A DNA stretch of 59,621 bases, filler included, from Basidioascus undulatus (lineage: Eukaryota): NCBI GenBank assembly GCA_000826855.1. It is 7 parts of 7 records of this genome, joined end to end, with 100 filler letters (N's around TTAATTAATTAA, not from the genome) between each part and the next. Parts side by side here need not be neighbours in the genome. Positions count along the whole stretch, not along the records: positions 48,618 to 54,069 come from JTLS01001931.1; 6 more parts are not named here. One strand, given 5' to 3'. Shown piece by piece: positions 1-59,621 of this stretch. A program made the translations under genes and the position numbers. Within the stretch, counting starts at the first letter, position 1, and each line of letters opens with the position of its first letter. The notes beneath the pieces are model-generated. The model did not search any database, was not told where the DNA came from, and worked only from the letters and a program-made list of their open reading frames with translations.

Positions 1-196
1 CAAGGTCGACTTTGCGGTCCTTGTTCTTGGGGTCGTTGACATCCCAGGGCGCCTTGAAGCGCATCACGTTCGTCTTGAAGCCGTGGGATGCGGACGAGAC
101 GAGCTGGAACTCGGAGTATCCGAGCGCGTCCTTGCTGTCCTCGGTCTTGACCGCGGCGGCGGACGTGCCAGGCTCGACCTTGACGCTGGTAGACAT
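1..196 (-). CDS. Probable transcription initiation factor IIF large subunit (Tfg1/RAP74), 5' part
   Basis: ATG at 196 reads MSTSVKVEPGTSAAAVKTEDSKDALGYSEFQLVSSASHGFKTNVMRFKAPWDVNDPKNKDRKVDL. The Y-x-E-F-x-L...M-R-F...K-V-D pattern recalls the fungal Tfg1 N-terminus. Runs off the window edge. Confidence 0.6.
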   Translation of the reverse strand, partial: MSTSVKVEPGTSAAAVKTEDSKDALGYSEFQLVSSASHGFKTNVMRFKAPWDVNDPKNKDRKVDL

Positions 197-592
197 CGAC
201 GGCTGCGGTCGCTGGCGTGGAGATGGGGCGGAAAAAAGGAGTATACAGTGAGCAGGCGGTGGCAAACGACGACAGCGCTGTGGAGCGAGTCGGGCGATGA
301 GATGATGGCGGGAGGTGAGTCGCCTCCGGCTCACGTCTTGACCTCGAGCAACCAAAAAGTCCCGCGGCGCGGTCCACCCACTGTTCTTGGACTAACGCTT
401 TCTTTCGCGTCAAGCGACCATTCCTGTTTCTACATTGTTTCGATCAATCATATTATTGCTCAAATTCGTGCTCGTTTCACTCACCGTTCTGCGTTATGTC
501 TTCGCCGTCCCCTATCTGTGGGTCTCCTCATCGCCAGCGCCCTCGCTCTCGCCCTCCGCGGCAACAGCACTGATCAGGCCCTGCTCCTCATC

Positions 593-2249
593 ATGGCCTT
601 GGGACTGGGAATGATCAAACTGGTTCCAGGCATCCCGCCCAACGCTTCGTTCCACCCGGCTTTTCTCCTCACTTCCCCCACCGCACAGCTCATCCTCGCC
701 GACCCGTCGTCCCCTATCGCGCTCCCACTCCACCCATACTTCCATGGCACAATCTCCATCTCTGCCCGCGTCGTGACCATCCACCCGCGCTCGCCTGACC
801 CGCCTATCTCGCCCTCGTCCCCGCACCACCGCCTCAAAGACGCCCTCGGCAAGTTCAAGGGCAAGCTCCGCGGAAAGTCCTTCTCCGCCTCGTCCTCCGT
901 CCTGGCAGTGCCCTCGAGCCCCAACAGCGGCAGCAGCGGCCAGCTTCCGCTGCCCTCGAGCAGCTCCGCCGCGTCCTCGTCCGCCACGCCGAGCGAGGCG
1001 GGTAGCCCCGTGGGGTGGACGCCCGAGCCCGCGTTCAGCTTCCGCGTCCCGACCGAGAGGGACGCTCACGCATGGGCGGATCTTCTCGTGAAGGAGCTGA
1101 ACGCCCGCGTCGTCGGCGAAGATGCGCCTGGATATGGAGAGGGCAGGGTGCCGGGCCGGTCGCCGACATTTGTGGGCCGCAGGGCGTCCGCGGGCGGCGC
1201 CCTGGGCGTGGAGAGGGAGCTCGAAGCTCTGTGAGTTGTGTAGCCATAGGCCGTGCTGTTTTTCTCGCTGATCCAGAGATGGAATCTGCAGTGAGCAGCC
1301 GGTGCCTACCTCCGGACTCGGCCTCGTCCTGCCCGCGCACTCGCACCGCAGCGCTTCATTCTCCCCCTCCTCCTCCTCCTCTAACCCCACCTACGCCTCG
1401 GCCTCCTCTTCCTCTATGCCCCGCCCTGTAATCCCCCAGAACCGCTTCTTTCCACCTCCACCGCCGAAGCTCAAGTCCCCGGCCTCATCGCCCGGCATCG
1501 CCTCGCACTACCTCGGCACCTCCCCTCCCGACCCGCTCGAGCTGGACGCGGACCGGCGCCCGTCCTTCTCCAGCCTCAGCTCGAGCCTCAGTTCGAGCGA
1601 GGTTCACACGACCAGCACGCCCGTGAGCCCGGAGCAGTATGTCAAGGATCTGCCGGTCCCACCAGTCTCGTTTCGCGACTTTCTCGTCGGGGGCGAGGGC
1701 GAGAGTACGGGACGGCCCGACAGCAAATTGCCTACGTCTCCGGCACCTCAGCCTCATCTTCACTCCTCCCCACGCACCTCTCTCTCGGGCCCAGCGTCGC
1801 CAGGCAGCAGCAACACGAGCACGAGCGTAACTCGGCACATCGTCCCGCCCTCCGAGCTCATCCGTCTCGCCTCCTCCTCTCCTATACACGCGCACTTCCA
1901 CTCGCACTCGCCCATGACGCCCTCCCCCACGCTCACGACAGCGCCACTTCCCCCGCCGCCAGCGCCGCTGCCGCGCCCGCCGCTCATGCTCCTGCGCTCC
2001 AAGTCCGCCGCCGAGACGCCCCGTGCGAAGAAGGAGCTCAGCGCGTGGCTCACCCAGCCGACGGCGAAGGCTGCTGCTGCTGGGGGAGGGGTGAGTCACC
2101 GCCCGTCGCAGCATGAGCCTATCCAAGAGCTCCCGGGCGAGACCGTTGGGAGAGTCGGGCGCTCCAAGTCCGTCTCGTCGCCGGTCACTGCGACGGCGTC
2201 GGAGGCTCAGGCGGAGGCGCACATTCAATTCCACCCGAAGCCGCAGTAG
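593..2249 (+). CDS. Hypothetical Ser/Pro-rich protein (2 exons)
   Basis: The ORF from ATG 593 joins ORF 1302-2249 in frame through a GTGAG...CTGAT...CAG intron at 1231-1291. Strong GC3 codon bias. Confidence 0.65.
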
Positions 2250-3017
2250 CACCACCACGCGCGCATCGCTTCGTTCGTCCCTCCCTCGCCGCCGCCATCG
2301 CCCAGTGCGGCAGAGAGCGGCGAAAGCCACGGCGCCTGAGGCACGGCCGCGGCCGCGTACCGAGTATCGCGCTGTCTCTTACATTCAACCGACGCTGGTC
2401 GTCAATCGAACTGTCTTGCACGTTCACTAATACAATACACCGTCGCCCCCTCATCGCCCATCCTCGCACCTTAATGCACTCGCACTCGCACTCGCACCCG
2501 CACCTGTACTCGCACTTCCGCTAGCACTTCTACTCGCACAATACAATCCTAACACTTATTCGCACTCGTTTGTTCGACCTCAGCGCATCCGTGTCGTATT
2601 CTTCGCATCACCTCATAGCAGAGCCGCACGTCGCATTTTCCGTGTCCCCTAATTCTTCTTCAACGTCCTGGTTCTCCGTCCCACTGCATAGTCTTGTACA
2701 TGTTTCCGCACACCAATCTCCACACGCCCGGCATATACATGGTCGTCTTCGATTCTTGGTCTTTTCGCAACTCTCGCCGTCTCGCCTCCCTCCCCCATTT
2801 GCTGTGCAACACGCATCGCTTATTGTGTAGATCACGTTTATAGATATGACTTTAACTGGGTTGCCCCCATGCGACACTTTGAAGGTACTTTGGACGGCAG
2901 GTCGCTCTTCCTGGGAGATTACAGTGCTCGGCAAGCGGCGACTCGCTCTGAATAATCCGATTCCATGCATTCAAGGGAGATGATAATCCGCGCCCCAGTA
3001 TTTCCGTTTCAGCTTTT

Positions 3018-4110
3018 CTATGCGTTTGGAACAAGGGCGTCAACGAGATCTGCGAATGAGTACAACACGGCGTCCGCCTGCGCGTGATCGTCATCGCCTT
3101 GCCTGAACTTGCCCGTCTTCACTGTCACACCGACAGCATGCGTTAGCGTTTAATCCTCACAATGAGATCCGCCATCCGATTTTCAACATCCAGCACTCAC
3201 CAAGCACCCTCTTAAGCCCGAGCTCCTGCGCTCCCCCACCCAAGTCTGCGCGCCAATCGTCTCCAACAACAGCGACGCTCTCCCAGTCCTCCCTGCGCAC
3301 GCCCTCCGCTTCGAGCGCTTTCAGAACAATCTCGAAAAAGGCGAGACTGGGCTTCCCAACTGCCTCGGCCTGCACGCCGGCGGCCTGCTCGAGCGCATGC
3401 ACGAATGGTCCAGGGCCGAGACTCAATTCGCCGTCCGTGTCCGCGAAGTACAGCGCCTTGTGCGTCGCAATAAGGGGGATGTCACGTTTGTTGTGCAGGA
3501 GACGGAATGCGGCGTTGAGGGAGGAGTAGGTCAAGTGCTCGGGTGCGAGGCCGAGGAGGACTGCGTTGTGCGGAGGGTCGTGGGGGAGGGTGGAGAAGTC
3601 TTCGAGTGCGGAGGGAGAGAGGAGGAGGAGGGGACTGTGAGCGGAAGGAGGTGAGTGAAACGATCCCGAAGTCGCTGTAAAGTTTTACGGCGGGCTTACC
3701 GAAGATTCCGCTCCTCAACGACCTCTCGACATGCGGACAAGCTCGTGAACAGTTCGTGCTCATGCACTTCAAACCCAATCATTCGAAGTCGCTCAATGAG
3801 GGAGCCCTTGCTCTCCTTGCTTGTATTGGAGCTGAATTTCTCCACAAAGACTTCTGAGCTTCACTGGAGACGGTCGTAATTGAAGTGTACGCGTACCAGA
3901 AGCGGAAAGGAATGCGGGCTGCGCGAAGACGAGCGAGGGACTCGACGGCGCGGGGCGTCGCGTTCGACCCAATATGGAGGGTACCGGACAAATCGAGAAG
4001 CAGCGCTTTGATCTTTGGTCTGGGTTAGAAGTGAGTGAGTGCGTGAATTAGTCGGCACGCGACGGTCGGAAGACGGACAGCTGCATGTTCGAGGACGAAG
4101 GAGAGGCCAT
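3018..4110 (-). CDS. HAD-superfamily subfamily IIA hydrolase (HDHD2/LHPP-like)
   Basis: Spliced motifs KALLLDLSGTLHIG, GPGPFVHALEQAAG...VGKPS, VGDDWRADLGGGA and VKTGKFRQGD. Stop at 3018-3020; first-exon boundary uncertain. Confidence 0.9.
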
Positions 4111-5047
4111 AAACCAAAACAGGCGCTCGCCAGCGATCAATTGTAGTAGACAAGCAGAGTTGATGCTCGAATGGACTTGTCAGTTTGTGGACTGAGGTAA
4201 TGATGGTGGTGGTCGCAGTCCAAACTCCAAAGGCGATCAGTGACTTCTTTCGCTTTACGCGACGCCCACATTCGTGACGTCAAATAGCGTAGTGTCTCCC
4301 AACCGCCCCGCTTGGCAATGTTGTCTAAATCTTGGTAAAATTAATGCATCTCAGTATATAACGATGTACATATCAGCGGAACTTCGTAGTCCTGGCGAAG
4401 CTGGCAACATCGCGGCGCTGCAGTCCGATCCAGCCTGACGCAGCAGATGGGCGTCTGCGCAACAAGATGTCCACGACATGAGGATGAACATATACACCTG
4501 AAAAAAAAATGGAAAATGTGCACGAGGCGGGACCGCTCTTGCCAAACCATCGGAGTGTTCAGAGGGACTATGTCTCGAAAAGGATACAGCTAGTAGATTA
4601 AAAAGCGAGCGTTCGACAGATCAGCAGTCGTTCCTCACCTCCTCAGCACCCAAATTAAGCTTCCCAACCAATTGACTTCGAGGAACTCCGGAAAGGTATT
4701 CCAGAATAGCCAAAAGGCCCACGAGCGGTGTCTGCCTAAGTGTCGGCCCTTCACTTCCTTTCATCTATATCTTCGAGGATCGAGCTCACTCAAGCAGGTC
4801 TTCATCAGTGGAAACCATGGCCGCGGCCACGGGTTCAACCAATGTGTGTGGGTCTTTCCCTCTGCCGGTCTTTACAAACCACGGTGCCGGTTTCAGGCGA
4901 TTCAGCTGCTGACATGGAAACCTAGACTATCTGTCTTTCTGGAAGAACCGCTTAGGCAGCGACATGGACGACGGTAGAAACCCAAGATTTGCAGTGATGA
5001 TGACAAGAAGAAGGGCGGCAGCAACCCGTGCACACTGAGCCCTTGCA

Positions 5048-5100
5048 CTCAATGCAGCTGAGAGCAGGACGACCTCAATGCAGCTGAGAGCAGGACGACC
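5048..5100. repeat. 26-bp direct tandem duplication
   Basis: ctcaatgcagctgagagcaggacgac occurs twice in tandem. Confidence 0.85.
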
Positions 5101-5474
5101 ACAAATAGATTTGTACCTAGGCCTGTTCCCTGTGGAGCAGCGCGCACGGCAACAATGGAGCAGCGGTAATCAGTCTTGGATTTTTCATCAGCTCCCCGTT
5201 GACCAAGAAGCGATGGCTCGTGACCACCCCCCAACCCCACAAGTTTCTGCCCTGTCTCATAGGGTAGAAAGCATATGGAAGTTAATTTAAAAAAGAAAGA
5301 AGAGCTTCATGCGTTTCCAAAGTACAAAGTAGGAGATAGATTCCAGGGAAGTGACAGAAGGGGGTCCGAAAGTGGGTGCACAGCGCACACTGGAGTGCTT
5401 CACCACTTGCCCTTCTTCTTCTCTGCGAACTTGGCTCCGCCAAACTGCTGCTTCTTGATGTCCGCAAGTTTGGC

Positions 5475-5574
5475 NNNNNNNNNNNNNNNNNNNNNNNNNN
5501 NNNNNNNNNNNNNNNNNNTTAATTAATTAANNNNNNNNNNNNNNNNNNNNNNNNNNNNNNNNNNNNNNNNNNNN
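5475..5574. other. Artificial contig linker
   Basis: N44-TTAATTAATTAA-N44, which places stops in all six frames. Confidence 0.98.
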
Positions 5575-6539
5575 ATCTCGCCTGACATCTCGCCTGACGT
5601 GTTTCTGCCGTTATTTTGTTCGACGTCGGATCGCTGTCTCGACGAACACGCAAGTGCGAGTGCATAACTTGGGCAAGTGAAGTGTACCCTCCAGTTCTTC
5701 AAGCTGGTTGTGATCAACTTGACGGCCACGCCCGTGGGAAGCCCTGGCCTGTGCAGTCAGGCGTGGATGCAGTCAGGCGTGGACGTCGTCCTTTTCTTGC
5801 GACGCGAAACGGGGACTGAGAGCAGTAAGACACATTTTCTGCTTTAGGTTTCTCCTGTAAGCAATAAGAAGACCAAGGATGCTCTGATCCGACCGAAGTA
5901 GTACCCGTCCACTCGCGCTTGCTGTCATGCGTGTGGGCCTCACTGCATCTTTCGGGCCGCCCGGGCCACGTTTGTTCGCTCAATGCTCAGCATACAGCCC
6001 TTCGGGTCACTGCGGAGTATGTAGAAGTAAGGTAAGGTTCTCTTTTAATTACTGTGTAGTATTCTCGTCTACGCTAACTCGTCCGGTGGAAGTCACTCTG
6101 GAGGCACAGCCAGCCAGCACAGCACTCTCCATCCGCTGCGCTTTGGTTTGCCTACGGTGGCTGTATTCCGCTCTCAGGAGCTGGAATTATATATTCTCTA
6201 ATGGGTCAAACACAGTTAGTGTATTGCAGTCCTGGATCGTTGTTTCTAGACGCTCCTGAAGCGCACGAGAGAGGCGTCATGTCAACCGCTTTCTGACTCA
6301 ACCGGCCCTCATACATTTGTGAACATACAACCTTTAGACAATTGTCGGAGTCCTGGTTCGAGTGGGCAAGTGAGGGCCAGTGCAAAGCCAAAAGAAGATC
6401 AGCAGCCGTCTGTGCGTCCCTTACAAAGCTCACGTGCTGTGTATGGCTTCGCATTGAGGTACAGCCTTCTTGAACGCAAGGCGAGCAGAACAATAGTGAT
6501 TTTCAAGTTTCACAAGGAACTTGAGCCACAATGTCTCTC

Positions 6540-6937
6540 AGCCCACAAAGGGGAAGGAGTTGGAGAGGTCAGTGAATGCTGTGCTGCATAGAGAGTCTGG
6601 CCCTGTGACTGGTTTGCTCAATTCAGGTCTGGAGAACACAGGCATTGTTGTTTGTGCGGTAGCCACGGAAGCCATTCTGGTTGGGGGGGATGCGCTTGTC
6701 CGCCTCACCCCTCTCCTACCTGCCCCGGTTGATGAACCACATGTGCGCTTTGAGGAGGCTGGGTTCCAGCACAATGGCACGGTAGTTCTCCGCGACCTGC
6801 CGGCTCTTGTTGACTTTGAGCACGCCCACCATAAGGCTGACCTGCTCCTCAGAAGAGCACTCACACCGCTCTAGGCAGGTGTTCAGGTACTCCCTCAAAG
6901 CACTGGGGGGGAGGTCCAGCAAGTTTGCTGGCCGCAA
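6540..6937 (-). mobile_element. Degenerate non-LTR (LINE) reverse transcriptase fragment
   Basis: YLNTCLE...VGVLKVNKS...ENYRAIVLEPSLLK, then frameshifted PPNQNGFRGYRTNNN and AFTDLSNSFP. These match LINE RT domains 1-3 and contain stops and frameshifts. Confidence 0.85.
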
Positions 6938-7271
6938 GGTACGTTCACCTCCTCATACATGGTGTCAGCGGCTGCGTTCCTGGGACGACTGGACAAGAAC
7001 GAAATTTCAAAAGCTTCAGTTGTAACGCAGCGCCATCTCACTGTGCTGCTGGGCAAGCATTATCAATGTTCCCTACTGGTAACGGCATTTTGACCTTGTG
7101 GGAACTCCCAGATTGTTTCTCTGTGCTCTCCACATTTAGCTAGCTTGCAGCATTGCAGCACGACCACATGTACATCGTGACATAATGCGGCGGGGACAGG
7201 AAGCTCAGACTGCCTTGCGTGACAGCAGAAGAAAGTACTTGTGTCCTTGAAGATGAAACTTAGAATCCTCC

Positions 7272-7904
7272 TTATCTTGGGCTCTCCTCATTCCCAAAAT
7301 CAACAACACTCCCCATGGACCTCCAAGCCCCGCCCTCGCCCCTACTGCTGCCCCATCGCCCGCGGAACCGCCCCATTGCCCGCTTGGGCTTGCTGGACGA
7401 CAACGGCCAACGCGGACGTAAGAGCGGCACAATCTGTATTACCAGGTCGAGAAGATCATCCAGGAACACTGCAATCTGGACGAGCATCACGGCGGCCCTG
7501 CTGATCTGCAAGTACTCCCACGCCTCCTGGAGATCTGTTCCATGCGAGTCTGAGTCTACCTGCGCTCTCCCAGGGATTCAGGGTCGAAGCCGGTTTTTGA
7601 AAGTATCCCAGACATCCCAGAGGGCGACGAGGGACGCAAGCCTCGAGCGCAAGCGCCGCGACAAAGGGCGCGACCTCGGCGAGGGTGGTCGGTTCAAGGC
7701 CTTGACGGCGAAGGTCGTTGCTAGTGATCCAAAGAGATAGAGGGTGATCACGGTGGTAGGCACGATGAGGGGGTGTATGAGGTGCAGCGCAGGCCTAACG
7801 ATGCGGGCTCCGTTGCCGAGGCGGGGCCGGCGTCTGTAGGCGTCCGCGCCGGTGTACAGCAGGACGCCAGCGGCGAGGAGGATGTAAGGGGGGAGCAGAC
7901 CCAT
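7272..7904 (-). pseudogene. Unrecognised small membrane-protein gene/pseudogene, copy A
   Basis: MGLLPPYILLAAGVLLYTGADAYRRRPRLG...RLASLVA, then QEAWEYLQISRAAVMLVQIAVFLDDLLD. Paralogous to 8908-9549. Confidence 0.5.
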
Positions 7905-8907
7905 CGAGGTGTTGCCAGGGACCAATATGGGGCGAGGAGGAAAGTGAGGATGCAGACAGGGAAAGCCGGAAGCACGCTGGCAGGCACGGTGCTTAGGGGC
8001 TGAAAGCGAAGGAGGGCCAGTCGCGTTTCCGACTGAGGATGACGCTGAGTGCATGCCCCCTTCCTCTCAGAGTCTCTTCCGATTCCCTTTTTCTAAGGGG
8101 AAGACTTCCCGTTGACTCAGTACAAGCACGACTCGTTGCGGGTGAGGTGCAGTAGTGGGTGGGTGTGAACAGCTTACGAGAAACGAGAGCGAGTCCAACG
8201 ACGGGCAAGTACACAGCAGGGGACCTAGGCAGGGCCACCAGAAACGCATAGTATAGCAGGAGGAGCAGAAAGAGAAGATACAAGCGTTCCGAACCCTCTT
8301 GGGAGAATACATGCATCCAGCGGCATGTACGTTCGCCTACCTCCTTTGGGTGAATGGTGATCTTCACAAAGAAGGGCCGACACGGCGCAAATCAATCTTT
8401 CTTTCTCAGATTCCTCCAATCCTCTAGAGCCACGCTATATTTCAGAGCTCTCTAAGAACTTGCACACTCGCTCAGGTCGAATGGCCTAGGGTTTTGTTGG
8501 GTTTGGGATCTGATTAAGCTGGGAGGAAAAAGGACTTGACATGCCCGCAACCTGCACTACAGACCAGCGACGACAGACGAGTCGCAGAAGCGAGTTCAGC
8601 TCCATGACAGACAGGAAAGTACGGAACACGAAACCAACGGGACAGGACAGGAGGCAGAATAGAAATGCACCGCCAGCACCGTTCAGGCTCTTTCAATATC
8701 TCTTACACTTATCCGCATCTGTAACCTAAGGACACTCTAGGAATACTTCTCTGTATTGTTCGATTGCGCCAGACTTAGCGAGTTGCAGCATGACCAGGCC
8801 CACGACTTGACGCGCTGCGGCAGGGAAGAAACACTTGCACGACACCACGCGAAAGTACTTGTATCCGTGTAGACGTAAGTTAAGATGTTCCCTAGTTTTG
8901 ATGCCGA

Positions 8908-9549
8908 TCAATAACTCAAGTCCCACAACACCCCTCCGGCGACCTCCAAGCCCCCGCGCCCGCCCCTACTGCTCTCCCACCGCCTGCTGAACCGCGCCCG
9001 CCCCAGCCGGGGCCTGCGGAGGTGTGGGAACGGAGCACGACGACCCATGAGCCTCCCCAGTCTTCCTCTTAATCCAAAAGGTTTGCCAGAAAGATCGAAA
9101 CCTCGACGAGCTGTGCAGCCGTGCTGCCAAGCTGCAAGCCCTCCCACAAGTCCTCCATGTCTCTTTCATACAGCCCCCAAGTCTGTCTGAGCTCGCCAAA
9201 AGGAGCAGGGTTGAAAAGACGTCTACGCACGGCTGAGAGTATTCCAATCCTTCCGGAACGCGACTATGGACGCGAGCTTTGCGCGCAAGTGCGGGCCGAG
9301 CAGAGGCGCGAGCCCGACGAGGCCAGCGGGCTCGTCAATGCCGCAGGTGTGGAGGTCGCCGATAATGCAAACGTAGGTGTAGAAAGTGAAGCCGCTGATA
9401 TAGAGGACGTAGCGGTGCGCGAGGGGCAGGGGGACCCAGGCCGCGCGGGCGCGGTGAGGGCCGAGACGTAGGCGTCGCCTGTAGGCGTGTGTGCCGGTGA
9501 GGAGCAGGATGCCGATGGCCAGGAGAGTCAGAGAGAGCAGCGGTTCCAT
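8908..9549 (-). pseudogene. Unrecognised small membrane-protein gene/pseudogene, copy B
   Basis: MEPLLSLTLLAIGILLLTGTHAYRRRLRLG...KLASIVA, a GTGCGT intron near 9230, then EDLWEGLQLGSTAAQLVEVSIFLANLLD*. Confidence 0.5.
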
Positions 9550-10614
9550 GGGGAGTGCGTTTAAGTTGGTACTGGGGAGGTGGGAAGGTAGGAAGAGTGG
9601 AGAGTGAGGAAGGCACGCGGACGGATGCGCTGCTTGTAAGGGGCTGAAAGCGAAGGGGCAGTCGCCTTTCCGACTGAGTACGACGCAGATTGACTGTCCT
9701 CGTACGCTTGGGCTCTTCAGAGCCCAATGCTTTGCAATTATGAAGCGGACAAAGATCCGTGGATTGGACGCCCAAGACTCGCAGGGTGAGATGCAGTCAG
9801 GATTGAACTGTGCCCCGCCCCAACTTTTATGTTGCCAGCTTCCATTTGCACGGGAACACCTCGTAACGCAAAACGATTCGGACCATGGGGTTTCCCTGAG
9901 CTTGATGGAAGCGTTGCCGCTGCTAGCGCACGGCAGGTCCCGATTCCCCTTGGTGAAAGTTGATCTGAAAGCTACCGCTTGCATTGAGCGCACCCAGCTG
10001 CTCACAGCTCACAGTCAATTGCAACAGGTAATTCTCAGTTGGCACTAGGTAAGTGCTGCAGTTTCAATGCTTCAGCACATGTGTATTTGGGTTTTGAAAG
10101 CACCTGTGCAGTCGAAGCAGATGCATCAAGTGGTAACGCAACAATAACGCAACACGATTCGGCGCCCACATTTAGAGGTCCTTACCACAGCTGCGAATCC
10201 CGGTTCGCGAGTCGATCCAACCCTTCAGAAAGAACTCGAGCTGCCAGACACCCTCGTGCCTTACTGAAGGCTGCAGACAGGAGACGCTGCCACTCATGGT
10301 GGCTGAGGGCACACGACCCGCGACGACAGACGAGTCGCAAAAGCGAGCTGCGAGCCCAGTTCCACGACAGAAACATACAAAACACACTAGGACTAACGAA
10401 ATAGGACAGGACGGAGAACAAGAGAACAGACAGCAAGGAGAGACGCAAGCATAGGGAGACGACTGAAAGTGTGTGGTGCGGAAACGTGGTAGCGCAGTGT
10501 AGTATAGCAAGCAAATGCGAGAGACCGAAACACAAGCAGAAAATACAGGCTCCCAAGCAAGCCGAACAAAGCGAGACAACCCAAAAGTAAGGAAAAGCTT
10601 CCCCTCTCCATCTT

Positions 10615-11032
10615 CTATCGACCCGCTCCGTCTCCCCGAATCATCGAAGGTGAAGGTCCTTCCTCCCTGCCCGCAGCCGCCGCCGCCGCCTCCCGCGCCG
10701 CCTGCGCCCTCAGCGCGCTATTCCCCTGCTCCCTCTCCCTCTCCGCGCGTTTCCATGCGCGCCGCTTCTTCCCCGGGCGCGTGAGCTGCTGCTGCTTGCG
10801 CGGGTTGCCCGCGCCCATCCAGGACTGGTTCGAGCTGGCGTTGGCGTTGGCGTTGGCGTTGGCGTTTGAGTGTGGGTGAGGGTGTGGAGGGGCTTCGTCT
10901 GCGGAGGCGTAGGAGGGATGCTTCTTGCGTGGGAGCCAGGCGGGCTCGTCGGCGAGGGAGGAGTGGGTGGAGGATGGCGAGGAGGCGGAGTGGGAGAGGG
11001 GCAGGGGGGTGCTGGGGGAGGTGAGGAGGTAC
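10615..11032 (-). CDS. 3' end of hypothetical protein (contig-truncated) with an (NA)n repeat
   Basis: Open GC-rich frame from the contig edge to the stop at 10615. An (AACGCC)n repeat near 10837-10866 encodes NANANA. Confidence 0.5.
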
Positions 11033-11132
11033 NNNNNNNNNNNNNNNNNNNNNNNNNNNNNNNNNNNNNNNNNNNNTTAATTAATTAANNNNNNNNNNNN
11101 NNNNNNNNNNNNNNNNNNNNNNNNNNNNNNNN
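11033..11132. other. Artificial contig linker
   Basis: N44-TTAATTAATTAA-N44. Confidence 0.98.
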
Positions 11133-11152
11133 TCCTCCCCATCGACCACAGC

Positions 11153-12203
11153 ATGCTCGCTGCACGCCGCCTCCCGCTCCTCGCCGGGCGGGGTCTCTCT
11201 ATCCGCGCCGCCTCCACCGCCTCCGCGCCCGCGTCCGCCTCCGCCTCCGCAGCGCCGCGGAAGAACCCCTACGCGAAGCGCATCACGCCCGGGTCCACGC
11301 CTAAGGGCGGCAAGTACGCCACGGGCCGGTGGCTCCAGCGCGGCGGGTGGGACTACGAGTTCAAGGACGGCAAGATCATCGCCAGCCTGTCCCCCGAGAC
11401 CAACCCCGCCCAGCTCTCCACCCCCGGCCCGACCACGTCCTCCTCCACCACCGGCAACGACCCCGACCCCCAGCTTGGCGGGTACCCGCAGCTCCCCTCC
11501 GTGCCCTACGACCGCCGCGCGCCCCTCGGCTGGTGGGACAAGCAGGACCGCAGGAACTTTGGCGAGACTGTGAGTGCCCCTTCCTTTCCCCAGCATCTCC
11601 CCGGAGAAAGAACGACGCTGATTGGAACGGGGACGAAACAGCTCCACGCCGAGGACGACATCCTCTCCATGCAAGCACCCGACTCGTATGCCATCTCCGG
11701 GCCTAGCGCCCTCCGCCAGCTCCTCCTCGCTGCGGGCATCGCGGGCCTCGTCGCCTTCACCATTGCCAACACCGTGCCCGAGCGCCCGGCCCTCCCGCGC
11801 GACTACCCGCGGTGCGTCTTCCCTCCCGCTCCCTCCTTCCCTCTCCGTGTTCCCCATAATCCCTCCTTCTCGTTCCCTCCTTCGTCCCATACTTCTCTCT
11901 TCTTATTCTTTGTTCTTTCCTATCCCTCTCTCCCTGTCCCCGGCTCTCCATTCCCTCTCTCCCCCTCTTTCCCTCTTTCCGTCCCCAAACCTAACGCTTT
12001 CCGGACGCTGACGTCTGTCACTCTGAAGGGACGGCCTGCGGGAGGAGCTCGGCGGGCTGGAGGCCAACAAGGTGAGCTCTGAGCTTTAGCCCGTCCTCGC
12101 CCTTCCGCTTCCCCCTACCGTGCGTGATGGAGACACGAGAACAAAGCTGAATGAAAGGCTGCAACAGGCCCCGGTCTACGCTTCGCTTGAGGACGAGGAG
12201 TAA
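11153..12203 (+). CDS. NDUFB8: NADH:ubiquinone oxidoreductase subunit B8 (ASHI)
   Basis: Mitochondrial presequence, DPQLGGYPQLP...RRAPLGWWDKQDRRNFGET|LHAEDDIL, a TM helix, then PERPALPRDYP|DGLREELGG. Three GT-AG introns; TAA at 12201-12203. Confidence 0.92.
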
Positions 12204-13659
12204 GGGGGTGCACGGACTTGGAGGGGGGTGTAGAGAGAGCGAGAGGTATGCAGAAAGAGGCATGGAGGAATGGAAGAATGCTGGTTTTGCTTCAGCTTCG
12301 CGCGCAGAGGCGGGCGGATGCGTGCTGGGTTTCAACGGCAGAGTGCCTGCCTTCCGCTCGTCGATCGCTCGCTCATCGCTCACCTCTTCGTCCTCCCGGA
12401 CCCCGAAGCCGCGGTCACCGGCCTATCATCCACACCAGCATCTCCCGTGAGCCGTCGACCCTCGGCGCGCTCATCTCAACAGCTTGCTTGTCGATGCCCC
12501 GTTTGTCGACTGACGGCGGTTCATGCCCCCCGCACTCGCTCGCCCGGTTCGCTCGCCTTCGTGCCCTTTCGCCTGCATGGCGCGAGCTGGACCGTCACGG
12601 ACTCTCAGCGGACAACCGCTCTTCCGCTCGCTCGGCTTTGACTCGACTTGCATTGACTGGCTGTACTCACTCGTCAGCCTAGTTCGGCTGACTAGCTTAT
12701 CTTCTCGCCCGCGGCACGTCTGCGCCTCGCACGGATCGGGGATGTCGTACACTCACCTCACTGTCCGGCCGCCTCGTGTCGTGCCCGCCGCGTCCGCACT
12801 TGGAAGCAAGTCGCCCGGCCGAGCTTCCTTTCACTTGCTATTAACTGACAACTGACGCGGGTGAAGATGTGACGCCTCGCGAGGAACGTTTCGTTCTCGA
12901 TGACTTCTCGAGTATCCGGACCGCATAGGAACGAGTGGCTAGTTCCACAATTCACCGTCTCGTTCACGATCCCCTTGCCCCTCCTCGGAGCGTGGTGCGC
13001 GGTGCTTGGGAAGAAAGGGTTCGCGGTATCGGCGGGGGCAGGGGGGCAGCGCTGCAACGTATGCCTTCTAGTCGCACTAAAAGTCGCTGATCGTCGAACC
13101 GTAGTATGCCAGAGGCACCTCTTCGAGAATGGCCTCTGAGGAAATCCGGTATTCGGGATCCTTCTTGAGCACCTCCCGGAACAACGGATCTTTGTAGAAG
13201 TCACATTCGGTAAGAAGACGAGTATGGAGGCTCCGGGCTCTGCTTCGCTTCGGATCTTCCTCGTCCGTAGGTGGAGTCCGACACGTCGTTGCTAAATCAC
13301 TTCGGCTTCTATTGACGCCTCCAAACTTGAATCAAGGCTCAAAAGTCCCGGCGAACAAAATGCACGTAGAGCTACTGGTTCCTTCCATGATCAACCTGTG
13401 CAACACGAAAGAAAAGGGCCAGCACGTCCCTCGGAAGCCCCTTCCCTCCACTGATACACCCGCTCGGAATCAACTCGTCCTTCCCTAATGGTCTTTCAAG
13501 AACTGATGGGGCCAGTGCTGCCCTTAACGCTTGGCCCGCATGACTAACAATCTGAAGGCCGTCCTTGTGTGACTGATGTGAGCACGATCTTTGGGGAGAA
13601 TGGGCGCTTGCCGTGAGATGACACAACCAGGAAACGTACTACTTATTATCACAAATGAC

Positions 13660-14270
13660 AGGGCGGGCATCGTCAAGGAGGACCAGCGCTCGAGCAAGGA
13701 GAAGTTGCGGAGGTTGGCCTTGAACAGGCCAGGCAGTTCAGCCTCGGACGGGCTGGGAAGAAGAGGAGACCATTTGCACCTCCAAAATACGCCCAGAACA
13801 TCTTGGTTTTTAGTTTCAGTAAATTAGCTTCAGCTTGCGGAGTCTTCTTAATGGAGAGGGTCAGGCTTGTTACGCGGACGCACCGCCCACGATGGGAACC
13901 AGGCCGATGAATACGTCGATAAGGACGTTGGAAACCTGCGGTCGATAGTTAATAATTTGTAGCACGCAGAAAACATGTATTTTAAACACCATTTATATTA
14001 GAAGCGAAGTTGGTGCCCCGAGGAGCCAGGAGAGGTAGAGCTGGTAGAGCGAGAGGAGAGACCACAAAGCATGTCGCCGACGAGCGGGAGAAGCGAGATG
14101 AGGTCCTCGAGCCCAATCTGTCCCCCAAAGCAGGAATATCATTGGCCTGAGAGTCTTTTATGGGATAAGGGGAACGTGTTGGGACCCACCTGTGTCAGAC
14201 ATCCTGCGTCCGTGAAGAGCGGCAGAGCATCGAGGATGAAAGCTATCTTGTAGGCGAAGATGTATCTGAG
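13660..14270 (-). pseudogene. DUF4112-domain membrane protein pseudogene
   Basis: Exons read IAFILDALP|IGLEDLISLLPLVGDMLCG, LLSLYQLYLSWLLGAP, NVLIDVFIGLVPIVG and FKANLRN. Frameshift near 14055 and in-frame TAA near 13994. Confidence 0.7.
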
Positions 14271-16590
14271 GTGGACGTTATCGCGGAAGCAAGTAAGCAT
14301 CAGAAGCCATATCATCCAGGAATAAGCTATGCTCGGACGTACATTGGTCGAACCTCGTCGCCATTGTGCGGCCGACTACAAGACAGCGCACCGACATCGA
14401 GCCTCAAGAAACGAAGTTCGGCCTCCTCCTCCCGAAGTGCAGCATCCGGGTCATCCCCGAGGCTCTTCAGGAGGTCTCGGAAAAAGCTCTCGAATGTTTC
14501 ATGTGTCATTGACGTTGTCTGGGTACAGTCTGCAGTCAGACTGGTGCGAGGAGGCAGGACAAGAAGCAGGACGAAACGCACTGCGTACTCCGCGACTTGC
14601 CGCGCCAGTTCCTTCAAGCGCTCGTTGAGAGACTCAGATAGCGGTCCCAAGCAGGTCTCGAGGTCTTTTTCCTGGTCCGAGGTGTCGATGCCTGCACCGC
14701 TGCTTTCGCTTTCAGCACGGCGAAGTCGACGTCTGTAGCCCGGTCGTGCGCGATCGAGTAGAACTGGTCCTTCTCCTCCCGTATCTGAAGAGAGGCGAGT
14801 GCCTTCAGAGGGCCTGCCGAGCTAACGGAGTGGAGATGAGGTTCCCTAGTAGCTTGAGGCAAAAGGCCACGTTGTCGTGCAGCATGTCGATCTCGGACGT
14901 CGTCTTGTAGAAAATGAGAACTTGGCCAACGACGCTCTTCCCTTTCACCGCAGTGCCTTCAAAGCGCCGAAGGGCGCAGCGCATTTTTCTGGGAACGGGG
15001 TGGTACAGCAATGATGAACGCAAGTAACTGTAGGCATCAAGGCAATTCCTTACGCATCCAGACATTCGACGGCCTCCAACACGTTTCCAGCCCTGCGCAA
15101 ACTCTCGCCGTGTTCAGACCTCAGCGTGTCTTCGAACAGGTCAAATATGTGCTGATCAAGCCCAATATTCAGCGGGGTATCCCAATGGAGATTTAGCTCA
15201 GCTCGTAGAGAAGTCATCGAAAAAATTCTCGAATGCGTGTTTGAGGTAGTCGTTCCGGAGCTTGTTCGCCAGGCGCCGAGCGTGTGACAGCCAGCGTTGT
15301 GTGAAGCGTTGGGGCTGTGAAACGTGCGCGACGATCATGAAGGAAGGGCCGGACATCCTGTGTAGGTGATTGTGGGGTCGAGTTGTCGACAAGCCAAAGC
15401 GTCCCAAGAGCGCAGTTGTGGACTGAACATAATCCGCATCGGTTCACGGAGAAAGACATGCGGGAGCAATATAGGTTCGATCAATCCAAAAGTGGACTTG
15501 TAGACACCAGTTGCACCTGCCCGTGCACCGAGGAAAAGGCAATATCCTGCTGTACAGGAGTCGGAGCCGGTACCACATCGATTGTCTCTCGGCCCAGCTG
15601 CTCTGAATCGCCACGCTCCATTCAGGCTTCCAGCCGCGCAGCTCCCATCCGCGCTTCGCAAGCCAGTCCGAGGGGTCCTGTCAGTAGTCCGGGTAAACTG
15701 TTCTGTCAACGCAATCCCACTGCGATTAATTGACAATACCGACCTTGATCCCTCTTGGGAGGACATTCCGAGGCTCCTTTTTCGGCTGTTCAACACACAG
15801 TCACTTAGGATACGTTCCTCACGCTTCTCGGGCCAGCTGAAGAAATGGTTACGAACCCCATGTGTCAGTTGCCTGTCATCGGCTATGCTGAATAGGCGGA
15901 GCAATTCCTCCTGGCACCGGCGCGCAAGTGTGCTTTGAAGAAGGTCCCAGCTACCTGCGTTGCCTTCGCCGAACGACACTGGAAGGGCTCCGGGGGCAAC
16001 GAGCTCATCCCTCTGATAGATGAAGCGTCGGTGCTCTGGCGAGTCGACGGCAACGCCGAGCCTTGCGGTTGCGCGGCGTACGCAAGTCTGCCGCCTTGAC
16101 TCCTGAGAACGCCTGTCAGTGAACCGATGGAACAAACATAACGGGGACATCGCCTCTCTTTCAGAGCGCTGGATTCGGCCCTGCAAGTTCTCCGGTTTAT
16201 GTTTTCTGAGGCTTCAGGCGATGTTCCTCGGTGAGCAATGTGACAAGCAACGCCAGCGAGCGAGTCACCGTCAGCGGACTTGCGTTGCTCCTGCCGGTAG
16301 GGCAAGACTTAGGGGATGGGCTTCAAAGGAGTGCCACCGCAAAAACTTGTGTATACGTTTATGAAAGCGATGGAATAATCACCGTCGCTGCTGGAGTTCT
16401 CAGAGCGCGGCATGCATTGGAAGAGCTTCAGACCGCACTCGGGGACGTGTTCACGAAGCCTGCAGGATGAAGTCAAAAGGTAGGGCGTATTGCGGCACGA
16501 CAGTTTCATGGTTGCACAATCCTATATAGTACACAGAGCTGTAGATTTTCGCTATTTACGAAAGTCATAATGCAACCCGGCACATGTCGC

Positions 16591-16690
16591 NNNNNNNNNN
16601 NNNNNNNNNNNNNNNNNNNNNNNNNNNNNNNNNNTTAATTAATTAANNNNNNNNNNNNNNNNNNNNNNNNNNNNNNNNNNNNNNNNNNNN
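16591..16690. other. Artificial contig linker
   Basis: N44-TTAATTAATTAA-N44. Confidence 0.98.
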
Positions 16691-16913
16691 GCCGCCGAGC
16701 GACCCCCCCACCCGCTCGCATACCCTGGTGTCGAGGCAGAGCTCGTCGGCCCACTTCTTTGGGCGCCGCGAGCACGAGTTGGCGGGGCCCGAGGAGCTCA
16801 GCGACGACGAGGACGAGGGCGCGCTAGACGAGAGGCTGAATAGGGAGATGAATGGACGGGACGTGTATGTCCTCAGCGTACCGAGGAGGCCGCTAGCGGT
16901 CGTTAATGCTTGA
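16691..16913 (+). CDS. 3' end of hypothetical protein (contig-truncated)
   Basis: GC-rich frame ending ...EELSDDEDEG...VLSVPRRPLAVVNA*. Confidence 0.5.
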
Positions 16914-18072
16914 TTAGCCTCCGCTCTTTTTCTGTTTCTCGGACAATAGGCTCATGCTACGTAGATGTGCTTCCTTTGATACCACATCACCCATACCACG
17001 TACCCCGGTCCCTCCCACGTTTTTGTCCGTTTCGTTCTTCCAAATTACGACCCTACGATACCCCACCCATACATGCTAACACTGTAGAACCCATACATCA
17101 CTCGCTCGTTCTTTACCTTCTGCAGCATACCGCACTTCTGTCTGGCTTTCGGGTTCTGCGTCTGCGTCTGCGCCTCGGCAGGGACGGCTGCGCGGAGATC
17201 GTGTTCGGAGGGAGCAGTTACGCACCAGACGAAACCCCATGGATTCGGGGCAAATCACTTTACTTTGTGAACTTGTACATGGCAGTCACATACCGGTCAA
17301 TGCAGTATGCGAGGATGATGTGGAGTGAGATCAACCTGCTACTCCTGAGTCCGGGAGTCTAGCTCTACTGTGCTCAGCCGCTCAGCGCTTCCTCATTTGC
17401 GGGGCTTTCCAGTTCCCCCCCTTTTTTTAGAAATGCGAACTATGGTGCGATCTTGCCCTCACTTCCATCCCTCCCGTCCTACAGTTCACACAGCCTCGCG
17501 TTTTGCCACGATTGGGCAGCGGCGCGCAACGGTCAGCAGCTTGTGGTTAGACGGAGAAGCTTGACATCATTCTCCCTTACATAAGGGGAAATTTGTAGGT
17601 AGAAACTTTCGCAGAAAAGAAGGATCGCACCGGTTTAAAACCGATAGAGGCGGAGATGCAGGCTGCCACCTTGGTAGACCTAAATAGGCCGAGTTCGTTA
17701 GTTGCCTCCCAAATGGTGACTTAGTTACCGATATAAATAGACTTAGGTAAGCTTCCGAATTGTGAAAAGCAACTGATGACTGATACAAGACAAGGATGCT
17801 CCATGCACGCCGTGCCAAAACAAATGAGTACCTTGGGATCAGGACCGCGCAAGTGCTTCTTCCACATTGCCCTCCAGTTCTGTGCATTTGTGCCCCAAGG
17901 ATGGCAGAAGGGAAAAGGTTAGATGAAGCGCCCAGCGAGCAGCGAACAGCGAGTTATGCGCACTGGGCTGCGTCGATCCAGGTTGCCTTCCAACGCTCAG
18001 CCTATCCCCCGCCTTCACTGAGCCTGATATTGCCAAGAGTTACCCAAACGCCCTTTGATCATCATCTCTACC

Positions 18073-19265
18073 ATGGACTGGCTTTCTAACGAGCTGCTCA
18101 GTCACATCTTAGGGTCTGTCGCCCAGGACGACTTGCGTTACCGCTGGTGGTCGGACCCGTACGGCAAGGGCGAGGACGTCCGGATCTTGAACGACATGCT
18201 AGTCTGCCGCCATTGGAACGTGAGGGCTTCAATTCACTTCATGCAGCTTAGGACCGAGGACTGATGTGGCAGATAGTCGCTCGCGGCCCCATCCTTTGAA
18301 CGTTGCCTCATCGTCCTAACTGGGCAACTCAATGGCTTGCCAAAGACCTCATCCGCCGCCACCTCCTTATCGTACGCCGATTTAGAGCTCATTTTGAACA
18401 ACGAGGACTACGGCAACATGCTCTTCCGCGATCTTGACGGTGCCATCCCCTCAACTCTCAACTTCGACACTGCCCTTCGCAGCCCTGCGTTCACGATCAC
18501 TCCGACGACGACGATGGGTCGGTCGGGATGTCTTTCGTAGCCGGAATCTCTTTCCACCCGGCCCTTAGCCATCTAAAAGAGCTCTCTTTTGACGTTACAG
18601 CCCCTTTTGATGTGCTCTTTCCGACCCTCACTCGGTTGTCCACCCTCGAGAAGCTCGCTCTTGGACTATACGAGCCGGTTCCACCAAAGGCGACGACCGT
18701 CGTCTTACAGTCCCTCTTATGCTCGATTTACCGTATCTGCTCTCTCTGGAAATCAGCAGACGCGGCGCCCCGACAGAGCGGGCACCTCGGATCTTCGAGG
18801 CTGCCGGTCCTCCGTTCGTTCGAGCTTCCGCTTAATAGCTTCTCACAGGAGGCCATACATGCCGCTCTTGAGGGGAGTGGCCTGCGCATCGAGGAGCTCC
18901 GCCTGTTTTCGAGCGAGCCATCCTGCCCCATCGAGGGTCTCTCCGAACTCTGTCCTTACTGCCCGCCTGCTTCCAACGCGGAGTCAGGCGCCGCTCTCCG
19001 CCAGTCACATCTCACAGCCAGTAAGCTTGGTGAGGAACACGACTTGCGTTGGGTCGAAGATGAGGGTTTTGAATCCATCTTGGCCTTTGCCACCCAATTG
19101 TCAAGGGAACAACTTCCGGCGCTGAGGTACATGGACGCCGGGGGGGATTGGAATACCCTGGGCGACAATAGTATTGACGTGTACGACCTCTTGGAAGACC
19201 CCGAGAACGTGAAGGCGGCACACTACGTCGGCCGTCTCGCTGCAGTCCTGGAAAAAGTAGGCTAG
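18073..19265 (+). CDS. F-box-like protein with LRR-like C-terminal region
   Basis: N-terminal MDWLSNELLSHIL...LVCRHWN is F-box-like. Downstream exons carry LxxLxxLxL-type repeats. 3' end uncertain. Confidence 0.6.
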
Positions 19266-19859
19266 TCGTTACTCTCGGACGGAGTATACACGCGGGCTAC
19301 GAACGTCGCTTGATCTCGAACCTACTTCTCATTGTTCCGCAACCACATTGACAGCCATCCTCATGAGTTGCGAGCCCCAGCCTTGCATCAGCTGCTTTTT
19401 GTCACGTCTCGTGAGGAACGCCAAGGCATGCAGGAAGGACTGTGATACTCCGAGAACGTCTCTCCTCGGTGTATCCGTAACATCAAATGAAGGGACTTGG
19501 GCATACACGCAACGAAATTCATTATGCAGACAGTTCAAGACGGAAATCGTGCAGCCAACTGGGGAGTGGGGACTAGCCTGAAGCGGCTCTTGATACTTTT
19601 AGAGTCCGCTCAGAGTATTTGGGACTTCAACCTCAACTATTCAGACCAGTATAATGGGGAGAAATAGGGATAAGTCCTGGATTCGCCAAACGACACGCCT
19701 CTGCTTGAGGGCAAGATCTCGTCGCGGGCCAGCTCGACCACTTTAATCACCCGGTGCAACTGGGAGATCCCCCTCTATCACAAGCATGGGAAAACTACCC
19801 AACCATAGGACATCTAGATTGAGCTCGGATGAGTTGACACTCTGGCGGACATTACGAAT

Positions 19860-20663
19860 CCACGGCTACCCTTTCGACCATGTTTCCGGAGTCGGACGAC
19901 GCTGAGGAGGTGAGGCTGTCACTCTCACTGGATGTACTTCCCTGCGACAGAGATAAGTTCCGCTGTTTTATTGGTTCATAGGCAAAACGCAGCTTGTAGG
20001 GCTATTAGGGCTCTCTTTGATCACTGTGTGTCGAAGGTCCAGGACAAAGGCTTGGAGGGAAAGGAGAAGGGCGCCGGAGCGAACCAACTCGATGGACCCC
20101 CCAGGCGCTACTCGCCGCGCTACTACACCGATCGGGCTCTCCTCATAAAAGTCGGCATACTCGACGGTGCTCCCGGCGTCAAACATGCCAAAGACCTCGG
20201 GGCTCATGTCTCCGGGGTCTGTTGGAGGTACTCTGACAAGGATGGTGCAATCGGCGTCAAAGTATTTTCGTTCCGTACATCTTTCCTGAACGGGGCTGAC
20301 TTCATTCGTACCTTCATTCGTACGACCTATGTTTTAGGGACATAGTCTCCTTCCGCGTGGCTTTATCAAAGTAAGTTATATTTAATGCGCGCTACATTCT
20401 TGACCACCATGCGAATCGCTTGTTGACGTTGATTTTGCGGACAGAACCCTCAAGCTTGGCTCCGCATGCGCGGCGTCGAGCTGGACGGCTGGGACAAGAG
20501 CTGGGCGGAGGCGCTTGAAGAGGCGCAACAGCGGGCCACACAGCATGGCACGCATCTCACCTGATCGAACCTGGAGTTGTGGTTGTTGCAGGAGATCGCC
20601 GTCGCCCTTTATGTCGACGACAGTATGTGGGTGGTAGCAGCGAAGGAAGATCGGGAGGCGTAA
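19860..20663 (+). pseudogene. Unrecognised family (PESDDxxE / GILDG / ELDGWD), copy 1
   Basis: Exons LSTMFPESDDAEE|, YYTDRALLIKVGILDGAPGV...GAIGVK|, LPRGFIK| and NPQAWLRMRGVELDGWD...T*SNL...EIAVALYV. In-frame TGA at 20562. Confidence 0.6.
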
Positions 20664-23104
20664 CGCATGTACGAAGCCGGAGCCTTTTACATTCTCGGTC
20701 CTTTGGTAATATAGAGCTATGTCTTTCAGAGAAGTCTTGTGGCCAGACCGCCGCCGTCGCTGCACAGGCTGTTGCGCAGTCCTGGCTCTCATGCCTTGAA
20801 GAGAAAGGTGTAGGAGCCCGGGGAAAGGAGCGTGGGCGGTACTCCAAGTCTGACTGAGGAGTGCGACTGACTGCATGAGCATAGACTTTGCACCGCAGAT
20901 ATTCAGCGCACCTTCAATCTATGAGACGAACTGCACAGCCTTGAACATAGTTACCTACTCCGTAACGCTTCCTGCAATCACGGAAGGGTGATATCGGCCG
21001 ACCCCCTTCCAACGCCATGGATTCCCAAAGACTCCCACCCATCCCTATGAGGATTTAATGCATTGAATAAAGTCTTGTTCCTTCAGAATTTCTCTCGACC
21101 AGGTACCCGACGCAGTCAACTGCAGAACGTCCAGCCAAGTCCAGCGATGGAAACAGGCTGTGGGCCCTTGCACAACCGCAAGGACTCTTTCAACTTGGAT
21201 TGGGAGCAAGCAAGGGGAAGAAAGAGGCAAATATGAAATATTAAGTAAAGAAAGTTTGGCAGTTTGGAGCATATATCGCATTGCGGCTGGCCGGTGACTA
21301 CGCGCGGTAGAGCTGACCGTGCGTGCTCAGTCTGACGGACTAGAGCGTGGCCTTCTACAGAACAGTATTTACATGATTCTCATGGGCAGAATAATATGGT
21401 CTCCTCTACACTGAACTTCCAACAAAGAAGCCCATTTGAAGATACGAAAGGTCGCCCAGACGCTCCAATATCAGGCCCAGGATTTCTCGGTTTTGTATAT
21501 CCGATCCACAGTTACACCACCGACCGCTCTGATCAAGTCCTTCTTCAAATGAGAGACTGATCCTAAGAGATCACATTGTGTTGTCAAGAGCAAGGAAGTA
21601 GTAGCCGGAAAGGATGAAGATGGATCAGGGGTGCGGCGCCAGGGAGGGAGGGCTTGCGCGCAGACGATTACCCGCTTGCCTCTCAAATCTTCGCCCGAAA
21701 CTTCATATTGTCTCCTCCTAACTAGATTTCTCGTACTCCCATCAGGTGGACTTGCAGCGCAGACTTGAAGCGGTATGCGTATTTGCCCGCCGCGGCGAAC
21801 ATCGGCGTTCGGCCTCGAGAATATCCTTCCAGGCGTTGAAGATTTGGAAGTGGAGGGGCGTACATTTCGCGCCAGATCAGGGCGGCAAGGGGTAAGGTCC
21901 GCGCAAGGCAGGTTGCGTTTCAGCTCAGGTTCAATTTAGCAGAGCATGCCTCTCCTGTGAACCGGGTACTTTCTACAAGTGCTCTGTATCCTCTCAAGCG
22001 TCGATATGGCTCAATATCCGCAAGTGTTCTGGAGAGGAGAGGTCAAACTGAACGGATTAATAGCGCATGAAAGGGGAGGTACTTTTTTTTCTCAAGTGAA
22101 AGGAATTGGCGGGCTCGAACGGGTGGACTGTGAGGTTACGTTTGAGCCTCAATTTGACGTGAACAGATGAAAGGAAGATGCAGACAGCATACTGAGTAAA
22201 TATGTATTTGCAAGTCTGTCGACAGCACGGCCCACGCGCCCTGGCGGCCTCTGCTCGTTTCTCCCTTTCGCTCTCGCTCTTGTCTTCGCCCTCTCGCCTC
22301 GCCCTCCTCGCCTCCTCCTCCTTCTCCTCGCCGCTCCCCCGCCGCCCGCCCGCTCGCCCTCCCAAACGCTGCCGTTCCTACTGTCCATTATTCGCGCATT
22401 CTACACGGCTTAATCCATCCTACCACCCGCTGCTACATTCTATATTTCTTATCTCGTGCCGCCCGAGGTCAAGCGACCCTCCGCCCTCCCGGACCTCGAG
22501 TTCGTCCCGTTCTCGCTCCTCCCGCTTCCATTCGCCCGGATCCGCAGCCATCCGTTAAGGACAGGCTGTCTTGCTGCCCAGCATAGGCAAACAATCCAGA
22601 CGCTTGAGCTTGGGCCTCTCCCTCAAGTGAGTCTTCCCCGTTCCAAGAGTTTTCCCCTCTTCAATGTCCGTGTTTGCTGGTCGGGATGGGTTGGAATGGA
22701 ACACTGGGTGCTGGACGGTGCAGGTGCGGGTGCCGAGGCTGGCTTGGTGCGATCCCAGCTCACTCCCGCCGCTTGGTACCCCCTGCACACTCTGCAATCC
22801 AACATTCACATGTATTCGTGCGGACTGCACCCGCAGCTTCCGCACACATCGCACATGCCAATACTCATGTGCAATCAATCAATATCCGTTCTCAATTCGC
22901 TGACCCACCGCCGCGTCCCCTCTGCTCGTCTGCAGCCCGCCCTCTCCGACGCAGACGCCCGCGTCGTACAAGCCGCTTCCCTCGCCGACGACCCTCACCC
23001 GGCCCTCGCGCTCATCCTCTCAGTCCTCGACCTCCAAGGTTCGCTTCGCAGACGACCCTTTCGCCGACCCCTCCGACAAGTCCCAGCGCGACCGCGAGCA
23101 CAAG

Positions 23105-25598
23105 ATGAGCACCTCGAAGCCCCGCCAGCAGACCAACTCGCACACGATGAAGACCACTCATCGTGGGCGGCCGTTCCTCAAGGTGAGTTTGCGTGGTTTC
23201 GATTGTGGCTCGGGGGGCGCCTGGTGAAGGGAGAGAGGAACAGGGGTCCGTGCGAGCCGGAAGACCGGAAGACGGAGGCCGCCTGCGCATCATTTCGCTG
23301 ACATTCCTCTGTCTCTCATAGGACACTCACGACCTCTACGCGACCCTCATCGTTTCCTTGAACCTCGGCGTGCACCGACAATTCTTCAAGTCGTACCCCA
23401 ACTCGTTCACGACCGGTGCGTAGCCGACCTCAACCCGTAGCCCAGCGCGCTCTGCTCACAGCTCTGCCCCCGCCCCGCCCACAGATGAAGCCGCCTCCAA
23501 CCTGTCGCAGCTCAAGTTCGCGCAGTCGAACCGAACACCCGATCCTCGCGACCCGACCCGCATCATCACGACGACGACCACGACCACGTTCTCGATGAAC
23601 CGCGAGATGGCCAAGGGCGTGTGCCAGATCTTCATGGACGCGCGGCTGATTGAGAACGCTGCGGACCCGTCCTCGGGTGTGTTCAAGGACCGGGGCGTCT
23701 ACATGCTCACGCCCAAGGGCCTCCATGTCCTCGAGCGCTTCATCACCAAGAACGGCATCTCCGCGGACCACCTCATGAAGGTCTTTGCGACGCAGCCGAT
23801 CTGCATGAAGCTCCTCCACCTCGAGCGCCGCGCATCGGACGACGAGATCCTCATCACCCGCCCCGTCATCGAGGTCATCTTCCGCCGCTTCGTCGGCCGC
23901 CAAGCCAACTACCTCCACCAATCCTCGACCGCCTCCTCCTCCGCTTCCACCTCCTCCGCCACCGGTCCTTCCGCAGGCCGCAACTCAGGCACGAACCTCG
24001 ACTTCGACCGCACCCTCGGCGTCGAGATGAACGAGCTCCCCGCGGCGTCCGTCGTGCCGCCCAAGGGCGTCGCGGCCCCCGCGCCGGGAACGTCCGTCAA
24101 GCACACATTCGCCGCCATCGCCGCGCTCGACTGGCTCACCGATTTCACGACCATCATCGGCCGCGACGAGGCCGCGGAGGTCGCCGCGCACTTTGTCCGC
24201 TACGGCCTCATCGAGCTCCTCATGGACCGCAGCAGGAAGGAGGACAGCAGCATGATAGTTACGGTCAAGGCTTCGGGCGCATCGGGTGGTGCGGCGGTAC
24301 GTTTTCTCTTCGTTTCTCTGATCAAACGTCGCTGGGATTGAATGCTGATCGTGTCGTGGTTTACTCGAGTAGGAGGCCGAATTCCGGTGTACGTCCAAGG
24401 CTGTCTACCGCGTTACGGACGAGGGTCGTCGCGTCGCGCGCTGGGACCGGGCACCCGCTGCCACGGCGTCCACGTCCGCCTCCGCCTCCGCATCCGCGTC
24501 TGCACGTCCCGTCACCGGCTCCTCCGAGGCGCGCGCCTCCTCTGACTCGCTCGGCGAGCGCTCCTACGGCCCGGGCGGGAAGTCGAGCAGCGGTTCGGAC
24601 CCGAAGCTGTCGCGGCGGACGTCGATGGCCGAGCGCCTGCGCGCAGAGTACCTCACCTCCTCCGGCGACGTCACGACCGGCGCTGCCGCGAACGCCGCAG
24701 CGCACCACAAGGAGTCCAACACCGGCCGGCTGAAGCAGATCCTCGACGAGCCTGCGCTGCGCAGCCTGTTCCGCGAGTTCCTCCGCGGCAACTTCTGCGA
24801 GGAGAACTTGAGCTTCTGGCTGGACGTTCAGGACTTCAAGCGCCGGTTCGGGACGACGAGCTCTGCGGTTGCGAGCGGCTCCGGGGGCACGAGCGGCGCG
24901 AGGAGCGGCAAGACGTATGGCGCTACGGCGATGGAGAAGCACCAGCAGGAGCTGATTGCGATGGCGTTCGTCATGTGAGTGGGCTTATCCCCTCTTTTCC
25001 TGCCTCCGTCACTATTCATGTTCGACCCTGCTGAGCTGACGTTTTGCTTGTCGCCCACAGCTACAACACGTACCTTGCGCCTGCGTCTCCCTGCGAGCTC
25101 AACATCGACCACAACCTGCGCGCGGAGCTCGTCGACTACATGTCCAAGATCCGCGAGGAGGCCAAGGAGAAGCACGGCCCGGACATTACGGCGCAGACGG
25201 TCGACGGCGTCGTGCCCCTGCACGCGTCCCAGCTCCAGACGATGGTCAAGCTCTACGAACGCATCCAGGCGTATATCTTCCGACTCATGGCGACGGACTC
25301 GGTGCCGAAGGTGCATTCGCTTCATTCTAAGCCCGCTCGATTTCAACCTCTTCCGTGTCAGTCGACTGACGCTTTTTGGCCGGGTCTGCAGTTCATCAAA
25401 ACTGAGCGCTTCCTTGCGCTCATGAAGTCGGTCGACGAGTACGCAGACGCTGTCGCAGCGGAGCGCGACGCCGAGGCAGCGGCCGCGGCGGGGGGAGTAT
25501 CACCCGTGCCGAGCACGCCTGTCGTACCCTCCGGAGGGGACAAGGCGCACCTGAACGTCTCGCTCGCTGCGTCTGCGAAGCAGTCCGGGTCGAGCTAG
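23105..25598 (+). CDS. Regulator of G-protein signalling with DEP and RGS domains (FlbA/Sst2/Crg1 type)
   Basis: MKTTHRGRPFLK|DTHDL, DPTRIITTTTTTTFSM, LTPKGLHVLERF, and RGS core LFREFLRGNFCEENLSFW...YLAPASPCELNIDH...LMATDSVPK|F. Five coding introns. Confidence 0.95.
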
Positions 25599-27655
25599 TG
25601 CGCCTACCCCCCCGCTCGCTCGTGCGCACGCACCACCTTGGTTTGCTGCATCTCTTTTTTACTCGCACCTCTTCTTCCCGTTCAGCACGACGACGACGAC
25701 GACGTTACGACACGCGCTCGCATCCCACATCCCATGCACACTCCCTTTCCTCTTTGTTTCCTTTCTTTTCTTCTCGCCGTCCTCTTGCATTTCCCCTCCC
25801 CTGGTCAGGTCTTGCCGGGCTGGTCCCGCTTACCTCCCTCCCTGTTCATCCTGTCGCGTTCTTTCGCCTCTCTTCTCTTCCTCGCAAGGCATTCGCAACG
25901 CAAGGCTCCTACGTTTCTTCGCCTCTTCCGTTCATTCGCCCATTCTACATTCTACATTCATACAATTCGTACAATCACACATTCTACATTCATACAACCA
26001 CACTCATACGTCGTCTTCCGCATTCCCACCGTCCTAATCGTCGCCGGTCCTACTTTCCCCTTCTCTCTTTCCTCCCCCTCTATTCTTTGCCAGGTCCGGT
26101 CCAGCAACGTGCTTAATAATGCCTTCTTGGTTTCTTGCCATCCCCTTCTTGGTCGTCTCGCACGCCGCGCGTGGTGGGTTGTCGCCTCTGCTTCTTGCTT
26201 TCTTGGTCGGTGGTCGCGCTCGCGAGAGTATATTACTTCTGCTTCGCTTGGCACTTGCACTCTACTCATACATACGCTGTATGCATGCTCTTCTGTGGGA
26301 CTGTGGTCTGCGGTCTGTGGATTTTGAAGGTCGACGGCTGCGCCGCTGCCAGTGTAAGTTGGACGCGAAGCGTGGTTGCGGTTGCCTCACCCCTCGCTCT
26401 GAAGCGGCGGTCCGGGGATTGCGGTAGGGCGTGTTCTTACAGCATGCAAGGGCGCGGAGTACGCATGTTCAAATACCCACAATACCCGTTTGTACGCGCG
26501 GCAGTCATATATATACTGTGTGGCTGTCCATGCCAGCTGGCCACACCTGAATGTTCATGCTGGACAGCTCGACTTTGTTTGCGGTCGGTCCCTTGTTGCC
26601 AGATGGTTCACGGGACCGCATTTCTAAGGAGCAGTACCCTGCATGTGCTCGCGGGTAGAGAGTTGAGGATATTGGGCAGGAGTAGGACACGGGCTTCGTC
26701 GTTTGTTGGGAACCGAAGTCTGCGATGGCCTGCTGACTTGTTGAGGCGTGTGCCACGTCTTACTTCATCTCGCGACAACAATTTTCCCTTGTCCCATATT
26801 AAACCATCTATCCCTTTGTCTTCTGTCACGCAGACGACAGCAACGCGTTCCGCTCATAAAATCCTTTGCACTCGCGACCAACTCGCGACCTTCCGCTCAC
26901 TCCTCCAACGGACAGTATTTTCCTGGTCCGACGCCTACAGTCACAGAACTGTGCAGACGGTCGGCACAAGTTGTGCCGTTCGTCCAGCTCTGAGGGCCCC
27001 CAGAACGATCCCTGAACGGCGCGCGCAGCCGCAGAACTGAAAGCTTGTTGGGCGAGTCTGTTTAGCGCACGGCCCTCTCTGGAAGTCCCCTTGGCCGTTT
27101 TCATGGCCCCGACTTACGCTACAACAGTACAGTATTACGTATGTAGGGCTCATATTTTACCTCACCATGATGGTCAAGAGGTGCCTGACGAGTGAAGGAG
27201 GCAGCGCCGGGGCCCTCAACTGCGACAAGCCCCAGCCGGGCCCCTCTGTGTACCAGCGACCGAAAGCTCGATGCTCTCTGCCTTCTCCTTGAACGCGCTC
27301 GCCGGGCGCAACTGTAACGTCCGACAGTTGTCCTACAGAGCCTCGCCTAGCACGGCAGTATACCATCCCGGTGCCATCATTCTTCCTGACAGGTTTGAGC
27401 GTGAAGGAGGTGTGTGCTTTGCTCGGGGTCAAATTGGCACAAGTTCCGCCTTTGCTCCTGCCCCTCTTTCAAGGGATCCCACACTCACTCATCATCCCCA
27501 CCGTCGTTTTGCTGTTTCCTCACGTATCTACCCGCTCACATACTCTGGGGACTCGCTCTCAGGAGGTTCCCGCTCCCGGCTTCCTTCGTTTCTACCGACG
27601 GCGTGCCCTCCCCACACAACGCACCTCCCTCATCGTACGATTATTACGCGCAGCC

Positions 27656-28631
27656 ATGCTCGGCAAGCCCGATATGCTTATGCAATCCGACATCTCGTCG
27701 TCCATCTCGAGCTCGTCGGCTACGAGCAGCCAAGGCGGCCGGGGCCCGCCCAAGCCCGTCGTCACGCTCACCTTCTCTGAGCCTGACCCGCGGCGGTCGA
27801 ACGCGTTCGACGCAGCGGACGGGGTTGCCCGCTTCCGTCTGCAGACTAAGTCGCCACTGATCGGCCCTCCCAAGACCACTGTTTACGGCCACGACGGCGC
27901 GATCATTGCGGAATTCAAGATGCACCCGGGAGTGTCGTCTGCGAACGACAAGATTAAGTGGGGTCCGAACGGGAAGGAGGTCAAGGTGAGTGAAGCTTCT
28001 GGAGAAGTCTTGGGACTATGGGCTTGGCTCTCCACGGCTGCGCAGTGCCACTGGACAAACGATGAGCTGACTTGTCCTGTGATGGGCATGCACCGTGCAG
28101 CTCGATGACATGTTCTTCCCTGTCAAGGGCCTCGAAGGCGAAACGTATGTGTGCTCAGTTTCGGCGTCCCCATTCTATGGGAAGATTCCCCTGGCTTATT
28201 TTCGCAGCTTCAGCTGTCGCGGTTTCCTCGCCAGCGACGGGCGCGAGTACGTTTGGAGCGTGCACGACCATGAGCCGTCCATCGTGCGTCCGAACCGCTT
28301 GTTCTCACCCTCTAGGCCTGGATATCTACAGCTGACATCGACCAATTCGCCTGGCTCAAAGTGTTATCGCAAGGCGGACAAGATCTTGATGGCGGTGTAC
28401 CGGCCATACCTCAAGTGCGTCCCCTGCGCATCCCGTCCTCGTCCACTCAACCTGACGTCTTCTCTTCGCTCTACCACTAGACGCCGGGACGGCACCGTCG
28501 AGCTCGGCACTCTGGCGTTCGAGAAGAGTGGACTGAAGGCCTTCGAGCACATTGCCGTCATGGGGATGATCACTGAGGCGCGCAGCATGCTCAAGGAGGC
28601 CGCCATGCGGTCCCTCAAGACACTCGCTTGA
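27656..28631 (+). CDS. Hypothetical protein, DUF6593/Tubby-like basidiomycete family
   Basis: LTFSEPDPRRS...FRLQTK...TTVY...IAEF...KIKW, FLASDGREYVW and MAVYRP...GTLAF. Multi-exon. Confidence 0.6.
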
Positions 28632-29139
28632 CCTTCTTCCCCTCGCCGCCACCCACTCCATGCATACCCGCCATGTTGTTCAAAGCATTCGCACGCTGAG
28701 CTCTTCTGTATTTTCTTTTATTCTACGGGGATTTGTGACCATGGCGTATCCGCTGTTGGTTGCGCCACTGCGCTCGGTGTATGCTGCATGCTGCTCGTGC
28801 CCCCTGATAGATGCCGTCAATAGAAAGAGATTGGCGCCGTTATATGGTTTCTGATCGTGTGCCTCACGAGTCCAACTGCCAATCACGCAACAATGAACAT
28901 CGCAGCGGCCGCGAAACTTGACACGTCCGAAATCTCAATATGCAAGCCCCAACCCCATGCAGTAGAGGGGAGCGAAACACCATGTCATGTATGTTGACAT
29001 GTTTCTCGGCACGAAGAAAGATATTGAAATTGTTCTGAGGCAGAAATAGGAGGGAACCGAGTGAGACGAAAGGGAAGCTTGTGTCGGAAGGGTGTCAGGC
29101 GTGAAAATGTCGTCCAGCGTATGAGCAGCACCGAGCACT

Positions 29140-30504
29140 TCAAGTCATGTACATTCCATCCAGTAAGGGTAATCGGCTCGATGGTGAGTGGTCTCCTGGT
29201 TATCTGGGTTACCATGGGGCATAAGCTTACGTCAATAACAACCGTTTCGCCAGTAATGGCAGTACTGCCAGGCGACGCGAGGAAGCTGGCCCCTGTCCAC
29301 ACCCAGTTAGAATATTCGACGGTTTTGGCCGCACAAGCTTACTGGACTCCATCCGCAATCTCCTCCGGCCACAGGATGCGGCCAATTGGAATGATCTGCT
29401 CGAGCTTTGTGCGGGGAAGCTGAAGTCAGCGACAGGTTGGCAAAATTGCGAATCGCGAAGAATGTTTCCCTTACGGTCCTCGTAAGGTCACCCGGCTCTG
29501 TACCCGACAGCTCTGCAGTCTGTCGGTCGGCTTCGACCCATAAGGGAGTTGCGGTAGGACCGCTGTCGAGGGACGCTCTGTCAGCGACGATCTGCTCCTG
29601 GCTTTTGCGACCTCACGCACGGCGCATATGTAGTGACAGTGATCTGTCAATGGTATGAAATGTCAAAAAACTCCATATCTGGTCTACTGCGGTTAAGTTG
29701 GGAATCCTGCAGAGAACGGACATTGTATTTGGCAAACTCATACGCAGCAACCTGGTTGAGGCCACGAATGCCGAACTTCGTGGGGCTGTACGTGCCGAAG
29801 TAGTCCAGAGTGAGGAAGGAGACATTCGAATATGCAGCTTCAGGGGGAGTCACAAACTCATCAGTTCGTTTTGAACTCGACAATCAGATGTGTGCCCGGC
29901 CGAAGTACCAATCAGTCTCCCTCCTGTGCCTTGGGCAATCATCTGTCTGGCAGCCGCTTGGTAGCATAGAAGCACTCCAACGAGATTAGTGTTGAGGCTG
30001 GAAAATAGAAGTTAGTGTGCACTTGGACTAGAAAGGCAAGATCAAGAGCAAACGCACTCCTGCCGGAAGCTACTGGGTGTGATATCGAGGAACTCCTGAA
30101 ATGTGCCACTCCCGGCGTTCGCCACCATCACTGCATATGCAAATGACTCTCAGATAACGAAAACGGAAACGTCTCTAACAAAAAATGAGCATACCGTGAA
30201 ATCCTCCGAATTTGTCAACCACTGCTTCGACCATTCCATCTACCTCGACCTTGTGCCTCACATCGGCAGTGACGATGAGGCCATGCCCTCCGTTGGCCTC
30301 GATCTCGGCAAGCACCGCCTGGAGCAGGCCCAGCTTGTAGGGGAAGTCGTTTATTCCAACGCGAATACCATCTTTGGACAGACTCAGAGCAATGGCCCTA
30401 CCCATGCCTTGTGCGGCACCAGTCACGATTGCTACTCGCGTGCGCGGCGGATGGCGAAGCGGCTGCGAAGCGGTCAGGGAAGGGGTGAGGTGTGTGGTGG
30501 ACAT
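29140..30504 (-). CDS. Short-chain dehydrogenase/reductase (acetoin/diacetyl reductase-like)
   Basis: VAIVTGAAQGMGRAIA, VMVANAG, YQAAARQMIAQGTGGRLI, catalytic YSPTK, SFLASPGSTAITGETVVID. Last exon uncertain. Confidence 0.88.
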
Positions 30505-31172
30505 CACGATACTGGTCTTTGGTGTTCAGGGATTGTATCCTGGAGGCCCTTCAGATCCATGTTCATGCTTCCCCTTTATACGTGATGGCAAGACGCAGGC
30601 TGTGCAGTATCCGGCAACTACGGCGGTGGACAGCAATCCCCCTTGCCCACTACCATCAGCGTTCCTGTGATTAAACGAAGTTTACAAGCTCATCACAACA
30701 AATAAGAAGTATGTAGGAGGCTCTGAAGCTCAACTAAAAGTCCCTGATACGGGCGACTCGGCTCGACACATCGTCCACGCCTACTCGTCCCCCACGCCGC
30801 GGCCCGGCCTGTAATCAATGCTGTCCACATCTTCAAACAGTAAAAAAGGATCTCCAGGTCCACCAGTATTATGCCTCTATGCGTCGATCTCAAAGTTAAG
30901 TCTATCCCTTGCGCCTGCATGCATTGGCATGGGCGGCCCGGAGCTCCTTTCGCGGGCTTCGGAAGCTGAGGTATTCCGGTAAAAAAATTTGACCATATGT
31001 CATCGAGAGATTAATTAACGTTCACGTCTAGGTGTCTGTGTGCGCGCATGCTGTCTCTTACTGCCCATCTTTCACAATGGCTACTCTTTGTGACCGCTTC
31101 CAATGATGCTTGTTACCACGGAATCAACACAACAAGCTTTGTAGGAATAATACATGATGTCTTTCTCGGCAT

Positions 31173-31919
31173 CTACATCATGCCGACGTTATGCAGTGTT
31201 TCCATCTCAAAACAGACATTGATCCGCTCCTTCTTCCTTGTACAGCGCTGTCTTGGTCCGAGCCGCTTTCTTGCCGTCCATCCAGAAATATAAAAATTGT
31301 TAATAGTCGGTACTTGGCAGAAATTTCTGCAACAAGGGGTACGCACTATTTTCTGGCCCCACGTTTTGCGAACGTGTTCGCGTTGCTCGAAAGTATCGAA
31401 GAGTAGCTTGTTCTCGCTCTCGCCGGGTCGCTCTGGGTTGTCCAACCTCTCGAATGTGATCGGGACGATATGGCCGGAAGGCAGACCGAAAGAAGAGAGT
31501 TAGAGTTCCCCCTAAGTACTTCATGCAAGTTCTATCAAACAGAAGTCACCAGCTCACCTCGTCAACGTCGTACGACTCAGGAGGATCGGCCAAACTGGAC
31601 TTGCTCTGGGCAGCTTTCTTCCCTTGCATCTAGCAGGTACCCGGGATTAAAATTCGCTATGTAGAGTGGTGATCCCGACAAGAATGGATACGCACGATTT
31701 TCTCGCCCATTGTCTGCGAATGTCCTCGCGTTGCTCGAACGTCTCGAAGGGTAACCCGTTCTTCGCGGCCCACAGCATCATCGGAGAGGGTCTCCAAGAG
31801 CCCCGAGCGTCGGGAGGGTATGCGTCTTGGGGGCTTGTCACAACGAAGCCGCCAGTAGAGCTCGGGAGGCGGTTTGGTCGGGAGGCGAGGGCTCTGAGAG
31901 AACGAAAGCAGCGCGGCAT
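31173..31919 (-). pseudogene. Unrecognised family, copy 2 (N-terminal part with duplicated FxTFEQRE exon)
   Basis: MPRCFRSLRALASR...NGLPFETFEQREDIRRQW|, PPESYDVDE|, then LLFDTFEQREHVRKTW|. Upstream region homologous to 37620-37790. Confidence 0.55.
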
Positions 31920-32579
31920 GCTGAACTGTCGGCAAAGGACGAAGGTTGCAGAGAGGGTCGACGAAGCGGAAAGGAGGGGTTGAAGCTCTCGAAGTGTAAA
32001 GGTTGGAAGGAAGAGGGTGAAGGGGTGAAAGGTAGAGAGCGACGAAGAGAAAGGAGGCGCAGTGGAAAGACGGAGCAATCTGTCATAACGCGTTCCCCCT
32101 GTGCATTGTACAGTGGACTAAGTCCTTGAGTAAAGGTTTCAAATCTAGGTAATAGGGGGATCATCGAGGGCAGATTGATGTGTACCCACATCCGCGGCCT
32201 TATGCGCCAGGCTCGCCAGCGAACGTGTGGTGATTTTGAGACCCTCTGAAGACTACAGCAACAAGATGACTTACAAACTGCGGGATCTTCCCGGCTGCCC
32301 CCGGCACATGAGCTAGGATTAACTTCTTCTGCAGCACGATACGCTGTGCTGGTGAAACGGGCAAGGGCGGAGGCCGGAAGTGAGTGTTCGATGTTGCCAC
32401 TCAAGCACCTAATGCCACCAAAGGCGCACCCATGACTGAGATAGTCGTATTGGAAGTGTATACAATTCAAAGTTCACTGGTACGCAGAGCTTTTAGGGAA
32501 AGTATGGAGGTGAGTAGTACGGTCGAAATGTCGACGTCGCAACGTCGCAGCCAGATCTCAGGCTGTGCCCGGCCTGAGC

Positions 32580-32966
32580 CGGAGATCCTCGATGCCCTTA
32601 ATTCCAAGCCTGCATTTTTGGGCATGTTTCTTGCTTTTACTTCGATAAGGACACATTTGGGAGTATTGGTGGGTGCTATAACAAAGTTGTTTATGTGTAA
32701 ATCAAGCCTACCCCTGAGCCGTGCCTCGCTGCGTTTCCCGCCATTTGTCCCGCCTTGGGCATCAAATTGCCCCTGTGCTGTGTGGCAGAGATATGTAAAA
32801 GGTTGTTTACATCTTTTAAAAGTTCTTGGGAGCAGGCGAGAAGCGAGAAGGAAGCGAAATGCCTTGCAGAGTCGACTTCGCGCCATCACCAAGTCGCGCG
32901 CCCTATTGGGTTACATATGTACTCGAGCAAATGCAGGCTTGGAATTAAGGCCATCGCGGAGATCCT
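32580..32966. mobile_element. Putative MITE/MULE-like element (28-bp TIRs, 10-bp TSD)
   Basis: cgatgcccttaattccaagcctgcattt (32590-32617) is the reverse complement of 32929-32956 with 1 mismatch. CGGAGATCCT directly flanks both ends (32580-32589 and 32957-32966). Confidence 0.55.
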
Positions 32967-33363
32967 GCATGGTGTCATCATGGCTGCAGTGGAAGGGCTT
33001 CACCACATCAACTATTACATTCCATATTTTGTTGAAGTTGAGTAACCCGTTGACTGCAGCGTTGGGCGGTGTAAATGTCAAACGTCAGTTGTTAGACAGC
33101 CGAGCAAGCGGCCGTCGGGAATTCAAGAAAGCCGATAGCTGAAAAGTTGGCGCGGAACATCCGCCTCTAAGTCGAGCGTCTTCTCTTCACCCCCTCCTCA
33201 CCGCCGGCACCCTCTTCCTCGCCGTTTCCGCCAATCTCGACGCACTCTCCGTAGACGGCAGTTCTCTCTTCGCCGCCGCCACCGTCAACCCACCCTACCC
33301 AGGCAGCGTTCGACCTACCCTTACCCTTCCTGCTTCCCCCCTTCGATATCGACCACCCTTTCC

Positions 33364-35843
33364 ATGCTGTATGGCGCAGATTCTTACCGAGAACGACGGA
33401 ATCTGTGCTAAATCTTATGCTTCCAGCTGCCTTTACGAGACCAGCGCTGGTCTGGCGATCTTGTAGGTCGACCCACACTGTCGGCTGGAGGGCATGCGCT
33501 AAGCAGGGAGGGCGGGCTTTCACAGCAAGGTTGCCGACGGCAAGCTCGAGGACCCAGACTTGCACAAGCACTTTGACTCTGCGGAGAGCGCTACCAACCT
33601 GTGCGTTGTTCCGAGGCTGGGAAACGGAGATGGGCGCTGACGGGCGGCATCGCCTGGGACAGCGTCAAGCTCAAGGCGATCCACCGCTTCAGCTCGACGG
33701 CCGACGCCGTCGAGGACATCACTGCTCTGCAGGACGGGAAGCTGAGCAAGGCCGTCAAGAAGTTCCTGGTGGACGAGGTGCAGGGCGGGGAGAAGAAGTC
33801 GAAAAGGGCCGAGACGCTCGCCGTCATCGACCCCAAGCTCGGTGCGTAGTCCTGAAGAAGACGCGCTACCACCGAGGGGATCTGGCTGACGAGGACGGGG
33901 AACAGGCTCCACCATCTCCCAGAAGCTCGGCATCAAGGTCATCAGCGACTCGACCACGATGGATCTCTACCGCGGCATTCGCTCCCAGCTGTCTGCTCTC
34001 CTCAACGGCGTGGACCAGAAGGACCTCGACACCATGTCTCTCGGTCTTTCCCACTCGCTCTCCCGGTACAAGATCCGCTTCTCGCCTGACAAGGTGCGCT
34101 CATCGTTCTGCGTCCGACCGATGGTGGGAAGTCGCTGATTTCGTATTTGCGCTGCGCAGGTCGACGTCATGGTCGTTCAGGCTATCGCGCTCCTCGACGA
34201 CCTCGACAAGGAGCTCAACATCTACGCCATGCGTGTCAAGGTTCGTTGGAGGTTTGAGCGGGAAGGGCGGCAGTCGATGCTGATAGGTCTGTTTTGTGGC
34301 AACAGGAGTGGTACGGCTGGCACTTCCCCGAGATGGGCAAGATCATCACGGACAACATCGCGTACGCGAAGGTGGTCAAGGCAATGGGCTTCCGTACCAA
34401 CTGCACCTCTACCGACCTCTCCACGATCCTTCCTGAGGACCTCGAGGCCGCCCTCGGCGTCGCGTCCAACCTCTCGATGGGCACGGAGATCTCTGAGACC
34501 GACCTCGCGCACATCCACTCGCTCTGCGACCAGGTCATTTCCATCTCCGCCTACCGCGCCGAGCTCTACGAGTACCTCCGCAACCGCATGAACGCCATCG
34601 CGCCCAACCTGACCGCTCTCGTTGGCGAGCTCGTCGGCGCCCGCCTCATCTCCCACGCGGGCAGCCTCGTCACCCTCGCCAAGTACCCTGCCTCGACCGT
34701 CCAGATTCTCGGCGCCGAGAAGGCGCTTTTCCGCGCGCTCAAGACCAAGCACGATACGCCCAAGTACGGTCTCATCTACCACGTGCGTCTTGTTTTGCCT
34801 CCTCCCGTCTTGTTGCCAGAACCGACATCGTCTCCGTTTTGTGTTCCAGGCCTCCCTCGTCGGCCAGGCCCCTCAAAAGCTCAAGGGCAAGATGGCGCGC
34901 ATGCTGGCGACCAAGACCTCCCTCTCCACCCGCCTCGACGCGCTCGCCGACGCCGAGACGAAGTCGGACATGTCTGCGCCCACGATCGGGCTCGAGCAGC
35001 GCGCGAAGCTTGAGTCTCGTCTGCGCGCGCTCGAGCGCCAGGCGGGCATCGAGCGCGTCCGGACGGAGGCGCCCGCGGGGGCGAAGAAGCAGGGCAAATT
35101 CGCGTACGAGGGCGCGGGCAAGATGTACAACAACGGCGCGGACGACGTCGCCACGCTTATTGCGACGCAGCCGCTGGCGGGCAACGGCGTGAAGGACGAC
35201 GACGAGATGGAGCAGGACAGCGATGAAGAGGCGGGCACCGCGGTGGAGAAGGCTGCGGAGGAGATCAAGGCGGACAAGAAGAAGGCGAAGAAGGTGCGTC
35301 TATTACCGCGGCGCTATGATTATGGAGATGAGGTCGTTAAAGCGATTTCGCGGCTCTGTAGGAGGCGAAGAAAGCGGCGGTATGTCTGCATTTCATGCTG
35401 TTCGGTGCGGCACTGTGATGGCTGACTTGGTCTTTCCGATGATCCGCAGAAGGAGGCGGTCAACGGCGAGGGATTGACGGACAAGGAGCGGAGGAAAGCT
35501 GAGAAGGCGGCGGCCAAGGCGGCGGCTAAGGTGCGATCCCTGCCATCTCAACCATAGCACGACCCCTTCCTAACACCGACTGGCAACGTTTCCCACAGGC
35601 TGCCGAGATTGCTCCCGTCGGCCCCGAATCCTCTCCCGTCAAGGAGTCGAAGAAGGATAAGAAGAAGCGTTCGCGGGATGAGGATGGCGAGGAGGTACGT
35701 GCTCTCACCTGCTGGCTTTCCGCTCGGGAGAGTTTTTGAGACTTGTCGTTATTACGAATCTTTAGGAGTCCGCTGAGGCCAAGCGTGCGCGCAAGGAGGC
35801 AAAGCGGGCGGAGAAGAAGGCACGCAAGAGCGAGACTGCATGA
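33364..35843 (+). CDS. NOP58: Nucleolar protein 58 (box C/D snoRNP core)
   Basis: [85 protein letters not shown], and a KKE/D-rich tail. Confidence 0.97.
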
Positions 35844-36271
35844 GCAGGTCGCGCTTTTGTCAGTCGTTGGGGTCCGGACTTCGTCTTTTCTCTTTTCTTC
35901 GCATTGTTGTGTACTTTTGCCCGCTTAACTTGCACATCCACCTTGCATCTTATTGTGAACCGTCCGCGCATTGGGGTGCACGTCAAATCATAATTCAGGG
36001 GGATGCACGCCGGCAGCAAGCTACGCATCGCCAGGCGGCGTTTGCACGCACGTCCGAACGACTGAGGTGAGTGTTTCAAGTAGCGCAGCCTCTGAGTATC
36101 GCGCTTCTGTGTGGTTTCTTTCCAACCCACGTCTTTGAAGCACGACGTGTTCAAACTTACTCCCGTCGTGGAGCAAGGTGAGCCCGTGACAGGCGGTCGC
36201 TGCTACAGGCACGGTCTTCGGTGTCCCACAAATCAACAATACAATTGTACGACTTGGCGTCCTAATGGCTG

Positions 36272-37614
36272 TTAGACCTCCCGCTCCTCCTTCACCGGTA
36301 TCACCCGAAGACCGTGGACGTAGAGCGCGACGGCCACTTGCGGCAACAACCGCGTCGGCAGGTCCTTCCATTCGGGATGCCTCTGGCTTTGATGCTCCGA
36401 GACCCGTCGGTCAGCCTTCTCAAGTTCCTCTGTCCATTTCTCGTCCCAGCCGTCCAGCTCGACACCGCCCTCGCGGAGCTAAGCTTGAGGGTTCTATCCA
36501 GGGAGTATGTCATCCACATCGTCAGCACCGCGGTCAATGTAAGGCTTAACGCGTAAGATCCACTTTGATAAAGCCCTTTGGAAGTTGGTGTGGTCCTAAA
36601 ACACACGTCGCAGTCAGCCACTTTAATTTCATGCCAACGTAGACAGAGCAATAGTTATAATACCTTGATACCAAGCAAACCATCCTCGTCTGTCCTCTTC
36701 AGCAGCCCCAAGAGACTGCGAGGGACATTATCCCCGAGGACCTCGGCAGTCCAGACACCGGGACTTCCATCAAGTATTCCGAGTTTGATGAGGACAGCCC
36801 GGTCGACTTTGTAGCTTTTGGAGTTGCGCTCGCTCATTCGAGCTGGTCCCCCGCAGGCTCGGTTGCTTCGACGCTTCCGTCCTCGACCTTCGAAATACAT
36901 TAATCAACCATATGTTCACAAGCAGCTTTCTTCCTGTGAGGACCCACAAAACAGCGAAACTCACGTCGGCCGGGCGTTCCTGCTCCACCAGGTCGAGCCT
37001 TTTCAGAACTGCAGTGACCGGAGTTGGCTCAGCGATCACGAATTCGCTGGGTAAAGACGTCAGAATGCCGATGAACCCACGCAGTGTACGTGTGAGCGCC
37101 TTGTGGACTTACTGTTCGTCTTCGCCGTTCGCCCAACGAAGCTTCACGCCATGAAGGTCAAGCTGTACAACCAGGGTCTCGCCCGGTTGCTCTTCTTTGT
37201 CCAACATGTCGATCGCGGACTCGTAGATGGTAAGGGGACAGTCAAACTTCCGTGTAAGCACTGAGGCAAGTTTTATCAATGGAAGTGACCAGCTCACCTC
37301 ATCGGCGTCGTCCGACTCGGGAAAGATGGTCGAAAGGGACTTGTTCCGAGCCGCTTTCTGGCCGTCTCTCTAAGGAATTGAAGAATTAGCCGCTTGGGGA
37401 GCAGATTCGACAGCTCAAAAGATTAAACACGCACGATCCCCACAACTTGCTAACGGTTTCGCGTTGCTCGGCAGTGCTGAAAGGCAGCCCGTTATACATG
37501 GCCCACTTGAGAGGGAGCCTCTCCCGAGGGGTCGTCACTGCAAAACCGCGAGTAGCGCCGGGGCCTCGGATTGATCGAAAGGCGATGAGGTTGAGAGCGC
37601 AGGCCGCGGAGCAT
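36272..37614 (-). pseudogene. Unrecognised family, copy 3 (most complete)
   Basis: NGLPFSTAEQRETVSKLW|, LSTIFPESDDADE|, YKVDRAVLIKLGILDGSPGV...GIK|, NPQA*LREGGVELDGWD...QVAVALYV. TAG at 36479-36481 and probable frameshifts. Confidence 0.6.
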
Positions 37615-39849
37615 GTTGAACTGGCGATGATAGGTGCAGGTGGAAGAAGTGAAACGGAAACTTTGGGCCTCTTAAGCTGTGGGTGATGGGGAGGATATGC
37701 TGGGTGAAGGACGAACGTTGAGTGAAGCGGTGAAAGGGAGCGAGCGAAGCAGACAAAGGAAGCCCAAGTGCAAAGGCAGAGCGATCTGTCACACTTGGCC
37801 TCCTGCGTCTTCTCTGACATCGCTTGCCCTTTGATCACCCGGGAGCCATATTTCCATCAGGTACATAGCATATGCTTGAGAGTAGGTTGATGTGTGTCGA
37901 CTTTCGTGTCGAAGGCAGCCGGTCTGTGCGCGTCAGCAGGCTATGGCACCGAAAGCCGACGCTGTATAACCAGGTTGTTCAACCGCCCTGGTTCTTTGTT
38001 CGGAAGTCAGGAGTGAGGCTTAGATGCTGAGGTTCTTGAGAATCTAGTGTCAAAAGAAGTGTATCCATGTGCCCTAGAACGAGTGAGTCTGTGAACCGCA
38101 TCACCTTCCAGAGTCACCTATCATGATGAGCAGTGCCGGCACCTAATAAGGGTACAAAACTGTCGAAGTGTCGCTCGCAGTCAGATTTGAGCGGCGGACG
38201 TTGCACTTCAACCACTGGCGCTATTTCAGCGGCATCAGACGTTTTATCTTCATCAGTCTTCGAAACTGTACAATTGGGCTCGACGACAGACATGGAGGTC
38301 GCGAGTAGGTTGTGAAGCAGCTTCAACTGAAAGCGTCGAGCCGCACTAGGCTTTGATGGTCGTCCTTTATTAGGAAACTGTCATTAGTCCCTTGAAAGAG
38401 AAGTTTTGAAATGCATCAGAGCACCGTAGCCACTCAATATAGAAGAGCATTGGGAATAACGAATGTAGAAACTGATGAACGAAGTCCGGGGAGACAGCGG
38501 GGTCGACGCCGTATTTGGTATGTGGCTGTCGGTTAGTTCCCAACTTCAGACCCAAAAAATAAACAGACAAAAACCTGAAGAATCGTGTAGGTGCGTGGTA
38601 TGCACGTTGCGGGTCAGCGCAGTCGAGGAAAGTACCCCGCAGCGAGTCGACCCAATGCAGGTCTGTTACAGTGGAGCACCGCTGTGCAAGAGTTTTTTTG
38701 GTTCTTTTACCCAACTCTGCCATCCAGTCGCACGAGGACGATGGCTCCACCTCGACCGAACCTACCTCGTTATCTGCTGGACCTTGCGCGTTTCTCGCCC
38801 TGAAGAGCCGGGGTGCATCGGTACTCAACAGTTCGGCCGCTGACCCCGCCATGGATTACACGCTTCCTGCGAGGTGGTCCAGAGACCCTTAGTTAGTGCC
38901 CCTCAAAGCCAAAAGTCGTACAAACGACTGACCCGTATGTTGCCGGGTTCATTGCAGAATCTACCGGCTTGAGAGGCGGGCAATCTTCAGCCGTTGCTGG
39001 ATCGTCGCAAGCATTCCTCGAGGCTGAAGAAGGCCGGCGACTACATCTCGCTCGAAATTGCGGGTTCTCGTACTTCATAATCAAAGACCGGGGCGGGAAC
39101 ATCGTAAGGTCTACGTGTCTCTCTATCATTGACGACAATTTCACGCTAAATTCCATCACAGAACGCCTTTCACAACGTCTGCAGGCACCTTGCTTTCCCG
39201 CTCGTCCACCAGCCAACGGGCTTATTGACGGTGGTTAGTAAGAATAAGTCAGATTGACGTATTGTTCAGTTTGCATTCTTAGAGCTACTCTCTCCCCAGT
39301 AAGTACCACAATCGGTCGTACTTCGCCAAAGGCGACCTCGTCAAGGCGCCCAAGTTCGACAAAGTGGTTTCCACAAGTCTGAAAATGGACTGTTCAACAT
39401 TAACACGTACGTCTCGACATCCATCCAAATTTACATGGACTTCTGCTCATCTAATTGGAGTATAATGGCACGTCAACACGCAGGGGGGACCTTTACCGTT
39501 CGAAGAGCGTTTCGGGCAGCTCAGTGCCGAGTGGGACACGTACCCTCAACGACTATGAATACGTATATATCACGTAAGTATTCCTTGTGTTCATCAACAC
39601 AGGTTATTGTCCGAGCTTCTTTCTCTGACAGTGCGGTTGATGCGCCTTACCATCAGTCCCAACTTCTCAAGACTCTTATCGATGGCTACGAGGTAGGTAG
39701 CATTTGACGGTCTGCTACACCCATAGCAAGAAAAGGGTGTCGTTGCGTCCCCATTCCACCCTTTCCAACTTTCACCACTGTCCCACCCCAACACGACGTT
39801 ATCTCCCTTTTTACCTCCAAAGATCTACTGCCAAAGCCGCTTCAAAGAC

Positions 39850-42000
39850 TACGTCCTGCGCCACATCGAATCGGAAGAGAAAGCCGGGCACGAGATCAAC
39901 CCGGCCGTGCCGCTGTCGCAGAAGGGCGCGGAGGAGGGCGGGCAGTGCCCGGCGTGATGAGGTGTGCGAACGGATGGGGCGGAGATGGATTGGTAGGGGA
40001 GCTTGTAGGGGCGTGGGGAGGAGGGCGAGGTTGTTCTGTGCTTGCTGGGTTCAGTTTTTGCGCGTTGGTTGGTCGACTTCCGCACTCCGCTCGTGGTCTA
40101 TCAATCGAGGCTGCGTTCGAGCATTCGGCTTTCATACTCCAGTCCAGGATGAAAGCGGGGAAGTTAAACCGAGTGCCTTGCAGTGAGGGAACAGCGATTG
40201 GGATGATAGCGAGAGAGTCCATGAGTCGACGCCAGGTTCGACTCCCCCCCCCCTCTCAGAAAGAAAAGGACCCCCGACTGCAAAAGAAGCGGTAAGTGCG
40301 GCTTCTGGGAGCAAGCGAGAGAGCAGAGAACACCCAAGATCCAAAAACAGTTCGCTGCAGCTTGCTGCAGGCAAGCGACCCTAGCTTCAACTGCGCTGAC
40401 CAACTCTCTCGCGTGCGCTACCTGTACTGCAATCAACAGCAAGAAGTGAGGAGAAACCGACATCCGACCAACCAATCCCCCAATCAACCGAGTCCGTCCC
40501 CCGCGCAGCCTCAAACCGCCCCGCCCTCCAGCCGTATATCTGGCGCAGCCGCTCGCCGAGGATCTCGAGCTCCACCTCCGAGAACGTGCAGCGGTCGTGC
40601 GGCCCCGGCGGGTCGAGCCGCACGCCGGACCCTTCGTAGAAGGTCGGCCGGAAGCGGAGGGCGCGGAACTCCTGTGGGAAGGGAGGAGGTCAGTGGGGGA
40701 GGGAGGTGAATGGGTTGGGTGGAGGGGGTGGGGAGGAGGAGTTGGGATGAGCGGATACGCACTCCCGCGACTTCAGGCCATTTCAGCGCGCCCTTGGGCG
40801 GGTCTCCGCCGTCCGCGGGCGTCCAGAGCAGTCTTCTGAAGACCTTCGCGACTTTGCAGGGGAGGGGATAGGTGGGGTGTTCGCTCTCTCCCAGCCAAGT
40901 TCAGTGTGGCTCCCCCACGTCCCTTCCGCCCAGATAAAAAGTCCGCATCGGCGGTTTCCCGCCCCATCAACAAACACCCGTTCGATCGCGCGCACGATGC
41001 TCGCGAGCTGCTCGCGCGTCATCAGGCCTTCCAGCGGGACAGGGTTGAGGTGCGCAAGTCTCGCGCCCCAGGAGCGTCACGCGCTGGCTGATGTCCGTCG
41101 ATGCGATCTGGCGCACGTTGCCGAGCTTCCCGGCGCGGTTGTAGGCGTGCAGGATTGAGGCCCAGCTGTCGCTGATGCTGGGGGGTGGGGGGAGGAGCGC
41201 CCGCAACGAGGAGGCGAAGCGCCAGGTTGCGGAGAGCTCGGAGACGGCATCTTGCGCGCGCTGGCCGAAGGGGGACAGCTGCGAGGCAGTGAAGGCGGAC
41301 TGCTGGAGCGCGAACTCCTCAAGCAGGGGGGTCAGGTCGGTCCCGGGCGGGGTGCCGCTAGCGCGGCGACGGCGCGATCGAAGGGGTCGGTGATCAGTCT
41401 GCCTTTGGGCCCGTACTTGGGCCGGAAGGCGATGTTACGCCTTCCCCAGGGGCTCGATTCCTCTTGGTTTTCCCCGGTAAGCGTTCCTCTCAGCGGATGG
41501 GGCTTTTGAGATGAGGGAACTCACCCCTGACTTCATGATGTACCGATGCATATGAGGCGAGTGCCTGTCATCGCGCTAGCCACAGGGGACTTGCACCTCT
41601 GCAACGTCTGGTCCGCATCCGCCATCAAGCGAGCATACCCCAGCTCCGCATCCCCCTGCGACAGGTCCCGCGCCGACAGCTGCCGCCCGCCAGCGCCAGC
41701 GCCTGGTCCGCGATGTCCACCCAGTCGGACGCGACGACGAAGGCATGGTAGAACGTGTTCAGGACGATGTGCTGCAGGAGCGGCGCGTCGTGCAGGATTT
41801 GCTGGGGAGTAGGGAAGATGCCGGAAGAAGCGTCCGGGATGGTCTTGTTTCGCACGGCGAGCTGGTGCTGGAGGTCGGCGTGAAAATACTCGGGCGAGGT
41901 GAGAGTGCGTGCAGACGAGAGGGCAAGGTCCCGCTGGGAAATGGCTGTTCGGGCCGCGTCGGAGGGAGCGTCCGCAACGAGGGCAGTGCTGGCTGAGGGC
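39850..42000 (-). CDS. Hypothetical multi-exon protein
   Basis: GC-rich coding-like blocks (ILHDAPLLQHIVLNTFYHAF; ILHAYNRAGKLGNVRQI; CTFSEVELEILGERLRQIYGW) separated by GT-AG introns. No family recognised; ends approximate. Confidence 0.45.
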
Positions 42001-42679
42001 GTGGTGTGGGGTGGGATCGATGGGTCCGTTAGAGAGGCAAGGAAGGAGGTTTGAATGATGAAGAGGGTGGATGCGGAGAAGGGAGGAAAGAAGCGTGCTA
42101 ATCGCTGATCGCAGATGTATCGGGCTCTCGTTTAGTCATGGTGTTCCTCTGCCATGCTTCATTTCCTCACGGTCTTGTTTCCAAGTGAGTGACAGAGGAA
42201 AATATCAATCTGCTTAGCTGAAAGCCGTGGTGAAAATGACGACAGTCCAGGCCACGTTGTACCGGTCTCGTCAAGCGAGACTGCCAGCAGGCCGGGAGTT
42301 GTCTTGATCTCGAATCTCAGTCAAGTTGTTCACCGCCATGCACCACCGATCCAAGAAAGATACACGATGCATACACATGCTGAGCTCCCCTCAACCAATC
42401 CCTACGGAACGCGGCTCTCCAATTCTTGTTTGCTGCTCTTCCATCGCACACCGAACGCGCCTTGGGGGGCTGCCGTTTTACGCATCAGGCACCGCACTGC
42501 GTGCTCGGCCTCGCGACCCGCGTGGATCATCTTGCGTCTCTTTCTTACCTCTTCATTATCAACATCGACCATCCGACCAAGATGGGCTGGTCTACAGCCT
42601 TAGAATCGTATCACAGGTGCGCTCCTCTCATCCCAACCGCTATTCGCACCCGTGTGGCATCTTACACCATTGAAATCCA

Positions 42680-42962
42680 GAGCGTTCTCCATTTCGCTCT
42701 TAATCCTCCCGGCGCTCTCGCTCGCGCATCTCTTGATCACCGCCCTAGCAGCGTACCTCCGCGCCCGCCGCCCACCGCCGCAGCTCCCGACCGCGCAGGA
42801 CATCCCCGCGGAGACGGCGGAGGACAAGAGCGCGGCGCTCCTGCTGGATGCGGAGAACGACGTGCTCAGGGAGGAGGTGCGTGGACTGGTCGAGGTGGGA
42901 GAGGAGACGGGCGGGAAGAGGGGGGGGAGGGACGGTGGGAAAACGGAAGGGAGGGGAAAGGG
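42680..42962 (+). CDS. N-terminal part of a membrane protein (contig-truncated)
   Basis: Hydrophobic FSISLLILPALSLAHLLITALAAYL followed by a charged segment. Confidence 0.35.
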
Positions 42963-43062
42963 NNNNNNNNNNNNNNNNNNNNNNNNNNNNNNNNNNNNNN
43001 NNNNNNTTAATTAATTAANNNNNNNNNNNNNNNNNNNNNNNNNNNNNNNNNNNNNNNNNNNN
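42963..43062. other. Artificial contig linker
   Basis: N44-TTAATTAATTAA-N44. Confidence 0.98.
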
Positions 43063-43543
43063 CCCCGAGGAGGCCCACCTTCATTTCACCGTCTTCCGCC
43101 GTTTGCAGCGCCTTTCGAAGCGGTTGCGCTGTCCGAACCTTCAAGTGGGGTTGAGGCAGAAACTAGGGCAGCCTGCCGCCGGCGGTACCCCTGAACACGA
43201 GGGTTTGGGGGCCGGCGGTATACCCCTGACAGGGATTATCAAGATATTCCACACTTTGCAGATCCTTTCCCTTCTGTTTTACTGTGAATTGGGAGGGTAA
43301 AGGACGTTGAAGGAGGTTCTGAGCGAACCGAGGGCTGAGCCCACATGGTATTCACGGGGGTCCTCGTGAGCCGGCGGTTCGCAAGCCCTGCTGATCATTG
43401 CCACACTCTCGGCAACCATCGGCAATTGAACGCCCGCGCTCGCAGTGATGAAGGCAGGCCAGGCCCCCCGATCGACTTCCCTCTTCCTAGTTTCGTTCGC
43501 ATCCCCACCCACACTATCACATACAAAATCACCCAATACCCCT

Positions 43544-46500
43544 ATGTCCAAGGATCAGGAGACCGTAGCGGTTGTCGGGGAGGGCGACGATGCGGAGCGC
43601 ACGGCCAAGGTAAGCCGGGGATGCGCACATGGATCCGGAGCTCCGACTGAGGCCGAGGGTCCCCTTGCAGGCGCTCGCTGCTGCCGGGATCCCTGTGAGC
43701 AGGTCCGAGAAGGCAGAGGGAGAGGTGGTTGTGCTCGCTGTTGGGGTAAGCGAAACCGTGAGCTGTATTCCCTGCAGGTCATTGACTTCCGCTCGCTTTG
43801 AACAACCGGCAGCCCGAAGCGGTGCAAGCAGCCGTGTCGTCTTCCAGTCAGTGTCCTCTCTCAAAGTCTTCTTGAGGGTTAGACTGACGTTCATCTCCTC
43901 GCCAAGTTGTTTCCTCCGCGCTTATCATCCTCGCCGACCTTGCTCCGTCTGCTGTCAAAGCCGTTGAGAAGGCTGCGCCTAACGTTCCAGTGCGTTGTTT
44001 CCCTCGAAGCGTTTAACAACCTCCCTGATCTAACAACTGCACTTCCAGCTCGTCCATGCTGTCCCCCTCTTCGCGTCCCGCACCTTGATCGTCTCCGGAA
44101 CCTCTCCGGCCGCCGTTCAAGCGGCCCAGCCCGTGCTCGCCGCGCTGGGCGAGCCGGTCACCTTCAGCGACGAGGAGGGCCTGCTCTCGCAGGCGAGCGA
44201 GGTCAAGCTAGTCGATGAGCTGTTGAGGGGTGTGCACGTCGCGTCGGCTGCGTACATCCCTCGTCTCCCTTTTCAACCGGTCCTGGATACTGACAGCTTT
44301 GTGGCTTTCAGGGAGGCGCTCGCGCTCGGCAAGAAGGCGGGCCTGAGCGGAAGGACGCTTTACAAGGTCATTACTGGTGCTGCGGGTAACAGCTGGTGCG
44401 TATTGCTTTTGCTAGCTCTTGACCTGCTTCTCATGCACGTCATTAAAGGGCTTTCGAACACCTCGTCCCCAAGATGCTGGACGGCGACTTCACCCCTTCT
44501 CATCCGCTTCAATCAACGCTCTCTTCTCTCGTGAGTCAGTTACTGCCCACTTTGGAATATCCACCACTAACCCCTCCTCAGAACACCGTCATTACGCAAG
44601 CCCGCAGCGTGACCTTCAACGCGCCTCTCACCGCTCTGTCCAAGCAACTCCTCGTGGCAGCCGTCGGCGCTGGGCTCGGCTCGGACGACGAAGCGGGCCT
44701 GATCAGGCTTTGGGAGCGCTTCGGGTCCTCTGATGCGTCCGAGGCGCCCGGCACGCCTGAGAAGTCGCAGGCCGAGTCGAGCCCGCTCCCGAAGAAGGTC
44801 AGCTTCATCGGACTGGGCGCGATGGGGCTGGGGATGGCTACTGGTGCGTTGAGAAGCTCTGCAATGGTAGCCCTGTTGATGTTTGCTGACTGCTGAGCCA
44901 TCCCTCGCAGCGCTGGTCAAGCAGGGGGTGAACGTTGTCGGGTACGACATCTGGGAGGGCTCTGCGCAGAAGTTCCGCGCTGCAGGCGGCCAGACTGTGC
45001 CCTCGCCTGCCGAGGCAGCCAAAGACGCCGACGTCCTGATCTTGATGGTCGTCTCCGCTGCCCAAGCCGAGGACGTCCTCTTTTCCAAGGGCGTCGCCGC
45101 CGGTCCGTCCCGCCTCCCTTGCGGCACATGTCTTCCTTCCCCGAAACTGACCGGACTTTCATTCCCATATGCAGCTCTCCCCGACGGCGCCTCCGTCATT
45201 CTGTCCTCCACCGTCCCCCCTTCCGCCGCCCTCGCGCTTGACAAGCGCATGGACCGCGGGATCTCGCTCGTCGACGCTCCCGTTTCGGGCGGCACGAAGC
45301 GCGCGGCGGACGGCGATCTTACTATCATGGCGTCCGGCTCTGACGCCGGTGTTGCGAAGGCTCTGGCTGTCCTCAAGGGGCTCACGGGCGCTGCGGGCAA
45401 TGCGCACAACCTGCACATCATCCCCGGCGGCGTGAGCAAGGGCTCGGCTGTCAAGCTCGTCAACCAGCATCTGGCCGGTACGCTATCTTTTGCAGACCCG
45501 ATTGGGAGGTTGGAGATACGTCTAGCTGACTCTGCCACCGGTGGTCCTCTCGCACAGGCGTGCACATCGCCGCTGCGGCCGAGGGTATGGCGTTCGGTGC
45601 GAAGCTCGGACTCGACACCCGCAAGCTTTACGGTATCCTCTCGACCTCGTCCGGCGCGAGCTGGATGTTCGGCAACCGCGTCCTGAACATGCTCAACGAC
45701 GATCGGTAAGCAAACACATAGGTTGCTGCAACCTCAACGGCTCTCGGTAACTTACAGGCATGGGGCGCCACCACAGTTACCCGAAGTCGGCGGTCAACAT
45801 CTTCGTCAAGGATCTCGGCATTGTCTCTGACGAAGCTGGCGAGCTCGGCATTCCCGTCTTCATCGCGGCTGCGGCGCATCAGCAGTTCTTGTTCGCGTCC
45901 GCTGCAGGGTGGGGTCAGACCGACGACTCGGGGTGCGTTTTCTGCGAGGTCCTCTTGTCTTTTTAGTGCGCATGCTGACGAGTCCTCTGCTTGCAGTGTC
46001 GTCCGCCTTTGGAACCTCGCCAGAATCTCTGTCGTCCGCGAGGCCCCGCGATCGCTGAAGGAGGTCACCGCGAGCCTGCCACCGCCGTACGCAGACGACG
46101 CCAAGGCTGTCGTCACGAAGCAGCTCGAGTCCGGCACCCTTCCTGTTCTGGTTGTTCTCGATGACGACGTGCGTTCCAATTCGTTCAGCTGTATCAAGCC
46201 GTTGGTGCTCCGAAACATTGCTGACGCAGTGTACCTTTCCAGCCCACTGGCACGCAGACTGTGCACGACATTAACGTCCTCGCCCGCTGGGACGTCGACA
46301 CCCTCACTTCCGAGTTCGGCAAGAAGGCGCCGGGCTTCTTCATCCTCACCAATTCGCGTGCGCTTCCCAACCAAGAGGTCCGCATCTTCTCCCTTGAAGC
46401 TTCGAGTGCATAGACGACATGCTGCTGACAATCGATCGCAACGCAACTGTAGGCGCGCAAGCTGATCAAGGAGATCGTTTCGAATGTCAAGACCGCCGCC

Positions 46501-47971
46501 GCCAAGTCCGGCGTCACGTTCGAGATCGTGCTCCGCGGCGATTCCACCCTGCGTGGCCACTTCCCCGAAGAGCCGGATGTCACGGAGTCTGTCATCGGCG
46601 GCACGTCGGCGTGGATCCTCACGCCGTTCTTCCAGCAGGGCGGCCGTCTGACGGTGGACGACATTGTGAGTTCCGTGCAGGATCAATGGAGTCTTACGGC
46701 GCATGGCGCCATGGCTCACAGGTGACTTGCCGCGTCCGTTTCAGCACTACGTCGCGAACGGCGACACGCTCGTGCCCGCCGGCCAGACCGAGTTTGCCAA
46801 GGACGCGTCGTTCGGGTACCGCTCAAGCAACCTCAAAGACTGGGTCGTCGAGAAGTCCAAAGGTCGCTTCAGGCGCGAGGACGTCTACTCCGTCTCGCTC
46901 ACGGACCTGCGCACCGGCGGTCCTGAAAAGGTCGCTAGCATCATTTCCGAGATCCCCACGCGCAGTGTCCTGGTCGTACGCGCCGTTTATTTTCTTTTCA
47001 CTTTTTTGAAACTATTGACTGACGCCGGTTTTGAATTCGGTGAAGGTGAACGCACTGGTCGAGCGGGACATGGACGTGTTCGTCGCCGGTCTCGTGCTCA
47101 GCCAGCGCCAGACCGGGCACAAGTATCTCTTCCGCACCGCCGCCGCCTTCGTATCGTCCCGTCTCGCCATTATACCCAAGCCGCCGCTGTCTGCCGCCGA
47201 GCTCGGCTTGACCCGCTCTGAGAACAGCCACGGTGGTCTCATCGTCGGTATGCACATTGTCTTTCACCTATGCCCTGCTCATTAGGTCGGTGAATGCTTA
47301 CCATCGTTCGTGTACACAGTCGGCTCCTATGTCCCCAAGTCCACCGCCCAGCTCAATTCGCTCCTCTCTCAGCGGAAGGGCAAGCTCGCGGTGCTCGAGC
47401 TCTCGATCCCCGAGCTACTCGAGTCGGATGAGTCTTTCAACGCTTTGGTCGAGCGTTCGGTCCGCGCTGCCGATGAGGCGATCCGCGCTGGCACCGACGC
47501 GCTGGTCTTTTCTGAGCGGAAGCTGGTCAAGGGCCCGGACGCCGAGTCGAGCTTGCGCATCAACGAGCGGGTCGCCCGGGCGTTGGTTCTCATCGCCCGG
47601 GGCATCCCGACCCGGCCGCGGTTCTTTATCGCGAAGGGCGGAATCACGTCGAGGTGAGTTTTTCGTCGCGTAAGCTTTGAGTTGAATGCTGCTGATGTCT
47701 TTGATGTCTTCTTCTCTAGCGATGGCGCCACGAAGTCGCTTGGGCTGCGGTATGCGAAGGTCCTCGGGCAGGCGGCGCCGGGCATTCCGCTGTGGTCCGC
47801 CGAGGACCCGGAGTCTTTGCACCCTGGCAGTAAGTCCTTACAACTTCCCACAGCGTCGAGACTGCAACTCACACCGGGCGATTTGCAGTTCCTTACGTCG
47901 TCTTCCCCGGAAACGTCGGGACTGTCGAAGGACTCGGCGAGCTTGTCGCTGCCTACAGCAACACCCCTTGA
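43544..47971 (+). CDS. Fusion of two beta-hydroxyacid dehydrogenase domains and a four-carbon acid-sugar kinase (DUF1537)
   Basis: Second dehydrogenase: VSFIGLGAMGLGMA, VDAPVSGG, VKLVNQHLAG, SWMFGNR, SAVNIFVKDLGIV. Kinase: VLDDD|PTGTQT, LRGDSTLRGH, IAKGGITS|SD, PYVVFPGNVG. TGA at 47969-47971; many introns. Confidence 0.92.
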
Positions 47972-48441
47972 TATCGCAACGTTGACGCTTATGCCTTTGA
48001 TGCCCTTGATTATATTTGTACTTTCCGATCTGAATTTGATGATTTGACGCACTCATGCTCACTATTTGCCCTCGCTTGCGTTCGGCATCGCCTGCAAGGT
48101 TGCGTCGCCGAGCAATTTAGGAAAGTCCCTTGTTTCGGTCACCATGTCAGTTTTTCGGATGCGGGTTTCTTTCCAGAAGATCAAATTACCGGGCGTGATC
48201 CGTTCAAGTTCGGTTTGAAAGGCCGGAAGATTGGTTATCTGCCTTCATAGTGACGTTGGGCACCAGATTCCTGGGGCGGGGAGATCGAGCGCCTGAATAC
48301 ATGAATCTGGTCAGAACGCTTTCCTGTATCTGTATTTTGACTGGAAATACACTGGCGTAAAGCCGGCAAAAAGGCATGATGAGCGCAAGCCCTCGTAACT
48401 CGTACCGCAATCTAATCTAGCACGATCAAGTTGCAAAAGGA

Positions 48442-48513
48442 AGGTCGGACTGGGAATCGAACCCAGATCCTTGGAATCAGAATCCAATGTACTAACCGTT
48501 ATACTATCCAACC
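48442..48513 (-). tRNA. tRNA-Gln(CTG)
   Basis: GGTTGGATAGTATAACGGTTAGTACATTGGATTCTGATTCCAAGGATCTGGGTTCGATTCCCAGTCCGACCT folds as a 72-nt cloverleaf with a downstream T-run. Confidence 0.95.
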
Positions 48514-48517
48514 TGTT

Positions 48518-48617
48518 NNNNNNNNNNNNNNNNNNNNNNNNNNNNNNNNNNNNNNNNNNNNTTAATTAATTAANNNNNNNNNNNNNNNNNNNNNNNNNNN
48601 NNNNNNNNNNNNNNNNN
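48518..48617. other. Artificial contig linker
   Basis: N44-TTAATTAATTAA-N44. Confidence 0.98.
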
Positions 48618-49221
48618 ATGCCTTGTCAGAAGCTTTCCGCGTTGCAGGTTTGCGAGTAGGTGACAGTCTCATTACCTCGTCCCTCTTCCCCTTCTTCTTG
48701 TCGTCCTTCTTGTCGTCCTTCTTGTCGTCCTTCCTGTCGTCCTTCCTGTTGTCCTTCTTCTTTTCGTCATCCTTCTTGTCGTCATCCTTCTTCTGTAGGT
48801 GACCAGTGATGCCTTGTCAGAAGCTTTCCGCGTTGCAGGTTTGCGAGTAGGTGACAGTCTCATTACCTCGTCCCTCTTCCCCTTCTTCTTGTCATCCTTC
48901 TTGTCGTCCTTCTTGTAATCCTTTTTCTTTCCGTCCTTCTTGTCGTCCTTCCTCTTGTCGTCCCCCTTCTTTTTGTCATCATCCTTCTTGTAGTCGTCCT
49001 TCTGCTTTCAGACCGCAATCAGCGTTGCTTTACCTAGACCTGCCGAATTCTAAACCGGAACGAACTTTCTTGTCGTCCCCGTTCCACTGGCGCCTGCCCA
49101 GCTCGCCGGCATCGCGGCGGCTCATCATGGCGTAGCCGGACACACCGCCGACGGCAGGCGCAGCGGCAGCCATGGCGGTAGCGGAGAGGGCGACGACGGC
49201 GAGGAGGGAGGTGGTGCGCAT
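48618..49221 (-). CDS. Secreted Lys/Asp-rich repeat precursor (KEP-like), 3'-truncated
   Basis: Signal peptide MRTTSLLAVVALSATAMA and a pro-region ending LGRR|QWNGDDKK. Exon 2 is KDDYKKDDD...KKKGKRDE and exon 3 is KKDDD...KKKGKRDE, separated by identical phase-0 introns. Confidence 0.85.
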
Positions 49222-51229
49222 TCTGGGGTTTGATTAGGAGCGAATGTAATTGGGAAGGTGGAAGGATTGGAGGTGCTCGGAGGAGTATTAGATGTGTGGA
49301 AGCGATGGATGATGGAGAATGAAGTCGCCAGTCGGTGCAGCACACGTCCTTTTATGCAGCGCGCGAGCCCCAGTTCCGAGCTATGGACTCTAAGCGCTAT
49401 TTTCTGCAACCACTCCCGATGTTGGTTCACTGGACCGTCGTACGTCATGAATGTGTTCTGGGGGGGCCGTCCGCAGCTCAGCGGCTCGCCATCCAGTCTG
49501 TGCTTGCGAGCCTTCAGTCTCGCTAAGCTCGAACATCTCAGGCAGGCTGGCCGCCCTTGCTCGCCAATCCATACAAAAGTATAGCTGAAAATACCGCGCC
49601 ACGTTCCCGCCACATCTAGAGACGAGAAAACTGCGCCATACGTGCGTCAGGAGGCTAGCGCTGAGTCCGCCCTCTGCTGCGCCTTCGAATGCCGGAGAGT
49701 CCGTCGTCTGGAAACGCGGATACAAGAGGTAGACACAAACGCTCAGCACCCGCGTATAGTGAAAGTAACGAAATTGCTTTGGGGCAGGTGTCGTCTCATC
49801 AAGTCAAGGTATGAGCATACGCCCGAGCTATTCACGCGTGCTCGAGCTGTGCACACGGCTGTTCACCCGCATCCTTCTCTTCGAACAACACACAACATCA
49901 CGTGGAGAGGGGTATCTTGCAATGGTAGACGGTCGCGCAACGCTCTCTCCCCTCCTCTCAAACGAGCGAGGTAGTCGAAGCACCTCGTTCACATCACCGC
50001 CGCTCCCACATCCCAGAGCAACAAGACCAAAAAAGGTACGTCGAAGCTTGAGGAAATAGTGGAACAGCTGGGGAAGGAGGTAAAGGAAGTGCGGGAAAAG
50101 ATCTTGAACCCTCACCCTCGCACCGCACCGGGCCTACTTCGTTCTCTCATGCCGCCGGTGACACTGGAAATCTCGTCGCAACCAGAAACTCGAGTTCACC
50201 CTCGTTCAGACCGAGCGCTCGAGCCCGGCCCTCTCTCCATCGCTTTCTCGATAACTGACAACAACACATAAATTCTTTTACGATGTTTGAAGGGGCTCCT
50301 ACGGCTTTCCAGCGTCCGAGAACATTAGGACGCAACCCAATCAACCAAGGTAGCACGACCCGGCTCGCGCGGCGCCTCTCCCTCCCTCCGGAGCAGGCGC
50401 TCCCATCGCCCACCCTCCCGACAACCCCGCTTCCGCGAATGACATCGGAAGCTTGTTGACGATAATGTGATACTCACAGCATCGCAGCCAACCTGTTTGA
50501 CTCACTCGAGAGCGAGAATAAGAAGAAGAAGGATAACTCGGTCAACGCGACCATCTCCCCTGCCCAGAAGACTAACCGGCCCGTTCTCGGGGTCCTAGAG
50601 GATGATGCCGGTTTTCCTAGGGTTCGCTCGCACTTGAGCGTGCCGGAAGTAATGCCGGTGCACCCCCGCACAGCTACACGCTCCTCTGCCCGACCGACAA
50701 CGCCTTCACAAACATTAACCTGACGCACTACCTCACCTCGCCCGCGGCGCTCGACGGGTGTGGCGCAAGCTCTCTCTGACGCTTAGGCATATCTGCACTT
50801 GGCAAACGCTTCCAACATGAACCAGAAAACCAGAAACAAAAAAAACCTCTCGTGCCCAGAACATAGACGCAGTGCGTATTTAAAAAAATCAATTGACCAC
50901 GTTAAACACAACTGCCTCGAAGCGATACCGATAATTGAATCTCTCGGCGCGGGGGGCTTTGCCAAGTCTATCACGTCCGGCGGGCCTTGGATGGCAAGGT
51001 ACGTTGATGTAATATTGTGGTGTAAAGGGCTCAGAATGCTGTATTTATTTTGGTATACTCGGCACTTAGAATTTGCAGTCAAGATATCGAGAGAGATTGG
51101 TGCTCGTCAAGCTTGTCAGCTGTCGGTCGCCGAGACCGTCTGCAGCAGCTATCGCATACCCACATTGCGGCTTTCCAGGTGGTTATCGACAGCCCGAACA
51201 GGGTGGAGGACTCGTCCCCTTGCTTAATG

Positions 51230-51450
51230 ATGCAGAGAAGGTCGTCCACTGCTTAGTCAAAGTCGTCCGGTAAGGGTCGCGGTCCCTCCCAGGCATTCAG
51301 GTCAGCCGCCAGTCGCGCATTGAACGTTTCCTTGTCGACTTTGAGCCAGTTCCTCCTGAGGGCTGTCTGAAGCTGCGGAACTTCGAGAGCCAGCTCAGTC
51401 TCTATGGGGAGGTGGTCAGAACCATGGTCATGCCTAATCGTTCCGACAAG
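51230..51450 (-). mobile_element. LINE ORF2 relic (end of APE endonuclease)
   Basis: HDHGSDHLPIETEL...RRNWLKVDKETF, the SDH motif and the following NW-K motif of LINE endonucleases. A stop codon follows. Confidence 0.75.
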
Positions 51451-51764
51451 TACGCGTGGACCAAGATGGCGGGCGGGCGCCCTGCATCGATGCTACATCG
51501 CCGCGCGCCCTGGCGCCAGGCGCCCGCCAGCGAGAGCTAGCTCAAGGTGCTCGCGAAGCGGCTGAAGCGCGAGGTGGAGGACTTGATGAAGGAGGGGTTG
51601 ACCAAGGGCGAGGCGGCCACTGCGCTCATGAGGCTCGTGAACGGCGGGAAGGCGCGTATGGAGTAGGATTCGAAGGTCGCGAGGCGCGATGCGGAGAAGA
51701 TGGAGAAGATGAGGAGGAAGCAGGATAGAGGGAGAGTCAGGGTTGCCAGGTTGGATAGCGACTG

Positions 51765-52460
51765 ATGGTCGTCCGCGCCCGCATGGAACAGGCCATTCGA
51801 TCGAAGTCCATCCTTAATTCAGATGGAAGCCATCCTAACATTCGCGCGGTCATCCTTCCCCGCTCTCGTGACATCCAGGTCATACTCCACACGGAGGACG
51901 ACGTCTTCACTCTCAAGTCGACTGGGTCGCGGCCAAACTCGCCATCCAATACCATGGCCACGTTGTTGACGTCGTCCGGGTCGACTCCCGCTTCGACATC
52001 GAGAACGGAATTAACACCCTCGTCGAGTCCCCCCAAGCCAAACTGGCCTGGCCCTGGAACCCCAACGAGGGCCCGGACCCAAAGCCCACCGCACCCTTCT
52101 CCTCTCGCTCCGCTCCTCGAGACCGCTAATCATGCCATCACCAACGGCGTCTCGATGCATGTTTTCCCCACATCGCCCGCGCGCAATGCGCCCATTCACA
52201 CAATGCTGGAAATGGTCACGCCCGGGACACACCGCAGCTCGCTGCAAGGCCAAGTCGAAGGCCTGTCCGCGCTGCGCCGGGCCCCACGAGCTTCCTGCAC
52301 TGCCCTGAATTCGCTTACAAGTGTTCGAACAGCACGAAGTGCGCGCACATCAAGAGAAGTGCGCACTCCGCGGCGACGCCCACTGCGCCACCTCCCGCGA
52401 CTGCCCGAAGAGGAAGGAATTGCTGGAGCGCCACAAGCAGAGGAGGCACGCGGAGGAGGG
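51765..52460 (+). mobile_element. LINE ORF1/gag-like relic
   Basis: IRAVILPRSRDIQV and, frameshifted, KCALRGDAHCATSRDCPKR, a degenerate C-terminal zinc knuckle typical of fungal LINE ORF1. Confidence 0.55.
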
Positions 52461-53193
52461 TCTTCTCTTCCCCGTCCCGAAGACGCTTATCTCCTTCCCT
52501 CCCCTTACGTGATGTCGGAACCATCCGGCGACTTGAACTCACATGCAGCGACCTTTCTAATTTTACAGTAGAGCGGAAGACAGCCTGAGGAGCCTGAAGG
52601 TGTGTTTCCGCCAGCTAACTCGGGGCGGATTGGAAAGATGAGTTGCAGAGGATTATAGAAGCTGGAACATAGGGGTAATACAGCCCGTGAAGCGGCAGTA
52701 CGCCCATGCTCTGAAAGAAGACTGAGCGCCGAAGCCCGCTCGTCGAACACCGCGACAAGGCAGAGGCCACTGCGCTCAGAATACATCGCTTGGTTCGTTT
52801 CCTGAGGCATGCTGCACTTTTGCGTATCACCATCCCCCTCAAGCCTGGCCTTGATTTCCAAGCGTCAGCGCGTTAACTGGCCAACGTCGAACACACAACG
52901 CTGCACCGCCTCAAGCCCTCCCATAATGCAGAATCTGTATCTTCCCAACATCTCTTACTCTGTTATCTTTTGCAGTGGTCAAGGTCAGGTGTTGGCGACA
53001 TATTCTTTTGAGGTGCTCGGCGAGCGAGGACGACCTTCCTGCCGAGTGGTGTTGGATTGCCTTCCCTCGCCGCGAGCAAAAGCATGTGCATCAACGGTAA
53101 TTCTGCAAAACGCTCCATCTTGACTCGCACATGTTGACCCGCAACCGACACAAGTCAAAAGCGCTCAATTTCCATACCTCCATATAACCCCTC

Positions 53194-53913
53194 TTAAATA
53201 TGCTTCCCCGTCGGCCAAAAAACCGGTACCCGCCTCTTATACTCCTCCCACTCCGTCCCCTCCCCCTTCTTCCCACTCCCGAACTTTTGGTCACTCGCCT
53301 TCTCCTGCAGCGACACGCCGGAGACATAGCGGATGAGTAGATACTCGAGCAGCGGGCTGGCGAAGGCCGCCTTCGCCGCGAGGGGGCTGTATGCGGCGCT
53401 GAGGGGTCTAGAAGCAAGGAGGGAGAGAGAAGTCCATTGGAGGACCTCACCGACATCTGCTGGGCGGGCGTATTAGTGGGTGAGTGTGGGGGGAGGGAAG
53501 AGCGGGACGGACAGTTCGGGTGGCGGGAATACGCCCCTGTTCCGTTGGAGGGGAGGTTCAGATGCAGTGTGGAAGGGGGAGAGGGAGGAAATGCACAAAG
53601 CCCAGACTTGATAAACGCCTCCTCATGCTTCTTCTCCGTCTTCTCCTCACGCCACGTGGACTTCTGGCGGTCCGCGATGACCTCCAACCTTCATCGCCTC
53701 CTGGTATCAGGCCCAAACCCAACACGAGAAGAGTAAAGAGGAAGAGAAAGAGGTGGAGGAAGAGAGAGGAAGAAGGGGCAAAGTGATGAACGCACAAGAA
53801 CGCCCCCGTCCACAATCCGACGCCGAGGAAGTCGCGCACCCCCAGGGCGGGGGGCGCGGAGGGGGGTAGGGCGTTGAGCAAGTAGACAGGGAGGCCTGTT
53901 AGGGTGATCCAGG
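53194..53913 (-). CDS. DUF1295 / steroid 5-alpha-reductase-family membrane protein, 3' part
   Basis: LPVYLLNA, EVIADRQKSTW, FIKSGL|..YSRHPN|.VGE, LIRYVSGVSLQEK, WEEYKRRVPVFWP. Stop at 53194. Confidence 0.9.
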
Positions 53914-54069
53914 CTGGGATTTACGGCGGATGTCAGTTGACTTGATTGAAGGACAGGAGAGTGGTCGGGTGGGAGGAGAGAAAGAGAGAAAGAGGAGAGG
54001 AGGGCAAGGAGAAGGTGAAGAGAAAAAGGGAAGGAGGGAAGGAGGGAAGGAGGGAAGGAGGGAGGGAGG

Positions 54070-54169
54070 NNNNNNNNNNNNNNNNNNNNNNNNNNNNNNN
54101 NNNNNNNNNNNNNTTAATTAATTAANNNNNNNNNNNNNNNNNNNNNNNNNNNNNNNNNNNNNNNNNNNN
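54070..54169. other. Artificial contig linker
   Basis: N44-TTAATTAATTAA-N44. Confidence 0.98.
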
Positions 54170-55038
54170 TTGTCCTTGGCGTCCATCTGCCCCCCCCCCC
54201 CCCAACCAACAAATATCAGTGATTAGCTCTCCCATACTACAGCTCTTCTTTCATAAAATGAAAAACGCACAGTCAGCGCTGTCGCGACGAGGAGCTCAAC
54301 GTGTGCCCGCCCCGGCGGAAAGAGGACGAGCTCGGCGCGCGAGCGGCGGAGAAGGATGTTGTGCTTGTAGCTGGCGAGAATCTGCAGGTGTGTGTATGGG
54401 GGTAAATTCAGACGTGTCAAGAATGAAGGAGAGAAAGTGAAGCAGAGACGTACCTCCTTCGTGTGGACATTCGTGCAGGTGAAGGAGCTCATCGTCGCGT
54501 CCCAGCGGCAGGTGTCGCCGTCTGTGCGGAGAGTCTGTTTCGGAGATTCCTCCACTTAGAGGATGAAAAAGGCTTACTGGGTAGAGTGAAGAAGTGCGTC
54601 CTGCAGTTGCTTCATGTTCAGTCCATAGTAACGAAGGTTGAAACCCGACGCAACGCGCCTAGTGAGCATCCCCTTCTTCCTGAGCGGGATCGTCGTCCCC
54701 TCAACAAGCACGTCCACATTCTTCCTAAAAATGCCTATCCCCTTCCACCACTCTCAGTCCCTCCCCTTCCTCTTCTCTTCCGACACCGACTCACCCGACC
54801 GCCGCACCTCCGCCACCAGCTGCCCCTCCCTTCCGTCCCCGCCAACGCGCAGGCGGATCGTGCGCTCCCCGAACGAGTGCACCTCGGCGTGGAAGGCGGG
54901 GCACCCGCGGGCGTCGAAGAGGGAGAGGTCGTTCCAACCTTTGCGCGCTTTGCGGATGTTCAGGGTCAGGCAGGCGTGTGGGTTCTCGACGGGCGAGGAG
55001 GGCGGGGAGGTGGTCGGGTTGTAGAAGTAGTCGGACAT
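54170..55038 (-). CDS. Hypothetical protein, LURP/Tubby C-like beta-rich family (3'-truncated)
   Basis: LTLNIRKARKGWNDLSLFD...LVAEVRRS|, RKKGMLTR|, DGDTCRWD, ILASYKH...VELLVATALT. Confidence 0.6.
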
Positions 55039-55759
55039 TGTACTGGTGAGAAGGCGTGGTCAAGGATAGATGATAGAGAAATTTGAAAGCTGAAGGAATG
55101 GAAGTGATTTGAGCGGATGGAGAGAGTCGGGAAAGTGGCCTGATGCGTTCGCCTGGGGCTGGCTGGGCGGAGAAGAAGACTTGCCACGAGGCATATGGCG
55201 CACACTGTTTGTAAACCCGTCGCTACCCTTGCCGCGACGGGCGGCATCCAGCGGTGTGCAGTTATCCCCAGGCCACCTGTCCAGTTCTCAGGAATGGAGC
55301 AACCGGACCGGACGAATACACAGCCGCTGAGAAGAGGTTGCGGCTGCTGCAACGTGCAAAAACGGTCCACTGCGCAGCAATCGTGTGAACAAGCAGCTTG
55401 CCTGTGGGTTGCCACTCGTGAAAGATCTTCAGAGCGGTGAGCTGGGGATTGAAATCTTCTATTAAAGGTTTTATCTGTTAAGAAAAGTGCAAGTGTACAC
55501 TTGCAAGATCCTGATAATTCTTCCGGTGCAACCTATGAGAACACGCCAATCAATATTATCGATTGACAGCAAAACAATAATATCATTCCAATCCGATTCC
55601 GAAGTCTTTCTCTACTGTAGTGATCATGAAGAAACTTCTGAACAACCTGGAAGCCTGCTACACGGCGCGGTGCAGGCACTGTAACTCTGCGTTCAAGAGA
55701 GCAATGCATATGGTATGGATTCGTCTCCCCTGCGAGCACATTCACGGTAGAATATTCCT

Positions 55760-56350
55760 ATTACTGAGACACAAAGCAATACCTCGTTGGGCATAAAGAG
55801 CGGGCGAGCGCCTTCAACTCGTCGGGAGGTATATCAGCGTCCAAAACAAAGTAGCTCAGGTTAATTTGCTTCAGAGGCTGGGAAGCCCGTTCATAGAAGG
55901 GCCGCAGAAACCTGAGTGAACGCGACGCGTCTTCCGTCCCCAAGCCGATGGTGAGGTCGGTCAACTTTGAGGGGAGAGACTTTGCGAGAGCATCGACGGC
56001 CGTAATGTTCCATACGAAGAGCGGAAAGATTGGAAGGACCGTAAGAAGGGTACGACATCCGGCATGAGCGGTTCGAGGACGGTAAAGTCACCGACACGAC
56101 GGATCTGAGGACGTAGAGAGTGAAGAATTCATGAAGTGTTCCGCGGAGCATTCCGAGCATTGGAAGTCGATGTCGTCCAGAGAGGGGAAGCGGGACCGAG
56201 CGAGGAAATGCACAACATCGTGTAATTGACCCCGTCCTCAACGCAGAACTCGAGCCTACGCAGGTCCGGTAAGTCGATTTGGGCGAAGAACGGCTTGGTG
56301 GTACAGACAAACTGGTCCTCCGCCAGCCGATGGTAGACCACGCAACACCT
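55760..56350 (-). pseudogene. Possible F-box/LRR-type gene remnant
   Basis: IDLPDLRRLEF and LTDLTIGLG...LKQINLSY LRR-like segments lie in broken frames. Confidence 0.3.
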
Positions 56351-57073
56351 CACATGCAAGGTCCTGCATTCAGCTCACTATTCACGATCCTGAAGCCTGG
56401 CCTCCCTTGGTCATTTCACCCCAAAATATTTGGTGCTATACATAGACACTTATGTGAGATGACACTGCTATAGACTTGAAGGATCTGGCGATAGCTGTAG
56501 GTCGAAGGTCACTACGCATTGACATCGATGCAGTTGAATTTGCGTTGTAAGTTGGCATCACTCATGTGTTGGCTCACACATCGATGAAAGCAAGACAATT
56601 TCAGGGCTAGTGTGCAGGAGAACCGAATAAGGCGGTGAAAGTAAGGAAGAAGGAACGTTGCTGGCCTTGGCCATCAACCCTCGGCCTCTCAGACTGTGAA
56701 CCCGTCATTACCCTGTCGAGACCGCAAGCATCCGAACGGACTGCATTCATTTTCTATTCAAAGATCGGATGGGTTCCACACAATGGAGCAACAAGACCCC
56801 AGGAAAGTAAAGCAGTTGAAGCAACAGCAGCAGCGGCCTGCAGTGCTGCAACAGTCGATTGCGCAGTTGCCTGCACGAACAGTTTGCGTACGGATTGCAC
56901 CGTCTGATCATGCCAAAAGACTTCGGAGACATATATATTACCCTGAAGGATATAGTCACGTGAAGCGCACAAAGCCGTTGAGGTAGTCTAGGACCCATAT
57001 CAGCATGGGATCAACTTCAATTTGCTTCAAGTACAAAACGACAAAGGGGGGAGACGGTGAAGTACAAAAGAGT

Positions 57074-57152
57074 TGCGTCGTCCAGGAATCGAACCCGGTT
57101 CTCCGCCTGCTAAAATGGGAAAGCGAAATCATAACCATTAGACCAACGACGC
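57074..57152 (-). tRNA. tRNA-Gly(CCC) with 7-nt intron
   Basis: GCGTCGTTGGTCTAATGGTTATGATTTCGCTTTCCCA[TTTTAGC]AGGCGGAGAACCGGGTTCGATTCCTGGACGACGCA; the acceptor stem and T-arm pair. Confidence 0.85.
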
Positions 57153-58891
57153 TTGCAGAAGCCTTTTCTTTGCATAACCCAGGTCTCCGTTGAACCGAAT
57201 AACATATGGTATGGGGAGGCAGAGGCATGGACACCAAGTTTCTGCCCCTTAGGAAGACAGTGCTCCCACGTTCGTGCGAGTTTTTTTTTACGCAAGCATC
57301 TGCGTACGCCTTGAGAGACTGTCGAAGACGAGGCAGAACTTCAAGAACAGCGCCGTGCATTGCACGGCTCTATCATGCCTTTTGACAACAACCGATCCTG
57401 GCATTCTGTTTTCAGGATCGCATGCAGATATAATGCAAAGAGACAGAGAGAAACTACAGGCGCGGCGGGCAGGGAAGGAGCGGTGTGGGGAAGGCAGAAA
57501 AGCGCAATGGAAGACGGGACAACATCGAGAGATGGTACGTGGTCGTCTGGAATAAAACGCGAACTCGGATGAGCTCTAGTAGTTCAGAGAACGTGCGCAC
57601 GAAAGTGAAGGATAGCTACGCAGCCCTCCAGCAGACGAACACCGAACGAGCGACTACTCCGACTCCAGCTGCGACGCAACACGGGCATTGTAGATCTCCA
57701 GAAGGGCGTCGCGCTCCCTCTCGACACGTTCGACCATCTGCCTGAGCTCGTGCAATGCAGTTTACCGTGCCTTGTGGAGCTGCGCGCCTGCTTCCGCGCT
57801 TCGATCTCGGCCTCCTCGACGGGCAGCTTCGGCTTCGAGAGCTTTGATGTCCTCTGCGTGCCACGCATGGGCTATTTCGTAAAGCCCTGCGGCTTGTTGA
57901 TGTCGAAGAGCTTACCTGCGACGACGTGGCGCGCTTCAACGGAAGCGAGTACCCTCGCCTGGGCCGCCCTGAGTTTCTCCTCTACCTCCGTCCAACTGTT
58001 TTCTTCAAGACCCATGTCTTGACTCATACGAAACAGAGAAATTGCCGGGACCGGTCCCGAAAACGGGGAAGAATTAGGAGCGGCTAAAGGACAGGAGATA
58101 GATCTCGTTAGTCTTGTCTCCGAGATAAAGGCGTAGGTGGTCCAGCTCCACATACCTGGAGTAGACAGTGGTCTGCCTAATACACCCACCGCTGCCCGTC
58201 AGTCTCATCGACGCCTGCGGGCTTCCAGCAATTTTCGGGCTGCAATGCACCTGAAGCTGGATCACGGCCAGTGGTGCTGACGTTTGAGCTTATCAGTACT
58301 TGCAGAGGCAGAATGCGGGTGTTGTAGACGTGGATGGTGAGGCGGCGTGGGCGTGAAAAAGGCGTGGAGTCTGGTCTACGCGTGGGCGTGGGCGTCGGGT
58401 TGGTGGGTCGGGCGGACGGGATATAAGTCGGTATCGCCGAGGTGGCGGTGCGAGGGGTCAGCAGCGGTGCAAACGGCGCTACAGACGTGGAGTAGGAAGC
58501 GAAGCGATGGATGGCGGCCGTCGCGCGGAGGCAGCGTCGAGAATGTCAGCCGGAACACGAGAGCGAGTGAAAGGGACTGTGCATATATGTGAAAGGAGAG
58601 TAGGGAAAGCGAGCGCGGATGAGAGTAAACACGAGCAAGCGCGCGGCGATCTCGCGACGAAGGGAGCCGAGGCAAGTCTCTTGACCTTTTGCTTGCGTGG
58701 TGAACGTGGCAAATAGGAAAATGCCAAAATCAAGGTGAAACGGTAAGCAAATCGCACATTGCGTCTGCGAGCGCGACGACCTGTGAACGCGACGGCTGAC
58801 GAGCGCGACTGCGGCGCTTCTCCCCAGTGCAGCTCCCTCGAGTCAAACCTGCAACCATCCATCTCATTCCCCTTCCCCCGCCCCATCTCCC

Positions 58892-59621
58892 TCAATCCGC
58901 CTCCTCGACGACGGTCGATCCCTCCCGCGTAACGCCCATGACCTCCCACCTGCACCGGACGCCGCGCTCGGCAAAGATGGCCTCGATGTCGCGCGCGATG
59001 TGCTCGTGCCCGTGCGTATGCAGGGCGAGGATCGTCGGCCCCGCGCCCGAGAGGCAGATCCCAAGCAGGCCTGGGTGCGTCTTGGGCGTCAGGGTGGAGA
59101 TGATGCGGGGGAGACCGGGGATCTAAGATTGGGGAGGGTTCAGTGAGGGGGAAGGGGAAGGGAAGTGAGAAAGGGAAAGCGGAGACGCACGAGCTCGGAT
59201 CGGTAGGGTTGGTGAAGCTTGTCTTGCATTGCTTCCCAGATTAGGTCCGCATCGGGCGGGGAGCGCGCGAGCGCGGTGGTCAGCACCGCGAGACGCTGGA
59301 GGTTGAAGACCTGTTTCCCAACCCCATATATGAGCCTCACAAGACGCCGAGCGAGCGAAAGGGAAGCACGCACCACGTCCGCGCGCGAGTACTCCTTCGG
59401 CAGGCAGTCCCTTGCCTTGGCGGTGGACACCTCAAACTGAGGGATGACCACGAGCGCCTTGACCTCCTCCGCCCAGCCGTACCTGACCCAGTGCCCGATG
59501 CCGACAGGGGGGATGGGCGGGGTGCGGCCCCACTGCTCGCCGGCATCAGGCGGGTACTCAGGGAGGACCTCGCTGAGTGGCACGCTGGCGGGGTCGAGCG
59601 CATCGGCGGGGAGCGTGCGGA
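58892..59621 (-). CDS. THR1: Homoserine kinase (5'-truncated)
   Basis: STAKARDCLP..YSRADV|VFNLQRLAVL, AMQDKLHQPYR, and the GHMP motif GLLGICLSGAGPTILAL. Stop at 58892. Confidence 0.95.

Follow-up and report, generated by a model that had tools for sequence, protein, structure and literature searches.

Predicted secreted Lys/Asp-rich proteins encoded by exon–intron modules in Basidioascus undulatus

Fungal Kex2-processed repeat proteins (KEPs), as defined in one survey, yield at least four fragments on KR/RR cleavage, at least three of them similar, with more than 15% of the length as a further threshold (PMC6339444). The gene family described in this study shares with the KEPs of three papers (PMC6339444, PMC7329392, PMC9769878) a signal peptide along with a pro-region, dibasic sites, repeats, Kex2 and a Gln after one site. 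Unlike those KEPs, it has no conserved core peptide, its repeats are themselves full of dibasic pairs, its internal KR sites are limited to some subfamilies, and its units are exon+intron modules. Because cleavage sites fail to delimit the repeats, we do not file the family as a KEP, although it resembles a Kex2-matured precursor. A search of the supplements to two KEP surveys for three K/D motifs found none of them, in files that may contain the sequences only in part.

Spidroin MaSp2 and flagelliform genes share with the family low-complexity repeat exons and near-identical small introns, together with unequal crossover and slippage as the presumed mode of change (PMC9779670). In contrast to spidroins, the family is fungal, short (~150–340 aa in our models), charged and spread over many contigs, and it contains one identical intron pair only, other within-gene introns being 68–76% alike. 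The micro-exon genes of Schistosoma likewise form a secreted multigene family confined to one lineage, and their many short in-frame exons find a parallel in the models of C268 and C887, whose exons are mostly 9–69 nt (bioRxiv 2023.06.21.545858); their introns span 0.2–5 kb, unlike the 52–89 nt of the fungal models, and we see a likeness of design without claiming homology. In our literature search, accounts of exon+intron module architecture concerned the silk genes of spiders and the genes of schistosomes and none concerned fungi, nor did the search find a description of such a secreted Lys/Asp family in fungi.

With regard to composition, hydrophilins are defined by a hydrophilicity index above 1 and Gly above 6%. 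The family shares extreme hydrophilicity (GRAVY about −3.5; −3.48 for the mature window product), absence of Cys and presumed disorder with hydrophilins, LEA proteins and tardigrade disordered proteins, but it is predicted to be secreted with a pro-region, and Gly in its K/D tails stays below that cut-off (4.8% in the window tail and 1.9–3.1% in four others, with 7.4% reached only if the leader is counted). Single alpha-helix (ER/K) proteins are Glu-rich and place opposite charges at i+4, unlike the window tail with an E/(D+E) of 0.09 and 18 opposite-charge against 49 same-charge pairs at i+4. Among synthetic materials, mixed-charge polymers of Lys with Asp or Glu are known for binding water and resisting fouling.

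The window gene and its predicted product

The window, i.e. the whole stretch of 59,621 nt of joined contigs that was analysed, contains the gene on its minus strand, corresponding to positions 1–604 of contig G000:C1036 (other contigs of this genome are given by number). With its ATG at 49221, the gene runs 5′ to 3′ through exon 1, intron 1, exon 2, intron A, exon 3 and a cut second copy of intron A (Table 1). Exon 1 encodes MRTTSLLAVVALSATAMAAA...MSRR↓DA...LGRR↓QWNGDDKK; its predicted signal peptide has a top 11-mer hydropathy of 2.32 from aa 6, with hydropathy as the only basis. A further, fifth dibasic site, DDKR↓K at residue 69, lies within exon 2. Re-reading of the sequence confirmed the predicted signal peptide, the pro-region with RR sites and the two Lys/Asp exons with KKKGKRDE ends that the sequence-only reading had described. 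A tRNA-Gln(CTG) at window positions 48439–48514 lies at the end of the preceding contig and has no link to the window gene.

Table 1. Positions of the window gene's features and of the adjoining linker
Feature	Position	Strand	Basis or remark
Putative TATA-like element CATAAAA	49350..49356	(-)	Sequence; same element 5′ of young paralogs; function presumed
Exon 1, 52 aa: predicted signal peptide (~aa 1–20), pro-region, beginning of mature part	49066..49221	(-)	Sequence and hydropathy
Dibasic site 1, MSRR↓DA, one Ste13-type XA dipeptide after cut	49114..49119	(-)	Counterpart in 7/10 modelled genes
Dibasic site 2, LGRR↓QW	49090..49095	(-)	Sequence
Intron 1, 64 nt, phase 0, GTTCGT..CAG	49002..49065	(-)	Sequence; absent from the earlier reading
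Exon 2, 45 aa, Lys/Asp repeats, end KKKGKRDE, KR at 48878–48873	48867..49001	(-)	Sequence
Intron A, 74 nt, in phase 0, with a branch-like CTGAC at 48820	48793..48866	(-)	Sequence
Exon 3, 39 aa, hybrid, end KKKGKRDE, KR at 48687–48682	48676..48792	(-)	Sequence
Second intron A copy, cut by contig end	48618..48675	(-)	58/58 nt identical
N-run and linker between two contigs	48518..48617	(.)	Gene 3′ end outside window

An (M/L/F)-x-(K/R)-R leader site occurs in nine of ten modelled genes, and an N-terminal hydrophobic 11-mer of 2.0–2.35 in all ten, again judged by hydropathy only. Residues of the M/L/F type at P4 suit Kex2, and a Kex2 gene with S8 and P-proprotein domains is present on C2292. The proposed secreted pre-pro architecture with Kex2-type leader sites was upheld. 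An N-terminal Gln can cyclise to pyroglutamate; the residue after the second leader site is Q in 2/6 genes that have this site and H or Y in the others, hence pyroglutamate is not a family trait. For Gly-amidation, suggested by GKR, the search returned no PHM domain match and no control match either.

The window tail is 92% charged (K+R 0.51, D+E 0.40), and K/D tails in general are 86–95% charged with a net charge of +0.01 to +0.13 per residue. Opposite charges are better mixed than in shuffles in 5/5 K/D genes (kappa 0.014–0.039 vs ~0.10). Cys is absent from all ten models, and neither a second hydrophobic stretch nor, in complete models, a hydrophobic C-terminal anchor was found. Judged by composition, the tails would be disordered. 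Six N-glycosylation sequons were counted in C412 and five in C2248, and such sequons (NRS, NQS, NES) stand at several exon ends of both genes.

Paralogs and module duplication

A search at the DNA level within the same genome gave 27 matches, and the exon 1 protein gave 14 leader matches, 11 of them at E<=0.001. Two further queries added the leader-bearing loci C391 and C2281; leader-bearing loci number at least 16, which is a lower bound. C2339 was rejected as a family member, being a chance match. Ten genes were modelled with phase 0 imposed, and 1/54 introns could slide to another phase; 51/54 introns start with GT and 3/54 with GC. The models do not include the broken copies C753, C428, C2477, C75 and C391, nor C2281 and C2542, although all of these were read, and exons 11–18 of C887 (a run-on without K/D) as well as the intron read-through after window exon 3 were dropped.

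The window gene together with C753, C2656 and C428 forms a young subfamily, and gene plus flank of four copies near the window gene are 84–87% alike in DNA. C2656 is an intact gene of 4 exons coding for 150 aa, C753 is broken by a stop and frameshifts, and C428 is degenerate. Orphan last exons begin at the contig ends of C837 and C360, and a second orphan 5′ flank ends at the contig end of C192; the continuation of the window gene probably lies on C837 or C360. A lone intron-A end with one K/D exon lies at G000:C1498:445-602, inserted in sequence 93% identical to C837:816-1251. Also, the young copies are part of a duplicated segment of ~3 kb, 84% identical between G000:C753:1870-4851 and C2656:5-2941, which contains a tRNA-Ala(AGC) gene downstream. 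The flank that the window gene shares with its paralogs ends at ~49960, and the paralogs' next 310–330 nt are found inverted at ~51441–51771, which means that the window copy carries an upstream inversion with inserted sequence.

Distant members carry the same leader with different tails: C2 is pure K/D/E, C412 and C2248 combine K/D with Gly/Asn blocks, and C2258, C566 and C2317 have Tyr/Lys/Pro, EKPV and GN blocks including KPKKVYYKK. The most striking members are the micro-exon arrays of G000:C268 (~7700–9127) and C887 (~2150–3336), in which 13 and 10 (kept) small K/D exons of mostly 9–69 nt alternate with related introns of ~60 nt and the intron 1 donor is GC; in the window gene the Lys/Asp exons measure 117–135 nt, phase 0 being imposed throughout. 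A broken paralog at G000:C2477 (~14700–15874) has its micro-exon array partly inverted inside the gene, and a further K/D/E/P micro-exon array of EDKPKEEKK type was found at G000:C2542 (~3200–4100). Leaders are 54–94% identical in protein among the 8 closest rows, whereas for most intron pairs the likeness does not exceed that of shuffles, which argues for constraint on the leader.

Above the shuffle threshold of 0.674 we found 28/1431 intron pairs, 10 of them within genes (C887, C268, and C2656 introns 2/3 at 0.69). Exon+intron duplication is thus a real feature common to the family, with introns of one gene related to each other, and older copies of the same module lie in complete contigs (C2656 introns 2/3, C268, C887).

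The two window copies of intron A are identical over 58/58 nt up to the contig end, as the earlier reading of an identically recurring 74-nt intron in a ~191-bp unit from 48675 onwards had stated; including the exon end, the identical run extends to 85 nt (48618–48702 = 48809–48893) at a spacing of 191 nt. The long identical array envisaged there was not found, the assembly containing two intron A copies and complete sister genes having 4 exons. Intron A is 95–96% identical to its counterparts in C753 and C2656 and 68–69% to intron type B. At 4–8% divergence, the range of the sister paralogs' introns, a perfect 85-nt run has a probability of 0.03–0.0008, so the run would either postdate these gene duplications, or be converted, or stem from the assembly. 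Over the first 21 nt, exon 3 has one difference to sister exons 3; over the last 51 nt, it has two to exon 2 of the same gene. Identical introns beside diverged exons had been proposed; this stands for the introns, and the exons are better described by a hybrid exon 3 with a sister-exon-3-like start and an own-exon-2-like end. Such a hybrid is the pattern expected of unequal crossover inside a K/D micro-repeat, which an assembler crossing near-identical copies could mimic. The putative newest event, at window intron A, is represented in the present assembly only. Growth by module duplication is therefore backed at two ages, recent (the 85-nt run and hybrid exon 3) and old (within-gene intron pairs).

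Transcript evidence, outside relatives and host placement

A search of public runs listed no RNA run. Contigs of three public runs (X1, X2, X3) were compared with the window. One X3 contig skips 49000–49066 (joint 48999–49067) and agrees with C2656 at 11/11 listed places; in this spliced sister contig the intron 1 acceptor lies 3 nt further on than in the window model, 67 nt being skipped. The loose end of a second X3 contig is equal to the junction predicted at intron 1 of C2. In the run index X3 stands as 'DNA?'; we took it as RNA because the table shows no such joints in X1 and X2, and their source may also be a processed DNA copy. We infer spliced transcripts of C2656 and C2, and the predicted splicing is thereby borne out for these paralogs but not for the window copy, which none of the X3 contigs (0/5 records) matched at 99% or more. 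No public-run contig is listed on 48618–48677 or bridging exon 3 to the second intron, and X3 covers neither the bin of intron A nor the flank upstream; such gaps prove nothing. At 49098, 49142, 49144 and 49153 all listed X1/X2 depth carries a letter other than that of the window copy, so these runs do not vouch for it. X1/X2 contig depth drops in rough steps, which hints at copies beyond those assembled, depth not being equal to copy number.

A leader profile of 52 positions found no homolog in protein libraries at 141–2000 aa or 26–140 aa, Pfam gave no match for exons 1–3, and Atlas gave no usable match for the C2258 leader. Since short leaders are hard to detect, missing homologs mean rarity in these libraries only. 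The sole match of the full HMMER scan, a repeat protein without signal peptide, was rejected on inspection.

For host placement we used an Sst2/FlbA-type RGS gene with DEP domain at window positions 23424–25500; a Nop-domain (Nop58-like) gene lies at 33255–35425, for which Atlas matches gave no information on the taxon. The best RGS matches are 60–64% to Ustilaginomycotina, and no named Pucciniomycotina occur in the best 120 of 490 matches. In an RGS tree of 37 rows, midpoint-rooted and without Pucciniomycotina rows, the host stands beside Wallemia (support 91/85, unstarred). Microbotryomycetes, the taxon suggested earlier, find no support in this one gene (RGS), which groups the host near Wallemia. 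The wider Wallemia group is xerotolerant. Wallemia ichthyophaga is halophilic (PMC3849046). This Wallemia-side placement is the only ecological support for a water-holding role.

Competing readings and biological meaning

We give an even chance to the reading that the family encodes Kex2-matured, disordered, zwitterionic extracellular proteins which retain water on the surface of cells or spores. The signal peptide predicted from hydropathy would take the chain into the ER, and Kex2, cutting at the conserved (M/L/F)-x-(K/R)-R sites, would remove the pro-region. The released product would be a disordered, Cys-free chain in which Lys blocks and Asp/Glu blocks are finely mixed and net charge is low, perhaps cut further at exon-end KR sites in the young subfamily. 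Most likely it would act physically, as a water- and ion-holding layer on wall, spore or matrix under drying, salt and heat, in which case composition and length would matter and exact sequence would not. Gene length would change by unequal crossover in Lys/Asp micro-repeats, copying exon end, intron and exon start in phase 0, and the identical window intron would be the newest such event. Several paralogs are broken, which we count against this reading.

A tentative and rather improbable alternative is a KEP-like polyprotein, in which Kex2 would cut at exon-end KR and Kex1 trim to the Gly of KKKG, releasing one zwitterionic peptide of 20–45 aa per exon, with module number as dose. KR-x-E (KRDE/KRAE) stands at 7/7 internal exon ends of the four young copies (C1036, C753, C2656, C428), across intron types 31% diverged, compared with KK at 23/45 and DE at 3/45 internal exon ends across models; together with C2656, where 3/3 Arg lie in such sites (3 vs 1.2 expected, p 0.05), this favours the peptide reading in the young subfamily. 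Within the Lys run, KR is often preceded by a small neutral residue (G, T, V) that would stop Kex1, and the RR↓DA of the leader is similar to the KRDA/KREA found in alpha-factor precursors (PMC6339444). Digested at KR/RR, the window model falls into 6 fragments, of which 3 (25, 26 and 39 aa) are K/D-rich and alike by composition only, the gene being incomplete. Against this, the fragments have no conserved sequence or length, 21–39 KK/RK pairs per K/D tail blur any defined core, and tail dibasic-Arg sites pooled over five K/D genes number 8 vs 5.6 expected (p 0.14, with Lys/Arg labels shuffled and copies non-independent). The window copy has 2 vs 2.1 expected, C412 and C2248 fall below expectation, and the tail of C2, though spliced, contains no Arg and no such site. 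The proposal of one peptide per exon thus stays plausible within the young subfamily and does not extend to the family.

The tails of C412, C2248, C2258, C566 and C2317 (KPKKVYYKK, EKPV repeats, GN-rich stretches) recall plant extensin/proline-rich and glycine-rich wall proteins. We consider it very unlikely, however, that the products are structural wall or spore-coat proteins cross-linked via Lys or Tyr, with K/D-only copies as reduced derivatives of longer Tyr/Lys/Pro, VEKPV and Gly/Asn members: the window tail contains 2 Tyr but lacks Pro, Ser and Thr, and the lack of Cys and of a C-terminal anchor speaks against it too. The least probable reading takes the second intron copy for a chimera of near-identical copies made in assembly and/or the window copy for a decaying segmental duplicate without product. 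The contig does end within the repeat, the orphan 5′ flanks (C1036, C192) and last exons (C837, C360) show that the assembler failed here, and C753 and C428 are broken; but exon 3 has its own sequence, an open frame and correct junctions, exons 1–3 contain no stop or frameshift, and the older duplications lie in complete contigs. Unlikely as a whole, yet worth stating, is a fungal counterpart of the micro-exon and spidroin designs: poly(Lys/Asp) zwitterions from duplicable, skippable phase-0 modules, giving Gly-capped Kex2/Kex1 peptides whose number and length would be set by how many modules there are, and which would shield a Wallemia-related fungus from drought, salt or heat.

The family is real, lineage-specific and partly expressed, expression being read from X3 contigs of paralogs with X3 taken as RNA; its best reading is a lineage-specific family under birth-and-death. 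If its products are merely fast-turning low-complexity secreted chains, their interest is modest. The genes display exon+intron module duplication at several ages within one genome. If it does secrete mixed-charge polymers, this fungal family would be a natural counterpart of the synthetic ones and a candidate, open to testing, for a role in surviving low water activity.
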